Source of the DNA: an uncultured Gammaproteobacteria bacterium
Lineage (GTDB): Bacteria; Patescibacteriota; Patescibacteriia; Patescibacteriales; GWC2-42-12
Length of the DNA: 64,000 bases
Assembly: GCA_964467155.1 (NCBI GenBank)
Contig: CAYXNZ010000004.1
Span: 533 to 64,532, forward strand
Reading direction: 5' to 3'
Shown here: in pieces, positions 1 to 64,000 of the stretch
Layout of the letters: every line of letters begins with the position of its first letter
How positions within the stretch are numbered: position 1 is the stretch's first letter
Translations under genes and position numbers: made by a program
Notes under the pieces: model-generated
Told to the model about the DNA's origin: nothing
Database searches by the model: none
Seen by the model: only the letters and a program-made list of their open reading frames with translations

Positions 1-815
1 AAAGAGACCCACGATACCCTGGAATAAGTTAGAATAAATATAATTGTAATAATTAAGAAGTATATGGCGATTAGAATATTTTTTTCTATTTTTCTATTTT
101 TCTTAGCTAGATAATAAGAAAAAATTAGTGATAGAATGACAAAAAGATATAATCCGAATGAATTGGGGTGAGCGAAGGTTCCAGTCAGCCTGCCCAAAGA
201 CGAATCTTGTTCAAAAAAATAATTATTTGTAATTATTTGGTAGATAGCTGAAACCACAGGGATAACGGAAGATATGACAGAAAAAAATATAATTTTCATT
301 AGATTTTTTGTACCAGAGAAATTAACAAAAGAAATTACGTACATCATAAAAGGCACACAGAAATAAATTGCCCCAATAATACTAATTGATTTATAATCAG
401 ACCAAAAAATCGACAGAATGACATAAGAAGTAAATAATAGTATAATATATCTAAGCGGTAATTGTTTGATTTTTTGCCAATTTGTTAGAATTATTATCAA
501 GCCAATAGTGATTATCACTAAATAAAGGAGGGCGATTGGATTTATCAAAATTGAGCCGTAGTTTTTTGAAAATAAATATTGGGTTAGGTCTATTTTGTAG
601 TAGTTAAATTTATAGGCGGTTGGAAAAATTAAAATTAAAAATAAAAATAACCAATTAGTATTTAAGGCAGCCATTATAAAAAGCAGCATTAAAATAATTA
701 AAGATAATGGCAGAAACCAATTGTTTGTTATGTCAAAATTTACTAGGCAAAAAAGAAGCAAAATACCGAGTGAAGATGAAATAACGATATAAAAAATTTT
801 GGCTATCGGATTCAT
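1..815 (-). CDS. O-antigen ligase (Wzy_C)-like polytopic membrane protein. The 3' part runs off the window start. It is absent from the supplied ORF track.
   Basis: Hand translation from the ATG at 815-813 (MNPIAKIFYIVISSSLGILLLFC...) stays open to base 1; I checked every in-frame triplet for stops. The product is hydrophobic throughout. '...GRLTGTFAHPNSFG...' and '...ILTYSRVSW...' resemble O-antigen ligase family motifs. Confidence 0.6.
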   Translation of the reverse strand, partial: MNPIAKIFYIVISSSLGILLLFCLVNFDITNNWFLPLSLIILMLLFIMAALNTNWLFLFLILIFPTAYKFNYYKIDLTQYLFSKNYGSILINPIALLYLVIITIGLIIILTNWQKIKQLPLRYIILLFTSYVILSIFWSDYKSISIIGAIYFCVPFMMYVISFVNFSGTKNLMKIIFFSVISSVIPVVSAIYQIITNNYFFEQDSSLGRLTGTFAHPNSFGLYLFVILSLIFSYYLAKKNRKIEKNILIAIYFLIITIIFILTYSRVSWVS

Positions 816-878
816 TTAGTGTTTTGAAAATGAATTATTATATAATAATTTTAGAATAATTATCTAAAAATAGCAAAA

Positions 879-1889
879 ATGAAAAAAGTATTTATCGTTT
901 GGGGGAGGGAATTGCAATTGAGCCAAAATCTTACGAAGGCTTTAGACATGGAGCTAAAACAGTTTTATTTTAAAGAAAATTCTATTTTTTTGCGATTAGT
1001 TTTTTTAAGATATGTCGCGCAAAGTATAGCAACGTTAGTTTATTTATCCAAAAATAAGCCAAAAGTTATTTTAGTGCAAAATCCGCCAGTTTTTGCTTCC
1101 GTGACAGTTTTATTTTTTTGCTGGTTGAGTGGTTCTAGAATGGCGATTGATTCGCACACGGCTGCTTTTTTAGATAAAAAATGGAGATTTTTCTTTCCTC
1201 TTTTCAAATTTGTAGCCAGAAGAGCGATTGTTAATACTTGTCATAATTATAAAAATTTAGAGATATTGAAAAACTGGGGGATATCACCGGCGATGGTTAT
1301 GCAGTTTGATAATCCGATATATAAACAGAATACGCTGGAGCAACCAATATTAGATTTAAAATTAAATAAAATTTTGGAAAATTCAAAACATCCGATAATG
1401 ATGGTAAATCGTTTTGCCAATGACGACGACGTGGAGACTGTAATAGAAACAGCGAAATTATTACCTAAATATACTTTTTATATCACAGGTGATTCCGCAG
1501 AATATCAGAATCAGAAGATTTTACAAAATATGTCGCCGAATATTTTTTTGACAGGATATTTAAAGCATAATGAATTTTTAAAATTAATGTGGCGATGCCG
1601 AGTTATTTTAGCTTTTACTACAAGAAAAGATACTGTTTTATGGTCTATTAGGGAAATAATGGCTCTTAATAAGCCATACGTAACAACCGACAGCGATGTT
1701 TTGAGATATTATCATGGAGAGACTGGTTTGTTTTCTAAATCAAATCCAGAGGAGTTAAAAATAAGAATAGAAGAAGCAGAAAGAAATAAAAAAACTATAA
1801 AAGAAAAAATAGAAATATTTTTGAAAAAAGATAAAGAAAGATGGGACAAAGAGATAGAAACTTTAAATAGCATTTTAAATGAGAGTTGA
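879..1889 (+). CDS. Glycosyltransferase-like protein (GT-B/GT1-GT4-like)
   Basis: 336-aa ORF. The C-terminal half (ILAFTTRKDTVLWSIREIMALNKPYVTTDSD) resembles the GT1-family donor-binding region. Its neighbours are glycan-related genes. Confidence 0.45.
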   Translation: MKKVFIVWGRELQLSQNLTKALDMELKQFYFKENSIFLRLVFLRYVAQSIATLVYLSKNKPKVILVQNPPVFASVTVLFFCWLSGSRMAIDSHTAAFLDKKWRFFFPLFKFVARRAIVNTCHNYKNLEILKNWGISPAMVMQFDNPIYKQNTLEQPILDLKLNKILENSKHPIMMVNRFANDDDVETVIETAKLLPKYTFYITGDSAEYQNQKILQNMSPNIFLTGYLKHNEFLKLMWRCRVILAFTTRKDTVLWSIREIMALNKPYVTTDSDVLRYYHGETGLFSKSNPEELKIRIEEAERNKKTIKEKIEIFLKKDKERWDKEIETLNSILNES

Positions 1890-2877
1890 TTTATTGAAAA
1901 GATTTATATTTTCCAGCCCTAAAAAACAATTTAATTTATTGTTAGTTTTTTTATCTTATTTTTTAAAAATCAAAAAGCCGTGGGGGATCCCGATTCGTTT
2001 AATGATTGAGCCGACTAATTTTTGCAATTTAAAATGTCCGACTTGTCCGGTTGGGACGGGTGAGATTGAAAAAGACAAGGGTGTTATGAGCTTGAACGAT
2101 TTAAAAAAAATAATTGATGAGGCAGGGGATTATTTATATCATATTACTCTCTGGAATTGGGGTGAACCTTTTCTTAATACAAAGTTAGTAGAAATGATAA
2201 GTTATGCTAAAAAAAAGAATATTTATGTGATTACGAGTACTAATGGACATTTTTTAAATAAAGAAAATATAGAAAAATTAGTTGAATCTAGTTTGGATGA
2301 AATAATCATTGCTTTAGATGGCTTAAGTCAAGAGACATTGTCTAGATATAGAGTTGGCGCAGATTTTGAAAAAATAAAGCAAGGCATAAATAATTTAGTT
2401 GAATATAAAAAAATAAAGAATAAAAAAAATCCGATTGTGCAACTACAATTTATTGCCATGAAACATAATGAACATGAAATTAATGAATTGAAAGATTTTG
2501 CTTCTAGTTTGGGCGTAGATAAGGTAATTTTAAAAACATTTGGCTCTCATTTAGATGTAAGTAAATTAAAGCAATTTGAGCCTGAAGATAAAAAAATATC
2601 TCGATATAACGTAAAGAATAAAAATAAAAATATTTGTAAAAATATTTGGTTGGGAATGAATATTAATTTTGATGGTAATATTGTTCCTTGTTGTTATGAT
2701 CCTTTTGAGAAACATGTCTTAGGCAATATTTTTTTAGAAGATAATATTGTAAAGGTATGGCGTGGTAATAAATTTTCTGATTTTCGTCGTTCAGTTTTAA
2801 TTAATAAAAACAACATTGATATTTGTAAAAATTGTGATTATAATAATAAGTTAAGTAAAGAAATAAATTTTAAATAA
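1879..2877 (+). CDS. Radical SAM enzyme with a C-terminal SPASM-like Cys cluster
   Basis: CxxxCxxC motif 'CNLKCPTC' after an N-terminal hydrophobic segment. The C-terminus is Cys-rich (VPCCYDP...CKNCDYN). The start overlaps the upstream gene by 11 nt. Confidence 0.8.
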   Translation: MRVDLLKRFIFSSPKKQFNLLLVFLSYFLKIKKPWGIPIRLMIEPTNFCNLKCPTCPVGTGEIEKDKGVMSLNDLKKIIDEAGDYLYHITLWNWGEPFLNTKLVEMISYAKKKNIYVITSTNGHFLNKENIEKLVESSLDEIIIALDGLSQETLSRYRVGADFEKIKQGINNLVEYKKIKNKKNPIVQLQFIAMKHNEHEINELKDFASSLGVDKVILKTFGSHLDVSKLKQFEPEDKKISRYNVKNKNKNICKNIWLGMNINFDGNIVPCCYDPFEKHVLGNIFLEDNIVKVWRGNKFSDFRRSVLINKNNIDICKNCDYNNKLSKEINFK

Positions 2878-2897
2878 TAAAAAATTAACGAAAAATT

Positions 2898-3113
2898 ATG
2901 ATTATCTTCAGAGAGTATCTTTTTACCTTTGGTTGGGCAATTGTTGGGGCTATTTCCATGGCGATTGCTTTAGCAATGATGTTAAAAGTTTTCAATTGGT
3001 TAACTCCAGTTGACGAGTGGGAGGAGATAAAGAAGGGTAATATAGCAGTAGCAATTGCAGTTGCTTCGGTAATAATTAGCGCAGCGCTTGTTATAGGTAA
3101 TGCGATTACTTAA
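2898..3113 (+). CDS. Small two-TM membrane protein, DUF350-like
   Basis: 71 aa with two hydrophobic helices flanking 'LTPVDEWEEIKKGNIAVAI', which resembles the DUF350 core. Confidence 0.5.
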   Translation: MIIFREYLFTFGWAIVGAISMAIALAMMLKVFNWLTPVDEWEEIKKGNIAVAIAVASVIISAALVIGNAIT

Positions 3114-3134
3114 AATTTTATAAAAAATATTTTT

Positions 3135-4646
3135 ATGAAAAGAGCAAGAATATTATTGCTTAGCCTTTTGTTAATTGCAATTGGCGTATCGGCAGTTGAT
3201 TTATCAGCTCAAGCTGGTATTCTTGATTTTTTTTATAAAACTAAAGATGTATTAACTGTAGCGGGCAATCAAGTTTTATTAAATGGTAATAAAATATTAT
3301 TGAGTGGCGTAGCAGTTGGTGATCCACATTCCAGATTAACTAATGATCAAAGAACAATTGACGATTACGAAGTGATAAGCAAGGAGTGGAAAGCTAACGT
3401 TGTCCGATTATCTGTCCATCCTGGCGTTTGGCGTCGAGATGAAAAAAGAGGCAAAAGTATGCTGGAGGAAGAGGTTAAGGCCGCACGTGATAACGGTCTT
3501 TTTGTTATTATTGATTGGCATGTGATCGGTAATCCAAACGGTTGGTATAAGCCTTGTCCTTGGGGTGAATACCATTACTATTCTTATAGTAGTAATTTCA
3601 ATATTGCTAAAGATTTTTGGAAGTATATCGCTCTAGAATATCGTAGTGATCGTGGTGTTATGTTTGAATTATGGAATGAGCCAGCTGATGACAAAGATCA
3701 GAAGTGGGAATACATACAAGATTACATGCAAAGATTAACAGATATTATAAAAAGTAATGGTGCAGAAAATATTATTATTGGTCCAGGTGTGTGGTGGACA
3801 TACGACTTAAGGGGAGTAAAGAATAAACCACTCTCAGGAGACAATATTGCTTATGCTTGGCATAATTACCCAACCAATAATAGTCGTTATATATCTTGGG
3901 ATTTGGCGATGGATGATTTATATAAATATTATCCAATCTTTGTAACAGAGTGGGGCTACACAGAAGAACCAGGGAATATGTATTATTCAAATGTAGATAA
4001 TTATAGTGAAAATTTAAAAAAATATTTATTAGAAAAAGGATTGCATTTTACTGCCTGGTGTTGGCATGCCACCTGGAAGCCAACAATGTTTAAAGCAAAT
4101 TGGGTAGATTTGAATGAGTATGGTGGATTTGTAAAAAAATTATTAGCTGATATTGAGAATGGCTGGGCATATTTAAATTTGGAAGAGACTAAACCGCTTG
4201 ATTGTGATACGCAAAAGCGGATAACAGATTTTATAAAAAATGGAGTTGATAAAAATTCTATTTATATCGGAGAAGGGGAGAGAAAAGCAGTGGTCTTTTC
4301 TTTTCAGCAAGCATTCGGTCGATTACCTGAGAGTGATACTGATCATGAAGATATAAAACTTATTGCTAATGGACATTGGCCAAGTCAAAGAAGTACCGTT
4401 GCTGAAGCAAAGGCACAAAATACTTTTCGTTATATTTATAAGCGAGAATCAAACATGGATTACCCTTGTGATAATGCTGCTATAACAGTCATGGCTTATG
4501 GTTTGAGGCAAAGAGCTGAGAACCGTAATTTAGAAAGCGAAGAACGAGGTTTAATAATTTTTAAAAGTTTATATAATCATTTGCCAGATTCAACTGAAGA
4601 TTGGAATATTTTACAAGCGATAACTTATTCAGGTGCATCAAGGTAG
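3135..4646 (+). CDS. Secreted glycoside hydrolase family 5 (cellulase-family) protein with an extra ~130-aa C-terminal domain
   Basis: Signal peptide present. GH5 acid/base motif 'FELWNEP' and nucleophile-region 'FVTEWG' are both present. The C-terminal domain is shared with the 1337-aa protein at 54414-58427. Confidence 0.75.
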   Translation: MKRARILLLSLLLIAIGVSAVDLSAQAGILDFFYKTKDVLTVAGNQVLLNGNKILLSGVAVGDPHSRLTNDQRTIDDYEVISKEWKANVVRLSVHPGVWRRDEKRGKSMLEEEVKAARDNGLFVIIDWHVIGNPNGWYKPCPWGEYHYYSYSSNFNIAKDFWKYIALEYRSDRGVMFELWNEPADDKDQKWEYIQDYMQRLTDIIKSNGAENIIIGPGVWWTYDLRGVKNKPLSGDNIAYAWHNYPTNNSRYISWDLAMDDLYKYYPIFVTEWGYTEEPGNMYYSNVDNYSENLKKYLLEKGLHFTAWCWHATWKPTMFKANWVDLNEYGGFVKKLLADIENGWAYLNLEETKPLDCDTQKRITDFIKNGVDKNSIYIGEGERKAVVFSFQQAFGRLPESDTDHEDIKLIANGHWPSQRSTVAEAKAQNTFRYIYKRESNMDYPCDNAAITVMAYGLRQRAENRNLESEERGLIIFKSLYNHLPDSTEDWNILQAITYSGASR

Positions 4647-4705
4647 CGGCGAATCAAAAATATTAAATTTTTTTGTTATTCTCAACTTAGTTGGGATTTT
4701 TTTAG

Positions 4706-4730
4706 ATTCCCGCGAAAGCGGGAATGACAG
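4706..4730. repeat. G+C-rich palindrome ATTCCCGC-GAAA-GCGGGAAT followed by GACAG
   Basis: Perfect 8-bp stem read directly from the sequence. The reverse complement starts CTGTCATTC, the same 9-mer that begins the element inside mnmA at 52070. Confidence 0.6.
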
Positions 4731-4758
4731 TGGAGGGGGTATTTTTTAGAAAATAAAA

Positions 4759-4803
4759 AAAGGGCAGAGGACGCATGTCGAATATTTGCGTCTTGCCCTT
4801 TTG
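4759..4803. terminator. Bidirectional intrinsic terminator between convergent genes
   Basis: AAGGGCA..GACGCA / TGCGTC.TGCCCTT hairpin, with an A-run on the left and a T-run on the right. Confidence 0.6.
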
Positions 4804-4820
4804 TGTGCTGAAAAGTCTTT

Positions 4821-5831
4821 TTACTTGGTGCAGTCCGGCACTGGTGCCGTACTGATAAGTTCTTCGGACCTCTGCTGGTCCGGAAGCCTGAGGGTTTTGT
4901 CGGCCTGGCTCTTTGTAGCCGGATCGACTGATCCTCTTTGGACAAGGTTATATTGGCATTGAAATGCTTTTACGTCCTTGTCTAACCTGGCTTTAAGGGT
5001 AGCGGAATATTTCTCATTAATTTCTTCCGCTTTCATAAGAGTGGCCTCTGACTGGTTGCCCCAAAGGTTATCCTTCTTGATTCCCCAGATATTCTGGAAT
5101 TCATAGAAGGTTTCATAACCCAGAGCTTTGATCCTCGGTAAAGCTTCAGCGCGCCGTAACATCCAGAGTGTTTTTGATCCTGGAATGCCGTCGGCTTTTA
5201 AGCCTTCGGCAATCTGGAACTCAACTATGGAATTGAAGCCGAGAATCTTGATCCTGGCTTCTACATCTTCGTAGAGATTCTTTTTTTCCAGAATCACCAC
5301 TCTTTTTTTAAGAGAGGTTGATTGCTTAACTGAAGCAGGTTCAACTGCGGCGACCGACCTGTCTGTTGACGACGTTTCTTTCAGTGCCGGAGCGAGAGTG
5401 GATTTGATTTCCTTTGCCGGTGCCGGTGTGTTGACCTTAGGGGCGGAACCGTAATCTGTCAGACTCCACTCGTGGCGATTGAAATTATCATTATTCATAT
5501 CGTCCCTAATGATCGGCTGACGGGCATTAAGCCAATCAAGCATCGCCATGAGGAGCGCCGCAGGAATATCATCTCTGGTGGCTCCGTTATAGCACATTAT
5601 TTGAGGTTCCCCAAAGTACCACTTCGTGGCAAAAAAGCCATTTTCGGGTTTTGTGCTATCAGAAAAATGCTCATTGAAGACTACGTCGCCCACAGTAATC
5701 TTCTTTGATGCGGTTGATATCTTCTCGTCAAAAGCATTATCTGAACGGATATTCGGTGTCTGGTTTTGACACCCCATTGTCATTATTGCAAAAATCGCAA
5801 TGACAACAACAACAAACATATTTCTCTTCAT
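4821..5831 (-). CDS. Lipoprotein of unknown function in a G+C-rich island
   Basis: GGAGGAGGA lies directly upstream of the ATG at 5831. 'IMTMGC' fits a lipobox. 'GLKADGIPGSKT' resembles a peptidoglycan-binding-domain motif. The track start at 5876 is probably too long. Confidence 0.6.
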   Translation of the reverse strand: MKRNMFVVVVIAIFAIMTMGCQNQTPNIRSDNAFDEKISTASKKITVGDVVFNEHFSDSTKPENGFFATKWYFGEPQIMCYNGATRDDIPAALLMAMLDWLNARQPIIRDDMNNDNFNRHEWSLTDYGSAPKVNTPAPAKEIKSTLAPALKETSSTDRSVAAVEPASVKQSTSLKKRVVILEKKNLYEDVEARIKILGFNSIVEFQIAEGLKADGIPGSKTLWMLRRAEALPRIKALGYETFYEFQNIWGIKKDNLWGNQSEATLMKAEEINEKYSATLKARLDKDVKAFQCQYNLVQRGSVDPATKSQADKTLRLPDQQRSEELISTAPVPDCTK

Positions 5832-6100
5832 GTCATCCTCCTCCCCGTCTTTTGGACGGTCTGTTTTCCGTCTCATAGACGGTTCTGTCGTTATGTCTTG
5901 ATCTCTTAGTTACTCACCATGAGTAGATTAGAGAATTTTTTTAATGTTCAAATAACATTTAAAATTAGCATAATTGTTAAAGTTTGTCAATATATAGTTA
6001 AAAAACAGCTAATATTAGAAAAAATTATCAATCATTGATTTTGATTGACTTTTTTGTTGTCTCATGCTAAGATTTAGCATAAACTTTTTAAATTATTGTT

Positions 6101-7399
6101 ATGAAAATAAATAAAATCAATCAAAAAATACTATTATTTTTAATAATCTTTAGTTTTGTCTTATTTCCAACCGCTGGCTTTGGCGAAGAGGAAAAACAAT
6201 ACAGAATAGGGGAGTTTATTCATGTTAGTGATAAAGATTATTTGTTAGTTAGTAATGGGCAGTTTATCGAGGTTTTAGAATTAACTAAGGAAGATAAACT
6301 AGTCAAAGTCAGTGAAATATACGGTATGGATAGTGTTAATGATATAGCTGTTAATCAAGAAGATGATGTTTTGCGTTTATATGTTTCATCTGGCAATGAA
6401 ATTATTAAATATAATATTACTAACCCTTTGCTACCAGAAATTGAACTTGAACGTGGTTTGTATGAATGGAGAAGATGGCATGGTGCAATTGGCTATTCGC
6501 GATCAATCGCTGGAGTCAATGATTATATTTTGACTGCTGGTTCCAAGGGAACCAAGAGAATAGAAAAAAGTAATTTATTTGATAACAAAACTTACACAGG
6601 AGAACCTACTTATGGTGTGACTGCTGATAATTCACGATTAGTTTTTACAACTAGCGACAAAGGGTATATTTATAGTCTTAGCGGAGAGATTGTTAAAGAA
6701 TTAAAAATCGAGAATTCTGAAAGTTACATCAGAAAGCCAATAATGGATTATTATACCAATACTTATTTTTTATCAGATAATGGAATTATAAAAGTTAATA
6801 CTCGTGGTGATGTTATTGGTAGTTATTACAATCCAGTACAAGCTGGCGTAATTCATAGTTACGCTGCTAGTACTTTACCTAATGGCGAAGTGTACTACGT
6901 TAACGGTTATGGTGTGTCAAAGTTTGATAAAAATTTTAATAAAACAAAGTGGTTACATACAGCACAGTCTTTAAATTACGGTAATAATTCTTGGGCAGTT
7001 GGTGTGACAGCAAAGAGTTTTACTCAAGGTAGCCGTATCGTGGTTTTTAATAAGTCTTCAATCTTACTTTTGAATGACGATCTTAATTTACTTGATCAGT
7101 ATACTTATCAGCCGAGTAATAACTCTGACAAAAATTTAGGTGAGACATCATTAAGACTTTCTAAGTATCAGGGATCACAAAATGAAACTATTAACGCTTA
7201 CGTTTATGGTTTTTGGCCAAATGAGCAAGTACAGATAAGTTTTGATGGAGATATTTATGCGGTCGATGTCGACAATATTGGCTTCGGTGCAACTAGTGTT
7301 AAGGTGCCTGGCGGAAATAAAACAGGAATAGTTACTATTTCAGCTAATGGCGCTGATTCAAGCTTGAACTATCAAGCTACGTTTAATATTGTAGATTAA
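6101..7399 (+). CDS. Secreted hypothetical protein (beta-rich)
   Basis: 432-aa ORF with an N-terminal signal-like helix. I recognised no catalytic motif. Confidence 0.5.
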   Translation: MKINKINQKILLFLIIFSFVLFPTAGFGEEEKQYRIGEFIHVSDKDYLLVSNGQFIEVLELTKEDKLVKVSEIYGMDSVNDIAVNQEDDVLRLYVSSGNEIIKYNITNPLLPEIELERGLYEWRRWHGAIGYSRSIAGVNDYILTAGSKGTKRIEKSNLFDNKTYTGEPTYGVTADNSRLVFTTSDKGYIYSLSGEIVKELKIENSESYIRKPIMDYYTNTYFLSDNGIIKVNTRGDVIGSYYNPVQAGVIHSYAASTLPNGEVYYVNGYGVSKFDKNFNKTKWLHTAQSLNYGNNSWAVGVTAKSFTQGSRIVVFNKSSILLLNDDLNLLDQYTYQPSNNSDKNLGETSLRLSKYQGSQNETINAYVYGFWPNEQVQISFDGDIYAVDVDNIGFGATSVKVPGGNKTGIVTISANGADSSLNYQATFNIVD

Positions 7400-7423
7400 T
7401 TTAAATTTATTTTTATAATAATA

Positions 7424-7460
7424 AAAACGGAGTTTGTTTTTGACTCCGTTTTCTGGTTTT
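7424..7460 (+). terminator. Intrinsic terminator
   Basis: AAAACGGAGT...ACTCCGTTTT hairpin followed by a T-rich tail. Confidence 0.6.
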
Positions 7461-7488
7461 AAAAATATTATTATGATAAAATAGTTTT

Positions 7489-7866
7489 ATGATTTTATAT
7501 ATAAATACAATTAAAAATGAAAGCACTAAAATAGAGATTCGTCTGGAAGATGGTGAGCGAGTAATCGTTTGTTCAGAATTTGGTGCTAAATACATGCAAG
7601 CAGAAAAGCTTTTGCCAGCGATTGAAAAGTTGATTAAGAAAAGCAATTTTAAATTAACCGACTTAAAAAAGATAATAGTTGAAAATAGGGGAGGTAGTTT
7701 TACGGCTGCCCGTATTGGTGTTGTTACTGCGAATGCTTTGGCATATGCGCTTGGTGCAAAAGTTGAGAGCATGGACAATAATAAAAAGAAAAAAAATAAA
7801 ATAGATATTGTTTTGCCATCATATAGTGGGAAGCCGAATATAACCAAGAAAAAACAGTTTGCATAA
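7489..7866 (+). CDS. tsaB: TsaB (YeaZ)-like protein, N-terminal half only
   Basis: 'GGSFTAARIGVVTANALAYAL' matches the TsaB 'GPGSFTGLRIG...A..LA' block. At 125 aa it is about half the normal length. Confidence 0.5.
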   Translation: MILYINTIKNESTKIEIRLEDGERVIVCSEFGAKYMQAEKLLPAIEKLIKKSNFKLTDLKKIIVENRGGSFTAARIGVVTANALAYALGAKVESMDNNKKKKNKIDIVLPSYSGKPNITKKKQFA

Positions 7867-7994
7867 TAGATTCTTTTGTGGACTAATTGTTGAAAAGTAT
7901 GTAATTTTATAATAATAAAATGTTAGATAAAAATCTGTTCAATTTGAGCGGGTTTTTTTATTTGTATTTTTTACTAATATAAGGTTAAAAATTA

Positions 7995-8070
7995 GTGGGT
8001 TATTATCATTGACAAAAGGGGGTTGGTGGTGTATAATTAAATAAGATTGGTGAAAAGTGGGGAATAGTGG
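7995..8070 (+). promoter_or_regulatory. Phased GTGG(G) boxes, candidate MraZ operator
   Basis: GTGG motifs start at 7995, 8026, 8057 and 8067, giving spacings of 31, 31 and 10 bp. They straddle the promoter upstream of mraZ. Confidence 0.3.
8009..8037 (+). promoter_or_regulatory. Consensus sigma70-type promoter (TTGACA-N17-TATAAT)
   Basis: TTGACA at 8009-8014, a 17-nt spacer, and TATAAT at 8032-8037, all read directly. Confidence 0.6.
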
Positions 8071-8099
8071 AAAAGTATAAAAATTTTTGACAAACAAAA

Positions 8100-8295
8100 A
8101 TAAAAATAAAAAGTTATTTAGTCGGCCAAGATAATTCGCGTCGGCTACTTCCAGAATAAATCCTGGGAGAAAAACAAAAAAGGCTATGTCCCGGGCCTGT
8201 CGGGATAACTTTAGAGTAATTATTAAGGCGAAGAAGGGGGCTGACAGATTTCTATCGGTCGGTCTCCTCCTCAGTCTTATACTTAACATTTAATT
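8100..8295 (+). other. G+C-enriched, hairpin-rich leader upstream of mraZ (candidate structured RNA)
   Basis: Local hairpins CCAG..CTGG and TCCCG..CGGGA. A hand count of 8161-8220 gives 27/60 G+C, against AT-rich surroundings. Confidence 0.3.
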
Positions 8296-8301
8296 CAGAT
8301 C

Positions 8302-8733
8302 ATGTTTATAGGAGAATATAATCATAGTTTAGACGGAAAAGGCAGGTTAGCTATACCTGCTAAGTTTCGTTCTCAATTAAAAGGTGGAGCAGTCGTAACC
8401 CGTGGTTTGGATAACTGTTTGTTTTTGTATCCTAAGAAGCAATGGTTAGAATTAGCTGATAAATTATCTAAATTACCAATTAGTCAAGCTAATACCAGAG
8501 CATTTAGCCGATTGATGCTAGCTGGTGCAATGGATGTTGATTTTGATAATCAAGGACGGATTATGGTTCCTGAATATTTAAGAAAGTTTGCTGGACTTAC
8601 TAAGAAAGCAGTTGTTGCTGGACTTTATGATCGTTTGGAAGTTTGGGATGAAAAAAAATGGAATAGATATAAAGTTATCACAGAAAAAAAGAGTAATTCT
8701 ATCGCTGAGGGATTAGGAGAACTCGGCGTTTAA
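8302..8733 (+). CDS. mraZ: Transcriptional regulator MraZ
   Basis: 'MFIGEYNHSLDGKGRLAIPAKFR' plus a second SpoVT/AbrB-like half. It is followed by rsmH. Confidence 0.9.
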   Translation: MFIGEYNHSLDGKGRLAIPAKFRSQLKGGAVVTRGLDNCLFLYPKKQWLELADKLSKLPISQANTRAFSRLMLAGAMDVDFDNQGRIMVPEYLRKFAGLTKKAVVAGLYDRLEVWDEKKWNRYKVITEKKSNSIAEGLGELGV

Positions 8734-8902
8734 ATAAAAAAATAAAAACAAAAATATGACAAAAAAAATTAAATGTAATTTAAAAAAAGAGTTAACCGCC
8801 ACAAGAGTGAGCGTTAAAGTATTAAAAGCACCTTTTGTCGATACAGCTGAATTAAAAAGAGTCATTTATGCTCGAGCTAATGCATTAGTTATTTAATCCA
8901 TT

Positions 8903-9856
8903 ATGACTTATAATCACATTCCCGTAATGCTTGAAGAGGTTATTCAGGGTCTTAATCTGCAAAAAGGAAAAAATTATATTGATTGTACTCTAGGTGGAGC
9001 AGGTTATACTTTGAAAATTGCACAGAATATCGGAGATGGAAAAGTTCTGGGGATTGATCTGGACACAAAAGCTATAAAAAATGCAGAAGAAAAAATCAAA
9101 AAATCAAAAATAAAAAATATTATTTTAACACATGATAACTTTAAAAACTTATCTCAGATTGTCAAAAAGAATTTTAAACAAGAATGGATTAAGAACATTG
9201 GTGGGATTATTTTTGATTTGGGCTTATCATCAGCTCAACTCGAAGACAGGAGCCGTGGATTCAGTTTTTTGGTGGATGCAGCGTTGATAATGAATTTTAA
9301 TCAAGAAGCAGAAGAAAATAAAACAGCTGATTACATTTTAAATAATTATTCAGAAAAAGAGCTAGCAGAAATATTTGAAAAATATGGCGAAGAAAGATTT
9401 GCGAAGAGAATTGCTCGTGGCATTGAAGAGCAAAAACAGATTAGTCCAATTAAAACTACTTTTCAATTAGTTGAAATAATTAAAAAAGTTGTACCTAAAA
9501 AATTTCATTACGCAAAAATTCATCCAGCGACAAAAGTTTTTCAAGCCTTACGAATTTCCGTTAATGATGAATTAACAAATTTATTATTAGTTTTAAAAGA
9601 TTCTTTGGCATTATTGCCGAGTGGAAGTCGATTAGCAGTAGTTTCTTTTCATAGTTTAGAAGATAGATTAGTGAAGAACTTTTTCAGACAAGAGGCAAAA
9701 GATTGTATCTGCCCACCTAGTTACCCTGCTTGTCGTTGCCAGCACAAGGCGCGACTTAAAATATTAACAAAGAAGATTATTCAGCCAACTGAGCAAGAAG
9801 TTGAGTCTAATCCGCGTTCTCGTAGTGCAAAATTACGAGTGGCGGAGAAAATATAA
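8903..9856 (+). CDS. rsmH: 16S rRNA (cytosine1402-N4)-methyltransferase RsmH
   Basis: 'HIPVMLEEV...DCTLGGAGYT' and 'SFHSLEDR' motifs. The position after mraZ also fits. Confidence 0.9.
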   Translation: MTYNHIPVMLEEVIQGLNLQKGKNYIDCTLGGAGYTLKIAQNIGDGKVLGIDLDTKAIKNAEEKIKKSKIKNIILTHDNFKNLSQIVKKNFKQEWIKNIGGIIFDLGLSSAQLEDRSRGFSFLVDAALIMNFNQEAEENKTADYILNNYSEKELAEIFEKYGEERFAKRIARGIEEQKQISPIKTTFQLVEIIKKVVPKKFHYAKIHPATKVFQALRISVNDELTNLLLVLKDSLALLPSGSRLAVVSFHSLEDRLVKNFFRQEAKDCICPPSYPACRCQHKARLKILTKKIIQPTEQEVESNPRSRSAKLRVAEKI

Positions 9857-9870
9857 AAATAAAAACAAAT

Positions 9871-10197
9871 ATGAAAAAATCAGACCAAGAGAGTAAAAAC
9901 AAAAAGAATCAATTATTAAATTTGAGAAATTTTAATCATCTTCTGCTTGGCATGATAATTGTTTGTGGTGTGTATTATATTGTTGGCACAAACGAGCTCT
10001 CAATAAAGGGTTTTGAATTACAAGAGTTAAAAGAAAATAAACAACAAATTTTGAAAGAAAATGAATTGAATGAATTAAGTACGATGCAATTAAGTTCTTA
10101 TAATAATATTAATGAAAGAGTTAAAGCGCTGGACATGGTGGCAGTTGGTGAAGTAAAATATATTTCTGGCGATTCAGTTGTAGTGGCAAAAAAATAA
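9871..10197 (+). CDS. ftsL: FtsL-like single-pass cell-division protein
   Basis: 108 aa with one TM helix and a coiled-coil-like tail. It sits in the canonical position between rsmH and the PBP. Confidence 0.5.
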   Translation: MKKSDQESKNKKNQLLNLRNFNHLLLGMIIVCGVYYIVGTNELSIKGFELQELKENKQQILKENELNELSTMQLSSYNNINERVKALDMVAVGEVKYISGDSVVVAKK

Positions 10198-10247
10198 TTT
10201 TATTTTTTAAAAATAAATAACTGGCCATTTGGCAGGCTTAATTTTAT

Positions 10248-12314
10248 ATGATTAGGCGGAGAAAACAAGAAAGAAAACAACAACAGTTTAAAAGTAGTCG
10301 CGTTAATCTAGTAATGGCGATTATTTTTTTATTAGGCGGATGTGTATTATATCGCCTGTTTAGCTTACAGGTTTTACAAAATGATTTATATGTTAGTTTG
10401 GCTTCGGGACAGCATGAAGCGACAAATATTTTAGCGCCACAGAGAGGTAAAATATTTTTTTCTCAAAATGATGGTGATTTATATCCCGTCGCTACCAATA
10501 AAGATTTTGCTCAAGTTTATGTAGTGCCTAAAGATGTAAAATTGGGAGATAAGATGGTCGAACAATTTTATTTACTTTTTAAAGAAAAACAAGTAATTGA
10601 AGAAGTCGATGAATTATTGGAAGAGCAAGACGAGGAAAGATTAAAAAAAGAACTTGATTATGTCGATAATTTAGATATAGATAATAAAGAAGAAAGACGT
10701 CAACAAGTAATAAACGAACATAACTCCTTAATGGTTGATAAAACTTATTTAGAATTAAAAAATTTAAAAAGAGAAAAAGAAATAGAAGATAGAAAGAATG
10801 AAATAATAGAGGGATATTTAAAAAAAATAAATAAGCCGAATGATCCATATGAGCCAATCCAGAAAAAAGTTGACAAAGAAGTTTTAAAGAAGCTCTATAT
10901 ATCTCTTAGTGATAATTTCAATTATTCGATAAAAAATTTATTAGTTGAAGATGGTGCTATTTATTATCAAGACGCAAATAATGATTTAACAAAAGTAGAG
11001 GTAGATGGTTTAGGATTTAGACTTGAATCTTTCCGTTTTTATCCAGAGGGAAATATTGGGTCAAATTCAATTGGTTTTGTTGGATTAAGTGATAATACAC
11101 CAATCGGACATTATGGTCTCGAAGGTTTTTTTAATGAAGAGCTATCTGGTAAATATGGAAGAGTATCAGCTGATAAAAGTGCTAGAGGAGAAATGATTAT
11201 TATTAATGATCGTGAATACACCAAACCACAAGATGGATCGGATTTAATTCTTACGATTGATCGATCAATTCAATACGCGGCCTGTCAAAAGTTAAATGAA
11301 TTTGCTTCAACGCACGGTGCAGATGGCGGGAGTGTTATTATAATGAAACCTGAAACAGGAGAAATAATTGCCATGTGTTCATATCCAGACTATGACCCCA
11401 ATATTTATCAAGAAGTTGAAGACATAAAGGTGTACAATAACCCAGCCATATTTGATCAATATGAACCGGGATCTGTTTTTAAAACTATTACTATGGCAGC
11501 CGCCTTGGATCAGGAAAAAGTTACTCCAGAAACAATTTATAATGATGAAGGTCAAATTATGGTTGAGGGTTGGCATAAGCCGATTAAAAATTCTGATTTT
11601 GATTCACATGGTGGTTATGGTGAAGTGAATATGAATTCGGTATTAGAAAATTCTTTAAATACTGGTGCAATTTTTGCAATGGAGCAAATCGGATCATCAA
11701 TATTTGCTGATTATGTAAAAAAGTTTGGTTTTGGCGAAAAGACGGGGATTGAGATGGAAACAGAAAACTCTGGCGATATAGAATATTTAAAAAAGAAAAA
11801 AGTGCAAGATATTTATGCCGCTACCGCTTCATTTGGTCAAGGCTTGACGACTACACCGTTGCAAATGGCAGTAGCCTACAATACTATTGCTAATGGTGGT
11901 GTTATGATGAAGCCATTTATTGTTAAAAAAATAATAGATAATGAAGGTAAAGAAGAAATTATTAAACCAAGAATTGTTGGAAGAGTAATCTCTGAAAAAG
12001 CAGCAACAATTTTATCAGGTATGTTAGTTAATGTTGTTGAAGGTGGACATGCAAAATTGGCTGGTATTGATGGTTATTTTATTGGAGGCAAGACGGGCAC
12101 TGCCCAGGTCGCCTCAGCTAGCTCACGGGGGTACGGTAGCAAGACCATCCATACTTTCGTTGGTTTCGGTCCAGTTGATGATCCTAAATTTGTTATGTTG
12201 GTAAAATTAGACGACCCAAGGGATATGGTTTACGCCGCTTCTTCAGCTGCACCGCTATTTGGCACAATTTCTGAATTTATGCTAAATTATTGGCAAGTGC
12301 CTAAGATAAGATAA
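10248..12314 (+). CDS. ftsI: Penicillin-binding protein 2/FtsI-type transpeptidase
   Basis: SxxK 'SVFK', SxN 'SLN' and 'KTGT' motifs, plus an N-terminal TM helix. The N-domain carries a K/E-rich insert. Confidence 0.85.
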   Translation: MIRRRKQERKQQQFKSSRVNLVMAIIFLLGGCVLYRLFSLQVLQNDLYVSLASGQHEATNILAPQRGKIFFSQNDGDLYPVATNKDFAQVYVVPKDVKLGDKMVEQFYLLFKEKQVIEEVDELLEEQDEERLKKELDYVDNLDIDNKEERRQQVINEHNSLMVDKTYLELKNLKREKEIEDRKNEIIEGYLKKINKPNDPYEPIQKKVDKEVLKKLYISLSDNFNYSIKNLLVEDGAIYYQDANNDLTKVEVDGLGFRLESFRFYPEGNIGSNSIGFVGLSDNTPIGHYGLEGFFNEELSGKYGRVSADKSARGEMIIINDREYTKPQDGSDLILTIDRSIQYAACQKLNEFASTHGADGGSVIIMKPETGEIIAMCSYPDYDPNIYQEVEDIKVYNNPAIFDQYEPGSVFKTITMAAALDQEKVTPETIYNDEGQIMVEGWHKPIKNSDFDSHGGYGEVNMNSVLENSLNTGAIFAMEQIGSSIFADYVKKFGFGEKTGIEMETENSGDIEYLKKKKVQDIYAATASFGQGLTTTPLQMAVAYNTIANGGVMMKPFIVKKIIDNEGKEEIIKPRIVGRVISEKAATILSGMLVNVVEGGHAKLAGIDGYFIGGKTGTAQVASASSRGYGSKTIHTFVGFGPVDDPKFVMLVKLDDPRDMVYAASSAAPLFGTISEFMLNYWQVPKIR

Positions 12315-12323
12315 TTTTTAAGT

Positions 12324-13616
12324 ATGAAAAAAATAATTCAGTTAAAATTAAAAATATTAGCAAAATTGATATTAGCTAAATATAAGCCAGATGTTATTGG
12401 TGTTACTGGCAGTGTTGGTAAAACCAGTGCTAAGGAAGCGATTTTTGCAGTTTTATCTGTTCAATATAAAGTCAGAAGGAATGTTAAAAATTATAATAAT
12501 GAAATCGGTTTACCTTTAACAATTATTGGTGTTAATTCTCCTGGTCGCTCAATAGTCGGTTGGATAAAACTTTTTGCAAAGGCTTTGTTTTTAATTTTAT
12601 TTAAAGATAAAAATTATCCGGAGATATTAGTTTTAGAGATGGGTGTTGATCGTCCCGGCGATATGGCATATTTACAAACTATTGTTAAACCAAGAATCGG
12701 AGTAATCACCTTAATTGGTCCAGTACATTTAGAATTTTTTGGTTCAATTGAAAAAATAAAAGAAGAAAAAACAAATTTAATAAAAAAATTACCTAAAAAT
12801 GGTTGGGCGATAATAAATTATGATGACGAGAAATTAACTAGTGTGAAAGAGGAATTGGAAAATCAAGTTTTAACTTATGGTTTTAACGAGAAAGCTGATA
12901 TTCAAGCCAAAGAAATGACCTTTAGTTTTAATGATAATGAGGAAAAATTAAGAGGAGTGAGTTTTAAAATAAAATATAACGGTTCAACTGTTCCAGTATT
13001 ATTACCCGAGGTATTAGGACAAGCTGTTGTTTATGCTGCTTTAGCTGGTGTGGCTGCTGGAATTGTTTATAATATTAATTCAATTAAGATTTCGCAGGCA
13101 TTAGGTAGTTTTAAATCACCAAATGGTAGGTTAAAATTGTTAAATGGTATAAAAAATACTATTATCATTGACGACACATATAATTCTTCACCACAATCAG
13201 CTAAAGTTGCTTTAGAGATTTTTAAAAAGATTCCGATAGAGACAAGCGGTCGGCGGATTGCGGTTCTGGGTGATATGCTTGAATTAGGTGATTACAGCGA
13301 AAAAGCACATCAAGAAATCGGACAATTGGTTTTTAAAACAAAAGTTGATAAATTATATTTAGTTGGTGAACGAGCGAGGGATATTGCTCGTGGCGCTAAA
13401 AAGGCAGGCATGTTGAAAGATAACATTTTTCATTTTAGCAATAGCAATGAAGCTAAAAAGTTTATTCAAGAAAGGATTAAACAAAACGACATAATATTAA
13501 TTAAAGGTTCGCAGGGTATGCGAATGGAAAAAATTGTTAAAGAAATAATGGCTGAACCAAATAGAGCAGAGGAATTATTAGTTAGGCAAGGTAAAGAATG
13601 GACAGACAAGAATTAA
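12324..13616 (+). CDS. murF: UDP-MurNAc-tripeptide--D-Ala-D-Ala ligase MurF
   Basis: P-loop 'GVTGSVGKTS', 'NYNNEIGLP' and 'DDTYNSSP'. The dcw-cluster context also fits. Confidence 0.8.
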   Translation: MKKIIQLKLKILAKLILAKYKPDVIGVTGSVGKTSAKEAIFAVLSVQYKVRRNVKNYNNEIGLPLTIIGVNSPGRSIVGWIKLFAKALFLILFKDKNYPEILVLEMGVDRPGDMAYLQTIVKPRIGVITLIGPVHLEFFGSIEKIKEEKTNLIKKLPKNGWAIINYDDEKLTSVKEELENQVLTYGFNEKADIQAKEMTFSFNDNEEKLRGVSFKIKYNGSTVPVLLPEVLGQAVVYAALAGVAAGIVYNINSIKISQALGSFKSPNGRLKLLNGIKNTIIIDDTYNSSPQSAKVALEIFKKIPIETSGRRIAVLGDMLELGDYSEKAHQEIGQLVFKTKVDKLYLVGERARDIARGAKKAGMLKDNIFHFSNSNEAKKFIQERIKQNDIILIKGSQGMRMEKIVKEIMAEPNRAEELLVRQGKEWTDKN

Positions 13617-13647
13617 GAGTTATGAATTACGAATTAGAAATAAAAAA

Positions 13648-13675
13648 ATCTCGGAAAATTCCGAGATTTTTTATT
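13648..13675 (+). terminator. Intrinsic terminator after murF
   Basis: ATCTCGG-AAAATT-CCGAGAT hairpin followed by TTTTTT. Confidence 0.7.
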
Positions 13676-13680
13676 TTATT

Positions 13681-13880
13681 GTACCGCTACGGGGCCCGCC
13701 TACGCCTACGGCTTCGGACGGATAAAAATCGAACCCCATATTCATTATTAACTATTCATTCGTAATTCGTATTTTATTTTGTACCGCTACGGGGCCCGCC
13801 TACGCCTACGGCTTCGGACGGATAAAAATCGAACCCCATATTCATTATTAACTATTCATTCGTAATTCGTATTTTATTTT
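13681..13880. repeat. Two perfect 100-bp tandem repeats, each holding a tRNA-Glu 3'-end copy split by a 32-nt G+C-rich insert
   Basis: 13681-13780 is identical to 13781-13880 by direct reading. Each unit carries GGGGTTCGATT + 32 nt + CCCCGTAGCGGTAC when read in the tRNA orientation. Confidence 0.9.
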
Positions 13881-13881
13881 G

Positions 13882-13953
13882 TACCGCTACGGGGAATCGA
13901 ACCCCGGTTACCAGGATGAGAACCTGGCGTCCTAACCACTAGACGATAGCGGC
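13882..13953 (-). tRNA. tRNA-Glu (anticodon CUC)
   Basis: Hand-folded 72-nt cloverleaf. Acceptor GCCGCTA/TAGCGGT (G1-U72), D arm GTCT..GGAC, anticodon stem CCAGG/CCTGG with loop TTCTCAT, T arm CGGGG-TTCGATT-CCCCG. No CCA is encoded. Confidence 0.85.
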
Positions 13954-14190
13954 AAATTTATTTTAATATTAGCTATTTAAAAATACTTTTCAACTTGTTT
14001 TCCACAGTTTTTTATACAATCATTTATGAATAGTATCAACTTTTCTTCCTCTTGACAATTTATGACGTAAAACTTATTTTTAAACTACTATAAATAGGGA
14101 AACCTATTTTTTAGTGCCTGTTAATTTTTTTTGACAGCGCATGGGGATTGAGAGTACCCGTTTATCTTTTCTGATAGGCGGGTGCTTTTT

Positions 14191-15144
14191 TTATGAAAGA
14201 ACTGTACCAACAAAATTATTGTTTCCTCTCATAAAATCTTCAGCTGACAAAACTTTTTTCCCTTCAATTTGAATTTTTTTTATTATTAATGAATCAATTC
14301 CACATTGAACAGCTAAACCACTATTGTAAATAAAAGTTTTGCCTGATTTATAGGTGTTTATTTCTATTGTTTTCTGTTGCACTTCTAGTATTTTAACTTG
14401 TTTGCCTTGATGCCATGTCCAAGCAGATGGCCATAAATACATTGCTCTGGTAAATCTTTCAATTTCTTTAGCTGACTTGTTCCATTCAATTAAGCCATCT
14501 GATTTTTTAATTTTACCAATATAATCAGTCTTTGTTTTGTCCTGAGGGATTAATTTAAGTTTGCCTTCAGTATATTTTTTTAAAGAATCTATGACAAGGT
14601 TAGCGCTTTTGTCTGACAATTTATCATATAAAGTTTCGGCAGTTTCATTATTATTTAATTTTACTTTAAGTTGAGCAATTATCGGGCCAGTATCTAATCC
14701 CTCATCCATTTTTATAAGAGTTAGTCCGGAATATTGATCACCGTTCATTATTGGAGCTTGAATGACTCCTGCGCCTCGGTATCTTGGAAGAAGCGAGCCA
14801 TGAAGATTTACGCAACCAAACTTTGGAATTTCTAAAATACTTTTTGGAATAATTTGAGCATAAGCAATCACAACAATTATGTCTGGATTAATTTGAATTA
14901 GTTCATTTTTTATTGTTTCAATTTTTTTTGGTTGTAAAATTTTAATTTCATGTTCTAAGGCGACTTGTTTAATTGGTGAAGCAGTGATAATTTGTTTACG
15001 TCCAACTGGCATATCTGGTTGACTGATTACTAAAGCTACGTCAAATTCTTTGTCATCAATAAGTGCACGCAAAGACGACACACCAAAATCAGGTGTGCCG
15101 ATAAAGACAACTTTAGTCGATTTATAATATTTCATGCTCTTCAA
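14191..15144 (-). CDS. fmt: Methionyl-tRNA formyltransferase
   Basis: 'VVFIGTPDFG', 'NLHGSLLPRYRGA' and the def-fmt gene pair. The real start may be the ATG at 15135. Confidence 0.9.
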   Translation of the reverse strand: MKSMKYYKSTKVVFIGTPDFGVSSLRALIDDKEFDVALVISQPDMPVGRKQIITASPIKQVALEHEIKILQPKKIETIKNELIQINPDIIVVIAYAQIIPKSILEIPKFGCVNLHGSLLPRYRGAGVIQAPIMNGDQYSGLTLIKMDEGLDTGPIIAQLKVKLNNNETAETLYDKLSDKSANLVIDSLKKYTEGKLKLIPQDKTKTDYIGKIKKSDGLIEWNKSAKEIERFTRAMYLWPSAWTWHQGKQVKILEVQQKTIEINTYKSGKTFIYNSGLAVQCGIDSLIIKKIQIEGKKVLSAEDFMRGNNNFVGTVLS

Positions 15145-15592
15145 TTTTTTTAGCTTTATCTATAAAAAGTATGCCGTCTAGATGATCAGTTTCGTGTTGA
15201 ATTACTCTAGCCATAAGTCCTTTAGCTTCAATTTTCTTTTTCTTGCCGTGATTATTTAAATATTCGCAAGTAAGTTTTTTGTGTCGTTTAACATCGCCGT
15301 AAATGCCAGGCAGAGATAAGCATCCTTCTGTGTCCCATTCCTTTGCCCATGATTTTTTTATTATTTTTGGATTTATCATGCATAATGAACCACTTTTCGT
15401 ATTAGCGACAATCATTCTGACTGATTTTCCAATTTGTGGAGCAGCTAATCCAGCACCATCTCGTTCGGCCATTGTTTCGGACAAATTTAAAGATAAGGTC
15501 TTAATTTCTTCAAAATCAATTTCATTAGATTTAATTTTTATTGATTTTTTTCTTAAAATTGGATCTGGATTGATAAATATTGGTAATACCAT
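15122..15592 (-). CDS. def: Peptide deformylase
   Basis: 'GAGLAAPQIG', 'EGCLS' and 'HETDHLDG' motifs. Confidence 0.9.
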   Translation of the reverse strand: MVLPIFINPDPILRKKSIKIKSNEIDFEEIKTLSLNLSETMAERDGAGLAAPQIGKSVRMIVANTKSGSLCMINPKIIKKSWAKEWDTEGCLSLPGIYGDVKRHKKLTCEYLNNHGKKKKIEAKGLMARVIQHETDHLDGILFIDKAKKIEEHEIL

Positions 15593-15662
15593 ATTTTTTT
15601 ATTATTATTTAAAAAATTTACCACAAAAGTGAGTTTTCAGCAATAGTATTATTGTTTTTTTG

Positions 15663-15671
15663 TGCTATAAT
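15663..15671 (+). promoter_or_regulatory. Extended -10 element TGCTATAAT, 6 nt upstream of an ATG
   Basis: Read directly. The 6-nt spacing to the ATG at 15678 suggests a leaderless mRNA. Confidence 0.4.
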
Positions 15672-15677
15672 GATTTT

Positions 15678-15962
15678 ATGAAACAAGACAAAGGATTAAA
15701 AAAAATAGGGGATTTATTCGATTTTTCTGGAGAGAAGGGTCAATTTAGTCAAGCAAAAAAACCGCCAGCTTATCAATGGCAGGAGCTGGCTTTAAAAATT
15801 ATTAGTGAATTGAGTGTCCCTAATTTTAAACGAAACTCAGTTTTTAAAATATGCAAGATTAAATCTCGAGATTTTGTTGAAAAATGTTTAAATGACACAA
15901 AGGAATTATGTCAGACCGGTGAAAGATGGAAATATTTTTTTAAAATAGCAGCCAAAAAATAA
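15678..15962 (+). CDS. Hypothetical protein (94 aa from the ATG; the track begins at TTG 15660)
   Basis: ORF only; I recognised no motif. Confidence 0.35.
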   Translation: MKQDKGLKKIGDLFDFSGEKGQFSQAKKPPAYQWQELALKIISELSVPNFKRNSVFKICKIKSRDFVEKCLNDTKELCQTGERWKYFFKIAAKK

Positions 15963-15968
15963 AGAAGA

Positions 15969-16763
15969 TTAGTGGTTTATTTTAAAATTTATTACAGCAT
16001 AACCGACACCAAACGGTGCTTCATAGGATAAAAGTTGCGGAGTATGATTAATTTCGTCAAGGATACCCAATAGAATTAAGATTGATCTAAGACCACATTC
16101 TCCAGCTTCTATAGCAAAACTTGGGTTAATGTTTAAGATTTTATTTGATTCGTCTTTAGTAATATATTCAATTAATTTTTTATCAAATTTTTTACCTTTT
16201 GCACTGTAGCCAGCTGGAGATTCTTTAGTTAAGCGATGAGACAAGTCTCCTGAAGCAATTATGGCTACTCTTTTTTTTGTTAAAACTAATTCACGTTTAA
16301 GTAATTTACCAAAATCATAATGAGCTTCAAAGCTTAATCCCGAATAATAAAGCGGGATTATTTTTATGTTTGGTAAATTTTTTGTCAACATGTAGACAGG
16401 CACCGATACTCCGTGATCTAAATCAGGCTGACTTAACATTTGAATTGGTGCCTTAGTCTCAGTGTATTCACGTATCTCGTGGGTCAAAGCCACTTCTCCC
16501 TTTATTTTTGCAGTCGTTGAGTATTCTCCAAATTCACGAAAATTTAAATCAAAAGTATCGCATAAATTTAAGGTGAAAGTTTTATTTTGGATTGGACCAT
16601 GTGGAGATATTATTAACAATACGTCAGGTTGTGTCACATATAAATCACACTCAAGTTTTTTATACGCTTCAGCGGTTTTGTTAAGCCTAGCTGAATTTTC
16701 TTTGCCAATAGTCGGTATTAGGACGGGTGGATGAGGGACTATGGCTGAAAATACTATAGACAT
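15969..16763 (-). CDS. Class III extradiol dioxygenase (LigB)/Memo-superfamily protein
   Basis: The N-terminus 'IVPHPPVLIP' and 'IISPHGP' are typical of LigB-family subunit-B-like proteins. Confidence 0.55.
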   Translation of the reverse strand: MSIVFSAIVPHPPVLIPTIGKENSARLNKTAEAYKKLECDLYVTQPDVLLIISPHGPIQNKTFTLNLCDTFDLNFREFGEYSTTAKIKGEVALTHEIREYTETKAPIQMLSQPDLDHGVSVPVYMLTKNLPNIKIIPLYYSGLSFEAHYDFGKLLKRELVLTKKRVAIIASGDLSHRLTKESPAGYSAKGKKFDKKLIEYITKDESNKILNINPSFAIEAGECGLRSILILLGILDEINHTPQLLSYEAPFGVGYAVINFKINH

Positions 16764-16782
16764 ATTATTTTAAAGTAAAAGA

Positions 16783-18177
16783 TTAATTTTCATCAGTGAT
16801 ATTTGCTTCACTAATTGATTCTCCAATGTCATAAAGATATAGTACCTTAGATGGAACTTCAATGACATTGTTCCAGGCGTAACCTAATTGTTCAAAGATT
16901 TTACCTGAGATAATTGGATGTTTTTTGCCATCGGCAATTACATAAACAGCTGGATGGCTAGAAGATTTTAGGAGTTCACCGTCTTCAAATGACACAGGAT
17001 CAATTGTTACGTATTTTTCAAGTTCATCTGGCGATACTGGAACTATTTTTTTATTTTTAAACTTTGTAGTTAAAAATACTTTATCAAGTATCGGAGATTT
17101 CTCGCCTTCCATTACCCAATAAACTCCACCAGTTTGATTATTTTGTAATAAAGCACCTGTTGGATAGGTGGAAGTAGCAGTAATTGGTATTCCGTCTGAA
17201 TAAGTATTAATGTCTTCCCAGCTGGCATCAAGAACTTCTTCAGGATTAAAGCCCATTAGTCGAAAAGCTTCACTGGAGGCAAAACCTCGTTTTTTGTCAT
17301 CAACTAAGAGAAAAATCGTTCCACGAGGAGATCTAACGAGAGAGTATTGAGGAAATTTAATTGATGCACCTGTTTCGTATTTATCTAAATCAGAACGATT
17401 AACTTGAATAATTCTATCTGCATTGAATCTGGTAGTTAAAGCACCTCTTGTTTCAAATGGTCGTTTTTTATTATCTTGAATAAGCCAAACGCCAGGTTCG
17501 TCGTAAGCTTGCAACAAGGAACCGTTAGGGTAATTTTTTGTAAAATATCTCTGCCAGATTTTGAAAAAATTATAGTTACCATTGTAAACATGTGGAGTGT
17601 AATTGTACAGAGCAGCGGTTGCTTGGTTAGCTGGTGTAACAGTCATCAACTCATTACTGATGGTGCCATAAGGATTTGTAAAAGTATAGGTATTGCCTGA
17701 GCGATAAGTGTAGAGCTGTGGATTATCCATGTAGTCTCTAAATTGTAATGAAGCGCTATTGACTTGTTTCCAAAGACCTTGCCAGCGCGGGTTGCATGAT
17801 CCGCCGTCAGGACAGCCGTAGCCAGTGGCCCAGTCGAGCTGTCTTTGTGTCGGTGATTCTTCTTCAATTAAACTTTGTTCTTTTTGTAACAAAACTAATA
17901 AAAATTTAGGGTTAACTTTATTGGCAATAGCTCGATCATAAATTACTTCTGGTGCAATCCATATTTTTCCATCTGCGTCAGTGCAAGCATAATTTAGTAA
18001 ATAACTATTTTTATTAGCAAGAAATTCTTTTATATCCTCTAAATCCATGGATGTGTAATCAAGTACTTCTTCGTCGCTAATAATAAAGTTTGGATTAAAG
18101 GTGGAAGCATGGGCAGTAATTGAGCTTAAAGTAAAGAAAAACAATAGAAATACAAATACCGATATAATTTTTTTCAT
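16783..18177 (-). CDS. Secreted hypothetical protein; possible cell-wall hydrolase-like N-domain
   Basis: Signal peptide present. The 'LLVLLQKEQSL' block resembles glucosaminidase-type proteins, but the match is weak. Confidence 0.45.
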   Translation of the reverse strand: MKKIISVFVFLLFFFTLSSITAHASTFNPNFIISDEEVLDYTSMDLEDIKEFLANKNSYLLNYACTDADGKIWIAPEVIYDRAIANKVNPKFLLVLLQKEQSLIEEESPTQRQLDWATGYGCPDGGSCNPRWQGLWKQVNSASLQFRDYMDNPQLYTYRSGNTYTFTNPYGTISNELMTVTPANQATAALYNYTPHVYNGNYNFFKIWQRYFTKNYPNGSLLQAYDEPGVWLIQDNKKRPFETRGALTTRFNADRIIQVNRSDLDKYETGASIKFPQYSLVRSPRGTIFLLVDDKKRGFASSEAFRLMGFNPEEVLDASWEDINTYSDGIPITATSTYPTGALLQNNQTGGVYWVMEGEKSPILDKVFLTTKFKNKKIVPVSPDELEKYVTIDPVSFEDGELLKSSSHPAVYVIADGKKHPIISGKIFEQLGYAWNNVIEVPSKVLYLYDIGESISEANITDEN

Positions 18178-18264
18178 TTATTTTTATTTATTGATTATTT
18201 TTAAATTTTATATTAACATTATAGTATATTAAAGAAGTTTCAACAAACTTTTTACAAAAAGGGG

Positions 18265-18293
18265 TTGACAAGAATGCAATATTAAGTTATTGT
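18265..18293 (+). promoter_or_regulatory. Promoter TTGACA-N17-TATTGT of the orphan cassette
   Basis: Read directly. GGGAGGGG follows at 18321-18328, 6 nt before the GTG start. Confidence 0.5.
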
Positions 18294-18334
18294 ATTTTGT
18301 TGAGTAAAAAAATAAAGAAAGGGAGGGGATTATC

Positions 18335-18835
18335 GTGGAAAAGGAAATGATAAAGGGTCTAAGTGTAAACAGAGTGTTGGGATCCGATAATTGGCCTGAT
18401 ACAGTTATGGACGAGCACAGAAGAACAGGTAAGGGTTGCAGTTTTATTCCCCACGAAGATGTTTTTGTAGCTGGTCTTGACGGAAGACCTGTTATCAATC
18501 TTGGAAATTGTCTTCAAGAATTTGGTAATATTGGTCTGGCAGAAATTCATTTATTTTCTATTCAAGAGGCATTAATTTGTGCCCCCTTCGCTATTAATGG
18601 GAACAATTTGCCTGCCGAAGAAAGTCATTCTTTTCAAAAGAGAAAGGAGGAAATACGCGAGGAGACGGAAGCTTGGGTGCAATCCAAGTATAAAGATGAA
18701 ATAGCTTCCATGTCTAAAAATGGTGACGGGCATGACGAAAAAGATGTCATCCTTCCTCTGTCCAAATCTCCAGAATGGGATGGGCATAAGTCTACAAGAA
18801 TGGAGGTTCGTCGTATCTTGCGTACTTGTACATAA
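18335..18835 (+). CDS. Orphan hypothetical protein in a G+C-enriched cassette (GTG start)
   Basis: 166 codons with its own promoter, a strong RBS and a terminator. I recognised no family. A hand count of 18421-18480 gives 25/60 G+C. Confidence 0.45.
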   Translation: MEKEMIKGLSVNRVLGSDNWPDTVMDEHRRTGKGCSFIPHEDVFVAGLDGRPVINLGNCLQEFGNIGLAEIHLFSIQEALICAPFAINGNNLPAEESHSFQKRKEEIREETEAWVQSKYKDEIASMSKNGDGHDEKDVILPLSKSPEWDGHKSTRMEVRRILRTCT

Positions 18836-18854
18836 AATAGAGACCAACAACAAA

Positions 18855-18905
18855 AAGGGGTTTACCATGGCACATGACACGGTAAACCCCTTAATCCTTT
18901 TTATT
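18855..18905. terminator. Bidirectional intrinsic terminator (orphan gene on +, clpB on -)
   Basis: AGGGGTTTACC...GGTAAACCCCT 11-bp stem with T-runs on both strands. Confidence 0.7.
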
Positions 18906-18912
18906 TTGATAA

Positions 18913-21540
18913 TTATTTTATTTTTAGTTCTACTTTATCTTTAATACCGAGGTCGATATTTATTTTATCGCCCTCTTTTATTTTACCTTCAATAATGTCC
19001 ATAGCTAGCTCATCCAAAATCATTGTTTGAATAATTCGTTTGAGTGGTCGAGCACCAAAAGTAATATCATAACCTTTTTCAGCTAGCATTTTTTTGACTT
19101 TGGCAGCAATATAAATATTAATCTCTTTGTTTTTTAATCTTTGTTTTACTTTAGATATTTCTAAATCAACTATTTTTGATAGATTTTCTTTATTTAAGTT
19201 TTTGAAGATTACTATTTCATCAATACGATTTAAGAATTCAAGCTTAAAATGATTTTTTAATATTCTATCTATTTTTTCTTTCATCTCTTGGTCACGCATA
19301 TCAACAGCTTTTTTAGCATCACTGCCATCAGAAAAACCGATTGAGTATTCTTTTATCACTTCATTACCAAGGTTTGAAGTCATGACGATAATCGTATTTT
19401 TAAAGTTTACAATCCGACCCTTTGAGTCAGTTAAATGGCCATCATCCAAAATTTGTAATAATATATTAAATACTTCTGGATGAGCTTTTTCTATTTCGTC
19501 AAACAAAACGACGCTATATGGTCGACGTCTAATTTTTTCTGTTAATTGACCGCCTTCATCGTGACCGATATATCCAGGAGGAGAGCCGATGATTTTTGCC
19601 ACAGAATGTTTTTCCATAAATTCACTCATGTCTAGACGTATTAAAGCATTCTCGTCGTTAAACATAAATTCGGCTAGAGTTTTTGCCAATTCAGTTTTAC
19701 CAACACCAGTTGGTCCAACAAATAAGAATGAACCAATAGGTTTCTTTTCTTCATTGACGCCAGCACGTGAACGTCTGATGGCGTTAGCAACTGCTTTTAT
19801 CGCTTCGTCTTGACCAACAACTCTTTTTGATAAAACATCTTCAGCTTTGGCCAGTTTTTTAATTTCTGATTCAAGCATTTTGGACACAGGTACGCCAGTC
19901 CATTTAGCAACGACTCGAGCAATATCTTCTTCATCGATTTCTTCTTTTAATATTCTTTGACCAGCACTTTGTATTTTTACTAATTCTTTTTCTAATTTTT
20001 CAACTTCACGTTCAAGATTTGGAATTTCTGAATATCTTATTTCAGCAACTCGAGTGAGATTGTCGCCACTTCTTTCAGTTATTTCTGCTTCTGATTTTAA
20101 TTCATCAATTTTTTTCTTAGAATTTCTTATTTTTGATATGATATCTTTTTCATTATTCCAATGTAGCTCTAACTGATTAGCTTTTTCTTTGAATTCAGCT
20201 AATTTTTTATTTAATGTTTTTAATTTTGAGCCTTTTTTATTTTCTTTAATTAAACCTGCTTTGGCAATTTCCAACCTTTTTATTTCTCGTTTTAAGTAAT
20301 CTAATTCTTCAGGCGAGGAGTCAATTTCCATGCGAAGGGCTGAAGTAGCTTCATCCATTAAATCAACTGCTTTGTCGGGTAAGAATCTGTCAGTGATATA
20401 ACGCGCTGATAATTTGGCAGCAGCAATTAATGCATCGTCAGTAATTCTAACTCCGTGATGCACTTCGTATTTTTCTTTAATACCACGTAAAATAGATATA
20501 GTGTCGTCAATATTCGGTTCAGGTACATTGATTGGTTGAAAACGTCTTTCTAGAGCTGCGTCTTTTTCTATGTATTTTTGGTATTCTTTAGTTGTGGTAG
20601 CACCGATAGCTCTTAATTCACCACGAGCTAGAGCTGGTTTTAGCATGTTTGAGGCGTCCATTGAGCCCTCAGAGGCACCAGCACCGACCAGAGTGTGTAA
20701 TTCATCAATAAAGAGTATTACTTTACCATCTTGTGACTTTATTTCCTTTATAACCGCTTTTAAGCGATCTTCAAATTCACCACGAAATTTAGCACCAGCA
20801 ATCATTGAGCCTAGGTCTAAGCTAACTAATTCTTTATTTTTTAGATTTTCAGGTACATCACCGCTAATAATTCGTTGAGCTAAGCCTTCAACAATAGCTG
20901 TTTTGCCCGTGCCAGCTTCACCGATTAATACTGGGTTATTTTTTGTTCTTCTAGACAAGACTTGCATGATACGTCTTATTTCTTCATCTCGTCCAATAAC
21001 TGGATCAAGCTTTTCTTGTTTAGCTAATTGAGTTAAATTAATTGCATATTTTTCTAAAACATTATGTTTGCTTTCAGGATTGGGGTCGGTTACATTATGA
21101 GAGCCTCGTAATTCAGCCAAAATTTTTAATATTTTTTCATATTCTAGCCCGGCACTTATTAAAAGTTCTTGAGCTTTAGATTTAATACCGATTAGAGCTA
21201 GCAGTAGATGTTCAGTTGAAATAAAATCATCTTTTAATTGGTCAGTTTCTTTGCGTGATCTTTCTAATATCATAGCTACTTCAGCGGTACCTTGGACTGC
21301 TCCAGCCACGGCATTAACTGCTGCTTTGGGTAATTTTTCAATCTCATCGTAAACTTGATTATTAATATTGTCTGGACTGAGGCCGAGTTTTTCCATAATT
21401 GGCTTAACCAGACTCTCACTTTGAGACAGCAGGGAAGCCAAAATATGTAGAGCACTAATTTGTTGTTGTCCACTATCTTGAGCGATTATTTGAGCATTAA
21501 TAATAGCTTCTTGCGATTTATTAGTAAATTTATTAAACAT
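18913..21540 (-). CDS. clpB: ATP-dependent chaperone/disaggregase ClpB
   Basis: 875 aa. It has two AAA+ modules (GEAGTGKT and GPTGVGKT) and a long middle coiled coil. Confidence 0.95.
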
Positions 21541-21584
21541 ATATTTATAGTTTGATTATAATCTTTAAAAGAATAAAAGTTTTA

Positions 21585-21611
21585 TTAGCACTCTCTTTAT
21601 TAGAGTGCTAA
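21585..21611 (-). promoter_or_regulatory. CIRCE operator (HrcA site) TTAGCACTC-N9-GAGTGCTAA
   Basis: Perfect match to the consensus inverted repeat, located between the promoter and the clpB start. Confidence 0.85.
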
Positions 21612-21615
21612 AAGT

Positions 21616-21644
21616 ACTATACGATAAAGTTTTTTTCTTGTCAA
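21616..21644 (-). promoter_or_regulatory. clpB promoter TTGACA-N17-TATAGT
   Basis: On the minus strand, TTGACA corresponds to 21644-21639 and TATAGT to 21621-21616, with a 17-nt spacer. Confidence 0.55.
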
Positions 21645-21648
21645 TGAT

Positions 21649-22665
21649 TTATAGAATTAAATCAAGACTTGTGTCACATTTAGGGCATCGTCCATTTTTA
21701 TCATATCTTTCTATGTCATAGCCGAAACGTTGAATAACCAATTTATTACATTGGGAGCAGAAAGTATTTTCTCTTTGATCGCCAGGAAGATTGCCAACGT
21801 AAACATATTTTAAGCCAGCGTCTTTTCCTATCTCGTGGGTTGTTATAATGATATCACTAAGAGTAGGTGGTAGAGCTTTGAGTTTCCATGATGATTCAGG
21901 TGAGAATCGTGCTATATGCCAAGGAATATCAGTACCTAATTCATTAGCTATGAATTCTGCTAAACGCTGAAGCATTGATGGTTCGCTTGATAGATTAGGA
22001 ATGATTAATGTTGTTATCTCCAGATGAACAGGAGATTTTTTTATATTTTTTAAATTTTCTAGCACTGGTTCGATTCGAGCTGAGCAATTATTTTTATAAA
22101 AATTAGCATCAATAGATTTTAAATCAATATTAATAGCATCAAGATAGGGAGTAATGTCATTTAAACATGTTTTGCTCATATAACCATTGCTTACCCAAAT
22201 ATTTTTTATTCCGTTGGCGTGAGCTATTTTCATCACTTCTAAGGCGTACTCAGTAAAGACAGTCGGTTCGTTATAAGTGTAAGCGATAGATTGACAATCA
22301 TTTTCGATTGCCGATTTAACTATAGCTTCAGGTTTTACATAAGTTATAGTAGAAATGTTTTTCTCAATGTTTTTAGCTTGACTAATGGTCCAGTTTTGAC
22401 AATTGGCACATTTAAAATTACAACCCAATGTACCAATAGAATAAGTTTCAGTACCAGGCAGAAAATGGAATAAAGGTTTTTTTTCAATTGGATCAATATT
22501 CTGAGTAATTGGATATCCGTAGTTCAGACTATACAATATACCACCTAAATTTTTTCTCGCATTACAAATACCAGTTTGATTATTTGTAATCAAACAAGAA
22601 TGATGACATAACTGACATTGCACTTTGTTGTCATTTCTTTTTTTGTAATAATTAGCATTTTCCAT
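21649..22665 (-). CDS. AmmeMemoRadiSam-system-type radical SAM enzyme (PFL-activase-like)
   Basis: The N-terminus 'CQLCHHSCLITNNQTGICNARKN' and the 'CNFKCANCQNW' cluster match that family's layout. Confidence 0.75.
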   Translation of the reverse strand: MENANYYKKRNDNKVQCQLCHHSCLITNNQTGICNARKNLGGILYSLNYGYPITQNIDPIEKKPLFHFLPGTETYSIGTLGCNFKCANCQNWTISQAKNIEKNISTITYVKPEAIVKSAIENDCQSIAYTYNEPTVFTEYALEVMKIAHANGIKNIWVSNGYMSKTCLNDITPYLDAINIDLKSIDANFYKNNCSARIEPVLENLKNIKKSPVHLEITTLIIPNLSSEPSMLQRLAEFIANELGTDIPWHIARFSPESSWKLKALPPTLSDIIITTHEIGKDAGLKYVYVGNLPGDQRENTFCSQCNKLVIQRFGYDIERYDKNGRCPKCDTSLDLIL

Positions 22666-22826
22666 ATGATTTGTAGTGTATATTTTTAATTTAGCAAATA
22701 TTCATAGAAAAGTTAACTGTTATAATAAATATTTTGCTAAAATTAAACTTTTTTACTATACTTTAAGAGTAGGGAACGAATAATATATCATTTTTATATT
22801 ATCCCATTAAAAATAGAATAAACACA

Positions 22827-24044
22827 ATGGATAAAATTAATATTTTAGGAATAAATGTAACAAAATTATCCAGAAGGGAGGCGATTGAAAATGTTAAATT
22901 TTTTTTATCTTCCAATAAACAACATCAAATTGTAACACCCAACCCAGAAATTATTTTAAATGCTATCGGAAACGATGAGGAATTATTTTATATTTTAAAT
23001 CACGCTGACTTGGCAGTACCAGACGGCTTTGGTTTAAATTGCGCTGCTTGGGCGATGTTCAAAAATCTACATCGTGTTGCTGGATCAGATTTGATTTTAG
23101 ATATTTTAAAAATAGCTGAAAAGAATAATAAAAAGGCTTTGGTGCTAGTGTGGGACAAAGGATTATCTTCTGCGCAAGATATTGAAATAATATTGAAACA
23201 AAAATTTTCAAATTTAGATGTTTTGGTAAAAGAAATTGACAGAAGAGGGGAGACGATTAATTTTACAGAAGTAAATGATTTTAAACCAGATTTAGTTATC
23301 ACTGGGCTCGGTGCACCTTGGCAAGAAAAATTTAATTTTCATAATTTGAAAAATATTCCTTCAGCGAAATTAGCAATTGGAGTAGGGGGGAGTTTTGACT
23401 TTTTAACTGGTAAAATTAAGCGCGCGCCAAAAGTTATGAAATTTATAGGTTTGGAATGGGTTTGGCGAGCATTGAATCAACCAAAAGGTGGGCGCATAGA
23501 AAGATTAAAAAGAATTTATAAAGCAGTTATTGTTTTTCCGCTTAAATTTATTCGTTGGTTTTTTATATTACCATTTTTTTATCGAAAGAATGTTGCTTGT
23601 TTGTTATATAAAAGAGAAGGAGATAAAATTTATGCTTTAATTGTTGAGCGTGAGTATAGTCCTGGCAATTGGCAACTGCCACAAGGAGGAAGAGACGATC
23701 AATCGATTATTGAAACTGGTGAAAGAGAGTTGAAGGAAGAAATAAATAATAATTTATTTAAAACAAAAAAAAGTTATCGTAAAGTAGCGAGGTATAAATT
23801 TTGTGATAAGAAAAACGGCAAATATTGTTATAAATATTGGGGTTACAAAGGTCAAAAGCAGGATTTGTACATAGCAGAATTTATTGGACAAGATAGTGAT
23901 ATAAAATTAAACTATTGGGAGCATATAAATTGGAGATGGGTGGATATTGATAAATTAGTAGCGGAAGTTAGTTCACGAAGAAAAGAGGCGACAGAAAAGT
24001 TTTATAAATTATTTAAAGATTATATATCTAAAAATTTGCAATAA
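22827..24044 (+). CDS. WecG/TagA/CpsF-family glycosyltransferase fused to a C-terminal Nudix hydrolase domain
   Basis: The N-terminal ~240 aa ('ILGINVT...IVTPNPEII...PDGFGL') fit the glycosyltransferase family. The C-terminal Nudix box is 'GGRDDQSIIETGERELKEEI'. Confidence 0.7.
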   Translation: MDKINILGINVTKLSRREAIENVKFFLSSNKQHQIVTPNPEIILNAIGNDEELFYILNHADLAVPDGFGLNCAAWAMFKNLHRVAGSDLILDILKIAEKNNKKALVLVWDKGLSSAQDIEIILKQKFSNLDVLVKEIDRRGETINFTEVNDFKPDLVITGLGAPWQEKFNFHNLKNIPSAKLAIGVGGSFDFLTGKIKRAPKVMKFIGLEWVWRALNQPKGGRIERLKRIYKAVIVFPLKFIRWFFILPFFYRKNVACLLYKREGDKIYALIVEREYSPGNWQLPQGGRDDQSIIETGERELKEEINNNLFKTKKSYRKVARYKFCDKKNGKYCYKYWGYKGQKQDLYIAEFIGQDSDIKLNYWEHINWRWVDIDKLVAEVSSRRKEATEKFYKLFKDYISKNLQ

Positions 24045-24054
24045 ACATAAAAAT

Positions 24055-25524
24055 ATGTCAAAGATTAGAGTTCGTTTTGCACCATCGCCAACAGGATTTT
24101 TACATGTCGGTAGCTTAAGAATAATTTTATTTAATTATTTGATTGCCAAAAAAGGCAAGGGCAAATTGATTTTAAGGATAGAAGACACGGATCAGAAAAG
24201 AGAGGTTCCGGGCGCGGTTGAAGGCTTAATTGATATTATCAATTGGCTGGGGATTGAATTTGATGAAGGGCCACATGTTGGTGGTGATTTTGGACCATAT
24301 GTCCAGACTCAAAGACTAGATATTTACAAAAAATATGTAGATGAATTATTAGCTAGTAAAAAAGCTTATTATTGTTTTTGTAGTACTGAACGATTAGAAA
24401 AGATGCGCAGTGATCAACAGGCTAGAAAATTGCCACCTCGTTATGACAGACATTGTCGAGACTTAACCGAAAAAGAGATTCAAGAAAGAATACAAAAAGG
24501 AGAAAAATTTGTAATTAGGCAAAAGATGCCTGTTGATGGAGAAACAAAAGTCTATGACGAATTGAGGGGAGAAATAAGTTTTAAAAATCGAGATTTAGAA
24601 GATCAAGTTTTAATAAAATCAGATGGAGTGCCGACTTATCATTTTGCTAATGTAGTTGACGATCATTTGATGGAAATTAGCCATGTGCTGAGAGGAGAGG
24701 AGTGGTTGCCATCTTTTCCTAAGAATGCTTTACTTTATCAGACTTTTGGTTGGGAAATGCCGAAATTTATTCATATGCCATTGTCTTTAAATAAAGGCGG
24801 AGGCAAATTAAGTAAGAGACAGGGAGATGTAGCCGTGGAAGATTATCGTGCCAAGGGTTACCTGTCTGAAGCTTTGATTAATTTTAGCGCTTTGCAAGGG
24901 TGGCATCCAAAGGGAGACAATGAAATTTTTACTTTAGCGGGAGTAGAAAAAGAATTTAAGATTGAAGACATGGGTACTAGCCCTGCCATTTTTGATGTTG
25001 ATAAATTAGATTATTTCAATGGTTATTACATTAGACAAAAATCAATTGATGAATTATTAGTACTATGTAAACCTTTTCTCAAAGAAATTTTGACAGCGAC
25101 AGCAGACGAATCAAAAATAAAAGATGAATATATAAAAAAAGTTATTGAACTTGAACAAGAAAGATTAAAAAAATTATCAGAGATATCTGAATTGACCGAG
25201 TTCTTTTTTTCGGACGAATTGGATTATGAATCAGATTTGTTGATTTGGAAAAAATTATCAAAGAATGATATCAAGAAAAATTTAGTTGAATTAATTGATA
25301 AATTAAAAGGTATAGAAGAAAAATCTTGGACAAAAATTAATATAGAAAAATTGTTAATAGATTACATAAAGAGCAAAGAAGCTAAAGTGGGGGATTATCT
25401 TTGGCCAATGCGTGTGGCATTAACTGGGCGAAAAGCCAGTCCAGGCCCATTCGAAGTGGCAGAAGTTTTAGGTAAAAACACTAGCTTAGGGAGAATAGAA
25501 TCTGGGATTCAAAAATTAATTTAA
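24055..25524 (+). CDS. gltX: Glutamyl-tRNA synthetase
   Basis: 'RVRFAPSPTGFLHVG' (HIGH region) and 'KLSKR' (KMSKS region). Confidence 0.9.
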   Translation: MSKIRVRFAPSPTGFLHVGSLRIILFNYLIAKKGKGKLILRIEDTDQKREVPGAVEGLIDIINWLGIEFDEGPHVGGDFGPYVQTQRLDIYKKYVDELLASKKAYYCFCSTERLEKMRSDQQARKLPPRYDRHCRDLTEKEIQERIQKGEKFVIRQKMPVDGETKVYDELRGEISFKNRDLEDQVLIKSDGVPTYHFANVVDDHLMEISHVLRGEEWLPSFPKNALLYQTFGWEMPKFIHMPLSLNKGGGKLSKRQGDVAVEDYRAKGYLSEALINFSALQGWHPKGDNEIFTLAGVEKEFKIEDMGTSPAIFDVDKLDYFNGYYIRQKSIDELLVLCKPFLKEILTATADESKIKDEYIKKVIELEQERLKKLSEISELTEFFFSDELDYESDLLIWKKLSKNDIKKNLVELIDKLKGIEEKSWTKINIEKLLIDYIKSKEAKVGDYLWPMRVALTGRKASPGPFEVAEVLGKNTSLGRIESGIQKLI

Positions 25525-25544
25525 GTTGTGGGCATTGAAAAGAA

Positions 25545-25815
25545 ATAAAAAAAACTTGGGTATTAATTAGTGTTATCCAAGTAGTCTTTTCTCATCTAAA
25601 GATGAGCCTGAACTGGGAAATTAGATTAGTTATCACAGGTCAAACCTAACCCTTGGATTTTTTAAGGTATGGTTGAAAATTCACTTACATAGAGGCGGTC
25701 TTTTTACCCCGCTTGCTATGTCAGGCGGGGCTGATCGGTACTATGTGAATGGTCTTTGTCTGAAAGGGCATTGTGTGATCTGAAAGGATTGTCGCTGACG
25801 GGAGACCTTTTTTGT
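25545..25815 (+). ncRNA. Candidate structured RNA or cis-leader of unknown class
   Basis: Non-coding gap with several hairpins: ACTTGG..CCAAGT, CTCATC-TAAA-GATGAG and CCCCGC..GCGGGG. It ends in GGGAGACC + TTTTTT at 25801-25813. A hand count of 25681-25740 gives 32/60 G+C. Confidence 0.3.
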
Positions 25816-25847
25816 AAAATTGTTAATCATAAATTAATATAAAAATT

Positions 25848-26477
25848 ATGACTATTTCAGAATTATTTAAATTTAGTTTAAACAAAATAACAAAAATTTG
25901 TAATGACTATAATCCATTGAAAGAATATGGCACAAAAATAGAATTTAAAAAAGATTATTCAGAATATAAAAATATTTTAGAAAAAGAAGATATTAGAAAA
26001 ATTTATCATCTCACAGATTGTGGTAATATAGAATCAATAAAAAAGCATGGCGGTTTATATAGCAGACGGTATTGTGAAAAAAATAACATAAAAATCCATA
26101 AGTTAGGTGGCAACGATTCATCAAAAGAATTTGATAGTCAAGATAGTCTAAAGAATTCGGAGGATTATGTGCGTCTTTCTTTTGTTGATAATCACCCAAT
26201 GTTTTATGGAAAAAGCAATATTGTTTGTTTGGAAATTGACATTGAAGTTATTTATTGGGATACAACACATCATAGTGATATTAACGCTACTACTCAAAAA
26301 CAAAAGCCGATAATTGGTAAAGATATTGCTTGTTTTAAAAAGATAAAATTTGATATAATAAGAGGGGGATGGATAGGACACGATGATAGTGATATAAGAA
26401 AAAGCTATTATCAAGCCGAGATAATGGTAAAAACATTTATTCCTATAAAATTTATAAAAAATATAAATATACTATAA
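25848..26477 (+). CDS. DarT-like (DUF4433) ADP-ribosyltransferase
   Basis: Three blocks, 'IYHLTDCGNIESIKKHGGLY', 'EDYVRLSFVDNHPMFY' and 'YYQAEIMVKTFIPIKFI', parallel the DarT blocks IYHITHIDNL / DYVPFYF..SPMLY / KQAEFLV as I recall them. Confidence 0.6.
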   Translation: MTISELFKFSLNKITKICNDYNPLKEYGTKIEFKKDYSEYKNILEKEDIRKIYHLTDCGNIESIKKHGGLYSRRYCEKNNIKIHKLGGNDSSKEFDSQDSLKNSEDYVRLSFVDNHPMFYGKSNIVCLEIDIEVIYWDTTHHSDINATTQKQKPIIGKDIACFKKIKFDIIRGGWIGHDDSDIRKSYYQAEIMVKTFIPIKFIKNINIL

Positions 26478-27166
26478 TGGCAAATAGACCAATTTTTATC
26501 CCCAATAAAATCAATAAGCCTTTTGTTACGGAGCAAAATATTGAATTCAAATGGATTCCAGGTATGGCAGTTTCGCAAAAAATGAAAAATGTGAAATCTT
26601 TGCATAAAGCAGTATTGGAAAATCAAAATATTAGAGATATATTAGAAATATCTACTAAATCAGAATTGGAATTGGGCATAAGACTTAGCGCTTTTAATTT
26701 GCGACTAAATTTTGAAAATGGTAAAAAAATTACAGTTGAAGCTGCTTTTCAAGGAAGTAAAGTATTTGAACATGGTGGACCATATCGGAATTTATACTTA
26801 ATGAGCGGACGCGAAATTAAAAAAGATGAACGATTGAAACAATCAGGGGTGTTAATAGGATTTAATTATCAAAATGAGAAATGGCCGCTTGAACCGAAAA
26901 CTGCATTTTATGATTGGTTGTATTTAAAAGCATTATGTGAAAATAAATCGCTTAGCGATAAACTTATGTCTTTCGCTGGGTTTTCAGATATTGAGTTTAA
27001 TCCTAAAAAATCATTGAATTGCCAAGCACGGTCAGCCGCTCTATATCTAGCAATATATAATAAAGTTAATCTTAGTGATTTATTAAGAGATAAAAATAAA
27101 TTTATTAAAGAACTGTATTTGCAATTTAATCCAAAAATTAAAGCAAAACAAAACACTTTATTTTAA
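26477..27166 (+). CDS. Partner of the DarT-like gene; possibly a divergent NADAR (YbiA/DUF1768)-like hydrolase/antitoxin
   Basis: TAATG stop/start overlap with the upstream gene. 'LSAFN..NGKKITVEAAFQGSKVF' resembles YbiA 'FSNF..DGKTWPTSEHYFQAQKF'. No macrodomain motif is present. Confidence 0.35.
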   Translation: MANRPIFIPNKINKPFVTEQNIEFKWIPGMAVSQKMKNVKSLHKAVLENQNIRDILEISTKSELELGIRLSAFNLRLNFENGKKITVEAAFQGSKVFEHGGPYRNLYLMSGREIKKDERLKQSGVLIGFNYQNEKWPLEPKTAFYDWLYLKALCENKSLSDKLMSFAGFSDIEFNPKKSLNCQARSAALYLAIYNKVNLSDLLRDKNKFIKELYLQFNPKIKAKQNTLF

Positions 27167-27215
27167 TTTGCAGTTTATAATTTTATAAAAAATTTTACTA
27201 CAAACAATTTCATTT

Positions 27216-27830
27216 ATGAAAATTAAAAATTGGTTTTTCATTTTTTCATTTTTATTTATTTTAATTCCAGCTGTTCCTATTTTTGCCGGCAATTTATATA
27301 ATTCAAGTTTACAGGGAATAGCACGTGAACAGGGTTGGTTAGCGGAACATATCGGTGGTACATGTAAATATCGTGAGCCAAGCAATGCAGAAATACAAAA
27401 ATTGGAAAAATATTGCAAAGGCTATGAGGGTACTATTTGTTTTAGTGCCGTAGAAAATTTAATTGAGTTTAAAAATTGCAGCACATACGGCAAAGTAATC
27501 GGTATTAAAGATAATAATGTAGTATTTGAACAGAATAATATAAATAATGATGGAATAGATATAATGAAGGACAATGAAAAAATTTTAATAGAGAAAGAAA
27601 ATCTTGTAAATATGGCTATTTCGGGACTATTTAAGTTTATTTTAAACAACAAAAATAAAATTTCATCTCTATTTTCTTTAATTGTAGCTATAGCTATTTT
27701 AAGTGCTAATTATTCACAATGGTGGCATATAACCTATGATGGTAAAATGATAACAAAGAAATGGGTAAAAATATTATTTGGCATAAGCATTTTATTTTTA
27801 ATTATAGCAGGGATTTTAATCCTTCTTTAG
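27216..27830 (+). CDS. Membrane-anchored hypothetical protein (signal peptide plus C-terminal TM helices)
   Basis: Hydrophobic N-terminus, Cys-containing ectodomain and two C-terminal hydrophobic helices. Confidence 0.45.
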   Translation: MKIKNWFFIFSFLFILIPAVPIFAGNLYNSSLQGIAREQGWLAEHIGGTCKYREPSNAEIQKLEKYCKGYEGTICFSAVENLIEFKNCSTYGKVIGIKDNNVVFEQNNINNDGIDIMKDNEKILIEKENLVNMAISGLFKFILNNKNKISSLFSLIVAIAILSANYSQWWHITYDGKMITKKWVKILFGISILFLIIAGILILL

Positions 27831-27837
27831 AATTTAT

Positions 27838-28182
27838 ATGTCTTCTTATTCATTCAAAATTCAAAAAGTTGATCATCCCGGAGATTTGCATGTCCATGTA
27901 TATTATAATGAAGGCAAAAGTCGAAAATTGTTGGGTAAATATAGTATGATTAAATTAAAACCCTTACCCGGTAGCAAATATCAATTGTCCAATAAGGAAA
28001 AAGAAATTCTTAGAAGTTGGTTAAGTAAGCCAGAACAAATAAAAAAATTACAAGATTGTTTAAAGTCAACTGTTTTTAATACACATGAAGTAATTTCAGA
28101 ATTGATGAAGCATGGCCAAATTATAAACAAAAAAGGTGGAACATTTATTACAATTAATATACCGATTGGTGAAAGATTATGA
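27838..28182 (+). CDS. Small hypothetical protein
   Basis: 114-aa ORF starting 7 nt after the upstream gene. 'HPGDLHVHVYY' is faintly DUF4160-like. Confidence 0.4.
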   Translation: MSSYSFKIQKVDHPGDLHVHVYYNEGKSRKLLGKYSMIKLKPLPGSKYQLSNKEKEILRSWLSKPEQIKKLQDCLKSTVFNTHEVISELMKHGQIINKKGGTFITINIPIGERL

Positions 28183-28227
28183 AAAAGTAAGAGATAATTA
28201 ATTTTTAAATAATTTAATTTTAAATTT

Positions 28228-29490
28228 ATGAAAAAACAATTTACAATTTTATCAATTTTAATTTTTGTGGTATTTAGTTATTTCACATTAACCGAACAAG
28301 TATACGCAGAAATAAACAGCAATGATTATCAACTAGACAGCGAACAAATTCAATATTCGATAACACCTTTAGAATTTAATGAAGGAGACAGATCGCCAAT
28401 TGAATTAAAAATCAAAATATTATCTTCAGATTTTGATTATACTGAAATTAGATCCGTCTACTTTCATTTTTATAATTATCCAGATGATATAGATTTTTCT
28501 TTTTCTAAAGGGATTTTTGAAAACGATTGGGATATAAACAATAGAGAGTTTACATTCGATTTTATGATTGATAACTGGTCTGTGAGGCGTAATGCTAAAT
28601 TAGTTTCAATTAATTACGGCATTAAATATTTAAATACTTCGTATTCTATCCCGATTGACAATGGGTCACAAATAATTGTTGTCCCGAAAGTTCCAGTCGA
28701 CTGTACTTTTTTTACATACTCCGATTGGTCAACTTGTTTCGTTAATGGCCAGCAAACACGAACCGTTATTTATTCTAGCCCAAGCGGTTGTAGCGGTGGT
28801 AGCCCTATTTTAACACAATCGTGTATCTACTCTCCGACCTGCACATTATGGACATATTCCGATTGGAGCGAATGCATAAATGGACAACAAACAAGAAGTA
28901 TCACATCCTCTTCTCCTGAGAATTGTATTGACGGTAATCCTATTTTAAGCCAAACATGTCAGGTGAAAATAGAAATAAATAATACTGATGATATGAATAA
29001 TAGTGATCAAATAACAGAAAATAATAATACTAATAATTTCAGTAATCAAAACTATTCTAACAGCCAAAGCGTAATCCAAGAAGAAAAATCTCTAATAACC
29101 AAAATAGACAAAAATTTATCAAAAAGAGTAAGCGGTAATATTTTATTGCAAGTAGAAAAAAACGGCGAAGGGTGGTATGTTTATCCAGATAACCAGAAAA
29201 AATATTATTTAGGCAGGCCGGCAGACGCATTCAGCATAATGCGGAATTTAGGATTAGGAATTGCACACAGCGAATTGAATAATTATCTTAATTCAACATT
29301 CCCAAGCAGACTGTCAGGAAAAATAATGCTGGATGTTGAAAAAAACGGTGAAGCGTATTATGTTAACCCCAGTGATTTAAAAGGATATTATCTTGATAGG
29401 CCGGCAGACGCTTTTAGAATAATGAGAGAATTAGGATTAGGCATTACTAATACTGATATAAGAAAAATTGACGTTGGGGAAGTTAAATAA
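28228..29490 (+). CDS. Secreted repeat protein: two Cys-containing WS-type repeats and a duplicated C-terminal ~48-aa module
   Basis: Signal peptide present. 'YSDWSTC..NGQQTRTV' and 'YSDWSEC.INGQQTRSI' form one repeat pair. 'VEKNGE.WYV.P....YYLGRPADAF.IMR.LGLGI' occurs twice. Confidence 0.55.
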   Translation: MKKQFTILSILIFVVFSYFTLTEQVYAEINSNDYQLDSEQIQYSITPLEFNEGDRSPIELKIKILSSDFDYTEIRSVYFHFYNYPDDIDFSFSKGIFENDWDINNREFTFDFMIDNWSVRRNAKLVSINYGIKYLNTSYSIPIDNGSQIIVVPKVPVDCTFFTYSDWSTCFVNGQQTRTVIYSSPSGCSGGSPILTQSCIYSPTCTLWTYSDWSECINGQQTRSITSSSPENCIDGNPILSQTCQVKIEINNTDDMNNSDQITENNNTNNFSNQNYSNSQSVIQEEKSLITKIDKNLSKRVSGNILLQVEKNGEGWYVYPDNQKKYYLGRPADAFSIMRNLGLGIAHSELNNYLNSTFPSRLSGKIMLDVEKNGEAYYVNPSDLKGYYLDRPADAFRIMRELGLGITNTDIRKIDVGEVK

Positions 29491-29607
29491 AATCCTACGT
29501 GGATAACAAAAAAATACGCCAATGGCATAAAACAATTAATATAATAATTGTTTAAGATGGATGATATGGACTAATACATGCCGCCGTTTTTTTGTTTCAA
29601 TATATTA

Positions 29608-29616
29608 TGTTATAAT
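29608..29616 (+). promoter_or_regulatory. Extended -10 element TGTTATAAT, 6 nt upstream of an ATG
   Basis: Read directly. The geometry is the same as at 15663-15678. Confidence 0.4.
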
Positions 29617-29622
29617 ATAAAG

Positions 29623-30831
29623 ATGAAAAGAAAAATATTAATAAAATTATTAATAGTAGTTTTTATTTTTTCTACACCACTTGGCGTAGTTGCTGAAGAC
29701 GGAAATGAAGAAATAAAATTGTTAAATAAGGATATTCAGGCGAAGCAGGCAGAATTGAAGAAAAATCAAGAGAAACAAAGTGTCTATAGTAAAATAATAG
29801 CGCAAAAACAAAAAGAAAAAGCTAGTTTATCAAACCAGTTGGCTATTTTGGACAATAGATTGGCTAAGGCGGAATTAGATATAGAAAATACGAATATAGA
29901 TATGGATAGGGCTAATCTTGAAATAAAAAAAGTTGATTTAGAAATTCAAGATAAGGATGAAAAAATTAATCGACAGAAAGATCATATTTCCAGTGTATTG
30001 CATCTCATTCAAAAGCAAGACAACAAGTCTTTAATGGAAATATTATTACTTAATAATTCTTTTGCTGACTTTGTTAATCAAGTTAAATATTTAGAAGATA
30101 TAAATAATGAAATAAGTAAAAGTTTAGATTCGTTAAATGAGTACAAAATACAATTGGAAGAACAGAAGGATGCATTAACTGAAAAGAAGAGAGAGTTAGC
30201 ATCATTAAAATCACAGTTAGAAGAACAGCAAAAAGCTTTGACAGGAGAAAAAGAAAATAAAAATTATATAATTGATCAAACTAAATCTTCTGAAACAGAA
30301 TATCAAAGATTATTAACAGAAGCGAGGAGAGAACAAGAGCAAGCCGCAGCAGAAATTATTAGTTTAGAAAAAGCGGTTAGGTCAAAGTTATTAACTATAA
30401 GCGGTGATGCACTAGAGTTTAATGACAATGGTTTAATTTGGCCAGTGACGAAAAACGTAATTACAGCTTATTTTCATGACCCCGACTACCCATTTAAATA
30501 TATTTTTGAACATCCAGGCATAGATATTCGAGCAGGACAGGGGACAACGTTAAGAGTAGCTGCTTCTGGCTATGTTGCTCGTGCTAAAGATGCCGGAATG
30601 GGCTATAATTATATTATGATTGTGCACGGAGATGGTTTGGCGACTGTTTATGGTCATGTATCAAAAATTTATGTTGCAGATGACGAATACGTTATTCAAG
30701 GTCAGGCGATAGGTAAGAGTGGTGGTATGCCAGGCACACCAGGTGCTGGTAGATTAACTACAGGTCCACATTTACATTTTGAAGTTAGATTAAATGGTAT
30801 TCCGGTTAATCCATTAGAATATTTACCATAA
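29623..30831 (+). CDS. M23-family peptidoglycan metalloendopeptidase with an N-terminal coiled coil (EnvC-like)
   Basis: Signal helix and a long coiled coil. The C-terminal 'HPGIDI', 'YGH' and 'GPHLHFEVR' are M23 motifs. I prefer the ATG at 29623 over the track start at 29578. Confidence 0.8.
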   Translation: MKRKILIKLLIVVFIFSTPLGVVAEDGNEEIKLLNKDIQAKQAELKKNQEKQSVYSKIIAQKQKEKASLSNQLAILDNRLAKAELDIENTNIDMDRANLEIKKVDLEIQDKDEKINRQKDHISSVLHLIQKQDNKSLMEILLLNNSFADFVNQVKYLEDINNEISKSLDSLNEYKIQLEEQKDALTEKKRELASLKSQLEEQQKALTGEKENKNYIIDQTKSSETEYQRLLTEARREQEQAAAEIISLEKAVRSKLLTISGDALEFNDNGLIWPVTKNVITAYFHDPDYPFKYIFEHPGIDIRAGQGTTLRVAASGYVARAKDAGMGYNYIMIVHGDGLATVYGHVSKIYVADDEYVIQGQAIGKSGGMPGTPGAGRLTTGPHLHFEVRLNGIPVNPLEYLP

Positions 30832-30849
30832 TATACAATAATATTTTTT

Positions 30850-31392
30850 ATGAAAAAAAATAAAATAAATAAAAATGGTTTTACTTTAATAGAACTTTTG
30901 GTTGTTATCAGTATAATAGGTTTTCTCGCAGTAGCTTCAGTAGTTATATTCAATAATGCTAGAATGAAGGGGCGAGATGCTCAAAGAATAGTTAATATTA
31001 GCCAAATAAGCAAAGCATTAGACTTATATTACGACAAATATAGCCATTGGCCAGATCCTTCTTCTGATGAATGCAGTGAAGGCTGGGATGAGGGTTTTTG
31101 TGAAGAAGATGAAGGAGACGATTTTATTCAAGCTTTAAAAAGTGAAGGTCTAATGAATCAAACCCCGGGTGATCCACTTTTTTCTGGCGCTCAAGCTTTC
31201 AAATATTACGTTTACGAAGAGGGAAGTGAAGGTTGTGATTCAAGCAAAGGTAAGTTCTACGTCCTAGGGATTACCGATCTTGAAACAGACGTTAGACCAA
31301 CAACAAAATACAGTGGCAGTGGTTTCTCTTGTCCTAATCGTGATTGGCAGGATGAGTTTGATTATGTTGTTGGTAAGTTTGAAGTCAATTAA
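30850..31392 (+). CDS. Type IV pilin-like protein (prepilin N-terminal methylation motif)
   Basis: 'NGFTLIELLVVISIIGFLA' is a class III signal / N-methylation site. Confidence 0.75.
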   Translation: MKKNKINKNGFTLIELLVVISIIGFLAVASVVIFNNARMKGRDAQRIVNISQISKALDLYYDKYSHWPDPSSDECSEGWDEGFCEEDEGDDFIQALKSEGLMNQTPGDPLFSGAQAFKYYVYEEGSEGCDSSKGKFYVLGITDLETDVRPTTKYSGSGFSCPNRDWQDEFDYVVGKFEVN

Positions 31393-31426
31393 GATGATTT
31401 AACGGAAAAACAATTTTATATTATTT

Positions 31427-31460
31427 AAACCGCGTTTTTATGTTAACGCGGTTTTTTTTG
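31427..31460 (+). terminator. Intrinsic terminator after the pilin gene
   Basis: AAACCGCGTT...AACGCGGTTT hairpin followed by a T-run. Confidence 0.7.
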
Positions 31461-31964
31461 TGCAATAGGGTGTCAGGATAGAGAGGAGTAAACTAAATGA
31501 TTTACTTGCCAGAGTATATTTATTGGAATTTAAATTATTTTTTTAAATATATAAAATTTTATTTATTTTTTTTAAATCTATTTTTATTAGATAAGAGCCA
31601 ACTCAATAGAGGATATAATATAAATGTATTATAATAGCGTCGCACAATATAACTTATGCGACGCTACAGTATTGATTTTGGTGTATTTTGAGGTAGCTCT
31701 AGTATATAGTAAGCCCTAATATATGTATTTCTGGATTAAACATTAACAATACCTTTAATAATAGTAAAAATAATCCAGCCGATAGTATTGCGTAAACTAT
31801 TAATGCCAATATAAATATTGATACAAATACTTTTTCCATTTTTATTTATTTTAATCGTTTTATTATCTCTTTACCCTCATTATATCAAATATGATGTTTT
31901 TTTTAAATAGCTTTACTATTCCTCTACCCTACACTACTCTTTTCACATTATGTGTCGCAAAATA

Positions 31965-32837
31965 TTATTCATAAAAAATTAATTCTCCATATCTTAAATC
32001 AATTTTTTTAAGTTTAATATAGTCATCTTTTAATGTTTGATTGATTAGAATGTTAAACTTGTTTATTTGACCTTCAAGCTGTTCCTGTGGGTTAAACTTT
32101 ATTATTGGCCCTTGAATAATCATTACTTTTACTGTATTTAGCTCATCGTCTAGCAAAAACTTTTCAATTTTGAAGGGATAATTATTTTTATTTAAGGTTT
32201 CAAATAGTTCAATAATAAATTTCAATTGATTCTTATCTTGTTCGTTAATATTCTTTTCAATAATATAACTAGATGATTGATTATCAATTAGGGGAAAATT
32301 CTTTTGAGTTATTTCTAATGGTTCGACCTCTTCAATGATATTGCCATCACTATCTATATAGTAGTAAATGTCATTTTCATGCCAGATGGCTGAATTTTTT
32401 GTTTCTACGATAGATGTAATAATGGTTGATGGGAAATCTTTTTTTATTATAATTTTTTCAAGACAATATTTATCTTTTAGATCATCAATTAATGTCTGCC
32501 TATTGAATAAGAAAATATTTTTTTGAATGTTTAAATGTGATGACATCTGTTTACTTATTATGTCTTGTATATCTTTTTGCTGTATTCGTTCGTTGCCTAT
32601 GATATTTATTTCGGTAATTTCAAAAACTGGTGAAAAGAAAAAGAACCATGATAATCCAAAAAGCAAGACTACAATCTCGGTAGCTATAAGTTTAATTCTG
32701 CGTGAACATTTTGTTGAGAAATTTTTTTTGGTTCGAGATTTTTTAAAAAAAGGATTACGATACTCTTTTTTATTATAAACATAATGCTTGCCAGCACGTT
32801 TTAGAGTTCGTTTTTTAGGATAATTGTTATTAAGCAT
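31965..32837 (-). CDS. ftsQ: FtsQ/DivIB-like cell-division protein
   Basis: Basic N-terminus, one TM helix, then a POTRA-like 'ITEINIIGNERI' start. It lies next to Mur/Ddl genes. Confidence 0.55.
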   Translation of the reverse strand: MLNNNYPKKRTLKRAGKHYVYNKKEYRNPFFKKSRTKKNFSTKCSRRIKLIATEIVVLLFGLSWFFFFSPVFEITEINIIGNERIQQKDIQDIISKQMSSHLNIQKNIFLFNRQTLIDDLKDKYCLEKIIIKKDFPSTIITSIVETKNSAIWHENDIYYYIDSDGNIIEEVEPLEITQKNFPLIDNQSSSYIIEKNINEQDKNQLKFIIELFETLNKNNYPFKIEKFLLDDELNTVKVMIIQGPIIKFNPQEQLEGQINKFNILINQTLKDDYIKLKKIDLRYGELIFYE

Positions 32838-33602
32838 TTAGTTTATAAATTTATCAATTTTGTGATTGATTATTTCAGAAATTAAATTACTGTAAATATG
32901 ATGATGACCAAAACGATTTATTGTCCGAGTTTTTTGACTAGTTGGTTTTATAAGATTAAATTTTTGTCCATTTGGAGTTTTAATGATTTCGTCTGCTTGC
33001 CAGCACTCCCCTACTTCTTTAATTTTTGTATTTATACCAAAAAATATTAATTCAGCTTTTGATTTATATTTTAAATTTTTTATAGCAGTGTTATCTTTGT
33101 TTAGCAAAATTAATCCACCAGAAGATGTTCTGTTTAATAGATATTCATACTCCCCTATTAATTCATCCATATCGTTAAAAGCTTCGCGATATCTCTGAGT
33201 TATATCTGTTATTATAACAATTTTTGGTTGGATAATGGTTAATAAAAATTTCATGTCTCCCGGATCAGAAATTCCCAATTCTAGTACTAGTATTTTAGGA
33301 AAATTTTTGCTAAAAATAGCCAAAAAAGACCTAAATATTATTTTTACCCACAAATTGTAAGAGTTATATCCGCTAGGTAAATTAAGTATGGCTAGAGGTA
33401 ATCCAATTTCAGTATTAAAACTTTTAGGATTGGATCTCACATTAAAATTTCGTTTAGCTAACGATTGTTTAATTTCATCTTTAACAAAAGTTTTATTGGT
33501 ACTTCCGGCAATAGCAATGACCAGAGGAGAATGTATGGCTAATATTATTTTGGTTAAAAATTTTAAATAATATTTTAGAATTGTTTTCAAGAATATTTTC
33601 AT
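32838..33602 (-). CDS. Degenerate MurF-like Mur-ligase paralogue lacking the C-terminal domain
   Basis: Collinear with the first ~250 aa of the window's MurF: 'IAIAGSTNKT' vs 'GVTGSVGKTS', 'FNTEIGLPLA' vs 'YNNEIGLPLT', 'LVLELGISDPGDM' vs 'LVLEMGVDRPGDM'. Confidence 0.55.
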   Translation of the reverse strand: MKIFLKTILKYYLKFLTKIILAIHSPLVIAIAGSTNKTFVKDEIKQSLAKRNFNVRSNPKSFNTEIGLPLAILNLPSGYNSYNLWVKIIFRSFLAIFSKNFPKILVLELGISDPGDMKFLLTIIQPKIVIITDITQRYREAFNDMDELIGEYEYLLNRTSSGGLILLNKDNTAIKNLKYKSKAELIFFGINTKIKEVGECWQADEIIKTPNGQKFNLIKPTSQKTRTINRFGHHHIYSNLISEIINHKIDKFIN

Positions 33603-33614
33603 AGATTATTATTT

Positions 33615-34775
33615 TTATTTAAAATATTCATCCATTCTATTAAAGGCTTCATTAATGGTTTTTTCATCACGGCCAAAATTGATTCTTACATGACCTTCGC
33701 CATTCGGACCAAATGCCATGCCAGGCACAACCGCAACTTGAATTTTTTTGAGTAAATCAATTGAAAACATCCATGAATCGTTTGTCGTCTTTATTCTTGG
33801 AAAAACAAAATATGAACTGTCTGGTTTTATGTAAGAAAATGTTTTATTTAGTTTGTCTAATCTGTGACAAGCTAAATCTCTTCTTCTCTTGTATGCTTGC
33901 CAGAAGAAATCAATATCCTTGTCACCCATTTCTAGCGCACCCATGGCGGCGTATTGAGAAATGACCGGTGCACAAGTAACTAAGCAATCATGTACTTTTA
34001 ATATTTCTTTTATGTTTTTTTCGTCACTGTGTAAATAACCAACTCGCCAACCAGTCATAGCATAAGCTTTGGAAAAACTAAACAATCTCACAACGCGATG
34101 TCTTAGTTCCTTAACCTCTGCTAAGGAAAAAATAGGTTCATTAGCTATCTTTTTATTGTAATCAATCAAATCTTTATAAACCTCGTCTGATATCAAGTAG
34201 AGATTATGTTTTTTTGCTAATTCGGCTAAACCAAGTAACTGTTGTTTATTGTAAATTGTACCAGTTGGATTATTGGGGTTACAATAAAATATTGCTTTAG
34301 TTTTTTCAGTTATCAACTCTTCATATTTATTAAGTTCAAAAGTCCAGCCAGAATCTTCATTCAAGGGTACAAAAACTGGTTTGCAACCAGCCAACACAAT
34401 AACTTCTCGATAAGAAGTATAGGTTGGCTCAGGAATCAATATTTCGTCGCCTGGATTTGTCAAAGCTAAAATAGTCGCAGTAATACCCTCTATTGAGCCA
34501 GCAGTAACAATTATTTCTTTCTGCCAATCATAATACATATTTTCTTTTGCTAAGGAGTATTCAATTAGCTCTCTTAGCTCAGGTAAGCCAGGCGAAAGTG
34601 AGTATTGTGCGACTACGCCTCTATTTAATGCATTTTCCACTCTCCTTTTAATACATCCGGGCGTATCAAAGCTTGGAATGCCTTGAGCTAGAGAAACTAC
34701 ATTTGGATATTTAGTAGCTTCCAACTCGATTTGTTTAATAATAGATAGTCTTAAATCTTTTACTCTGTCAAACAT
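33615..34775 (-). CDS. PLP-dependent aminotransferase, class I/II
   Basis: 'SFSKAYAMTGWRVGY' is the Lys-PLP motif and 'NPNNPTG' is also present. Confidence 0.8.
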   Translation of the reverse strand: MFDRVKDLRLSIIKQIELEATKYPNVVSLAQGIPSFDTPGCIKRRVENALNRGVVAQYSLSPGLPELRELIEYSLAKENMYYDWQKEIIVTAGSIEGITATILALTNPGDEILIPEPTYTSYREVIVLAGCKPVFVPLNEDSGWTFELNKYEELITEKTKAIFYCNPNNPTGTIYNKQQLLGLAELAKKHNLYLISDEVYKDLIDYNKKIANEPIFSLAEVKELRHRVVRLFSFSKAYAMTGWRVGYLHSDEKNIKEILKVHDCLVTCAPVISQYAAMGALEMGDKDIDFFWQAYKRRRDLACHRLDKLNKTFSYIKPDSSYFVFPRIKTTNDSWMFSIDLLKKIQVAVVPGMAFGPNGEGHVRINFGRDEKTINEAFNRMDEYFK

Positions 34776-35715
34776 TTTTATTTAAATTATTATCTATAAT
34801 TTTTTCTAAAAAATCAGAAAATTTAACACCAGAAGCTTTTATTGATTTTGGTACGAGAGATAAGTCTGTGAAGCCAGGTATAGTATTTAATTCAAGAAAA
34901 TAAAATTTATTATCCTTTTCATTCCATATAAAATCAGATCGAGTCAAATCTTTACAACCCAAGGCTTGATGGATTTCTACGGCTTGTTTTTGTAATTTTG
35001 TAGAAATATCCTTCGGAATAATTGCTGGGCATATTTCTTCACTAGCATCTTTTTTGTATTTAGCTTTGTAATCAAACCAATCGGAAATTTTTGGTATAAT
35101 TTCGATTATGGGCAAGGCTTTTGTTTTATTTTTTGTTTCAATTACAGTGACAGTAAATTCTCTGCCTCTAATAAATTCTTCCAAGATTATTTTTTTGTCA
35201 TACTGAAAAGCTAGTTTAATTCCTTTCTTTAATTCTTTTATATCTTTAGCTATAGTCATGCCGATAGAAGAGCCAGTTTTAGCCGGTTTAATTACTATCG
35301 GTAGTGGTATTTTTTTTGTTATTTGTTGAATATTTATTTTATTTTTTTTAACAATCACCGTATCTTCAGGTGCGCTTAAGCCGATTGATTTCGCGAGCAA
35401 TTTGGTAAAAGGTTTATCTATTGCTAGAACGCTTGCTGAACAATCAGAAAAGACATAAGGAATGCCTAGAAAGTCTAGCATCCCTTGCAATTTGCCATCT
35501 TCACCATTTTTTCCGTGTAATATTGGTAGTACTAAATCGAAATCTCCATCCACTGCATCAAGAATAAATTTAGTTAAATTTTTTTTCAGATCATATCTCT
35601 TTATTTTGTATTTACCTCCACACAAAGCCATGTAGACAGCTTGGCCGCTCATTAAAGATATCTCGCTCTCCTCCGAGTCGCCACCAGCGATCAAGGCGAT
35701 ACATGGTTTTTGCAT
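34768..35715 (-). CDS. ddl: D-alanine--D-alanine ligase
   Basis: 'LPILHGKNGEDGKLQGMLD' and the ATP-grasp tail 'ELNTIPGFT'. Confidence 0.85.
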   Translation of the reverse strand: MQKPCIALIAGGDSEESEISLMSGQAVYMALCGGKYKIKRYDLKKNLTKFILDAVDGDFDLVLPILHGKNGEDGKLQGMLDFLGIPYVFSDCSASVLAIDKPFTKLLAKSIGLSAPEDTVIVKKNKINIQQITKKIPLPIVIKPAKTGSSIGMTIAKDIKELKKGIKLAFQYDKKIILEEFIRGREFTVTVIETKNKTKALPIIEIIPKISDWFDYKAKYKKDASEEICPAIIPKDISTKLQKQAVEIHQALGCKDLTRSDFIWNEKDNKFYFLELNTIPGFTDLSLVPKSIKASGVKFSDFLEKIIDNNLNKNV

Positions 35716-35727
35716 AATATAAAAAAT

Positions 35728-36975
35728 TTATTTTATAACTTTTGGTTGGCCTGGAATATATTTTCTCAATGCTTCTGGTATAATAATTGACCCATCTTCT
35801 TGCTGAAATTGTTCAAAAATAGCCGGTAAAAGTCTACTAGTGGCTAAACCAGATGCGTTTAGAGTATGGACAAATTGATTTTCACCTTTATCATAATTCT
35901 TTATACGAATACTACTTCTTCTCGCTTGATAGTCGAGAGCATTTGAAACACTACTTACTTCTTTGTAAATCGCCATGCTTGGTATCCAAACTTCCATATC
36001 AATTGTTTTTGCCATAGCAGCGCTACAATCGCCAGCAGCTAGTTGGCTCGTTTGAAAATGTAAACCTAATCCTTCAATCAATGTTTCAGCGTTTTTTCGT
36101 AATTCTTTAAAAGCGTTCCAGGATTTTTCAGGCTCAGTATATTGAAACATTTCTATTTTATTGAATTGATGCCCACGAATCATTCCCCTCTCCTCTTTTC
36201 TATAGCTACCAGCTTCGCGTCTAAAGCAGGCTGAATAAGCGAAATACTTTAAAGGTAATTCTTTTTTATTAATCATTTCATTACGATGATAATTACCCAA
36301 CATCATTTCCGAAGTGGCATTTAAACAAAGTTTATCTTGTGTCCAAAATAAATCGTCTCGGAATTTTGGTAAATGGCCTGAAGCGAAGGCCGAATCCTCA
36401 TTAAGCAAAAAAGGAGGCAAGATGAATGTATAATTATTTTTAGTATGAAAATCTATAAAATAATTAAGCAACGCCCATTCCAAATGTGCACCCAGACCTT
36501 TGTAAATCCAAAAGTTAGCGCCAGACATCTTAGCTGCTCTTTTATAATCAATAATATCTAAATTAGTTGCCAATTCAACATGATCCTTCGATGTAAATGT
36601 AAATTTTGGTTTTTTACCAAAAGTGTAAATAACTTTGTTATTTTCTTTTCCGCCAGCCTCCACGTCGTCAGTAGGAATATTTGGTAAAGCTGTAATTTTT
36701 TCATCGTACTTTGCCCTTGTAATGTCCAATTTCTTTTCAAGATTTTTTATATTCTCACCAATTTCTTTCATTTTTTTTATAATATCTGGCAATGGCTTGG
36801 TTTTGGAAAATTTATTTCGCTCAGCCTTCAGGATGTCTAGTTGAGAAATCAATTCGCGTCTTTCGTCGTCTAGCTTTAGCAAACCGTCAATGTCTAAATC
36901 TTTTTTAGCCATTCTTTTCAGAAGTGCTTTTTCAACTTTTTTTTTATTTTCTCTAATAAATTTAATATCAAGCAT
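35728..36975 (-). CDS. serS: Seryl-tRNA synthetase
   Basis: 'MLDIKFIREN' N-terminal coiled coil and a class II core ('FRREAGS', 'GLATSR'). Confidence 0.9.
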   Translation of the reverse strand: MLDIKFIRENKKKVEKALLKRMAKKDLDIDGLLKLDDERRELISQLDILKAERNKFSKTKPLPDIIKKMKEIGENIKNLEKKLDITRAKYDEKITALPNIPTDDVEAGGKENNKVIYTFGKKPKFTFTSKDHVELATNLDIIDYKRAAKMSGANFWIYKGLGAHLEWALLNYFIDFHTKNNYTFILPPFLLNEDSAFASGHLPKFRDDLFWTQDKLCLNATSEMMLGNYHRNEMINKKELPLKYFAYSACFRREAGSYRKEERGMIRGHQFNKIEMFQYTEPEKSWNAFKELRKNAETLIEGLGLHFQTSQLAAGDCSAAMAKTIDMEVWIPSMAIYKEVSSVSNALDYQARRSSIRIKNYDKGENQFVHTLNASGLATSRLLPAIFEQFQQEDGSIIIPEALRKYIPGQPKVIK

Positions 36976-37003
36976 ATAAATTATTTTGAATTATTATTTA
37001 ATT

Positions 37004-37423
37004 TTAGGATATTTTTGAAATATCGTTATTTAATATTATTGGTTGCGTTGCAATGATTTCATCCTTATAGCTTACTTCTGGGATTGGAAATAAAAGATAT
37101 ATTTTTTTATTTAATACATGGGCATAGCCTATCTCCATTAGGACTGAGCCGCCGATATAGCCAGGAATATTATTTTTTTCAAAATTACAAATCAGGATTG
37201 CATCTGATTGTTTAATTTTTTCGTAGTACCACCTGAAAGTATCATTATCAATTTTCATCTTAGCATGATTTTTTTTAACCTCTTCTACAATAGTTTTATC
37301 CCCTTCGGCATATTTTTTCATTAATTCATGTGAATAAATTACATGATTTAATTTTTCAAGTTCATGTTTTATTTTTTGTATTTTTTCTGCGTTTGTCTGG
37401 CTACCACAAATAGTAATTTTCAT
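37004..37423 (-). CDS. Hypothetical protein; nucleoside 2-deoxyribosyltransferase-like fold suspected
   Basis: 'ICGS...' and 'SDAILICN....GYIGGSVLMEIGYA..LNKKIYLL' resemble that superfamily's pattern. Confidence 0.35.
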   Translation of the reverse strand: MKITICGSQTNAEKIQKIKHELEKLNHVIYSHELMKKYAEGDKTIVEEVKKNHAKMKIDNDTFRWYYEKIKQSDAILICNFEKNNIPGYIGGSVLMEIGYAHVLNKKIYLLFPIPEVSYKDEIIATQPIILNNDISKIS

Positions 37424-37443
37424 AATTTTTCAGTTTGCTGTTT

Positions 37444-37848
37444 TTAAAATTTTGACGATTTATATATTTCTGGTTGATAAGATTTTAATCTAATAATCTT
37501 GGTGTTTATTAATTTTAGTTCATCTAATTTTTTTCTCAAGTCTTTAGTGAAAGATTTTTGATCATAGCCTAAACAAATAATATCTGGCTTCATGGTTTGT
37601 ATTATTTGATATTTATTAGATAAACTGCCCAGAGTTATCTTACTTTTTGGAAAATGTTTTTTTATTTCTTTTAATCTTTGTTGTTCGCTATTTCGAGGTA
37701 AACTCCCCTTAACATCTTGAACAGTTTTGTCTCGAGCAACAATAATAAAAAGTTCATCGCTATATTTTTTGGCTTGTTTAATGAAATCCTTATGACCTTC
37801 GTGAAAAATATCAAATGTTCCAAAAATCATCACTTTTTGTTGGGACAT
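37444..37848 (-). CDS. Cytidylyl/adenylyltransferase-family protein (HxGH nucleotidyltransferase)
   Basis: 'FGTFDIFHEGH' signature. Confidence 0.55.
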   Translation of the reverse strand: MSQQKVMIFGTFDIFHEGHKDFIKQAKKYSDELFIIVARDKTVQDVKGSLPRNSEQQRLKEIKKHFPKSKITLGSLSNKYQIIQTMKPDIICLGYDQKSFTKDLRKKLDELKLINTKIIRLKSYQPEIYKSSKF

Positions 37849-37852
37849 AATT

Positions 37853-38443
37853 TTATAGACCTAACTTAGATGAAATATTCTGTAATGCTTTTAAGCCAAT
37901 AGTTAAAAAATCATCAATATTTATACCAGCTTTTTCACACTCCATGATAATATCACGATTACAATTAGCAGCAAATGATTTTTGTTTAAACTTCTTTTTT
38001 AGTGATTTAATTTGTACGCTAGCTAATTTTTTATCAGGTTGGACTAAAGCTGAGGCAATAATGAGACCAGTTAATGTTTCAGCGGCAACTAGACAGTATT
38101 CCAATTTAGTTTCGCGAAATTTGTTTTTGTATTCTGGAATAAATTCATTGGCGTAAGCATGAGAAATAATGGAATTAATCAAATATTCGCTTGCTCCAGC
38201 TTCCTTTAATATGTCGACAGCCTTTACACAATGTTGGCTTGGATTATTTTTGGTTTTTTCCCAGTCAATATCATGAAGTAGCCCAATAGTCCCCCATTCA
38301 TCTTCGTTTTCATTAAAACGACTTGCTAGGGCGCGCATAATTGCTTCTGTTTCAACCATGTGCATTTTAATAATATTGTCTTGAATATTATCATTAAGCA
38401 ATTCTTGAGCTTGCTGATAATTTATACCCAATTTATTTTCCAT
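37853..38443 (-). CDS. HD-domain phosphohydrolase
   Basis: 'LLHDIDWE' and a downstream His/Asp pattern. Confidence 0.6.
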   Translation of the reverse strand: MENKLGINYQQAQELLNDNIQDNIIKMHMVETEAIMRALASRFNENEDEWGTIGLLHDIDWEKTKNNPSQHCVKAVDILKEAGASEYLINSIISHAYANEFIPEYKNKFRETKLEYCLVAAETLTGLIIASALVQPDKKLASVQIKSLKKKFKQKSFAANCNRDIIMECEKAGINIDDFLTIGLKALQNISSKLGL

Positions 38444-38453
38444 ATTATAAAAA

Positions 38454-39926
38454 TTATTTTTTTGGCTTCATTAATGGAAACGTTTGGCATTCACGTACAG
38501 TTTTACCTGCCAAAAAAGCGAAAACTCTTTCGCTTAAACCAAAACCACAAGTGGGTGGCATGCCATACTCGAGAGCTTCAACAAAATCATTGTCATACAT
38601 TTGTGCCTCATCATCGCCAGCATCTCGTAGGGCTTGTTGGTCTTTAAATCTGTCTGCTTGGTCAACGGGATCATTCAACTCGCTGTAACCATTACCCAGT
38701 TCTGAACCAGCAATAATTGGTTGAAATCTTTGAGTAATATTTGGATTGTCATCATCTCTTTTTGCTAAAGGTGATATGTCAACTGGTACTCCAACCAGAA
38801 AGCCTGGTCCAGCTATTTGTTTGCGACAATATTTCCATAAATTATCTATAGCTCTAGTTATATTGAAGCCTTTTTTATCGTATTCTATTTTTAGTTCTTT
38901 TAATCTTTTTTCAATTGTCTTGATATCTGCATCAACGATATCTATACCAGTCATTTTTTTGACTGTTTCACGATAGTCGTATTTCTCCCATTTTTTATCC
39001 AAGTCTATATCAAATTTTCCAATTTTAAATTTCAGAGTATTGAAGGTTTTTTGAGCTACATATTTGTATAATTCTTCAGTTAGTTTCATACCGTCTTCAT
39101 AATCAGCATAAGCCCAATAAAATTCCATTTGAGTATAATCCTGCAAGTGTTCGGCATCCATACCTTCATTTCTAAATTGTCGGCCAATTTCAAAAGTTTT
39201 TTCAAATCCAGCAACCATTAATTTTTTTTGCCATAACTCACCCATAGATATTCTTAGATAAACATCCATATTAAGAGCATTATGGTGCGTAACGAATGGT
39301 CTGGCATCGGCGCCACCAGCTGTTATCTCCAGAACAGGTGTTTCCACTTCTTGAAAACCATTATTTACAAGAAATTCACGAATAGAGTTCCAAAAAGTTG
39401 CTTTTTTGCTTATCATTTCTTTTGTTTCTGGATTAAAAAGTATATCTAAATATCTTTTTCGTAATTTTTCTTCTTCATCTTTTAAGCCGTGCCATTTTTC
39501 GGGCAAAGGTCTAATTGCTTTAGTAATAATTTTCCAATCTTTTACCATTAAGCTGTTTTCACCTTTGTGGGTAACAAAACATTCTGTTGTGGCCTCAATA
39601 AAATCTCCAATATTAATTAATTTTGTAAAATTTTTATATGGTTCAACACCGATTTCTTTTTTTGAAAAAGCTAGTTGTATTTGCGCGCTACCGTCATCAA
39701 GATGAGCAAAGCTTAAGTTGCCATGGCTTCTAATACTTCGCAATCTTCCAGCAATATTGAGTTGTTTTTTTTCTTTCTCTAGAGACTTAAAATTATTTAG
39801 AATTTCAACGATTCTAAAATTTCTTTCAGTCTTAGCTGGATAAGGATTAACGCCAAGTTTTTTTAGTTCTTGGAGATTATTTAAGCGCTCTTCTCTCTCG
39901 TTTACTTTGAGCTGTTTGTTATCCAT
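38454..39926 (-). CDS. lysS: Lysyl-tRNA synthetase, class II
   Basis: OB-fold N-domain plus class II motifs ('FRNEG', 'GFGLSERV'). Confidence 0.9.
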   Translation of the reverse strand: MDNKQLKVNEREERLNNLQELKKLGVNPYPAKTERNFRIVEILNNFKSLEKEKKQLNIAGRLRSIRSHGNLSFAHLDDGSAQIQLAFSKKEIGVEPYKNFTKLINIGDFIEATTECFVTHKGENSLMVKDWKIITKAIRPLPEKWHGLKDEEEKLRKRYLDILFNPETKEMISKKATFWNSIREFLVNNGFQEVETPVLEITAGGADARPFVTHHNALNMDVYLRISMGELWQKKLMVAGFEKTFEIGRQFRNEGMDAEHLQDYTQMEFYWAYADYEDGMKLTEELYKYVAQKTFNTLKFKIGKFDIDLDKKWEKYDYRETVKKMTGIDIVDADIKTIEKRLKELKIEYDKKGFNITRAIDNLWKYCRKQIAGPGFLVGVPVDISPLAKRDDDNPNITQRFQPIIAGSELGNGYSELNDPVDQADRFKDQQALRDAGDDEAQMYDNDFVEALEYGMPPTCGFGLSERVFAFLAGKTVRECQTFPLMKPKK

Positions 39927-40076
39927 ATTTTTTATGCAAGCTAAATAAAAAAGGCTATTATTAAGGCCTAAATTTAGTATAATGATGTGTGTATTTTAAC
40001 CTTTATTAGCTAAAAAGTCAAAATTTTGGCAAAACAAAAAACGATTTATAAATAAGCCGTTTTTTTATCTGTGCGT

Positions 40077-40535
40077 TTATTTTATCTTTAAAATTCTATA
40101 TATCGCTTCTCCCTTTGGTGTATTAACAATAACTTTATCACCCTTACTTTTGTCTAAAAAGGTCATACCTAGTGGTGATTCATTTGATATCTTACCTTCG
40201 GTTGGATTAGCTTCATTAAAGCTGACAATGGTAAATTCTTTTTTGATGCCGTCTTTTTCAACTTCAATAGTTGAACCCATACTAACTTTTCCGTTGCTAG
40301 AATGATTTTCTACTATTGTTAGATTTTTTAAAAGCGTGGTTAATTCAACGATCCGACCTTCATTGAAGGCTTGCCCTTCTTTGGCGTCAGTATATTCTGC
40401 ATTTTCACTTAAATCCCCTAATTCTTTAGCTGACTCGATTCGTTGAGCCACCTCCTGACGTTTAATTGTTTTTCTATTTTCAAGTTCAGTTTGTAATTTT
40501 TCATAGCCTTCTGGAGTAATAATTTGATCTTGCAT
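40077..40535 (-). CDS. greA: Transcription elongation factor GreA
   Basis: 'ITPEGYEKLQTELE', 'DLSENAEY' and a C-terminal FKBP-like domain. Confidence 0.9.
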   Translation of the reverse strand: MQDQIITPEGYEKLQTELENRKTIKRQEVAQRIESAKELGDLSENAEYTDAKEGQAFNEGRIVELTTLLKNLTIVENHSSNGKVSMGSTIEVEKDGIKKEFTIVSFNEANPTEGKISNESPLGMTFLDKSKGDKVIVNTPKGEAIYRILKIK

Positions 40536-40603
40536 AATTTAAAAATCGCCTTAAGCGAAATTATTTTTAAAACGTAGTTCAAAATATACAACAAAAATAT
40601 TTT

Positions 40604-42100
40604 TTACGCAAGAGCTTTCTGTTGATAACTCGAATTTTCAGCTAGTATAGCCAAAAATATTATCAATCCAATGCCAAGCGGATGGTTAGTGTAAGGGCTA
40701 AACATATTTAATGCCAAAAGACATACAAGCGATACAATAATTATTAAACTAGTTGAATCAAGGGTTTTTTTAAATGAATAAATAATTATTTTTGTTAATA
40801 ATACTAAGTAAGCGATTAAGCCGAAGATACCTAGTTTAAGCCATGCGTCGAGCCACCCCCATTCAAAAGCATGGGTAGTGTATTGTCCTGAGATACTTGA
40901 TTCTAGGACTCGTGGATCTTGTGAGGTGTAAGTTATAGTTTTACCAAAACCTTGCCCGATGATTGGTGATGTTTTTATTCCTTTCCATAGCTCTGGTAAG
41001 AGCAACCAGCGAGAAGAAGCACCAGCTTCACCAGTTATTTGCGTCATTCTTTGAGTGATAGCACTAGTCGCGCTTATCTCAGTGATTGGTGTTGGCCAAG
41101 GTAATTTTATTATACCAATAATTATAACGCCACTAGTTAAAACAGATAAACATATCAAGGAGACAAGAGAAATGAAATTAAAAACAGATAATTTAGTTTT
41201 TATTAATAGCAAAACTAGCATAACGGCGATTCCAGTCGCCAAACCCACCCAAAAACTTCGAGATAGAGTAATAATTATAGTTGAAAATAATAAACAACCA
41301 GTTAAGAATAGTGAAATAAATTGTTTGTTTGAAAAAGCTGATTTTCCGTTTGTGGTTTTTAAAAATTTTACCAAAGCTATAATAAAAATAAAAATAGCTA
41401 ATAAAATGAATAAATGAGATTGAAAAAATATTCGCGAAAATCCACCACTCATTTGTGTAATCTCCCCTACTCCAGTTGTTCTTATCCAGCGATAAACTTC
41501 ATTAGATAAAAAATAAAAATTATGTGAGAAAAAATATAACAGAAATAGTGTTTCAAAAACTAGCCAAGACATGCAGGCAATAAAAATATTTATAATATCT
41601 TTAATGCTCGTCTTTCCTTTAATTAAATCATAGGCTGGAAAAATCAATAAAAAATAAAGCCAACCATTAAAATCAAAGAAAACATTACTCAATTCATTTT
41701 TTTGTAGTAAACCGTTTATTAATCCCCAGATAATAAATAAAAATAAAGTAGAAAAATAATAAAAGAATTTAGACTTTAAAAAGGTGATGTTAACTTTTTT
41801 AGTTTTAAAATATTCGAGTAATGTTTTGGCTAACCAAATTGACATCACAATAAGCCATAGAGAAATACGAACAGAAATTTTTAATCCTTCGTATTCAAAG
41901 AAAAATAAATAGCCCTTTGAACTAATGAGTAATTCGGCGACTATGAGATATAAACCATACTCAATTTTTTTTAATGAGAGAGCTATTATTCCTAAAATAA
42001 TTATTAAAAATACAAAATTATTTATAGCTGGATAAAAATAAATTACCAGAGATAATAATTCAAAAAATAAAATGTATAGTAATATTTTCTTAATTGACAT
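40604..42100 (-). CDS. O-antigen ligase (Wzy_C)-like membrane protein
   Basis: At least 10 predicted TM helices. 'ITLSRSFWVGL' and 'GQGFGKT' motifs. Confidence 0.6.
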   Translation of the reverse strand: MSIKKILLYILFFELLSLVIYFYPAINNFVFLIIILGIIALSLKKIEYGLYLIVAELLISSKGYLFFFEYEGLKISVRISLWLIVMSIWLAKTLLEYFKTKKVNITFLKSKFFYYFSTLFLFIIWGLINGLLQKNELSNVFFDFNGWLYFLLIFPAYDLIKGKTSIKDIINIFIACMSWLVFETLFLLYFFSHNFYFLSNEVYRWIRTTGVGEITQMSGGFSRIFFQSHLFILLAIFIFIIALVKFLKTTNGKSAFSNKQFISLFLTGCLLFSTIIITLSRSFWVGLATGIAVMLVLLLIKTKLSVFNFISLVSLICLSVLTSGVIIIGIIKLPWPTPITEISATSAITQRMTQITGEAGASSRWLLLPELWKGIKTSPIIGQGFGKTITYTSQDPRVLESSISGQYTTHAFEWGWLDAWLKLGIFGLIAYLVLLTKIIIYSFKKTLDSTSLIIIVSLVCLLALNMFSPYTNHPLGIGLIIFLAILAENSSYQQKALA

Positions 42101-42104
42101 TGTT

Positions 42105-42815
42105 TTATTTTAAATTATGTTTTTGTTTTATGATTTTTTTGGCCTCATTGTACTTTTTTACTTTTGGCAAAAATGTTAAGAATCTATAGGCGAAAGACGG
42201 CAACCAGCTACTCATAGTTTGCTCCTCTTTCCTTTGCACTTTAAATAATGTTTTGTCAATCCAATATCCTTCGTATCCATTTTTTAATATAGTTAACCAT
42301 AAATCCCAATCTTGAAAACGTTTTATATTTTCATCCCAACCTGATTCGGGAAATGCTTCGCGTCGAATAAGAGAAACTGTATTTATATACGGTTCTTTTT
42401 TTAATCTTGTTGAATCAAATTTTCCAACCCGAAACTTTTTAAAACCCCAAACAAAAGACGAGTAGGTATATCCGGCCTCAGGATGTTCTTTTGAGGCATT
42501 TATTTGCTCTTCTAGCATTGTTTGGCTTAAAATTGCATCAGCATCACAGAATAATAAAAAATTGCCACTTGAGAGTCTATAACCAGCATTTCTGGTTTTT
42601 TGAGGACCTTGATTGGTATGTTTGGCGTAAATAAATTTTTTACCTTGTTTTTTGAAGATATTTTGGTATTTTTCGGCAATTAGTGCAGTCTCATCAATTG
42701 AACCGTCATTAATAACAATAACCTCGTAATTATCGTATGATTGTTTCAGAATGCTATCCAAGCAGTCTGACAAAGCTTCGGCTTGATTGTAAACGGGAAT
42801 AATAATTGAAATCAT
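42105..42815 (-). CDS. Family 2 glycosyltransferase
   Basis: 'ISIIIPVYNQ' and the DxD-region 'FCDADA'. Confidence 0.8.
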   Translation of the reverse strand: MISIIIPVYNQAEALSDCLDSILKQSYDNYEVIVINDGSIDETALIAEKYQNIFKKQGKKFIYAKHTNQGPQKTRNAGYRLSSGNFLLFCDADAILSQTMLEEQINASKEHPEAGYTYSSFVWGFKKFRVGKFDSTRLKKEPYINTVSLIRREAFPESGWDENIKRFQDWDLWLTILKNGYEGYWIDKTLFKVQRKEEQTMSSWLPSFAYRFLTFLPKVKKYNEAKKIIKQKHNLK

Positions 42816-43897
42816 GAATTTAAATAATTATACAATATTTTTATTTGATTTTGCCAATTAAATTGTCTAACAACTCTTTCTCTCCCCTGCTCACCGAGTT
42901 TTTTATTTAGGTTTTGATTGTTAGCAATTTTTACAATAGTTTCAGCGATATTGTTACTGTCATTAGGATTTACCAGTAAACCATTAAAGTTATCTTGTAC
43001 AGCATCACCTACTCCCCCACTATTACTAGCGATAACCGACTTACTCATCAGGTTAGCTTCCAGATATACAATACCAAACCCTTCAAAGTCATCATTAATT
43101 TGTCTGGATGGTAAAATAAAAGTGTCGCATAAATTGAGCCAAGCCCATTTTTCTTCTTCTGAAATTTGTCCCAAAAAAGTGACATTTTGAATTACAGTTT
43201 TGTTTTGTTGTAAAATGTTTTTTAGATATTCTTCATCCGGACCAGTACCCGCTATAAAATATTGCAGATTAGGGATATTTTTCAAGACTTTTGGCAAAGC
43301 GTCAATTACACGATCAATTCCCTTCCTTTTTACTAGACGTCCCAAACTAAATAAAACAAATTTATTATCTAGCTGATAGTTGTTTTTTATTTTGTCTACT
43401 AAATTATTATTTATCTTAACTCTGGTATCTATACCAGGATTAACCACTTTTATTTTATTGGTCAAATCTGGAAATTGTTTTTTGATTAAGTCAGCTAAAT
43501 AATTATTACCGCAAATTATTTTTTCAGCATTGGACAATATTAATTTAGATAATATTTTTTTTCTAGTTTTTTTCAAAGCATAAGTAAAATCCATGCCATG
43601 CAGAATTACACTATAACGTAGTTTAATTATTTTTGATAAAAACCAAACAGTTGTACCTAGGGGAAGGATTTGCCCAACAATTATATGATTTATTTTATGA
43701 TTCTTTACTCTTTTCTTTAAGACGAAGAAAGCCGGTAACCATTTTAAGAAAAATAATTTATTATTTATTAACTCGTTATTATTGTTATCTAAAATTTCTA
43801 TATTTTTTTCTGGCCAAAAATCTATTAAATTTTTATAATAATTTGCTACTCCGCCTTTGAATGGTGGATATTCTAGTGTGTATAATAAATATTTCAT
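42812..43897 (-). CDS. GT1/GT4-type glycosyltransferase
   Basis: 'GFGIVYLEANLMSKSVIASNSGG' is an EX7E-type region. It overlaps the next gene by 4 nt. Confidence 0.8.
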   Translation of the reverse strand: MKYLLYTLEYPPFKGGVANYYKNLIDFWPEKNIEILDNNNNELINNKLFFLKWLPAFFVLKKRVKNHKINHIIVGQILPLGTTVWFLSKIIKLRYSVILHGMDFTYALKKTRKKILSKLILSNAEKIICGNNYLADLIKKQFPDLTNKIKVVNPGIDTRVKINNNLVDKIKNNYQLDNKFVLFSLGRLVKRKGIDRVIDALPKVLKNIPNLQYFIAGTGPDEEYLKNILQQNKTVIQNVTFLGQISEEEKWAWLNLCDTFILPSRQINDDFEGFGIVYLEANLMSKSVIASNSGGVGDAVQDNFNGLLVNPNDSNNIAETIVKIANNQNLNKKLGEQGRERVVRQFNWQNQIKILYNYLNS

Positions 43898-43901
43898 ATA
43901 A

Positions 43902-45347
43902 TTAAATATTTTTTTTGAAAAATGATTGAAATATGCTTAAAACATCTTCTCTTTTAAAGCCACCAATAATGAAAAGAATTATAAAATAAATTGAACCGCC
44001 GATAGCGGATAATATAAAAATATTTATTGAATTTTTAAAATAAATTACCGCAAAAAACATAACTAAGGACGCAAACAATGACTTAAAAAATATTTTTAAA
44101 ATAATTGATAGTTTGAAATTTATTATTTTTTTAGCAACAATAATACTTAAAATAAACATAAACAAGCTTGTAAAAACTAGGGTAATGCTAGCACCGACAG
44201 CTTGAAAATGAGGGATTAAAGCCAGATTCATTATTATACTAACTAAGAGAGTTACGCCCATAATAATTGTGTTTTGTTTTTGTTTATCACAGGCATTGAG
44301 TAGTGAACCAACAGGAAAAATTAAGAAAATAAAGGTTAAAGACGCCATTGATATTTGTAGAGGAAGTATAGCCTCATTAAAGCCAGATTTAAAGAGAAGG
44401 ACAATTTTATCTGCTAAAGCAATAATACCAAAGCTTATTGGTAAAGATATAATTGTTAGATAATTTATGGCTCTTTCAAAAGTAATAGTTAGTTGTTGAC
44501 GATTGTTTAGCCAATAGTTACTCATCGCTGGATAAAGAGTAGCAATAAAGGCTAATGGTAAAAATTGTAAAGCAAATATCATCTTGAAAGCCACTTGATA
44601 TAGACCAACATATTTATCTCCAGCCAATAAGGACAAAAAGATTGAATCAAGATACATATAACCTCTCTGAAAAATAGCAAATATACCGAAAGGAATAGAT
44701 AATTTAAATAACGAAATTGCGTATTTTTTATTAAATAATGGAAAAAGCTTCAATTTCCATTTCATTACCAAGAGTAAAGAAGCATAGATAAATTTAATAC
44801 TACTTGCCAAGACTAAGGCAAGCATAATCCAAGATAATCCTTTGCCTAAGTACAAGGAACCAAGACCAAAGATAAAAACAATAACTTGAAACAAAACAGA
44901 AATAACACTTTCATAAGAAAGATTATGATGACCACGAATAATAGAGAAGAAAGACAAGGAAAATGAGTCAAGTATCATACAGATTGATGATAAATAAACC
45001 AATTGTTTAACTAGCTCACTATAACCAAGTAGATTTATAAAAAGAAAAACAGCTAGCCAGCTGATAATTGTTAGAGGAAGTTTTATTGCTAATGTGCCAC
45101 CAAGAAGTTTTTGTGCGCTATTTGGTTTTTTTGCAACTTCACGGGTTAAGATATTTGCTATTCCAAAATCAATAAAAATAGCAAATAAAGTCGTGAAGGA
45201 AATAGCAAAATAATATTTACCTAAATCTTCTGGACCTAAGCCCCGAGCTATTAATGTAAAATAGGAAAAAGAAATGATTTTTTGTAAAACCAAAGCAAAT
45301 GTAAAATATGACGTATTTTTCGCAATATTAGTAATTTTTTCAGTCAT
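43902..45347 (-). CDS. Polysaccharide flippase (Wzx/MOP family)
   Basis: 481 aa with about 12-14 TM helices. The N-terminus 'KNTSYFTFALVLQKIISF' is typical of the family. Confidence 0.7.
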   Translation of the reverse strand: MTEKITNIAKNTSYFTFALVLQKIISFSYFTLIARGLGPEDLGKYYFAISFTTLFAIFIDFGIANILTREVAKKPNSAQKLLGGTLAIKLPLTIISWLAVFLFINLLGYSELVKQLVYLSSICMILDSFSLSFFSIIRGHHNLSYESVISVLFQVIVFIFGLGSLYLGKGLSWIMLALVLASSIKFIYASLLLVMKWKLKLFPLFNKKYAISLFKLSIPFGIFAIFQRGYMYLDSIFLSLLAGDKYVGLYQVAFKMIFALQFLPLAFIATLYPAMSNYWLNNRQQLTITFERAINYLTIISLPISFGIIALADKIVLLFKSGFNEAILPLQISMASLTFIFLIFPVGSLLNACDKQKQNTIIMGVTLLVSIIMNLALIPHFQAVGASITLVFTSLFMFILSIIVAKKIINFKLSIILKIFFKSLFASLVMFFAVIYFKNSINIFILSAIGGSIYFIILFIIGGFKREDVLSIFQSFFKKNI

Positions 45348-45373
45348 GATATAATTTTAGCACAAGATTAAGG

Positions 45374-45401
45374 AATAAAAAAGAAGATCTCTTTCGAGAC
45401 C
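45374..45401 (-). terminator. Intrinsic terminator after rpsI
   Basis: On the minus strand: GGTCTC-GAAA-GAGATC followed by TTCTTTTTT. Confidence 0.6.
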
Positions 45402-45431
45402 AACTTTTTATATAAGATAAGACAAAGTGTA

Positions 45432-45881
45432 TTAACGTTTGCTCCATTGAGGAGCTCTTCTAGCTTTTTTCAATCCTGGTTTCTTCCTTTCTTTTCTACG
45501 AGCATCACGAGTCAATAATTCTTTAGTTTTTAAAGTATCTCTTAATTTTTCATCCAATTTTATTAAAGCTCTAGCAATTCCATGGCTGGCAGCGACGGCT
45601 TGTCCATTTTTTCCTCCGCCAGTAACAATTATGGAAAGATTCAAATCTTTTTGCAATCCAGTTAATTTCAAGGGTTGTTCGACTGTTGAAACTAAGTCGC
45701 TTGTATGAAAATATTTTTTGATTTTTTGATTATTAACGACGATATCGCCTTGTCCATTTTTATATAAACGAACTTGAGCGACTGAAGTTTTTCGTCTGCC
45801 AATAGCTGGAATATATTTACCCTTGAATTGAACCGTCTCTTCTACTTGTTTATCGGTTTGTTTTTCTTTTTTTTCTGGCAT
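45432..45881 (-). CDS. rpsI: 30S ribosomal protein S9
   Basis: 'GRRKTSVAQVRL' and the C-terminus 'KKARRAPQWSKR'. Confidence 0.95.
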   Translation of the reverse strand: MPEKKEKQTDKQVEETVQFKGKYIPAIGRRKTSVAQVRLYKNGQGDIVVNNQKIKKYFHTSDLVSTVEQPLKLTGLQKDLNLSIIVTGGGKNGQAVAASHGIARALIKLDEKLRDTLKTKELLTRDARRKERKKPGLKKARRAPQWSKR

Positions 45882-45885
45882 AATA

Positions 45886-46242
45886 TTATTTTATCAGTAA
45901 TCTTTTTAGCATGTTATTTCTTAATTTTGTTGGTGGGAGCATATCCCTGACAGCTCTTTTTAGTATTTCTGAAGGTTTTGAGGTAAACAAATCTTTTATT
46001 TTAGTTTCCTTAAGTCCACCTTGATAACCTGAATAATGATAATATTTTTTTTGGTCTATTTTTTTTCCGGTAAATTTAAGTTTATTAACATTTTCAACCT
46101 CTACTATATCACCCATATCTAGATGTGGTTCGTATTCAGCTTTATTTTTACCACGAAGAATAATAGCAATCCGAGAAGCTAATCTTCCAGCTGATTCATT
46201 TGTAGCATCAAATTTATGTAATTTTCTTTCAATTTTTTTCAT
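45886..46242 (-). CDS. rplM: 50S ribosomal protein L13
   Basis: 'GRLASRIAIILRGK' and 'YYHYSGYQGG'. Confidence 0.9.
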   Translation of the reverse strand: MKKIERKLHKFDATNESAGRLASRIAIILRGKNKAEYEPHLDMGDIVEVENVNKLKFTGKKIDQKKYYHYSGYQGGLKETKIKDLFTSKPSEILKRAVRDMLPPTKLRNNMLKRLLIK

Positions 46243-46252
46243 ATTTATATTT

Positions 46253-46603
46253 TTATGTCAATTCAATCTGTACTACGGGGGCTCCATCACCTTCTCGATT
46301 ACCTATTTTGATTATTCTAGTGTAACCGCCTTTGGTGTTTTTATAACGTTCGCCCAAAAGTTCAATAGCTTTTTTTACGGCCATTCTTTGTGGTAAAGTT
46401 GCTATTAATTTCTTTTTAGCGCTTAAATCGTTTTTCTTAGCAGCAGTAATCATTTTTTCAACTAAGGATCTGACGGCTTTAGCTTTTGTTTCAGTAGTTT
46501 TTACTTTTTCATAAATTAAAATACTTGAGGCTAAATTTCTTAACATCATTTCTCTTGAAGCTTTTGGTCGCCCAAATCTTTTGGCTGTTTTTTTATGCAT
46601 CAT
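46253..46603 (-). CDS. rplQ: 50S ribosomal protein L17
   Basis: 'RFGRPKASREMMLRNL' and 'GGYTRI'. Confidence 0.9.
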   Translation of the reverse strand: MMHKKTAKRFGRPKASREMMLRNLASSILIYEKVKTTETKAKAVRSLVEKMITAAKKNDLSAKKKLIATLPQRMAVKKAIELLGERYKNTKGGYTRIIKIGNREGDGAPVVQIELT

Positions 46604-46608
46604 AAAGT

Positions 46609-47445
46609 TTATTCACTTTTTTTCGGTCGTCCGCGTTTTTTAGGTTTTGTTTCGTGATCTTCTTCGTCTTGTTCGCCTTCATCTTTTATTTCATCTTCGG
46701 TAGTATTTTTTTTGGAATCTTTTTCGTTAATATCTTTTTCTTCTTTTTCTTCTTCTTTGTCTTGTTTTAATAACGCACCAAACTGATTTATTAATATGTT
46801 AGTGGATTGGGCAAAAGCCTCTTCTGGAGTGATTGTTCCATCAGTTTCTATATTTAATATAAGTTTATCCCAGTTAGTCATTTTTCCGACTCTGATATTT
46901 TCAATATCTATACCAACCGATAAAACTGGCGTAAAGATAGAATCAATTTCGATGTAACCAGTTTCATGTTTTTCTTTTTCTCTGCCTTCTACCATTTCAT
47001 AACCAACTCCTTTTGAAGCGAATATTTCCATATCTAAATTGCCAGCCATATCAGTGATGTTGGCAATAATTAATTCTGGATTTACAATTTCTACATCGCC
47101 ATTTGGTGAGATATCGCCAGCTGTGATTTTCTTTTCGCCTTTAACATTTAATTCTAATTTAATAACTTCATCGGTGAATATTTTTAATCTTAATTCTTTT
47201 AAAGTTAACATTATTTCCAAAACGTCTTCTTTGACGTGAGGTAATGTCATGAATTCATGATCTGCACCTTTAATTTTGACACCAACGACAGCTGCTCCAG
47301 GTAGAGAAGATAAAAGCACTCGTCTTAAAGTATTGCCCAAAGTAGTGCCATAGCCAGGATAACAAGGTTCGATGACGACTTGCTGTTGGTTTTTTTCAGC
47401 ACCTTTTAAAAATTCAATTTTTTTTGGTAAGGCAATTTTTGTCAT
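46609..47445 (-). CDS. rpoA: RNA polymerase alpha subunit: N-terminal domain only, with an acidic tail ending in an AT-hook-like motif
   Basis: 'GTTLGNTLRRVLLSSLPGAA' matches the alpha N-terminal domain. There is no HhH C-terminal domain; the tail ends 'KPKKRGRPKKSE'. Confidence 0.9.
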   Translation of the reverse strand: MTKIALPKKIEFLKGAEKNQQQVVIEPCYPGYGTTLGNTLRRVLLSSLPGAAVVGVKIKGADHEFMTLPHVKEDVLEIMLTLKELRLKIFTDEVIKLELNVKGEKKITAGDISPNGDVEIVNPELIIANITDMAGNLDMEIFASKGVGYEMVEGREKEKHETGYIEIDSIFTPVLSVGIDIENIRVGKMTNWDKLILNIETDGTITPEEAFAQSTNILINQFGALLKQDKEEEKEEKDINEKDSKKNTTEDEIKDEGEQDEEDHETKPKKRGRPKKSE

Positions 47446-47472
47446 ATAATTGTGCGTTAAAATATAAGTTGT

Positions 47473-48102
47473 TTATTTGGAATAAAATTCAACTATTATT
47501 TGTGTATTAATTTTTAACTCAACTTCATCTTTACCTGGTAAGTGAAGTATTTTTGCTGACAAATCATCAAGATTTAGATTGAGCCAACCTGGCACAAAAA
47601 TCTTCTTCAATTTATCTTTCATGTTTTTAAATATTTTTTTATCTGCGCTAGCTTTTTTAATTTTAACTATATCTCCAGTCTTCACTTGATAAGAAGGAAT
47701 ATCAACACCTTTGTCATTAATAGTAAAATGTCTGTGGTTTACCATTTCTCTGGCTTGAGCACGTGAAGATGCGAAGCCAAGTCTATAGATAACATTATCA
47801 AACTTGGTTTCAAGCATTTTTAATAAATTTTCTCCAGCATCGCCTGGTTGTTTGTATGCTTTATCAAAAGTTAAACGAAATTGTTTTTCCATTATATTAT
47901 ATATTCTTTTTGCTTTTTGCTTTTCTCTCAATTGCAAACAATAGCCACTCTGTCTACCTCTGCCTTTTGGACCATGGACACCTGGCGGATAATTTCTTTT
48001 TACCATAGCGCATTTAGGAGTATTACATCTATCTCCCTTGAGCATAAGCTTTTCACCTTCTCGGCGACACAATTTACATTTTGAACCTAAAATTTTACCC
48101 AT
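47473..48102 (-). CDS. rpsD: 30S ribosomal protein S4
   Basis: 'CKLCRREGEKL' and an S4 RNA-binding domain. Confidence 0.95.
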   Translation of the reverse strand: MGKILGSKCKLCRREGEKLMLKGDRCNTPKCAMVKRNYPPGVHGPKGRGRQSGYCLQLREKQKAKRIYNIMEKQFRLTFDKAYKQPGDAGENLLKMLETKFDNVIYRLGFASSRAQAREMVNHRHFTINDKGVDIPSYQVKTGDIVKIKKASADKKIFKNMKDKLKKIFVPGWLNLNLDDLSAKILHLPGKDEVELKINTQIIVEFYSK

Positions 48103-48127
48103 CGTTTTATTAAAATCAATTTATTTA

Positions 48128-48709
48128 TTAAACTCTTCTTGGTTTTCGTGCTCGACAACCATTATGTGGTATAGGAGTAATATCTTTTATGCCAGTAACC
48201 AATAAACCATTAGCATTTAGTGATCTGACGGCTGATTCGCGTCCAGTGCCGACACCCTTAACCTTAACACTAACTTCCTTCAAACCGCATTCCTTGGCTT
48301 TATCAACGGCAATTTTTGTAATTATTTGAGCTGCATAAGGAGTTGATTTCTTCGGTCCCTTAAAGCCGGCTATGCCAGCTGAAGCCCATGATAATACATT
48401 TCCGTCTTCATCTGATATTGAAACTATAGTGTTGTTATAAGTAGCTGTGATATGAGCTACACCAACTGAAACTTGTTTATCAATATTTTTCTTTTTTCGT
48501 TTGTTCTTTTTTTCTGTTTTCTTGGCTTTGTTCTGTTCAAGTCTTTTTTTTACATCTTCTGGTAATTCAATAGTATCACTTTGTTTTGGTAGTTCTTCTT
48601 GCTCGACTTCTTCTTTTACTTCATCGGTAACATCAATCACAGGAGCAGTTTTTACCTCGTCTACCTTTTTAGTCTCATCTTTTGTTGTATCTATATTTTT
48701 TTCAGTCAT
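48128..48709 (-). CDS. rpsK: 30S ribosomal protein S11 with a ~65-aa charged N-terminal extension
   Basis: The core '[18 protein letters not shown]...[13 protein letters not shown]' matches S11. The extension is K/E/D/T-rich. Confidence 0.9.
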
Positions 48710-48719
48710 AATTAAAATT

Positions 48720-49112
48720 TTAAGTTTTTTGGGCGACTAGTTTCTTACCAGCAACAGCTACTCTTTTCTTATTACCTCTGACGGTTCGGCTGTTGGTTTT
48801 TGATCGTTGACCTCTGACTGGTAACTGTTTAGTATGTCTTATACCTCGATAACAATTGATTTCTTTTAATCTTTTAATATTTGACAGTACTTCTCGTCTT
48901 AAGTCACCTTCAACTTTATATTGTTTTTCAATAATTGTTCTTATTTTGTTTACTTGTTTTTCTGCGAGGTCCTTGACGCGAATATTAGAATCAACATCGG
49001 CTTTTTCCAAAATATCTTTAGAAGCAGAATTACCTATACCATAAATATATGTTAGGGCTATTACTACTCTTTTATCATTTGGTATTGTTGTGCTTGCTAT
49101 TCTTATTGCCAT
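48720..49112 (-). CDS. rpsM: 30S ribosomal protein S13
   Basis: '[21 protein letters not shown]' type N-terminus. Confidence 0.95.
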
Positions 49113-49123
49113 AAAATAAAAAA

Positions 49124-49237
49124 TTAACCTTGTCTTTGTTTATGTTTAGGATTCTTGCAAACAACATGCACCCGGCCTTTTCGCCGGAGTGTTTTACAGT
49201 CTTTGCAAATTTTTTTAACGCTTGCTCTTACTTTCAT
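49124..49237 (-). CDS. rpmJ: 50S ribosomal protein L36 (absent from the ORF track)
   Basis: Hand translation gives [37 protein letters not shown]. It lies between infA and rpsM. Confidence 0.9.
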
Positions 49238-49242
49238 ATATT

Positions 49243-49479
49243 TTAAAGCCGGTATGTTACACGGCCTTTAGTTAAATCATAAGGACTAATTTGTACTTTG
49301 ACTTTATCGCCAGGAAGAAGACGTATTTTATGCATACGCATACGCCCTGATAAATGAGCAAGAATTTCATGCCCATTCTCTAGGACAACCTTAAACGTGG
49401 TAGCTGGCATAAGTTCCACTACCTCGCCTTGTGCTTCAATAAATTCTTTTGAATCAGCTACTTTGTTTTTTTCTTCCAT
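49243..49479 (-). CDS. infA: Translation initiation factor IF-1
   Basis: '[42 protein letters not shown]'. Confidence 0.95.
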
Positions 49480-49606
49480 TAGAAATATAATCCGTTATAT
49501 TAAAAACAGTTTTGGCAAACATAAAATATTTTACCAAAACAGATTCGATAAAATCTCTATAAAAATCTATAAAATTAAATAAAATACTTATTTAAAGTGT
49601 AAAATT

Positions 49607-49635
49607 ATTATATATTTTTATTTTTTTATTGTCAA
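49607..49635 (-). promoter_or_regulatory. Consensus promoter TTGACA-N17-TATAAT for the infA-ribosomal operon
   Basis: On the minus strand, TTGACA corresponds to 49635-49630 and TATAAT to 49612-49607, with a 17-nt spacer. Confidence 0.6.
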
Positions 49636-49701
49636 GTGTAAAAAAGTAAAAACCGTTAAATTGGCTCATTTCGGTCAATTTTAACTAATATTAAACAATT
49701 T

Positions 49702-51606
49702 TTACTGTGTTAACTCGGCTTTTACTCGCCTAATACCGGCGCTTGAGCTTTCTTCTTTTTTTATTTTAAACTTACCGAGAGTGCTTGTGTTATCAATATG
49801 AGGACCACCACAAATTTCTTTACTAAAAATATCATCACCTTCACCAACTGTATAAACTTTAACCTTATCGCCATATTTAGATTCAAATACGCCCATCGCA
49901 CCAGCTTTTTTTGCTTCATCCAAACTCATCTCTTCGCATTTAACAGACATTTTTTTCTCTATAGCCTCGTTTACTATTTTTTCAACTTCTTGTTTTTGTT
50001 CATCTGTCATTTTTTCATTATGAGAAAAATCAAAGCGTAACCTTTCAGCTGTGATATTACTACCTTTCTGAACAACGTGATCGCCTAAAACTTTTCTTAA
50101 AGCGGCAAGTAATAGGTGTGCAGCAGTATGTAGTTTGGTTGTTTCTTCTCCGGCATCAGCTAAACCACCTTTAAATTTTCCAGCGCTAGCAGTACGTGAA
50201 AGTTCTTGATGTTTTTTCAATTCCTTGTTAAATCCTTTTAAATCTATTGTTACTCCCCTTTCTTTGGCCAATTCTAGACTCATTTCTATTGGGAAACCAA
50301 ATGTCTGATAAAGATTAAATAAATCATCGCCACTTAATGCATATTCTATTGTTCCAGATTTTTTAGAGAAAGGGCTAAATTTTGGCTTCATTTTTTCAAA
50401 TTCTTTTAATCCTCTTTCAAGTGTTTTTGTAAATTTAATTTCTTCTTTATTTAATTCATCAATAATCTTGTTAATATTTTTTTGGAGTTCAGGATAAGTC
50501 ATTGCATAATCGTGTGCGACTAGTTTGGCGATTTCTTTGGTCCAGGGTTTATCCTGTGGTATCCCGAGCAATCTTCCATAACGAATTGCTCGTCTAATTA
50601 AACGTCTAACAATATAGCCTTGGTCAGTATTGGAAGGCGTCACACCTTTGTCGTCTCCCATAATAAAGGTAGCTGCTTTTAAATGATCGGTAATGATTCT
50701 AATGGCTTTTTTTGTTTCAGTATCTGCATCAATATAGCTTTTCCCAGACAAATTTTCTATTTTATGGAATAAATTATAGAAAGTGTCGTTATCAAATGCA
50801 TCTCTTTTGCCATTAAGGACAGCTATCGTTCGCTCAAGTCCCATACCTGTATCTACATTTTTTTGAGCTAATTTTTCAAATTTACCAGCTTGAGTTTTGT
50901 TGTATTCCATAAACACATCATTCCATATCTCCATAACTCTAAAATTATCAACTTCTTCGTCAAAACTGCCTTTAAGCGGTTCTTTGTCAGGGTTTACATC
51001 ATAAAACATTTCTGAGCAAGGTCCGCAAGGTCCAGTTTCTCCAGCTGGACCCCACCAGTTATCTTTAGCCGGCAAAGGAAATATTCGATAGTTTTTATTT
51101 CCACCTATTTTTTCGTTATAAGGACAAATCTCAGCTTTTATATTTACTTTTTTGAATTGCTCTTGCCATATTTCTATTGACTCATTATCTATCGGACAAT
51201 TTTCGTCACCCATAAAAACAGTTATATATAGTTTTTCAGGATTAAGATTGAGCCATTCAGGACTAGTCATAAATTCCCAACTCCATTCAATCGCCTCACG
51301 TTTAAAATAATCACCAAGTGACCAGTTGCCCAACATTTCAAAAAAAGTCAGATGCCTGTTGTCACCAACATCATCAATGTCTACAGTTCTAATGCATTTT
51401 TGTGAATCTGCGATTCTTTTGCCAGACGGATGTTTTTGTCCCACCAAATAAGGAACCAATGGTTGCATGCCAGCAGTATTAAATAAAACAGTTGGATCAT
51501 TTTCTGGAATCAAGGAAGCGCTAGGTATTATTGCATGACCTTTGGACTTAAAAAAATCCAGATACATCTGGCGCAATCTTTTGGAACTTATTGTTTTATC
51601 TGTCAT
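49702..51606 (-). CDS. alaS: Alanyl-tRNA synthetase, short form ending after the editing domain
   Basis: 'FFKSKGH', 'HTAAHLL' and 'CGGPH' motifs. At 634 aa it has no C-Ala domain. Confidence 0.9.
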   Translation of the reverse strand: MTDKTISSKRLRQMYLDFFKSKGHAIIPSASLIPENDPTVLFNTAGMQPLVPYLVGQKHPSGKRIADSQKCIRTVDIDDVGDNRHLTFFEMLGNWSLGDYFKREAIEWSWEFMTSPEWLNLNPEKLYITVFMGDENCPIDNESIEIWQEQFKKVNIKAEICPYNEKIGGNKNYRIFPLPAKDNWWGPAGETGPCGPCSEMFYDVNPDKEPLKGSFDEEVDNFRVMEIWNDVFMEYNKTQAGKFEKLAQKNVDTGMGLERTIAVLNGKRDAFDNDTFYNLFHKIENLSGKSYIDADTETKKAIRIITDHLKAATFIMGDDKGVTPSNTDQGYIVRRLIRRAIRYGRLLGIPQDKPWTKEIAKLVAHDYAMTYPELQKNINKIIDELNKEEIKFTKTLERGLKEFEKMKPKFSPFSKKSGTIEYALSGDDLFNLYQTFGFPIEMSLELAKERGVTIDLKGFNKELKKHQELSRTASAGKFKGGLADAGEETTKLHTAAHLLLAALRKVLGDHVVQKGSNITAERLRFDFSHNEKMTDEQKQEVEKIVNEAIEKKMSVKCEEMSLDEAKKAGAMGVFESKYGDKVKVYTVGEGDDIFSKEICGGPHIDNTSTLGKFKIKKEESSSAGIRRVKAELTQ

Positions 51607-51674
51607 AAGAAGTTTTTAGTATATTTAAGCTGATATATTTCAGTATAATTGTAAATATACTTTTTTTCAAGCGT

Positions 51675-52883
51675 TTAAATAATTATTCCTCCACCAAGCA
51701 ATTCGTCTTTTTTGTAAAAAACAACACTTTGTCCAGGAGTTATAGCTCTTTGTGCTTTTTCGAATTTTACGCTTAGCTTGTCTTTTGTTTGATTAATCGT
51801 ACACTTATTCGCTTTGTGACCGTAACGTATCTTAGCCGAGCAATTAAAGGGCATTTTGGGAGTTTTACCACCTATCCAATTAATGTTTTTACAATTTAAT
51901 TGATTGCTAAAGAGTGCTTTGTGATTTACTTCGTTTGTGACGTAGAGAGTGTTGGTTTTGTAATCAGTCTTAACAACATAATAAGGTCCAGTTCCACCAA
52001 GCTCAATCCCCTTTCTTTGACCAATAGTATAGAGAGGTAAACCTTGGTGCGTGCCGATAATTTTATTCGCTGTCATTCTGGAAGGATCCGCCGACTGGCG
52101 GAGACTGATAGAATCTTTTCTTTTTTTAGAAGTGCTGTGAGATTCTACCCGCTTCGTCGGAGCTTCAGCTAGCCTCGCTGAGTCTAAGCGGGCGAGGCGA
52201 GTCGCTTCGTTGGCACTTCGCTCCAGAATGACAATTGGACCAGTTTTTAATTTTATATTTTTTTTCAAAAAATTATTATGATCTCCTTCCAAAAAACAGA
52301 TATCTTGACTCTCAGATTTTTCACAAGGCAATTTATGCTCTCTGGCTATTTTTTTTATCTCAGCCTTTGTATATCTGGCTAGTGGAAAAATTATTTTAGA
52401 TAATTGAGCCTGAGTTAAATTATACAAAAAATAACTTTGATCCTTACTCTTATCTTTTGCCTGAAATAATTTATATTTTGTAGTTTGGAATTTGTAATTT
52501 GTAATTTCTCGCTGCAAGCGAGTATAGTGTCCAGTTGCCAAGTAATTAGCTCCTAGTATTTTTATATATTTTAATAATTCCCCAAACTTTATTGTTTTGT
52601 TGCATTCTACACACGGATTAGGTGTCAGTCCCCTACTGTAGGCAGAGCAAAAATATTGTATAACATTTTTATTAAATTTTTGATAGGCGTTTATAGAATA
52701 AAATTTAACTTTTAATTTTTGGCATATTTTACGAGCGGATACTTCAGAAGCTGATTGTTTTTCCTCAAGACGTAAAAATAAACCAATAACTTCATAGCCT
52801 TGATTTTTGAGTGTTAGCAAGGCAACAGCGGAATCTACCCCACCAGAGATTGCAACTATTATTTTTTCTCTTTTTTTAGCCAT
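51675..52883 (-). CDS. mnmA: tRNA 2-thiouridine synthase MnmA carrying a ~54-aa in-frame insertion
   Basis: PP-loop 'VAISGGVDSAV' and 'THQGLPLYTIGQRKG'. A G+C-rich insert lies between 'TGPIV' and 'NKIIGTHQGL'. Confidence 0.85.
   Translation of the reverse strand: MAKKREKIIVAISGGVDSAVALLTLKNQGYEVIGLFLRLEEKQSASEVSARKICQKLKVKFYSINAYQKFNKNVIQYFCSAYSRGLTPNPCVECNKTIKFGELLKYIKILGANYLATGHYTRLQREITNYKFQTTKYKLFQAKDKSKDQSYFLYNLTQAQLSKIIFPLARYTKAEIKKIAREHKLPCEKSESQDICFLEGDHNNFLKKNIKLKTGPIVILERSANEATRLARLDSARLAEAPTKRVESHSTSKKRKDSISLRQSADPSRMTANKIIGTHQGLPLYTIGQRKGIELGGTGPYYVVKTDYKTNTLYVTNEVNHKALFSNQLNCKNINWIGGKTPKMPFNCSAKIRYGHKANKCTINQTKDKLSVKFEKAQRAITPGQSVVFYKKDELLGGGIII
52071..52233. mobile_element. 163-bp MITE-like palindromic element inside mnmA
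   Basis: 12-bp perfect terminal inverted repeats: TGTCATTCTGGA at 52071-52082 and TCCAGAATGACA at 52222-52233. Internal hairpins are present. A hand count of 52141-52200 gives 37/60 G+C. Confidence 0.55.
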
Positions 52884-52920
52884 AAAATCATTATAATTTA
52901 ATAATTTAATTTATTCAATA

Positions 52921-52957
52921 CGCAAAAACAGATGACATTTTAATACGTCATCTGTTT
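52921..52957 (-). terminator. Intrinsic terminator after the CAP-domain gene
   Basis: AAACAGATGAC...GTCATCTGTTT 11-bp stem, with TTTT on the minus strand. Confidence 0.6.
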
Positions 52958-52983
52958 TAAGAAAATTATAGTTGAATATTTAG

Positions 52984-54297
52984 TTATATTATAGCTATTT
53001 TTTCAAGCAAATTTTCCAGGACATGAAGTTTAACAAAATAGAACCCAGTTAAAAGCAAGATGACTAAAAGCGATTGAATGATTACTGATTTGTGTTGGAT
53101 GCCAATTCGTACAAATATATTAATAAGTAGTATTACTACAGTAATAATAAGCAGGATGATATAAAAATATTTTGAAAACTTTATTAAAGTATTAGCTATA
53201 CCGATTTCTTTGCTTGCCTGCGGAGTAACATATGAAATTTCTTTGTTTAAATCAGTTGTTGGTTCAATCAATGTTATAATATTTTCTTGACTATTTTTTG
53301 TTGTGTCAATTTGTTTTGTTTCTGACGAAGTTTCGTTAATTTTATTCTCTTCTGTTACGGGGATGTTTTCTACTGGAGTTATTGTGCTCGGTTTGACTTC
53401 TGGTTGAATTGTTTCAGTCGCCAAAACTTTAGTTTCGGTTTCGACAATTTTTACTGGTACAGAGTTTATTTCTTCATTTTTTTCTGTCGCTATTTTTACT
53501 GCCAGTAGCTCTGTTTCTTTTCGGCTTCCAAATAATTCTACTAAAATTGTAGTATCTTCACCGTTCATTTCGCCAGTAACAACTGCTAGACCAATGTCTC
53601 TGTAATTGTTGTTTAAAATATTTTTTTTATGCAATGCCGATTGCATCAAAGCTGAATGAGCGGAATCGGCTGAAGAAAAATTCATAGCTAGATTTTCTCC
53701 TACATATAAATAACTATACTCTCCTCTGTCAATCCAATCCCAAGGCTCTTTGCCGTCTAGACCGTAATGAGAAAAATAATTATTGGCTATCATATCGTTT
53801 GCTTTATTCTGAGCCGCGCTTGATAAGACTGAATTTATTTCTAAAGCGGGTAAATTATTATTTTGGCGATCTTGGTTTGTCAGGACGAGAATATCTGTGG
53901 TTATTTGCTGTTGCATTTTTGCCATATTAGGGCAAATAAAAAATAGGTAGCTCAGTACTCCTACTTTAAGTAAAATTGATAAAAATACGATTATCAGTAA
54001 GGGTTTGGCACGTAAAATTTTTGGCTTATGGTCATTGCCGTCATGTGGAACAAAATAGTCTTTGAATATATTTAATGAGTCGTGGCAATATTTTTTCAAT
54101 GATTCTTTACCTTCTGTTAGTTCTTCTACCTCCTCTTTCTCTTCATCAATAAAATCATCAAGATTGTCTTTTATATCATCTAAATCAAGCTTCTTCTTGT
54201 TGAATAAAAAGGTAAATAATTTGACTAAAAAACCGCCTAATAAAAAAAATACTAGTAATTTTAGCCAGTTTTTATTATCTTTTTTATTATTTTTCAT
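52984..54297 (-). CDS. Membrane-anchored CAP (SCP/PR-1-like) domain protein
   Basis: 'NYFSHYGLDGKEPWDWI' and 'GENLA' are CAP-domain blocks. TM helices sit at both ends. Confidence 0.65.
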   Translation of the reverse strand: MKNNKKDNKNWLKLLVFFLLGGFLVKLFTFLFNKKKLDLDDIKDNLDDFIDEEKEEVEELTEGKESLKKYCHDSLNIFKDYFVPHDGNDHKPKILRAKPLLIIVFLSILLKVGVLSYLFFICPNMAKMQQQITTDILVLTNQDRQNNNLPALEINSVLSSAAQNKANDMIANNYFSHYGLDGKEPWDWIDRGEYSYLYVGENLAMNFSSADSAHSALMQSALHKKNILNNNYRDIGLAVVTGEMNGEDTTILVELFGSRKETELLAVKIATEKNEEINSVPVKIVETETKVLATETIQPEVKPSTITPVENIPVTEENKINETSSETKQIDTTKNSQENIITLIEPTTDLNKEISYVTPQASKEIGIANTLIKFSKYFYIILLIITVVILLINIFVRIGIQHKSVIIQSLLVILLLTGFYFVKLHVLENLLEKIAII

Positions 54298-54350
54298 AAA
54301 AAAATTATATCATTAAAATGACAATATGTCAAACTGGTTTTAAGGTTAGA

Positions 54351-54394
54351 TCTAAAATACAACCCGTTTATTGGCTTGAATAAACGGGTTGTAT
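54351..54394 (-). terminator. Long hairpin terminator after the beta-helix gene
   Basis: ATACAACCCGTTTAT / ATAAACGGGTTGTAT 15-bp perfect stem. Confidence 0.55.
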
Positions 54395-54413
54395 GTATTT
54401 TTAATTTTTTGCT

Positions 54414-57400
54414 CTATTTTATTGATCCGCTATAAGCTATAGCTCGGACAACGTCCCATGTGGTAGTGCTAACTGGATTGCAACCAAAGATTGTTTTAAA
54501 GGCTTGAATAGCTGTTCTTTCGCTATCTAGGTTCCTGATATCAGGTCTCAAACCATAGGCGACCATTGTTATCGCAGCATTGTCGTTGGCATTATCCATA
54601 TTAGCATCTCTTTGATAGACTTTCTTAAATTCTTCTTTTGCTTTATTTTCAGCTGGCTGGTTTGCTTCAGATGGCCAACGTCCATTGGCAATTTTGATGA
54701 CGTCTTCCCATTCAGTTTGAGTGGTTGGCAGTTTGCCAAAAGATGTTTTGTAGGAGTTCATTACACCGGCTCTCTCACCTGCTCCTAGCTTGGCGGTCGT
54801 TTCCGTACCGTAAACAATAAAGTTAGTCATGGAATAAGCTTGGTTCAGAGTTAAACCAGAATTTTTAACTAACGAAAGAGTATATTTATTGCTACCTGCA
54901 AGTTCATTTGCGATATTTCTAATTCCTTTAATATTATTTAGTATCAAGCTTACGTCCCCTTTATAAGCAAAACCGGCTTCGTTAATAATCTTATCAAGCT
55001 GTGTTGCTCTATAATTCAATTCAACACCGAGAACTTCCACTTGTTCCTCTGGTTTAGTAGGGGTAGTAACAATTTCTTTTATCGGTTCAACACCAAGAAC
55101 TTCCACTTGTTCCTCTGGTTTAGTAGGGGTAGTAACGGTTTCTTTTATCGGTGTAGTCTGCGATTGTTGAGGAAGCGTGACGCCACCAAAAGATGTCGTT
55201 GTTTGTGTATAGGTGGCAAATTTGGTGAAATGCTTTGTCCAAATTACTAGATCCGATCCATTATCAATTTTACAATCTTCTTTAGATCCTGTTAAATAAG
55301 CATCAACGGTCGCTTGATCATCTGCCGTACAAGTATTGGTAATTTCAGTAAATTCAGTCCCTGTTCTTACATATCCTACTCTCTTGCCGGTTTGTCCTGG
55401 GAGTAATAATCTAACCGCTTTATCAAAAGACAATTTAGCGCCGGTAAAACCAACCTCTATAGCTATACTAGAAGTCTTAGTTTGTCCTAAAGTTTTCGGC
55501 AGAGTCACGGTCGTAACAGTAGGCGCCGCAATAATTCCATTCCATGTATCATCCGCGCTAGTGACTTTAGTAGAAGCCGGAATCGCCACAGTGGCGTTAT
55601 TAGCATTAGCTGATGTGATATTGATTTCCGGTAATGTTCCTGTCCCCTCGGAAATAAACAAACTCACGTCAATTTTCGGATTAGTTGTACCGCTACTGAT
55701 TGTAACCGTTGTTGCCTGAGTCTGATTAGTAATTACAACTTGTGGGGCATCATTAGTTACAGTAGCGTTGCCACTATTGTCTGGAACAACCGTACTATTA
55801 GACAAAGTAGTTTTTTCTGTGTTGATAAACCAAGGGTCATAAGTAATATAATCGCTTATTAACTCTCCCGGACCGTTTTCGTCTCCCCAATAATTGTTTT
55901 TCGCATCAAGCTGAACAGCAGACAGATTAACCACGTCACCATTAATCGCTATAGTATTTGCTTTCAATATACCAGTCGCTCCTGATCGAATAATGATAGC
56001 ACTGTGATAAGTGGCAGCATCAGCGACTAAATCATTCTTGTTTACGCTAATACTACCGCCAGTAATGGTCATATCAACGCCGGAGCCAGAACCAATACTC
56101 GCAAAACGAACACCGTATGTATCGTTTTCTGTAGTCTGAGCGATCACGCTGATGTCAGTATTTTCTACCACTAGATTTCCACCACCACCTTGGAGATTAA
56201 TACCACTCTTAACGTTCTTTATAGTGGAATCCCTGACAGTGAGATGGTTGACATAGCCGTTTATAGCGACATACAAACCGTTCTTAAAAATGGAGTTTTC
56301 AATGATTACATTAGAGCAGGAAGTGAAATTCACTCCATTCACAGAAGAGCCTTCCATGAATCTGCCATTTCCGTCAAAAGTACTGTTCTTGACGGTTACA
56401 CCGTTTACATTTTTCAAAAGAAGAAGGGCTGTACCACTGTCAGTATCCGCTAAAAAATTAATATTTTCTATTCGCCAGTTGTCGTCAGCGCCAGGAAGAT
56501 CGATTGAAAGCGTTCCTTGAATCGTCGGAAGAGGATGCCCATCTCCGTCAACAGCTCCCACAAAATTTAGTTGTTTACCAGAGACGGTAGGATTTTCATC
56601 ATAAATTCCAGCAGCGACATAAACAGTTCCCCCCAGCACGACAGCGTCAATGCCAAGAGCTATTGTAGAAAATTTTTCATTAAAATTACCCTTGGCTGGA
56701 TGAGCTGCAATAATACTGCTGTTAGCATCCACAAAAACGTGGCTGCGGTTACCAGCTAAAGCAGCACAAGCCGCGGCATTTTTAACATTATCTGTTGGAT
56801 AGGAGGCATCTACTGTACGGCGATCAAGTATATAAGCGCCATTATTAGAATTTGAAAGCGCAATTACACTTTGCTGATAATCTGGAGCGTAATAAGCCGT
56901 ATTCCAAACAATATCCCATTCATTATGGCTTATTAAACCAGAAACGGTTGAAGTCCAGGAATTGCCGGTCGTAGTGTGGGTATTAGCATCATCCTGGCTT
57001 GAAGTGTAATGCATTATTCCACCTTTAGTATCAAAAATAACATTATCAGTTATAGAAGCGGAATTTCCTGGTCTTACCACAATACCATTCCTAACTCCAT
57101 ATATTGTATTTCCCTTTATCGTTGCAGAACCTGCTTGAAGAGTTATACCTCTAGTGGTCCAAGTTTTCATCTCACCTAATAAAGTTTCATCAGCATATAT
57201 AGTATTGCCAGAAATAGTTACATTAGAAGCATTAATAAGAATCAAAGCTCCACTAGTTTCACTCCCAGTAACAGATCCAGCCTGACTAAAAGGAGCTAAA
57301 CTGGTTGTAATATTAAAATTCTCAATCGTGACATTATCCGCGGTTATGTTAAACACAGGAGTATCTAAGGTAGCGGAAATAATAGTCGCAGACGCATCCG

Positions 57401-58427
57401 TGGTTATCGTTACGCTTTTAGCTACATTAATTGAACTATCAATTTCGTATGTCCCAGCCGCAACATTAATCGTATCTCCTGGACTTGCTGCAGTAACGGC
57501 TTCCTGAATACAATCATGAGTTGTTGATTGAGTTGTATTTTGAACATTGTATTCACGAGTTTTAGTCGAGTCGAGCGTATCATCGATGTACCACGGCGAA
57601 TATTCGACATTCGCGCTGACTTGATCGCCGCCCGAACACGAAGCCGGACCGGTGATCGCGCCCCAGTAATTGTTTGCGGCATTAATGGTTACAGAATCAT
57701 CATTAGTTACACCTGCGCTATTTCCATAAATTTTATTATAATTAATTATAGTTCCAGTTACATCCCCAGCATGTTTCTCTATTCCAGTTCCACAACCAGA
57801 GATATCATTATATTGAACAGATGTCCCTATATTAGTTTCTCTGATGTTTACTCCCGCATATATTGTATTGGAAATTTCATTGTAACTTACAATACTATCA
57901 TCAGCAGAATTATCTAACCATATCCCATCATTCATTGTATTATTACCTGCAATAACATTATTACTTATATTTACCCTTGGACCTCCCCAGTATTGTATGG
58001 CATTCTTGTCCGTAATACTCGAAATATGGTTATAGGAAATTTTGTTATCACTCCCTGTATGATTCATCCACTGAATAGCATGTTGCCCTGTCACAGAAAT
58101 ATAATTATGAGTAATTACAGCATTTGAAGCACCATCACTCGCAATTGCTTCCCACATAGTATTATAGAATGTATTATATTCAACCAAAGCATTATCTGCT
58201 CCTGGATAGATATAAACACCGTGACCGGAATATCCATTAGCAGAAGAACCATCAGGAACGGCACCAGTATTCTGAATTATGTTATTTTTAATAACTACAT
58301 TATTAGCTATATCAGAAATTATTAATCTCCTGCCAGTATTTGCTTCCGAGCTACCAATCATAAATCCATCAATAGTTATATTAGAAGTATACAAAGAATA
58401 CGGAACTTTAAGATCGCTTGTTCTCAC
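54414..58427 (-). CDS. Giant right-handed beta-helix (pectate-lyase/NosD-like repeat) surface protein, main segment; it shares its C-terminal domain with the GH5 protein
   Basis: Recurrent 'N.I..N.I' beta-helix repeats over ~1,000 aa. The track start is a GTG just after a frameshift point. Confidence 0.7.
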   Translation of the reverse strand: MRTSDLKVPYSLYTSNITIDGFMIGSSEANTGRRLIISDIANNVVIKNNIIQNTGAVPDGSSANGYSGHGVYIYPGADNALVEYNTFYNTMWEAIASDGASNAVITHNYISVTGQHAIQWMNHTGSDNKISYNHISSITDKNAIQYWGGPRVNISNNVIAGNNTMNDGIWLDNSADDSIVSYNEISNTIYAGVNIRETNIGTSVQYNDISGCGTGIEKHAGDVTGTIINYNKIYGNSAGVTNDDSVTINAANNYWGAITGPASCSGGDQVSANVEYSPWYIDDTLDSTKTREYNVQNTTQSTTHDCIQEAVTAASPGDTINVAAGTYEIDSSINVAKSVTITTDASATIISATLDTPVFNITADNVTIENFNITTSLAPFSQAGSVTGSETSGALILINASNVTISGNTIYADETLLGEMKTWTTRGITLQAGSATIKGNTIYGVRNGIVVRPGNSASITDNVIFDTKGGIMHYTSSQDDANTHTTTGNSWTSTVSGLISHNEWDIVWNTAYYAPDYQQSVIALSNSNNGAYILDRRTVDASYPTDNVKNAAACAALAGNRSHVFVDANSSIIAAHPAKGNFNEKFSTIALGIDAVVLGGTVYVAAGIYDENPTVSGKQLNFVGAVDGDGHPLPTIQGTLSIDLPGADDNWRIENINFLADTDSGTALLLLKNVNGVTVKNSTFDGNGRFMEGSSVNGVNFTSCSNVIIENSIFKNGLYVAINGYVNHLTVRDSTIKNVKSGINLQGGGGNLVVENTDISVIAQTTENDTYGVRFASIGSGSGVDMTITGGSISVNKNDLVADAATYHSAIIIRSGATGILKANTIAINGDVVNLSAVQLDAKNNYWGDENGPGELISDYITYDPWFINTEKTTLSNSTVVPDNSGNATVTNDAPQVVITNQTQATTVTISSGTTNPKIDVSLFISEGTGTLPEINITSANANNATVAIPASTKVTSADDTWNGIIAAPTVTTVTLPKTLGQTKTSSIAIEVGFTGAKLSFDKAVRLLLPGQTGKRVGYVRTGTEFTEITNTCTADDQATVDAYLTGSKEDCKIDNGSDLVIWTKHFTKFATYTQTTTSFGGVTLPQQSQTTPIKETVTTPTKPEEQVEVLGVEPIKEIVTTPTKPEEQVEVLGVELNYRATQLDKIINEAGFAYKGDVSLILNNIKGIRNIANELAGSNKYTLSLVKNSGLTLNQAYSMTNFIVYGTETTAKLGAGERAGVMNSYKTSFGKLPTTQTEWEDVIKIANGRWPSEANQPAENKAKEEFKKVYQRDANMDNANDNAAITMVAYGLRPDIRNLDSERTAIQAFKTIFGCNPVSTTTWDVVRAIAYSGSIK
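55021..55152. repeat. 66-bp tandem duplication (2 copies, 3 mismatches) encoding PIKE(T/I)VTTPTKPEEQVEVLGVE
   Basis: Direct comparison of 55021-55086 with 55087-55152. Confidence 0.9.
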
Positions 58428-58819
58428 AAGAATTGTTTCCCCCCCTCTCTTGCTTCTGTGCTTCCTGCCGGATCAACCCCTGCTTGAGCGCCAAGCAATG
58501 TGACGCTTTTCGTTATTCTATAACCTACTGGATCACCTAAACTACTATCCCAAATATCATTTGTATAAGTTCCAGCCGCGACATTAACAGTCCCGCCTTC
58601 TGCAACTGCATTTATTGCTGCCTGAATTGTAAGAAAAGGATATTCCTGTGTACCTGAATTTTCATCTAAGCCTGTTTTATCAACATAGATAGAAGAAGGC
58701 GGATCAACTGCTAACGCAGTTCCTGCAAATATTAAAAAACTACTAACGAGAAATATTGCAGACACAAGTAAAATAACTTTTTTACGAGAAGAAAAAATGT
58801 TTTGAAAAGAAATAGTCAT
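58424..58819 (-). CDS. N-terminal segment (signal peptide plus first beta-helix turns) of the same surface protein, separated by a frameshift
   Basis: Signal peptide present. 'YVDKTGLDENSGTQEYPFLTIQAAINAV' is a beta-helix N-cap-like motif. The segment ends at a TGA 15 nt after a G7 run. Confidence 0.65.
   Translation of the reverse strand: MTISFQNIFSSRKKVILLVSAIFLVSSFLIFAGTALAVDPPSSIYVDKTGLDENSGTQEYPFLTIQAAINAVAEGGTVNVAAGTYTNDIWDSSLGDPVGYRITKSVTLLGAQAGVDPAGSTEAREGGKQFL
58439..58445. repeat. C7 (G7 on the coding strand) homopolymer at the frameshift site
   Basis: Counted directly. An eighth G would fuse 58424-58819 and 54414-58427 into one ORF. Confidence 0.9.
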
Positions 58820-59127
58820 ACTATTGTTTTAAAAATGTTTATTATCTTTTGTTATTTGTTATATATTTAAACTAATAATTGTTAATATCTCGATAAACAC
58901 GTAAAAACAAGTTAACAAAAAAACCGCCGGTTATAAACCGCGGTTAGGCAACATTAAAAATAAGGCAAAAATTGTCAAAAACCCCTTGCGAAATATTTCT
59001 TGGAGATAAATTCTCCATAAAATTGTTTTTATGCTTTTAAAAAAGCCTTGTACTTGTATTGAAGTCATACCAAAAATAGCAATACTTGTCAAGGGGTTTA
59101 ATTATTTGTATTTTAAGCTTAAAAAAT

Positions 59128-59160
59128 AACAAAAAAACACCTTGCAATTCTGCAAAGTGT
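59128..59160 (-). terminator. Intrinsic terminator after the Wzy-TPR gene
   Basis: ACACCTTGCA-ATTC-TGCAAAGTGT hairpin with T-runs on both strands. Confidence 0.6.
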
Positions 59161-59182
59161 TTTTTAATTAGTAGACTGTTTT

Positions 59183-61597
59183 TTAGTATAGTCCTGAGAA
59201 CTGTTGTTTGACGGCGTTAATACTTGCTTCATCTTCAAGAATATTCAGTAAAGCATTAACTACTATTTCTATATTTCCAGTTTGTCCTGTTTGTTTATAG
59301 ACTAGAGCTAAACTATATAGAGCATTGGCGTGATTTGGATTTGCTTGAACAATACTCAAGAACATTTGTTCGGCCATGGCTAAATCATCATTTTTATTGG
59401 TCGTACTAGTAACTCCTTTAGCTTCAACACTTAAATCTTCCTCATCACCTTCGCCTTTGGTAATTTCTTCAGAAGCTGTTTGTGATAAACCTGATTGATT
59501 TACACCTCGATTATAATACATTCTGCCGAGTTCAAATCTATAGTCAAGATTATTTTGAGTTGATATTACAGCTTTTTTAAGTTGCTCGATTGCCTCATTA
59601 ATATTAGCTAATGATTCGTAGGCAATTGATTTACCATAATAAGCAGCACCCAGGTTGGCTTTTTTCTCTATGGCTTGATCATATTTTTTTATAGCCTCTT
59701 CAATGTAAAAAGTTTTTTCAGTTTCAGCAGTTTCAGCATTTGCCTTAGCCATGTTAATCAGAGCCAATCTTATATAAGGCACTGGACTATCTGGTTCAAG
59801 TATTATTTGTTTTTCATACAATTTTTCAGCCCATTCTAGAGAACCTCTGACATAAAAAGAAGCATTTTCATAGATTAGAGCCAAAGCTTCAATGTTGGAA
59901 ACTTTGTTTGGCGCCAATTCATTGGCTTTTCTGCCGTGTTCTATAGCCAGAGTAAGAGCATTAGTTATTAATGCTTGATTGTTGCCTTTAGCGGCTTCTC
60001 TATTAGCTAAAGTCATGTAGTTATTTGCTAGATTTAACAGATAAACATCTTGGTAAGGTACTGTCTGCACTGCCTTATTCATAATATTAATCTTTTGTTC
60101 TAATTCAGAAGCAACTAGAGATTTTTTAGCTAAAACATCACCCATATACATTTTCAGACCCATAGTGAACAGAATTACTACTCCAGCACTGACTGTTAAG
60201 AAAATTGCTGCTAGAGCTAAAGCGTATTTGGCAGACGCTCGAAAAGATAAAGTTATTGACTGAAGTCTCTCTGAATATCCAGCAATTGTTATGGCTATGG
60301 TAAAAACAAACAGTAGAATAGAAAAGATAATCAGAGAACTATTTATCGAGAACAAGAAAATTAATATTAAATTAGTTACCAAACTAGCAAATAAGGCAAG
60401 AAGTAATGGTTGAAGATCTTCCTTTCTGTTCTTTATTAGCGTTAAGAAACTAGTTGATATGGTAATAAGAATAATTATGATAAGTGTTAATGCTCCTAAA
60501 ATACCAACAGTTGCTGCTGTCTCAAAAAGATAACCACTAGCATTATCAAATCTGACATTCCACAAAGTTGAATTATTGAAAGATTCTCCTCTGTATTTAG
60601 CAAAACTATAATCAAATGTTGACGGACCAGAGCCAAAAACAGGGTCTTTCATTAAACTATTTTTCGCTATATCCCACGAGGCGTTTCTCGATAAGCTTAC
60701 TTCAGTCGGTAAATTAATTGTCATGATATTAAAATTCCCTAGAACCAACATAATAATTAACAATAGAAAAGAGGTTATAGGAATAATAATATTTGTGTTG
60801 GAAATTTTTATTATTTTTGACAGAAAGAACATTAGAACTATTACCATACCAACAATAGCAGCCGGCCAGAAAGTAAAAGCATTTAACAAAGATAAAATAA
60901 ATAAAATTATCAAACCGATTATACCGAGTAGAAATTTTATCGGCCAAATAACGTAATTACTTTTTAAACCAGGATGTATTTCTTTGATTTGGCTCATAGC
61001 AACAACAATTATCGGCAGAACGGACGTTAAAAATATAGTCAATGATGATATTGAACCGATTGGATTAAAGCTAATTGTTTTGGTAATAGCTAGTGGTAAA
61101 AGAAATATACCGAAGAGTTGGAGTAAGGTATAAACTGATACTAACGATATGGAAGCAATAAATGACCAAAAAATAATTTTCAGTCTTTTAGTAGTAATAT
61201 TGTTTACTACCAGATAATAGAATAATACGAACGATAAAAAAGCAATTAAACCTTTTGGAGAATTGCCATAAGAGCCAAGTAAACTGATTTTTGGATTAAC
61301 TGATAAGATTGTTGAGGTTACATAAAAAATAACCATTCCAACGATTGGCCAATCGAGAGGGGTACGCTTGAAGTTTAATTCGCCGGTGATTACTCCTTTT
61401 GTTACCCAAGCAACAGTACCCAATAGAACCAAAAAATAAAAGAGAATCATTTTTTCAAAGCCAGTATTTTGAGCAACTAGTCCAGTAAAAAACAACGGGC
61501 ATAATAAAAAAATCGCTGAGATTGCGGTTGAAATTAAACCGTCTAATGCTTTTGTTGAAGCCGCTGGCTTCTTTGAAATAATTTTATTTATTTCCAT
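59183..61597 (-). CDS. O-antigen-ligase-like polytopic membrane domain fused to C-terminal TPR repeats
   Basis: About 480 aa of TM helices with 'FGSGPSTF', then TPR-like repeats ('AAYYGKSIAYESL', 'ALYSLALVYKQTG'). Confidence 0.6.
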   Translation of the reverse strand: MEINKIISKKPAASTKALDGLISTAISAIFLLCPLFFTGLVAQNTGFEKMILFYFLVLLGTVAWVTKGVITGELNFKRTPLDWPIVGMVIFYVTSTILSVNPKISLLGSYGNSPKGLIAFLSFVLFYYLVVNNITTKRLKIIFWSFIASISLVSVYTLLQLFGIFLLPLAITKTISFNPIGSISSLTIFLTSVLPIIVVAMSQIKEIHPGLKSNYVIWPIKFLLGIIGLIILFILSLLNAFTFWPAAIVGMVIVLMFFLSKIIKISNTNIIIPITSFLLLIIMLVLGNFNIMTINLPTEVSLSRNASWDIAKNSLMKDPVFGSGPSTFDYSFAKYRGESFNNSTLWNVRFDNASGYLFETAATVGILGALTLIIIILITISTSFLTLIKNRKEDLQPLLLALFASLVTNLILIFLFSINSSLIIFSILLFVFTIAITIAGYSERLQSITLSFRASAKYALALAAIFLTVSAGVVILFTMGLKMYMGDVLAKKSLVASELEQKINIMNKAVQTVPYQDVYLLNLANNYMTLANREAAKGNNQALITNALTLAIEHGRKANELAPNKVSNIEALALIYENASFYVRGSLEWAEKLYEKQIILEPDSPVPYIRLALINMAKANAETAETEKTFYIEEAIKKYDQAIEKKANLGAAYYGKSIAYESLANINEAIEQLKKAVISTQNNLDYRFELGRMYYNRGVNQSGLSQTASEEITKGEGDEEDLSVEAKGVTSTTNKNDDLAMAEQMFLSIVQANPNHANALYSLALVYKQTGQTGNIEIVVNALLNILEDEASINAVKQQFSGLY

Positions 61598-61626
61598 ACT
61601 TTTGTGGTCTTTATTGTTTAAGATAA

Positions 61627-62760
61627 TTATATTAAATTTGATTTAATGTTTCTCTTTAAGATATTCATAAGTATAAGATAAAATTCAAGATTGTTCAAGC
61701 TGGATAATTTTTGTCCTACAGATTCATTTATTCTGAATAAATAATGCAAATAAGCTCTTGAATTATTTTTTAATTCAGATATACTGCTGAATTTATTTAT
61801 TGGATTTAAATCATTTTTGAAAGTTGAATTTTTGATGTTAATTGTTTTGTAAAAATTTTTATTATTTTTTTTAAGATTATTGTGGAAAAATAATTTCCCA
61901 TGTCTACCTTCTCTAGTTGGTATTACGCAATCAAACAAATCCCAACCCATTTTAACACATCTAATTATATCTTCTGGTTGCCCAACGCCTAAAGCAAATC
62001 GAAACTTATCATTAGGGGTAGCTTTGGATGTTTCATCTAAAATAGAATTAAGGAAGTTGCCTTTTGGATCAATTGGTCTGCCACCAAAACCGTAACCGTC
62101 AAAACCAATAGCTAGTAATTTCTTTGCGCAGTATTGTCTCAATTTAGTATCTTCACCACCTTGGACGACACTGATTAATTTTGGTTTTTTTAACTTTGTT
62201 AATTTTCGTTTAATTATTTGTTTATCATATTCTCGTTTACATCTGCTAGCCCAAGCGATAGTTCTGTCGACTGCTTTTGCGGTTTGTTCAATATTGTGAT
62301 TATAGGGCGAACAATCATCAAGACAAATAATCAAATCAGTACCTAAATCAAATTGAATTGAAATTGATTTCTCCGGACTCAGTTTTAAAAGAGAGCCGTC
62401 AATTGGAGATTTAAATTCTGCATGTTTATCTAAAATTTTTCCTAATTTTGGATTCTTATGTATTAAGGAAAAAACTTGGAAGCCTCCACTATCGGATATT
62501 AATGGGCCTGTCCAGTTTATAAAACCATGTATTCCATTGGCTTTTTTAATTATTTTAATACCTGGTTGATTGCAAAGATGAAAGGTATTAACCACCATTG
62601 ATTGTAAGCCTAATTTATCTAAGTCGGAATTATCTAAAGTTTTTATGATCCCTCTGGTGGCATCAGGGAAAAAAGCAGGAGTTTTAATTTTTCCGTGTGG
62701 CGTAGTTATAACGCCAAGACGCGCTGATGATATATTGGATTTTTTTAATATTTCAAACAT
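61627..62760 (-). CDS. tgt: tRNA-guanine transglycosylase homologue lacking the zinc-site cysteines
   Basis: 'GVITTPHGKIKTPAFFPDAT', 'DSGGFQV' and 'DCVIPTR' match Tgt. The C-terminus 'FSSISELKNNSRAYLHYL' occupies the place of the usual CxCxxC..SRAY..H motif. Confidence 0.8.
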   Translation of the reverse strand: MFEILKKSNISSARLGVITTPHGKIKTPAFFPDATRGIIKTLDNSDLDKLGLQSMVVNTFHLCNQPGIKIIKKANGIHGFINWTGPLISDSGGFQVFSLIHKNPKLGKILDKHAEFKSPIDGSLLKLSPEKSISIQFDLGTDLIICLDDCSPYNHNIEQTAKAVDRTIAWASRCKREYDKQIIKRKLTKLKKPKLISVVQGGEDTKLRQYCAKKLLAIGFDGYGFGGRPIDPKGNFLNSILDETSKATPNDKFRFALGVGQPEDIIRCVKMGWDLFDCVIPTREGRHGKLFFHNNLKKNNKNFYKTINIKNSTFKNDLNPINKFSSISELKNNSRAYLHYLFRINESVGQKLSSLNNLEFYLILMNILKRNIKSNLI

Positions 62761-62762
62761 AG

Positions 62763-64000
62763 TTATTGAACAATTCCAGTCGTATTAGCGATAAGGTCAT
62801 TTTTTAGTTGAGTTGTTTGGGCTTTAGTATTTATTGTTATATTTGTTTTTGTTTCATTGTCAGAGGCAGTTGCTGTTGCACCCGGTAATAAAACAACGAT
62901 TCTGTTTCTGTCTTCTTCTTCAGGAGTGAAGCTTATATTGAATTCAGCATCGGCTCGATAAATGGTGGTTGGTAGTCGGCCAATCCACCAATTTATTTTA
63001 TGCTCTTCACGATTATAGCTTAGCTGTCCAATTGAAGCTCGATTTTTTTCATCCCATTTAATGTATCCAGGCAAAGGCAGGTTTACTTGAAGTCCAATCA
63101 GTTCATGTAGGTTGTTTTCAATCGTCCAATAAACTTTGAAGCTGGTCGCTTCGTTAACTTTTGGTGGCAATGAACCTGTGCCAACTGCAATATTATCATC
63201 ATTAAAATATCTGATTTCTTCCTTAAATGATAAATCACTGTTTATTTGATTAATAATAGTATTACTTTTGTTGGTGGTTAAATTCTCTGTTTCTTTATCC
63301 CCTACACTGAATTGAGCATAGCTTTTAATGGAATCACTAAGAGGTAAACTTGTTTGAACAAATGAATTTAAATTTACAGAAAAATTGATTAACCCCTCTT
63401 CACCTTTTTTTAGATTTTCTAATTGCGGTATTTCTAATTTACTCCAACTAATTGTGTTATTACTAATTGTGCCTTCAATATCACTCTGCAATGATTGCCA
63501 ATTCACCAAATCACCTTCAATTACCATCATAATTATCACATCTTCCAAGTCTGAATCACCTCGATTTGCATAATTAAGAAGATAGTTTATGGTGTCTTCT
63601 TGGCTAACTCCCTGATTAGATTGAGAGCCATTAACAAACAGACTGAGATTCAGATCACTTTTTGTTACTTCAAAATCAATTATTTCTTCATAAAAATTAT
63701 GATACTTGGTGCCTTCGTCAGTTTCTTCAGCAAAATCGAATTTTATTGTAACATTTTGATTATCTTCTTTTTTTTCTTCAAGAATAAAATTAATTGTTAA
63801 ATTAATTTCTTCGTTGCCTAATTCAGAAATAATAAATGTATTTTTTTTATTTGCTTTTTGCTCTATGTTCTCCGGCAATTCTTTACTATCTAAGATTATA
63901 AAATTTTCTGGCACTTCAAGATTGACCAAAAAATTATTTATAAAATTATCTTCACTTGGTTTTATAGATAGAGTAATTTGATTTTCTTCTCCGATAAATG
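62763..64000 (-). CDS. Hypothetical protein, 5' end beyond the window
   Basis: The frame stays open upstream of the track's TTG start (63929) through base 64000 (...FIGEENQITLSIKPSEDNFINNF-). I recognised no motif. Confidence 0.5.
   Translation of the reverse strand, partial: FIGEENQITLSIKPSEDNFINNFLVNLEVPENFIILDSKELPENIEQKANKKNTFIISELGNEEINLTINFILEEKKEDNQNVTIKFDFAEETDEGTKYHNFYEEIIDFEVTKSDLNLSLFVNGSQSNQGVSQEDTINYLLNYANRGDSDLEDVIIMMVIEGDLVNWQSLQSDIEGTISNNTISWSKLEIPQLENLKKGEEGLINFSVNLNSFVQTSLPLSDSIKSYAQFSVGDKETENLTTNKSNTIINQINSDLSFKEEIRYFNDDNIAVGTGSLPPKVNEATSFKVYWTIENNLHELIGLQVNLPLPGYIKWDEKNRASIGQLSYNREEHKINWWIGRLPTTIYRADAEFNISFTPEEEDRNRIVVLLPGATATASDNETKTNITINTKAQTTQLKNDLIANTTGIVQ

Follow-up and report, generated by a model that had tools for sequence, protein, structure and literature searches.

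Tandem repeats that carry a piece of a tRNA gene with its T loop split in two have been known for decades from the Escherichia coli tyrT operon; to our knowledge, the origin of these tRNA-linked units, called RtT, is unexplained. The tyrT–tyrV region of E. coli K-12 contains a 178-bp repeat (rttR) in 3.1 copies, with four hits to the Rfam family RF00391 (133–138 bits). According to PMC3318445 (citing Bosl and Kersten 1991) and bioRxiv 10.1101/2024.07.17.603846, RtT RNA is set free from the tyrT transcript, and the former describes it as processed. Each E. coli unit consists of AAGGTTCGA, a 68-nt insert (69% GC) and ATCCTTCCCCCACCACCA; the two outer pieces make up the 3′ end of tRNA-Tyr, and the insert splits the T loop.

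Several further kinds of element offer points of comparison. Some free-standing homing-endonuclease genes leave displaced gene fragments, examples being fungal mitochondrial GIY-YIG and LAGLIDADG ORFs (such as at Allomyces atp6) and SegB in the tRNA cluster of phage T4. GC-rich palindromic insertion elements of AT-rich genomes include the yeast mitochondrial GC clusters, the double-hairpin elements of Allomyces and the palindromic elements of Rickettsia. The 3′ ends of tRNA genes are classic integration sites. Patescibacteria, finally, are ultra-small bacteria with reduced genomes; group I introns have been described in their tRNA genes, 35/36 being the site reported (PMC13011429). We searched the literature for GIY-YIG proteins in connection with tRNA-Glu or CPR and for palindromic GC-rich elements of Patescibacteria, and met no description of loci such as those presented below.

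Anatomy of the tRNA-Glu(CUC) locus

The stretch of DNA analysed here, called the window, is 64 kb long and has a GC content of about 31%; its best protein matches are named Patescibacteria or Parcubacteria. It contains a single tRNA gene, a tRNA-Glu(CUC) on the minus strand at 13881–13953, detected by both ARAGORN and Rfam (65 bits). The genes rsmH-ftsL-ftsI-murF converge on tRNA-Glu, fmt and def, a Memo-like gene also belongs to the neighbourhood, and the order is that seen in relatives. Tandem Repeats Finder reported a 100-bp period in 2.2 copies at 13672–13894. The preliminary description of this DNA had noted two base-perfect 100-bp units 3′ of the tRNA gene, and the units are indeed identical base for base (13781–13880 and 13681–13780); they follow the gene directly on the same strand and precede the terminator. 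Read in the sense of the tRNA, each unit passes from a 43-nt AT-rich spacer through GGGGTTCGATT and the 32-nt TTTATCCGTCCGAAGCCGTAGGCGTAGGCGGG to CCCCGTAGCGGTAC, in exact agreement with the parts distinguished earlier (tRNA nt 50–60, a 32-nt insert, nt 61–74 and 43 nt of AT-rich sequence). The features of the locus are as follows:

13621–13647, plus strand: murF 3′ flank with a 7-nt period GAATTAn; inverted partner of the unit spacer (23–27 nt, 74–78% complementary)
13643–13672, both strands: bidirectional intrinsic terminator with a 13-bp stem, common to the convergent murF (plus) and tRNA-plus-units (minus) transcripts; the hairpin also appears in the predicted fold
13681–13780, minus strand: unit 2, exact second 100-bp copy, missing in the four further assemblies of this organism
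13681–13694, minus strand: unit 2, copy of tRNA nt 61–74
13695–13726, minus strand: unit 2, insert
13727–13737, minus strand: unit 2, copy of tRNA nt 50–60
13738–13780, minus strand: unit 2, spacer
13781–13794, minus strand: unit 1, CCCCGTAGCGGTAC, copy of tRNA nt 61–74 (3′ strand of the T stem, 3′ strand of the acceptor stem, discriminator)
13795–13826, minus strand: unit 1, GC-rich insert of 32 nt, made up of TTTA and a 28-nt hairpin in which one T is bulged; separates T-loop nt 60 from nt 61
13827–13837, minus strand: unit 1, GGGGTTCGATT, copy of tRNA nt 50–60 (5′ strand of the T stem and T loop)
13838–13880, minus strand: unit 1, AT-rich spacer of 43 nt that forms the 3′ trailer of the tRNA; within it, GAATTACGAAT repeats the murF 3′ flank in inverted form
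13881–13953, minus strand: intact tRNA-Glu(CUC), no encoded CCA, G1-U72
13965–13993, minus strand: promoter-like site (TTGAAA, 16–17 nt, TAATAT) lying upstream of the tRNA at a distance of about 12 nt, conserved in sequence in sister species

The matches between the units and the tRNA segments are far above chance. Within the 64 kb, the 14-mer CCCCGTAGCGGTAC occurs three times against 0.03 expected, the 11-mer GGGGTTCGATT has three exact occurrences, and the 32-mer TTTATCCGTCCGAAGCCGTAGGCGTAGGCGGG is found twice against 0 expected. A genome-wide search for the insert and for the missing 5′ half of the tRNA had been suggested earlier; carried out across the 64 kb of the window, it located the insert in the two units only and no further tRNA 5′ half anywhere. 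The likeness between gene and units continues for about 11 nt beyond the end of the tRNA, where ACAAAATAAAATA corresponds to ACAATAAAATA following the last unit.

No terminator separates tRNA-Glu from the units. Since the units lie between the tRNA and its sole terminator, they should be co-transcribed with it, inside its 3′ trailer. Exact matches to the 11-mer GAATTACGAAT number only three within the 64 kb: one in each spacer and a third, inverted, immediately beyond the terminator behind murF. In species B, a sister species without units, the terminator is likewise surrounded by an extended palindrome, and both observations together make the spacer look like a native trailer rather than foreign DNA. 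The predicted fold of the units is no better than that of shuffled sequences (z = -0.7 and -0.25); the whole transcript reaches z = -2.3, chiefly from the tRNA and the terminator. At permissive Rfam thresholds only the tRNA was matched at the window locus, and nothing further at the locus of species C or at the loci with the 27-mer hairpin introduced below.

Comparison with the RtT repeat of E. coli

The window units resemble RtT in placement as well as in composition. In each case a tRNA gene is directly followed by a tandem array that shares its orientation and its transcript, and the units of both pass from the 5′ strand of the T stem and the start of the T loop through a GC-rich insert to the remainder of the T loop and the 3′ strands of the T and acceptor stems. 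However, they share no sequence similarity, and the region 13560–14200 of the window gives no RF00391 hit even at E ≤ 10. The period is 100 bp instead of 178 bp, the insert 32 nt instead of 68 nt, and the split falls between nt 60 and 61 instead of 58 and 59. RtT, moreover, encodes the CCA end, overlaps the tiny tpr ORF and is conserved across enterobacteria, whereas the window unit is limited to one species-level lineage. Judged by the architecture of its sequence, the window unit is an RtT-type repeat but not a member of RF00391, and E. coli RtT appears as the closest known structure.

Copy number of the units

An exact-protein look-up of MurF led to four other contigs from four samples (L001–L004), with flanks 99.9–100% identical to the window. 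Each of them carries one unit, the gap between murF and fmt being 475 bp compared with 575 bp in the window. It is highly improbable that the second unit is an assembly artefact. Such an origin would agree with the single unit of the four other assemblies and with one JGI contig that stops within the T arm of the tRNA, but the one-unit allele contains no internal repeat longer than 16 nt and therefore presents a de Bruijn assembler with no cycle from which a unit could be added. The units are also exact and in register with a flanking 16-nt direct repeat, as for a true slippage product. Among the one-unit contigs, two were assembled at k=141, a setting at which a two-unit array would not collapse. 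As the one-unit allele is not expandable and these contigs are not collapsible, we take the difference between two units and one as a real polymorphism.

In the one-unit allele, the 16-nt direct repeats CCCCGTAGCGGTACAA lie 100 nt apart, a distance equal to the unit period. This coincidence fits the signature of slippage or unequal exchange, which would be the mechanism of duplication, and the reverse of the same event would cleanly delete a unit. Recent slippage had been among the explanations offered in the preliminary description; it is supported by the near-identical strains with one unit and by the spacing of the direct repeat.

The locus in sister species

No close relative by fmt was found in representative genomes. 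In species B (L005), whose fmt is 78% identical to that of the window, the promoter is the same and the tRNA nearly identical, but the terminator comes right after the tRNA and there is no unit. Species C (L009, L010 and L017; fmt 73% and MurF 74% identical to the window) carries at least two exact 120-bp tandem units, located upstream of its intact tRNA-Glu(CUC). Each of these units consists of tRNA nt 1–12, a 30-nt GC-rich insert, nt 13–22, a 32-nt GC-rich insert, nt 23–38 and an AT-rich leader, the one that also stands before the intact gene of this species. Together, the two inserts are predicted to fold into a junction that the D stem closes (z = -3.6 to -4.0). The window lineage and species C thus carry mirror-image versions of one phenomenon, of which species B shows nothing.

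GIY-YIG genes and broken tRNA-Glu copies in more distant relatives

Among relatives with about 58% fmt identity, L020 has a plain, empty site, while L018 and L022 have filled ones. The flanks of L018 and L020 are 87–89% identical, and L022, a further relative, shares the layout of L018. In both filled loci the order is fmt, intact tRNA-Glu(CUC), a 90-aa GIY-YIG ORF, a second tRNA-Glu copy, the native trailer and the terminator. The ORF starts at the first base after the tRNA (Pfam E = 2.6e-12) and encodes a predicted nuclease of about 90 aa that consists of the catalytic domain only, without a recognisable DNA-binding domain. The second tRNA copy is full-length and interrupted twice, by an insert of 52 or 86 nt at nt 22/23 and by one of 50 or 28 nt at 55/56 in the T loop. 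The ORF reads into nt 1–22 of this copy, its stop codon TAG being nt 20–22, and the first insert follows directly. These first 22 nt represent a different allele; of the seven pairs that they would form with the 3′ acceptor strand of the same copy, two are mismatched in L022, so that copy is not a working tRNA. Split or trans-spliced tRNA halves were rejected as an explanation, because each fragment has an intact tRNA-Glu next to it and the second copy has mismatched acceptor strands.

Two loci with tRNA-Glu(UUC) vary this theme. In L027, nt 1–22, an insert, a GIY-YIG gene and a 5′ partial copy precede the intact tRNA. L024 carries two GIY-YIG genes and 5′ partial copies with inserts at 12/13, 22/23 and 35/36; downstream of its intact tRNA, a 3′ partial copy holds a T-loop insert, and the trailer behind this copy resembles that of the intact gene. 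This 3′ partial copy is the closest match to the arrangement in the window.

The proteins themselves preserve traces of the tRNA. Five of the 12 closest GIY-YIG homologues end in PSSSG or PSSNG, which is tRNA-Glu nt 2–22 in translation; a sixth close homologue (P0243) reads through the same PPSS, as do several cluster representatives. Given the recurrence of these tails, fusion to tRNA-Glu is a stable property of the family. For some more distant members we infer tails resembling other tRNA 5′ halves.

Between L018 and L022 the GIY-YIG gene is 94.1% identical at the nucleotide level, compared with 84–87% for def, fmt and murF, and L020, although closer to L018, does not have the cassette. The cassette, with its predicted nuclease, looks mobile in these relatives, and its structure suggests what we take to be the probable parent state of the window units. 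It resembles free-standing homing genes in that a small GIY-YIG ORF stands by a conserved gene, is present or absent among close relatives and is more conserved than its flanks, and in that a working gene copy adjoins a disabled or partial one. We presume the enzyme to be of the homing type. The cassette differs from these homing genes by the reduction of the protein to a catalytic domain of about 90 aa, by the reading of the ORF into the 5′ end of a tRNA and by a disabled copy that is broken by GC hairpins and not simply truncated; the window, furthermore, has no such ORF. By tblastn, a GIY-YIG homologue was not found in the window, species B or species C. An attempt to read the unit spacer as a remnant of the 5′ coding part of a GIY-YIG gene gave a collinear 27/41 match with the start of one homologue (p = 0.17 in shuffles), which is not significant, and was dropped.

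These loci also bear on integration. One possibility is that the units are the collapsed att relic of a tyrosine- or serine-integrase element that once integrated at the tRNA-Glu T-loop sublocation and has since been lost by deletion. The intact gene is indeed adjoined by a direct repeat of its 3′ segment, from the T arm to beyond the end of the tRNA, as in att duplications at such integration sites. However, the preliminary description had already noted that integrase and cargo are lacking, and over about 4 kb to each side we found no integrase gene; the neighbours (rsmH, ftsL, ftsI, murF, fmt, def and the Memo-like gene) are housekeeping genes in syntenic order. The filled sites of relatives hold GIY-YIG genes, none of them an integrase. 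The identity block is split by the 32-nt insert, and in species C it is the 5′ part of the tRNA that is duplicated, an outcome that 3′-end integration does not yield. We therefore regard an att relic as very unlikely. The earlier idea of a mobile-element relic at the tRNA survives in altered form, with a GIY-YIG gene of relatives in the place of the integrase, which was found neither in the window nor in any relative; the split T loop, remarked on in the preliminary description, is a recurrent feature of hairpin-interrupted tRNA-Glu copies in relatives and not an att core. Comparing the same locus across related genomes, as had been recommended, thus disclosed a variable number of units, their absence in species B, 5′ arrays in species C and nuclease cassettes elsewhere.

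GC-rich hairpin inserts

The sites of the inserts (12/13, 22/23, 35/36, 55/56 or 56/57, and 60/61) all fall in loops or at loop edges, and the D arm, the anticodon loop and the T loop are all affected. Inserts of different species have 46 same-strand 8-mers in common, as against 3.8 +/- 2.5 in shuffles; they usually start with (C/T)CCGCC and finish with GGCGGG, GGCAGG or GACGGG. The 22/23 inserts of L018 and L022 are homologous to that of species C, with the same start CCCGCCTTG and the same end GAGGCAGG, and the comparison of L018 with L022 shows growth by nested modules. On these sequence features, the inserts are recognisable as one modular family across species. A related GC-rich element of about 160 bp with terminal inverted repeats lies in frame within the mnmA gene of the window.

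The window insert has the ends of this family, TCCG(T)CC...GGCGGG, but a different interior, and has no 8-mer in common with the inserts of the Patescibacteria relatives. Its 22-nt core is identical to part of a 27-mer hairpin, CCCGCCGAAGCCGTAGGCGTAGGCGGG, which occurs in three unrelated metagenome contexts that are not Patescibacteria-like. The consensus 27-mer folds at -17 kcal/mol (z = -3.3); the copy in the window insert, with its one bulge, reaches -11.4 kcal/mol (z = -1.7), with 9 of 200 shuffles folding just as well. A 26-nt insert core had no match in species-representative genomes or viral contigs, and the spacer had none in viral contigs. BLAST of the units against phages and plasmids returned only AT-rich chance matches.

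The resemblance to GC-rich palindromic elements lies in short GC-rich hairpin inserts within a genome of about 31% GC, in a modular family spread across species and in the presence of one such element in mnmA. In contrast to such elements, the 32-nt insert is not dispersed and occurs within the 64 kb in these units only; termini of the CCCGCC...GGCGGG type are the sole common feature, and no target-site duplication was seen. With the group I introns of PMC13011429 the loci share the phylum, the interruption of tRNA genes and, in L024, an insert at 35/36. They differ from them in that the inserts are hairpins of 21–140 nt, have no Rfam ribozyme match and sit in partial or mismatched copies beside an intact gene. 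An intron of the group I or bulge-helix-bulge type was likewise rejected for the window insert, which is 32 nt long, matches no ribozyme in Rfam and interrupts a fragment without nt 1–49.

The confinement of inserts to loops, together with exact tandem copies in both nuclease-less species, could indicate a role at the RNA level rather than debris. This alternative holds that the units specify a functional RNA like RtT: tRNA-like ends would steer processing by maturation enzymes, the released hairpin or competitor would serve as a small RNA, a decoy for tRNA factors or a regulator of tRNA-Glu maturation, and copy number would tune the dose. It draws support from the expected co-transcription with the tRNA, from the shared architecture with an RNA reportedly released from its transcript, from the D-stem-closed junction predicted in species C and from the keeping of exact copies in both reduced species. 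However, the closest sister species has no units, which are present in just one species-level lineage, the folds of unit and insert are weak (z = -0.7 and -1.7), and Rfam yields no match. The fragment also does not include the 5′ acceptor strand needed for recognition by RNase P or RNase Z, and species C retains a quite different part of the tRNA. On balance, we consider a functional RNA unlikely.

Proposed origin of the units

We hypothesize that the units are an RtT-type tRNA-linked repeat representing the decayed 3′ remnant of a disabled second tRNA-Glu copy from a GIY-YIG cassette, later duplicated by slippage, and that they are most likely neutral debris. We put the probability of this reading at roughly 0.55. 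The ancestral locus would have been of the cassette type, like L018 or the downstream part of L024, with a second, disabled tRNA-Glu copy that separated the working tRNA-Glu(CUC) from its native trailer and terminator. Deletion of the nuclease gene and of the 5′ two-thirds of the disabled copy (nt 1–49) would have left the tRNA, a 43-nt trailer, the hairpin-split nt 50–74 and the terminator, which is the one-unit allele of the four other assemblies. Replication slippage or unequal exchange between the 16-nt repeats would then have duplicated the unit in the strain of the window.

As the window and species B and C have no detectable GIY-YIG homologue, the case for descent from a cassette is one of architecture. 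Several details count against it: the spacer resembles a native trailer and could not be traced to the nuclease ORF, the window hairpin sits at 60/61, whereas the T-loop insert of L018 and L022 sits at 55/56, and the core of the window insert matches a hairpin of unrelated organisms, not the inserts of the relatives.

Alternatively, the units could be the product of a purely local history without any mobile nuclease. Slippage would have duplicated the T arm, the end of the tRNA and the trailer, the dead copy would have gained an independently mobile hairpin, and a second slippage would have produced two units. The native-looking spacer, the extension of the direct repeat by about 11 nt beyond the tRNA end, the nuclease gene not being found in the clade of the window and the occurrence of the hairpin core alone in unrelated genomes all agree with such a history, as does the in-frame element in mnmA, which implies that elements of this kind insert independently. 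Hairpin-interrupted partial copies of tRNA-Glu are, however, present in at least five other lineages, and wherever the locus is unreduced they adjoin a GIY-YIG ORF fused to the 5′ end of the tRNA. Without a common driver it is improbable that so many lineages met with independent local accidents at one and the same tRNA species, and we consider a local origin unlikely.

Going beyond the cassette-remnant reading preferred above, we speculate, with some reserve and at odds well below even, that the loci represent a new class of selfish element in Patescibacteria. A GIY-YIG gene encoding the domain only would home beside tRNA genes (tRNA-Glu and, from the ORF tails, possibly tRNA-fMet and others). 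It would keep one tRNA copy intact and read into a second one, deliberately broken at its loops by modular GC hairpins to block cuts of the element mRNA by tRNA processing, or re-cleavage. Arrays of the window type would be footprints of this element, maybe persisting since a tRNA end split from its native trailer gives immunity against re-invasion. The E. coli RtT repeat, for which we know of no GIY-YIG link, might have originated in the same way.

Implications for Patescibacteria

The loci appear to form a graded series, from an empty site through a nuclease with a full-length, hairpin-riddled tRNA copy and partial copies to tandem arrays without a nuclease. This series makes it testable whether split-T-loop repeats originate by turnover of tRNA-targeting GIY-YIG cassettes. 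The interplay of GIY-YIG genes, tRNA-Glu and modular GC hairpins in Patescibacteria is apparently recurrent and undescribed. The AT-rich genomes of these bacteria carry a modular family of GC-rich hairpins that insert into copies of tRNAs and, as with mnmA, even into protein genes, a pattern of insertion that parallels organelle genomes and affects the annotation of tRNAs and genes in Patescibacteria.

Tandem tRNA-Derived Units

The tRNA-Glu units of the window have the same architecture as the RtT units of E. coli. In the tyrT operon of strain K-12 (L028; NC_000913.3, 1286704–1287262), each RtT unit repeats the 3′ end of tRNA-Tyr, its T loop interrupted by a 68-nt GC-rich insert. Species C carries arrays derived from the 5′ part of tRNA-Glu, found on three contigs:

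L017 8990–9223, minus strand
L009 4190–4263
L010 1195–1344

Here, the intact tRNA-Glu gene is preceded by a tandem array of two or more identical 120-bp units, within which the contigs end. Each unit comprises tRNA-Glu nt 1–38 and two GC-rich inserts; in one assembly, a further GC insert of 53 nt lies ahead of nt 1. Elsewhere in the window (55020–55152), Tandem Repeats Finder reported two tandem copies of a 66-bp repeat that match at 95%.

GC-Rich Elements Outside the tRNA-Glu Loci

A further GC-rich element of the window resides in a coding sequence:

Window 52073–52234: GC-rich element, ~160 bp, in frame within mnmA (ORF 51675–52883, minus strand)

Bounded by terminal inverted repeats GTCATTCTGGA...TCCAGAATGAC, it adds ~54 amino acids between the HUP and PRC-barrel domains of the product; motifs CCCGCTTCG and GAGGCGAG are common to it and the inserts in the tRNA-Glu copies of relatives. 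Rickettsia palindromic elements are similar to this in-frame element.

The 22-nt core of the window's tRNA-Glu insert is contained in a 27-mer hairpin, CCCGCCGAAGCCGTAGGCGTAGGCGGG, present on unrelated metagenome contigs:

L013 1557–1583
L015 7385–7451
L014 14357–14383
L016 4094–4120 and 5410–5436

One setting is a tandem of three similar hairpins 5′ of greA, and another adjoins an ECF sigma/FecR pair; in L016 the hairpin lies within a strongly folding repeat of ~140 nt, present in two copies. Behind murF of L012 (MurF 66% identical) there is no tRNA; hairpin TGGCGGACGAAGACATCCGCCAGCAAC occurs there twice (4306–4332 and 4387–4413), either side of another GC-rich hairpin.

Candidate Small RNA

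Window 14052–14195, plus strand: promoter-like site and three-hairpin element

Downstream of the promoter-like site (TTGACA, 17 nt, TATTTT) lies a three-hairpin element of ~110 nt, whose last stem, with its T run, is terminator-like. Species B and C keep this element, with a few compensatory changes. As a candidate small RNA, it would be antisense to the spacer between fmt and the tRNA.

In L004 (ERZ27315522), an assembly of the same organism, identity to the window spans murF to the tRNA promoter and ends at ~14084, followed by an unrelated stretch of ~490 nt and, in place of fmt, a PadR-like ORF. This junction is a rearrangement breakpoint, located at the promoter of the candidate small RNA.

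GIY-YIG ORFs Running into tRNA Genes

Distant relatives carry GIY-YIG genes at tRNA-Glu:

L018 1704–2130
L022 2548–2998
L024 1418–2600
L027 100–591

At these loci, small GIY-YIG ORFs read into tRNA-Glu nt 1–22 and lie next to tRNA-Glu copies, both intact and interrupted by hairpins. Divergence is lower in the cassette than in its flanks, and the close relative L020 lacks the cassette. More distant homologues (P0280, P0294, P0281 and P0290) have C-terminal tails such as GVEQSGSSRGS and GPVVQRIE, which resemble translations of the 5′ half of other tRNAs, e.g., tRNA-fMet; this resemblance suggests that ORFs may also run into other tRNA genes.

Follow-up and report, generated by a model that had tools for sequence, protein, structure and literature searches.

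Two adjacent genes on the forward strand of the window, by which we mean the whole 64,000-nucleotide stretch of DNA analyzed here, were read in a first-pass annotation as a DarT-like ADP-ribosyltransferase coupled to a partner that was possibly NADAR-like. The locus raises the question of whether these genes encode a toxin that places ADP-ribose on DNA and an antitoxin that removes it and, if so, which base is the target. Profile searches confirm that a gene for a DarT-family ADP-ribosyltransferase is followed by one for a NADAR, and not a macrodomain, protein. It is very probable that the two form a toxin-antitoxin module, a DarT-NADAR pair of the DarTG1 type, carried on a horizontally acquired island of a Patescibacteria (CPR) chromosome.

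The predicted toxin and antitoxin

Both of the annotated open reading frames are present. Gene 1 (25848-26477, forward strand) encodes 209 amino acids and is predicted to be a single-stranded DNA ADP-ribosyltransferase toxin of the DarT family, lying in a DarT clade that we call class B and not among DarT1 proteins of the Escherichia coli C7 type. The Pfam DarT profile PF14487, for which the cutoff is 22.5 bits, matches residues 53-206 with 79 bits (E = 5.2e-22), and the PADLOC DarT model matches with 4e-15; the NCBIfam model toxin_DarT scores 39.8, below its cutoff of 150. An AF2 model of the protein (pLDDT 73, pTM 0.72) gave significant Foldseek matches to DarT structures only (7OMY, 7YK3, 7OMU and 8BAQ, with E of 9e-7 to 3e-5 and TM of 0.51-0.57), so that the profile search proposed in the annotation and the structural comparison both point to DarT. 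A single-sequence search of the PDB with gene 1 returned no match at E≤1, and solved DarTs were therefore reached by a profile of the class B clade, which finds C7 DarT1 8BAQ (1.8e-8) and 7OMU (1.3e-7). A relative of gene 1 in a sibling MAG already carries a DarT-family annotation.

Three blocks of gene 1 had been likened to conserved blocks of DarT, and the translation contains all of them, at residues 52-71 (IYHLTDCGNIESIKKHGGLY), 105-120 (EDYVRLSFVDNHPMFY) and 187-203 (YYQAEIMVKTFIPIKFI). Within them lie the NAD-binding H-x-T (H54 and T56), the M118 position and the catalytic Q-A-E, with the glutamate at residue 191 (codon GAG, 26418-26420, forward strand). This is the residue put forward earlier as the candidate catalytic Glu, and it aligns with E152 of C7 DarT1; Glu occupies the column in every one of the 53 sequences of class A (C7-type DarT1) and in 165 of 166 in class B. 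H54, T56, D96, M118, N146 and Q189 similarly align with H17, T19, D54, M71, N104 and Q150, with the equivalence of D96 and D54 deduced from the alignment because it requires a register shift of one residue (R-x-x-D compared with R-x-D). The N-terminal extension is shorter than the approximately 50 amino acids first assigned to it. Homologs and the C7 DarT1 structure align from residue ~30-34, leaving a unique section of ~30 amino acids; the Pfam model itself begins late, at residue 53. On this sequence and model evidence gene 1 is a member of the DarT family, with predicted ADP-ribosyltransferase activity.

Gene 2 (26477-27166, forward strand) encodes 229 amino acids and is a predicted DarT1-associated NADAR antitoxin, of the ADP-ribosyl-guanine glycohydrolase family. 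The Pfam profile PF22397 matches over positions 1-210 of 212 with 302 bits (cutoff 27; E = 2.3e-90), and the solved NADAR of Geobacter lovleyi (PDB 8BAT) matches with E = 5.9e-61. The NADAR-like blocks are indeed present in the translation and include E88 and K95 of the active site. Comparison with 8BAT and with a C7-like NADAR from Erwinia shows that K115, D171 and E173 are also retained (C7 numbering); E88, K95 and D171 are the catalytic residues of NADAR and K115 is required for rescue (PMC11543638). NADAR-DarT1 is the single Pfam match and no macrodomain (DarG) was found, in agreement with the annotation; none of the models of PADLOC-DB v2.0.0 matches gene 2. The partner had been described as divergent enough that its chemistry was open. 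We find instead that it is 50-57% identical to typical PF22397 members, and since it matches the full-length profile and keeps all four key residues it is not divergent. From its sequence gene 2 is a full-length DarT1-associated NADAR with predicted hydrolase and rescue function, and the divergent component of the pair is the toxin, not the antitoxin.

The two genes meet in a TAATG junction (26475-26479, forward strand), in which the stop codon TAA (26475-26477) and the start codon ATG (26477-26479) share one base. The overlap had been noticed before and is genuine, and the same 1-nt overlap occurs in two relatives, L004 and L137, the nearest relative included. NADAR lies downstream of DarT in 67 of 69 NADAR-linked loci, and this order, with the two genes tightly joined, is usual in the family. 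Comparison with L004 gives a dN/dS of 0.22 for gene 1 and 0.13 for gene 2, and both genes are under purifying selection.

Divergence of gene 1 and its likely target

Members of the canonical DarT1 subfamily (E. coli C7/G. lovleyi type) are 35-40% identical to C7 DarT1. Gene 1 falls outside it, scoring 12.7 bits against C7 DarT1 by phmmer, compared with 80-250 bits for class A partners, and lacking a single-sequence match in the PDB. By profile and by fold it is roughly equidistant from DarT1 and DarT2. The class A DarTs form a separate clade with an NJ bootstrap of 85%, and branching inside class B is weakly supported (7% for the crown clade and 44% for class B monophyly). Class B is large, with sequences that fall into about 1,000 clusters when grouped at 50% identity, and no biochemical characterization of it was found in the literature searched. 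Apparent matches there to published DarT3 or DarTG3 subfamilies proved to be citation superscripts or unrelated terms. Most members of the gene 1 clade are paired with DUF6939 (PF22075) instead of NADAR, so that specificity is not simply transferable from C7 DarT1. DUF6939 is distantly NADAR-like (hhalign probability 96%) and looks, on that comparison, like a cryptic relative of NADAR. NADAR-type antitoxins are partners of at least two very different classes of DarT.

At the base-coordinating position gene 1 has N146, the Asn of guanine-specific DarT1 where DarT2 has His, and D96 is invariant. Gene 2 belongs to the DarT1-associated NADAR clade and has its clade-specific D171 and K115. We infer a specificity for guanine from the N146 and D96 signature together with the retention of D171 and K115 in the NADAR partner; the enzymatic activity, toxicity, neutralization and biological role of the pair are inferred as well. 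These residues make it unlikely that a toxin of the same fold with the same partner acts on thymine (as DarT2 does), cytosine or another nucleic-acid context, with the NADAR reversing that modification. Several features would nevertheless fit such a target: the similar closeness to DarT1 and DarT2 (8BAQ and 7OMU), the prevalence of DUF6939 as partner in the clade, the replacement of Arg52 by Lys, and the failure to conserve K74 and Y75, which contact guanine in C7 DarT1 (PMC11543638) and are only ~50% conserved even within class A. Some NADARs also strip ADP-ribose from cytidine, according to the abstract of PMC12945103. The paper concerns pierisin-type toxins, not DarT, and we set it aside as a case of cytidine modification by a DarT.

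We think it improbable, though worth stating, that gene 1 belongs to a functionally distinct class of DarT, and/or that the LOOT-like RNA described below is a cis-acting leader gating expression of the toxin and antitoxin. A distinct class would imply a base or sequence specificity, or a catalytic mechanism, unlike those of both DarT1 and DarT2. The features behind this reading are the Lys in place of Arg, an extra Arg in the YVRLSF motif that is nearly invariant, the missing C-terminal segment and the pairing of the clade with DUF6939. Gene 1 ends 18 residues beyond the catalytic Glu, where solved DarTs run on for about 35-45 further residues. Canonical DarT1 has Ser63 where the H-Y-E motif has its Tyr; at that column a manual alignment of YVRLSF with AICLSV gives S111 of gene 1, and MAFFT places R109 there.

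The essential Arg52 of canonical DarT1 is absent from gene 1, which has Lys93 (codon AAA, 26124-26126, forward strand) at that position. In C7 DarT1 the R52A mutation abolishes toxicity and F18 is required for efficiency (PMC11543638), and both gene 1 and L004 have K at the first position and L at the second (Leu55 of gene 1). The column is Arg in all 52 class A sequences aligned, a count taken from the first alignment because the second misaligned class A at that column. The toxin might thus be attenuated or dead, leaving the pair as a relic or as a mild DNA-modification and regulatory module in place of a lethal toxin-antitoxin or defense system; M. tuberculosis employs DarTG in growth control, according to the abstract of PMC12170906. 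We regard this as quite unlikely. The change from Arg to Lys is conservative, and in class B the column holds R 125, K 17, H 12, Q 4 and W 3 times, such that Lys or His recurs in about 17% of representatives, NADAR-paired members included (R 6, K 3, H 4). Furthermore, the dN/dS of gene 1 indicates that it is maintained, and the antitoxin is fully intact and under strong constraint.

If the pair is an active module of the DarTG1 type, gene 1 would use NAD+ to attach ADP-ribose to a base of single-stranded DNA, most likely at the N2 amino group of guanine, and replication would be blocked. Gene 2 would be made from the same transcript via the overlapping stop and start codons and would hydrolyze the bond between ADP-ribose and guanine, allowing the cell to survive. 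Should this balance be disturbed, as might happen when a phage infects the cell or the cassette is lost, ADP-ribosylation of the DNA would stop growth, and the outcome would be abortive infection or an addiction module.

The genomic island and the upstream RNA element

The cassette lies on an accessory insertion of ~4 kb (25525-29577) between gltX and an M23 peptidase gene, which contains the RNA element, the DarT and NADAR genes and three unrelated open reading frames (27216-27830, 27838-28182 and 28228-29490). In locus L164, the gltX of which is 76% identical, the site is empty and the M23 peptidase gene begins 39 nt after gltX; beyond it the two share a backbone in which genes of 290, 254 and 386 amino acids lie on the minus strand. 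Homologs of gltX are also the basis for assigning the host to the Patescibacteria. No direct or inverted repeats were found flanking the island, only chance matches in A+T-rich DNA. The same cassette occurs in L004 in a different neighborhood, adjoining what appear from ORF translations to be an IS200/RayT-like transposase and a gene pair of the small toxin/HTH-antitoxin-like kind. A further relative with a NADAR partner, the more distant L003, has MazE and type I R-M genes beside it. The DarT-NADAR cassette of the window very probably lies on a small horizontally acquired island of a CPR chromosome.

The three genes downstream of the pair had been taken for membrane or secreted proteins. The open reading frames are there, but by eye the 114-amino acid frame (27838-28182) has no obvious signal peptide or membrane segment. 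None of the three belongs to the system; they are missing beside the cassette in L004.

It is highly improbable that the pair is counter-defense cargo of a phage or mobile element, with an antitoxin-like NADAR serving as an anti-DarT. Orphan NADAR-like enzymes directed against DarTG1 are reported in phages (abstract of PMC11825919), and the pair does sit on an inserted island. Gene 2, however, is no orphan, since its translation is coupled to that of a DarT; PHROGs has no match for any of the five island proteins, the island contains no integrase or phage structural genes, and among 2.9 million viral contigs a single one carries a relative of class B DarT.

Directly upstream of gene 1 there is a G+C-richer structured element (25643-25819, forward strand), corresponding to the structured region noted ahead of the pair in the annotation. 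It comprises three GAAA-capped hairpins and ends 3' in GGGAGACC followed by T6, with a fold z-score of -2.8. The Rfam LOOT model (RF03000) matches at 25643-25791 over its full length with 43.6 bits (E = 4.2e-7), below the gathering threshold of 46.4 bits. L004 also has the element ahead of its DarT gene, despite a different context further upstream; that copy scores only 17.8 bits against the LOOT model, and L004 has a second, partial copy at 628-782. No LOOT was detected by Rfam near nine other NADAR-linked class B loci, indicating that linkage to the RNA is lineage-specific and not general to DarT cassettes. The element may serve the cassette as a 5' leader, or it may be a small RNA in its own right. 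In DNA this rich in A+T, scanning for promoters and terminators gave no usable signal (40 sites, compared with 26 expected). The literature searched yielded nothing on the LOOT motif, which Weinberg et al. 2017 do not describe in their main text.

Comparison with known systems

The window pair is a system of a kind already described, DarTG1, in which only the toxin is unusually divergent. It extends reversible DNA ADP-ribosylation by DarT and NADAR to a CPR bacterium that is ultra-small and probably depends on a host; no joint mention of DarTG and Patescibacteria was found in the literature searched. The Pfam family label of 'thymidine' ADP-ribosyltransferase would probably misstate the target of gene 1. 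Being short and single-domain, the toxin makes the cassette a convenient representative with which to test class B.

DarTG1 (DarT1-NADAR) has been described from E. coli C7 and Geobacter lovleyi (PMC11543638, Schuller et al. 2023), and also by LeRoux et al. 2022 as cited there. Both of these pairs are experimentally established toxin-antitoxin systems acting on guanine (PMC11543638). As in the window, darT comes first and the NADAR gene next, and the antitoxin belongs to PF22397 with identical catalytic and rescue residues. Gene 1 and C7 DarT1 have in common the H-x-T, Met71, Asn104, Asp54 and the catalytic Glu of Q-x-E. They differ in the Lys for Arg52, the Leu for Phe18 and the extra N-terminal segment of ~30 amino acids; the shorter C-terminus, the CPR host and the lack of a single-sequence PDB match further distinguish gene 1 from DarTG1 toxins.

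DarTG2 (Thermus and M. tuberculosis; 7OMV and 7YK3) shares with the window pair the DarT fold, the Pfam family and a toxin-first operon, and its DarT structures match gene 1 by Foldseek with E of about 1e-6 and TM of 0.52-0.57. Its antitoxin DarG is, however, a macrodomain, which gene 2 lacks, and its target is thymidine N3. The base-coordinating His119 of DarT2 is replaced by Asn in gene 1, and Tyr71 of its H-Y-E motif by Ser according to the manual alignment (R109 by MAFFT).

The DarT domains closest to gene 1 (37-51% identity) are found in pairs of class B DarT and DUF6939, on contigs from gut, rumen and environmental metagenomes, and these pairs are apparently uncharacterized. Their genes are tightly linked or overlapping, like those of the window. 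The partner there is DUF6939, whereas that of the window is a bona fide NADAR-DarT1, and most of the DUF6939-paired DarTs have an N-terminal extension of 70-520 amino acids (often ~230) or a C-terminal one of ~300 that gene 1 does not possess. Finally, in the myxobacterial YarT-YbiA system an ADP-ribosyltransferase toxin is likewise countered by a hydrolase of the NADAR superfamily (PMC11125620). The toxin YarT is reported to have no relationship to DarT, and the antitoxin paired with it is of the YbiA subfamily, outside the DarT1-associated clade of gene 2 (PMC11125620).

The DarT-NADAR gene pair

Two adjoining open reading frames lie on the forward strand, the candidate toxin gene darT (gene 1, 25848-26477, 209 amino acids) and the candidate NADAR antitoxin gene (gene 2, 26477-27166, 229 amino acids), exactly where the first-pass annotation had placed them, and the peptide blocks it quoted are found in both translations. 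The junction reads ...CTA TAA TGG..., and the TAATG overlap is seen directly, with the last A of the TAA stop (26475-26477) common to the ATG of gene 2. These are not chance reading frames, because in DNA of ~28% G+C they match Pfam families with E = 5e-22 (gene 1) and 2e-90 (gene 2).

Gene 2 matches the Pfam family PF22397, the DarT1-associated NADAR antitoxin, with 302 bits (cutoff 27) along nearly the whole profile (positions 1-210 of 212), and no macrodomain was found in it by Pfam search, in agreement with the earlier proposal of a NADAR-like, non-macrodomain partner. The Geobacter lovleyi NADAR structure 8BAT is matched with E = 5.9e-61, and the database holds ~8,000 homologous proteins of typically 50-60% identity. 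In the NADAR of the characterised E. coli C7 pair, E88, K95 and D171 are needed for hydrolysis of ADP-ribosyl-guanine, and K115 for rescue (Schuller et al. 2023, PMC11543638). All four, together with E173, are kept in gene 2 when compared with 8BAT and a C7-like Erwinia NADAR whose neighbouring DarT scores 249 bits to C7 DarT1. Gene 2 is thus a canonical family member, and not the divergent partner it had been taken for. PADLOC-DB v2.0.0 has no model matching it, and PADLOC would therefore pick up the DarT half alone.

Gene 1 matches the Pfam DarT profile with 79 bits (cutoff 22.5) and also the PADLOC DarT model, and the assignment of gene 1 as a DarT-like ADP-ribosyltransferase holds. On the NCBIfam toxin_DarT equivalog it scores 39.8, far under the cutoff of 150. 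A single-sequence search found no similar solved structure. A profile of gene 1 and seven relatives finds C7 DarT1 (8BAQ, 1.8e-8), Thermosipho DarTG (7OMU, 1.3e-7) and Thermus DarT2 (7OMV, 4e-5). The AlphaFold2 model (pLDDT 73, pTM 0.72, residues 1-28 unreliable) shows significant similarity to eight structures, all of them DarT, with DarT2 and DarT1 about equally near (TM 0.51-0.57). The N-terminal extension, put earlier at ~50 residues, shrinks to a truly unique part of ~30, homologs and C7 DarT1 aligning from ~30-34. The protein ends 18 residues past the catalytic Glu; solved DarTs run ~35-45 residues further.

Residues were aligned across 166 clade members, 53 C7-like DarT1s, C7 DarT1 and Thermus DarT2. 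H54 and T56 of gene 1 correspond to H17 and T19 of C7 DarT1, S63 to S26, M118 to M71, and Q189 and E191 to Q150 and E152, with E191 at the catalytic Glu position. The base-coordinating position is N146, the DarT1-type Asn (C7 N104), where DarT2 has His. D96 is an Asp invariant across the clade, aligned to C7 D54 with a one-residue register shift. Leu55 lies at the position of Phe18, and Lys93 at that of the essential Arg52. The Arg52 column is R in 52/52 aligned C7-like sequences, and R 125, K 17, H 12, Q 4 and W 3 in the clade of gene 1; Lys93 is therefore one of several recurring variants in a relaxed column rather than a private lesion. Conservation is also lost at the guanine-contacting K74 and Y75, which the C7-like class itself keeps in only about half of cases. 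By its sequence gene 1 belongs to the DarT family, outside the characterised C7-type DarT1 subfamily, from which it departs both in overall similarity and at Arg52.

Both genes are under purifying selection, with dN/dS of 0.22 (gene 1) and 0.13 (gene 2) against the 78%-identical ortholog at L004, the nearest relative of the cassette; this speaks against decay of the toxin gene.

DarT classes and their partner families

The DarT adjacent to NADAR was inspected at 80 NADAR loci from GTDB genomes. Most are class A, C7-like DarT1s with scores of 80-250 bits against C7 DarT1; gene 1 as query detected none of these. A minority of about ten clear loci belong to class B, the clade of gene 1 itself; they score 50-125 bits against gene 1, and no more than 32 against C7 DarT1. 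Seven further loci match gene 1 weakly (~18-30 bits). One antitoxin family is thus common to two DarT classes. In neighbour-joining trees gene 1 groups with L004 (bootstrap 99%) and class A forms a separate clade (85%), with no resolved branching inside class B. A more distant NADAR-paired relative is an ankyrin-DarT fusion adjoining a type I restriction-modification gene and a MazE gene.

Exhaustive search gave 1,042 clusters of gene 1 relatives at 50% identity, 685 at E <= 1e-10, mostly long proteins (median 338 amino acids) with the DarT domain C-terminal, after a median of 124 residues. Among 80 metagenomic class B loci (L084-L163) NADAR adjoins DarT in one (L137), and DUF6939 (PF22075, ~240 bits) flanks it in 75, for example at L091 3016-3723 and L102 698-1285. 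These partners score 17-25 bits at most on the NADAR-DarT1 model. Profile-profile alignment (hhalign) of DUF6939 with NADAR gives a probability of 96% and E = 4.6e-9 and brings the VE..QG.KVFE block of the active site into register, which indicates a distant relative of NADAR. No mention of DUF6939 was found in the literature searched, and class B DarT with DUF6939 seems to make up a third, uncharacterised DarT-antitoxin pairing.

Many class B DarTs are extended N-terminally by 70-520, often ~230, amino acids of coiled-coil or uncharacterised sequence, and others carry a C-terminal region of roughly 300 without Pfam match (fusions include L084 2504-3949, L113 1441-2976, L087 1190-3070, L148 858-2687 and L091 3725-5203). 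L084 and L113 have DUF6939 encoded upstream, and downstream a further gene of ~270 amino acids without Pfam match. Several DUF6939-linked loci continue with a ~490-amino-acid gene whose product begins with a hydrophobic, membrane-like segment.

The upstream element and the insertion

The 323-nt spacer between gltX and darT holds a G+C-richer, structured RNA-like element (25643-25819, +) with three hairpins capped by GAAA tetraloops (fold z-score -2.8). Over 25643-25791 it is a near-threshold match to the Rfam LOOT RNA (43.6 bits, gathering 46.4, E = 4.2e-7). It ends in a terminator-like tail, GGGAGACC-T6, 35 nt before the darT ATG. L004 conserves it, through GGGAGACC-T6-GTAAA (to 25819), immediately ahead of darT, although sequence further upstream is unrelated. 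The gap to the ATG there is 14 nt, leaving no space for a separate conserved promoter, and we take darT to be expressed by read-through from the element, which may act as its leader. It is not dedicated to DarT, since a second, partial copy in L004 (628-782, +, nhmmer E = 2.7e-11) precedes a different gene, an ORF at 712-1041 that, judged by eye, looks Bro-N/antirepressor-like; this Patescibacteria lineage therefore carries the element more than once. The LOOT model scores weakly or not at all on the L004 copies, and LOOT was found at none of nine other NADAR-linked class B loci. We treat the element as a lineage-specific, repeated intergenic RNA-like element.

Named homologs of the adjacent gltX (63-69% identity) come only from Patescibacteria/Parcubacteria MAGs or MAGs labelled 'bacterium', and L004 is likewise from a Patescibacteria MAG. 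The related genome GCA_964553705.1 (L164) has the empty site: its gltX is 76% identical, and an M23 peptidase gene follows after 39 nt (L164 2335-2373), then a pilin-like gene and minus-strand genes for a POTRA-domain protein (290 amino acids), a Mur ligase (254) and an aminotransferase (386). The window matches this order from 29578 onward, and 25525-29577 is therefore a ~4 kb insertion. Two contigs with 91%-identical gltX (L166, L167) both stop 68 nt after it, which suggests that the sequence behind gltX is strain-variable.

The L004 pair has the same 1-nt overlap in a different neighbourhood, with a putative small toxin/HTH-antitoxin-like pair and IS200/RayT-like transposase upstream (translations read by eye) and a different following gene. 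What moves is therefore the cassette of two genes; the three window genes downstream, noted earlier alongside it, are cargo unrelated to it. A PHROGs search with the five island proteins gave no match, and of 2.9 million viral contigs just one carries a class B DarT.

One cargo gene (28228-29490, +, 420 amino acids), without Pfam or PHROGs match, has a hydrophobic, signal-peptide-like N-terminus, 129-nt repeats (29134-29262, 29317-29445) and a Cys-rich module at 28788 and 28923. Within the L004 transposase region, an almost perfect palindromic hairpin of ~76 nt (1282-1357), whose Rfam matches are spurious microRNA families, may be REP- or transposon-end-like. At 22827-24044 (+), a 405-amino-acid WecG/TagA-type glycosyltransferase (PF03808) is fused to NUDIX (PF00293), according to precomputed annotation of an identical gene (L002). 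Cumulative GC skew peaks at ~32-34 kb and majority gene orientation turns from + to - near 31-32 kb; such convergence (~31000-34000) is compatible with a replication terminus, a rearrangement being the alternative.

Proposed mechanism and relation to known systems

The analysis shows directly which families the two proteins belong to, the residues they keep, the architecture of the cassette, the selection on it and its mobility. The best-supported reading of the sequences is a DarTG1-type toxin-antitoxin module, and the overall call of the first-pass annotation was correct. We infer its activity, specificity and role as follows. Gene 1 would ADP-ribosylate single-stranded DNA, with N2 of guanine as the probable site, and the NADAR coupled to it in translation would strip the modification, with abortive-infection defence or cassette addiction the likely role. 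The system is of an already described type, its antitoxin canonical and its toxin of a divergent, uncharacterised class.

What the first reader, a model, noticed from the sequence alone, without database searches (positions are those of the whole stretch)
52071..52233. Palindromic MITE-like element inserted in frame in the essential-type gene mnmA
A 163-bp segment is bounded by perfect 12-bp inverted repeats (TGTCATTCTGGA / TCCAGAATGACA). It is strongly G+C-rich (37/60 in 52141-52200) and full of internal hairpins such as CCGCC-GACT-GGCGG and CCCGCTT...AAGCGGG. It sits where MnmA orthologues have only a few residues, between 'PG.I' and 'G.H.GL'. The reading frame runs through it, adding ~54 aa (ILERSANEATRLARLDSARLAEAPTKRVESHSTSKKRKDSISLRQSADPSRMTA). 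In-frame palindromic elements that add peptide segments to proteins are documented for Rickettsia palindromic elements. Its terminus CTGTCATTC also occurs at the palindrome at 4706-4730, which hints at a repeat family.
Basis: partly seen in the sequence, partly recalled or inferred. Interest (0 to 1): 0.65.

Follow-up and report, generated by a model that had tools for sequence, protein, structure and literature searches.

The report
Selfish palindromic repeat translated inside mnmA
A 163-bp selfish palindromic DNA repeat, of the same broad class as the Rickettsia palindromic elements, sits in frame in a tRNA-modification gene of an uncultured Patescibacteria-type bacterium, adds about 51 amino acids to a surface loop, and probably arrived by recombination with a foreign copy of the gene.

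Summary
mnmA (51675-52883, minus strand) carries a 163-bp, 53% G+C segment (52071-52233) bounded by perfect 12-bp inverted repeats, and only the frame in use is open.

It is not a domain, an intron or a misassembly.
- The closest orthologues (90.7% nucleotide identity) lack it.
- Three independent assemblies reproduce it exactly.
- Related copies lie in many other genes and intergenic spacers of uncultured bacteria.

By its anatomy it is an inverted dimer of TGTC-tagged hairpin modules. That places it in or near the published "CGTC-tagged REP" superfamily, which includes Neisseria dRS3 and Rickettsia RPE-4 and RPE-6. No target duplication and no transposase were found.

All six mnmA copies studied occupy the same nucleotide position and share internal loop sequence, so they descend from one insertion. 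One copy has been flipped in place.

In the window lineage, the 24 bases next to the element match the distant filled alleles (18-20/24) and not the close relative (10/24). This argues for import by gene conversion.

AlphaFold2 predicts the insert as a helix plus a disordered excursion from a beta-hairpin.

This is a new member of a known kind, of moderate interest.

The parts
51675..52883 (-). mnmA (tRNA 2-thiouridine(34) synthase), 402 aa. This is the host gene.
   Evidence: The ORF list gives this gene. It matches Pfam PF03054, PF20259 and PF20258 and solved MnmA structures. The gene order CAP-mnmA-alaS-infA-rpsM is shared with its relatives.
52071..52233 (-). The inserted element: a 163-bp inverted dimer of TGTC-tagged REP-like modules. 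In frame it encodes residues V218-T271.
   Evidence: It is absent from P0001 and P0002. It is 52.8% G+C against 32% for the gene. It shares homologous modules with elements in L002, L003, L104, L136, L137 and many other loci.
52222..52233 (-). Terminal arm at the gene-sense 5' end, TGTCATTCTGGA. It carries the TGTC tag and the start of the stem, and encodes (I)VILE.
   Evidence: It is a perfect 12-bp inverted repeat of the other arm. The codons GTC ATT CTG GAG are invariant in all six filled mnmA alleles, while the neighbouring G-P-I codons vary at third positions.
52071..52082 (-). Terminal arm at the gene-sense 3' end, TCCAGAATGACA. It encodes SRMT.
   Evidence: establish the repeat. The codons TCC AGA ATG ACA are invariant in all six filled alleles.
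52204..52221 (-). Conserved core of the left module, gene-sense GCGAAGTGCCAACGAAGC. It holds two CGAAG motifs.
   Evidence: It aligns with GAGCGAAG...CGAAGCGATAG in other copies. In those copies, variable small hairpins sit between the two CGAAG motifs.
52148..52192 (-). G+C-rich hairpin specific to this copy (CCCGCTT...AAGCGGG). It sits at the variable position of the left module.
   Evidence: It is present only in the window copy. It has no match in any fetched locus. Other copies carry different hairpins at the same place.
52106..52148 (-). Central hairpin. The arms are (T)GATAGAATCT and AGATTCTA(C), around an A/T-rich loop (52117-52139).
   Evidence: The arms are conserved family-wide. The loop resembles that of the P0039, P0121 and P0122 mnmA copies and of no other copy.
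52087..52102 (-). Small hairpin TCCGCC-GACT-GGCGGA in the right module.
   Evidence: The same hairpin occurs in both L002 copies and in ten metagenome copies. P0039 and P0124 carry different but still self-complementary sequences at this position.
52044..52067 (-). A 24-nt patch of host gene directly downstream of the element, encoding NKIIGTHQ. It is of foreign type and is the presumed co-conversion tract.
   Evidence: The patch matches P0001 at 10/24 and P0002 at 11/24, but P0026, P0039 and P0124 at 18-20/24. The next 90 nt match P0001 at 87/90 and the distant clade at only 58-62/90. It is the lowest-identity 27-nt window of the whole gene.
4704..4730 (-). Solitary related repeat: TGTC tag, 8-bp stem ATTCCCGC/GCGGGAAT and a 4-nt loop. 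It lies between convergent genes.
   Evidence: The sequence is, and it is the only match in the window. It fits the published CGTC-1 REP description and its peptides, of the VIPAKAGI and DSRFRGND type.

Best explanation
The segment is a non-autonomous palindromic repeat. It consists of two REP-like hairpin modules in inverted orientation. Each module has an unpaired TGTC tag on the outside and a stem that starts ATTC...GAAT.

This anatomy places it in or next to the published CGTC-tagged REP superfamily. That superfamily contains Neisseria dRS3 and Rickettsia RPE-4 and RPE-6.

**Shown**
- The element is an insertion into mnmA.
- Related elements occur in many genes and spacers.
- All six mnmA copies studied share one insertion point and related interiors.

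**Inferred**
1. One ancestral insertion landed in the beta-hairpin that opens the central domain of a Patescibacteria MnmA.
2. It survived because that loop tolerates extra residues and because one frame of the element is open. The element is therefore transcribed and translated with the gene, as a helix plus a disordered surface excursion.
3. The filled site then moved between divergent mnmA alleles by homologous recombination. It entered the window lineage together with 24 nt of downstream gene. In another lineage it was flipped in place by recombination between its own inverted arms.
4. Gene conversion with other genomic copies keeps the arms identical at the nucleotide level.

The enzyme that first moved the repeat is unknown.
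For: **It is an insertion**
- P0001 and P0002 have the empty site.
- The canonical loop GPIKTLDNKIIGEH occurs in 128 of 228 relatives.

**It is real**
- L138, L139 and L140 are 100% identical to the window. They come from two ENA assemblies and one JGI metagenome.

**It belongs to a family**
- At least 120 loci carry the 17-mer. Of 128 occurrences, 48 have a complete partner arm.
- Ten more copies come from metagenomes.
- Genome GCA_030650415.1 holds a second copy in frame in tgt, with its 3' 45 nt identical to the mnmA copy of that genome.
- In-frame copies occur in Tgt, GatB, a ClpB-type ATPase, RecG, RNase HII, a GT4 glycosyltransferase, DUF763 and others.

**The ends are separate hairpins**
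- The two variable positions within each end module are Watson-Crick in 35 of 36 elements.
- The long-range partners are mismatched in 26 of 35.

**Link to CGTC REPs**
- The tag, the A-T stem start, inverted dimers, frequent intragenic copies and the lack of a transposase all match the published description.
- The window also holds a CGTC-1-type singleton at 4704-4730.
- An Acidobacteriaceae variant is a perfect single REP: CGTC-ATTCTGGAGC-GAA-GCTCCAGAAT.

**Translation**
- Only one of six frames is open, and it is the frame in use.
- Older copies changed length by in-frame steps, and the flipped copy is also open.

**Structure**
- AlphaFold2 gives mean pLDDT 90. VIL lies in strand 215-219. 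There is a helix at 224-239, pLDDT below 50 at 247-270, and a strand at 274-279.

**Single origin and transfer**
- All six copies share the junction CCNAT|(T/C)GTCATTCTGGAG, and the central loop sequence is shared.
- P0124 is the P0026 element inverted in place.
- The 24-nt mosaic patch points to import from a distant allele.
- P0002 shares the P0001 state there, so the window state is derived.
- With the loop masked, the window clusters with the empty alleles, far from the other filled ones.
Against: - No transcript or peptide data were available, so translation is inferred.
- No target-site duplication and no empty site for the original insertion were found. The K-T-L codons are missing rather than displaced, which a simple insertion does not explain.
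- The module stems (5 bp, an internal loop, 2 bp and a GAA loop) do not fit the published 8-9 bp stem and 4-5 nt loop. Family membership is therefore by resemblance only.
- The donor allele is not in hand.
  - The codon directly after the element (GCG) matches the close relative and not the distant alleles.
  - "NKIIG" is also the general consensus, so 18-20/24 against about 65% background is only modestly significant.
- The NJ tree within the distant clade is poorly resolved.
- The covariation could reflect two subfamilies by descent rather than repeated compensation.
- Several source records labelled Gammaproteobacteria look like Patescibacteria, so the taxonomic breadth is uncertain.
Confidence: 0.75

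Rival explanations
1. The element was inserted independently and site-specifically. Its mobilising enzyme recognises a sequence in this mnmA loop, so the same site was hit separately in the window lineage and in the distant clade.
For: - The junction is identical in two clades about 54% identical in protein.
- Many copies are preceded by AATT or ATT.
- The right half of the window copy is as close to non-mnmA copies such as L133 as to the mnmA copies.
Against: - The A/T-rich central loop, which differs freely between loci, is shared between the window copy and the P0039, P0121 and P0122 mnmA copies.
- The adjacent 24 nt of host gene switch to the distant-clade type.
- The same K-T-L replacement appears in all copies.
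- No common target motif or duplication is seen at other host sites.
Confidence: 0.12
2. The element is removed from expression. It would be an intron-like or ribosome-bypassed RNA structure, whose 12-14 bp terminal stem brings the flanks together so that the mature protein lacks the insert.
For: - The RNA fold is strong, with a closing stem (z = -3.7).
- Junction sequences are conserved while helices vary.
- The arms are conserved at the nucleotide level.
Against: - No Rfam family matches, even at E <= 10 locally or E <= 0.1 over eight loci that carry elements.
- The element occurs in both orientations in genes, and once flipped in place with the frame still open.
- Exact removal of 163 nt would shift the frame. 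Removal of 162 nt would delete a beta-strand.
- Only the frame in use is open.
- The local hairpins, not the long closing stem, carry the covariation.
Confidence: 0.04
3. The insert is a functional protein module. Under this view the basic patch STSKKRKDS and a helix were recruited for tRNA binding and are kept by selection on the protein.
For: - The insert has persisted in at least six alleles.
- Part of it is predicted helical at pLDDT 70-80.
- The enzyme binds tRNA.
Against: - The peptide interior is not conserved: 90-162 nt, different hairpins, and one copy inverted.
- What is conserved is DNA, including synonymous sites of the arms.
- The nearest relatives do without it.
- The same DNA gives three different peptides in other hosts.
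- About 45% of related MnmAs carry unrelated inserts in this loop.
Confidence: 0.06
4. The insert is an assembly artefact: a chimeric contig that joins reads from two populations.
For: The host gene is mosaic at the insert. The source is a metagenome-type sequence.
Against: - Three other assemblies from different samples and centres are 100% identical over 1.8-5.1 kb across the insert.
- Both flanks are of the same P0001-like type.
Confidence: 0.01

Closest known systems
CGTC-tagged REPs (Di Nocera, De Gregorio and Rocco 2013, PMC3733652), including Neisseria dRS3 (CGTC-1) and Rickettsia conorii RPE-6 and RPE-4 (CGTC-1 and CGTC-4)
   Same: - An unpaired terminal tag. The paper states that CGTC is often changed to TGTC.
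- A stem that starts with A-T pairs.
- Units mostly paired in inverted orientation, with variable, sometimes structured spacers.
- Frequent in-frame copies inside housekeeping genes, including tRNA-modification genes.
- No dedicated transposase.

The window's own singleton at 4704-4730 fits CGTC-1 exactly.
   Different: - The modules of the mnmA element have a 5-bp stem, an internal loop and a GC-GAA-GC tip. The published families have 8-9 bp stems and 4-5 nt loops.
- The tail is CTN rather than CCA.
- Extra small hairpins are nested at two fixed positions.
- The hosts are Patescibacteria and other uncultured phyla that the 2013 survey did not cover.
- I did not compare sequences with the published consensus figures, which are not held as text.
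Rickettsia palindromic element RPE-1 (Ogata et al. 2000, as summarised in PMC10969869)
   Same: - About 100-150 bp, palindromic and without an ORF of its own.
- Inserted in frame in unrelated conserved genes.
- Judged compatible with the protein fold.
   Different: - RPE-1 is confined to the genus and is unrelated in sequence as far as I know. This was not tested here.
- RPE-1 copies encode a conserved peptide. The present family is read in three frames and both orientations.
REPINs mobilised by RAYT tyrosine transposases (GTAG-tagged REP doublets). This entry rests on my own knowledge and on PMC3733652.
   Same: Both have two inverted REP hairpins that can fold separately or as one long hairpin, and the doublet is the unit that spreads.
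   Different: - The tag is TGTC/CGTC, not GTAG.
- No RAYT gene lies next to any copy in about 0.97 Mb of fetched loci. The single RAYT-like ORF (L048) is flanked by other repeats.
- REPINs are extragenic.
Classical bacterial MITEs (IS-derived, as reviewed in PMC10969869)
   Same: The element is small, has terminal inverted repeats, has no ORF, and is multicopy in some genomes.
   Different: - No target-site duplication was found.
- No IS with matching ends was found.
- The ends behave as independent hairpins.
Co-conversion of flanking exon sequence during intron or intein homing (analogy only, from my own knowledge)
   Same: A short tract of donor-type host sequence travels with the insert into a previously empty allele.
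   Different: No endonuclease or splicing activity is encoded. Ordinary homologous recombination after DNA uptake is sufficient to explain the transfer.

Membership tests
CGTC-tagged REP superfamily (PMC3733652) | An unpaired terminal tetranucleotide CGTC, with TGTC or CCTC accepted as variants | tested here: met
   TGTC lies at both outer ends in the window. P0039 has CGTC, as do the Acidobacteriaceae singletons.
CGTC-tagged REP superfamily (PMC3733652) | A stem that begins with complementary A-T residues at the first and second positions | tested here: met
   The pairs ATTCT...AGAAT and ATCCT...AGGAT hold within each module, and the variable position covaries in 35 of 36 elements.
CGTC-tagged REP superfamily (PMC3733652) | A stem of 8-9 bp and a loop of 4-5 nt | tested here: not met
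   The modules of the mnmA element have 5 bp, a 3x3 internal loop, 2 bp and a GAA loop. The Acidobacteriaceae variant has a 10-bp stem and a 3-nt loop. The singleton at 4704-4730 does meet the criterion, with 8 bp and 4 nt.
CGTC-tagged REP superfamily (PMC3733652) | A 3-nt unpaired tail, consensus CCA | tested here: inconclusive
   The modules end AGAAT-CTN or -CCN. The singleton ends CTA.
CGTC-tagged REP superfamily (PMC3733652) | Units mostly in inverted dimers; intragenic in-frame copies; no dedicated transposase | tested here: met
   Dimers are seen. In-frame copies in ten or more gene families are seen. No associated transposase was found.
Classical MITE | Terminal inverted repeats, small size and no coding capacity | tested here: met
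   The inverted repeat is a perfect 12 bp and the element is 163 bp.
Classical MITE | Target-site duplication flanking the element | tested here: not met
   No direct repeat flanks any of about 35 complete copies examined. In mnmA, 9-10 nt of host sequence are replaced rather than duplicated.
Classical MITE | A parent IS or transposase with the same ends | tested here: inconclusive
   None was found in the fetched loci. The DDE gene in L002 has unrelated ends. Whole genomes were not searched.
REPIN/RAYT system | A GTAG tag and an associated RAYT (Y1 transposase) gene flanked by the repeats | tested here: not met
   The tag is TGTC. A motif scan of 0.97 Mb found one RAYT-like ORF, and it is flanked by different repeats. 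The scan is crude and does not cover whole genomes.
Rickettsia palindromic elements (RPE-1 type) | In-frame insertion in conserved genes at sites compatible with the fold | tested here: met
Rickettsia palindromic elements (RPE-1 type) | Sequence similarity to an RPE consensus | not tested
   No RPE consensus sequence was available to the tools. The link to RPE-4 and RPE-6 rests on the shared CGTC-REP anatomy reported.
Self-splicing intron or self-cleaving ribozyme | A match to a known catalytic RNA family | tested here: not met
   Rfam 15 gave nothing at gathering score, nothing relevant at E <= 10 locally, and nothing at E <= 0.1 in eight loci that carry elements.

The most novel reading that the evidence does not exclude
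The filled mnmA site may be a self-propagating cassette. Under this reading, a TGTC-tagged REP dimer spreads between divergent alleles of one housekeeping gene by gene conversion, dragging a short host tract with it. This would be homing-like spread without any encoded endonuclease.

The strongly conserved junction sequences of the family (GAGCGAAG, CGATAGAATC, CTCCAGRATGAC), with freely varying nested hairpins, would then mark the recognition site of a still unidentified trans-acting nuclease or recombinase. That enzyme would be shared by Patescibacteria, Chloroflexota, Fibrobacter, Bacteroidaceae, Clostridia and even a methanogen-related archaeon.
Probability: 0.15. Interest if true: 0.65.

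Novelty: new member of a known kind. Interest (0 to 1): 0.4.

Why it matters
It extends the "selfish DNA inside protein-coding genes" phenomenon to the small, streamlined genomes of Patescibacteria. The phenomenon is best known from Rickettsia RPEs and from REPs in Proteobacteria.

It links a repeat family that neither Rfam nor the searched literature matched to the published CGTC-REP class.

It documents how such an insert evolves once it is fixed in a gene:
- the arms stay conserved at the nucleotide level;
- the interior turns over;
- the element can invert in place;
- it can transfer between alleles together with a co-converted flank.

There is also a practical point. About 45% of Patescibacteria MnmA sequences carry some repeat-derived peptide in this one loop. 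These segments inflate protein lengths, split domain matches and can mislead annotation and phylogeny.

Tried and rejected
- **Rfam.** I searched at gathering and at permissive thresholds, on the window and on eight other loci. Nothing was found.
- **Literature.** Full-text searches for the element's DNA strings and for its typical peptides gave no relevant hit. The useful paper came from a keyword search instead.
- **Other copies in the window.** blastn and Hamming scans found none beyond the 4704-4730 singleton.
- **Viral contigs, phage records and plasmid records.** No match in any.
- **Peptide-profile searches, meant to count host proteins.**
  - The word-indexed search scored only 20 candidates.
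  - The exhaustive search returned 5 hits, and the only true one was a fragment of the same protein.
  - The peptide is too short and too variable for this approach.
- **Transposase search.** Nothing was found in L023 or L028. The DDE gene in L002 is unrelated. A RAYT motif scan found one unrelated gene.
- **Target-site duplication and target consensus.** None was found, apart from a weak AATT preference on the 5' side.
- **Host-derived left arm.** I considered that the left arm might be native GPIVIL-D codons. It is unsupported, because none of the 128 canonical loops reads VIL.
- **Copy-specific 45-nt hairpin as a nested known element.** It has no match in the fetched loci.
- **Errors.** One fuzzy-regex script timed out.
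Full report
**1. The observation**

The window is 32% G+C. The gene content of the window and of its close relatives is that of a Patescibacteria-type genome. The best MnmA hits are Patescibacteria/Parcubacteria MAGs, and the relatives share the order CAP-domain gene, mnmA, alaS, infA, rpsM, rpsK, rpsD, rpoA.

The ORF 51675..52883 on the minus strand is MnmA. It matches PF03054, PF20259 and PF20258, and its best solved relatives are the MnmA structures 9hln and 2hma.

- 163 bp with perfect 12-bp inverted ends, found nowhere else in the window.
- 52.8% G+C against 32.2% for the rest of the gene, with 37 of 60 in 52141-52200.
- Both named hairpins are present.
- The fold is more stable than all 200 shuffles, z = -3.7.

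The frame runs through the segment and gives the quoted 54 residues (V218-T271). The other five frames all contain stops.

**2. It is an insertion, and it is real**

The two nearest orthologues have the short canonical loop. They are P0001 (351 aa, 90.7% nucleotide identity over the gene) and P0002 (343 aa). In 128 of 228 related MnmAs the stretch from HN.FL to GLPLYT is 34 residues, typically GPIKTLDNKIIGEHQ.

In the window the loop reads GPI-VIL[ERS...SRMT]-ANKIIGTHQ. The net gain is therefore 51 residues. The element-encoded V-I-L replaces the usual K-T/D-L.

The exact 402-aa protein is on four other contigs. Three fetched ones, from two ENA assemblies and one JGI metagenome, are 100% identical to the window over 1.8-5.1 kb. 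This excludes misassembly.

**3. It belongs to a large repeat family**

More distant MnmAs (about 54% identity) carry a related insert at the same nucleotide position. The ends are the same and the interiors differ.

The 17-mer GTCATTCTGGAGCGAAG reached the 120-locus limit of a scan of one genome per species. Many matches lie at contig ends, which is typical of multicopy repeats.

Of 128 occurrences, 48 have a recognisable partner arm 49-161 nt away. A metagenome scan for the right-hand hairpin gave ten more copies.

The common plan is:

(T/C)GTCATTCTGGAGCGAAG - [optional small hairpin] - CGATAGAATC - variable loop - GATYCTATCGGTC - [optional small hairpin] - CTCCAGRATGAC(A)

Most copies are intergenic. 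At least a dozen lie in long ORFs, in both orientations and three frames. The hosts include Tgt (twice), GatB, a ClpB-type ATPase, RecG (two copies in one gene), RNase HII, a GT4 glycosyltransferase, DUF763, a 6-phosphogluconolactonase-like protein and a TMEM260-like protein.

In genome GCA_030650415.1 the mnmA copy has a sibling 3.8 kb away. The sibling is in frame in tgt, and its last 45 nt are identical to the mnmA copy.

The labelled hosts span Patescibacteria, Chloroflexota, Acidobacteriaceae, Fibrobacter, Bacteroidaceae, Clostridia, Planctomycetes and one Methanomethylophilaceae archaeon. Some labels are doubtful. The "Gammaproteobacteria" contig L104 carries a Patescibacteria-type mnmA.

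No copy occurs in viral contigs, phage records or plasmid records.

**4. Anatomy and the closest known class**

Two positions vary in each end module. Within a module they are Watson-Crick in 35 of 36 distinct elements (T-A or C-G). Across the element the supposed long-range partners are mismatched in 26 of 35.

Each end is therefore a hairpin of its own, and the element is an inverted pair of them. The caveat is that this pattern could also reflect two subfamilies by descent.

No copy shows a target-site duplication. No transposase accompanies the copies. The one RAYT-like ORF in 0.97 Mb of loci is flanked by other repeats. No Rfam family matches.

This anatomy fits the "CGTC-tagged REPs" of Di Nocera et al. 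2013 (PMC3733652). That paper describes:
- an unpaired CGTC tag, often changed to TGTC;
- stems that start with A-T;
- a short tail;
- mostly inverted dimers with variable, sometimes structured spacers;
- frequent in-frame copies in housekeeping genes, including tRNA-modification genes;
- no dedicated transposase.

The same paper equates CGTC-1 with Neisseria dRS3 and Rickettsia RPE-6, and CGTC-4 with RPE-4.

It is a textbook CGTC-1 unit. Its possible translations are the published VIPAKAGI, CHSRESGNP and DSRFRGND peptides.

The mnmA element shares the tag and the ATTC...GAAT stem base. Its stem geometry differs from the four published families. An Acidobacteriaceae variant of the same 17-mer is a perfect single REP, CGTC-ATTCTGGAGC-GAA-GCTCCAGAAT.

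I therefore file the element as working like a CGTC-REP dimer and as a probable diverged member. One defining feature, stem and loop size, is not met.

**5. History of the mnmA copy**

Six filled alleles were compared at the DNA level: the window, P0026, P0039, P0121, P0122 and P0124.

- All have the junction CCNAT|(T/C)GTCATTCTGGAG and end in TCCAGAATGACA.
- These 24 nt show no synonymous change, while the adjoining Gly-Pro-Ile codons vary at third positions.
- The interiors range from 90 to 162 nt.
- The A/T-rich central loop differs freely between loci. Yet the window copy and the P0039, P0121 and P0122 copies share it.
- The P0124 element is the P0026 element inverted in place, and its frame is still open.

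The mnmA copies therefore descend from one insertion.

With the loop masked, the window protein clusters with the empty P0001 and P0002. It lies far from the other filled alleles, which sit scattered among empty ones in a poorly resolved clade.

| Region compared with the window | P0001 | P0002 | P0026, P0039, P0124 |
|---|---|---|---|
| 24 nt just downstream of the element | 10/24 | 11/24 | 18-20/24 |
| next 90 nt | 87/90 | 81/90 | 58-62/90 |

The patch is the least conserved 27-nt window of the whole gene in the comparison with P0001.

Since P0002 shares the P0001 state, the window state is derived. The simplest reading is that the filled site entered this lineage by recombination with a foreign mnmA allele. 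The import replaced about 37 nt of resident sequence, including the K-D-L codons. This also explains why the window holds no other copy of the element.

The weak points are these:
- The donor is unknown.
- The first codon after the element matches P0001.
- NKIIG is also the general consensus.

**6. Effect on the protein**

An AlphaFold2 model built on 110 sequences has mean pLDDT 90.
- Residues 215-219 (GPIVI) form the first strand of the central domain.
- Residues 224-239 form a helix of moderate confidence.
- Residues 247-270 are below pLDDT 50.
- Residues 274-279 (KIIGTH) form the return strand.

The insert is thus predicted as an excursion from a beta-hairpin that leaves the core intact. 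I could not test its position relative to bound tRNA.

The loop is a hot spot. About 45% of the 228 relatives carry some insert there, mostly peptides typical of other small palindromes.

**7. Verdict**

The element is a selfish palindromic repeat of the REP/RPE kind, carried in frame in mnmA. That is a known phenomenon.

What is new is the host group, the particular family, and the evidence for in-place inversion and allele-to-allele transfer. Interest is moderate.

Noticed in passing
window 4704-4730: A solitary TGTC-tagged hairpin (AGATTCCCGCGAAAGCGGGAATGACAG) lies between the convergent genes 3135..4646(+) and 4821..5876(-). It fits the published CGTC-1 REP, the class of Neisseria dRS3 and Rickettsia RPE-6.
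   Followed up: yes
MnmA homologues P0003-P0238: The loop after GPI is an insertion hot spot. 100 of 228 Patescibacteria MnmAs carry inserts of 1-46 aa there. Most look like translated small palindromes, for example TPLIKGGRG, QPPFERGARG and PLSRDNRSGRGV.
   Followed up: partly
MnmA homologues P0003, P0009, P0019, P0032, P0056, P0080: The same protein has further insertion hot spots.
- An N-terminal segment SPRKSLRDSAGQAG is preceded by a duplicated VAMS motif.
- A long insert after RLRREI contains the CGTC-1 peptide MPSCHSRESGNPG.
- Further inserts lie in the C-terminal barrel.
   Followed up: no
L002 6847-6945 (GCA_030650415.1): A second copy of the element lies in frame in tgt (407 aa), 3.8 kb from the mnmA copy. 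Its 3' 45 nt are identical to the mnmA copy, which suggests recent copying or gene conversion within the genome.
   Followed up: yes
L011 and L112: Another Tgt carries two adjacent or nested family copies. A RecG carries two copies at different sites.
   Followed up: partly
L006, L017, L021, L038, L068, L074, L079, L081, L091, L098, L116 (Dehalococcoidia MAG C20_metabat.bin.39): A 108-nt copy of the element is nested inside a larger repeat of roughly 200 bp with its own inverted ends (GGAGCTTGTCTCA...TGAGACAAGCTCC). This composite breaks many contigs. GTAG-type REPs (TGTAGGGGCGACC...) lie next to it.
   Followed up: partly
L104 (CAZLKB010000002.1) and other 'binchicken' TPA assemblies: Contigs labelled "uncultured Gammaproteobacteria" carry a Patescibacteria-type mnmA (P0124) and A/T-rich flanks. 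The taxonomic labels of these records may be wrong, which would narrow the apparent host range of the repeat.
   Followed up: no
window 49702-51606 and relatives L001, L135, L136: The alaS gene next to mnmA encodes only 634 aa (619, 613 and 593 aa in the relatives). This is much shorter than the roughly 870 aa that I recall as usual for bacterial AlaRS.
   Followed up: no
window 4814-4951, 5322-5595, 12056-12184, 17744-17869, 57564-57702: Other G+C-rich islands (55-64% over 80 nt) lie inside ORFs of this 32% G+C window. They show no sequence similarity to the element, and their nature was not examined.
   Followed up: no
L048 2675-3166: A RAYT-like tyrosine-transposase ORF (HVH...YLHRNPVKRGLV) is itself interrupted by a repeat-like peptide. 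It is flanked by GGTGCCCCAGGTTCG-type repeats, not by the element studied here.
   Followed up: partly
family copies in L019, L027, L046, L076, L112, L114, L126, L134: Small hairpins of unrelated sequence sit at one fixed point of the left module. They are bracketed by a repeated CGAAG, as if nested insertions duplicated 5 nt, or as if the GCGAAGC tip expands by slippage.
   Followed up: no
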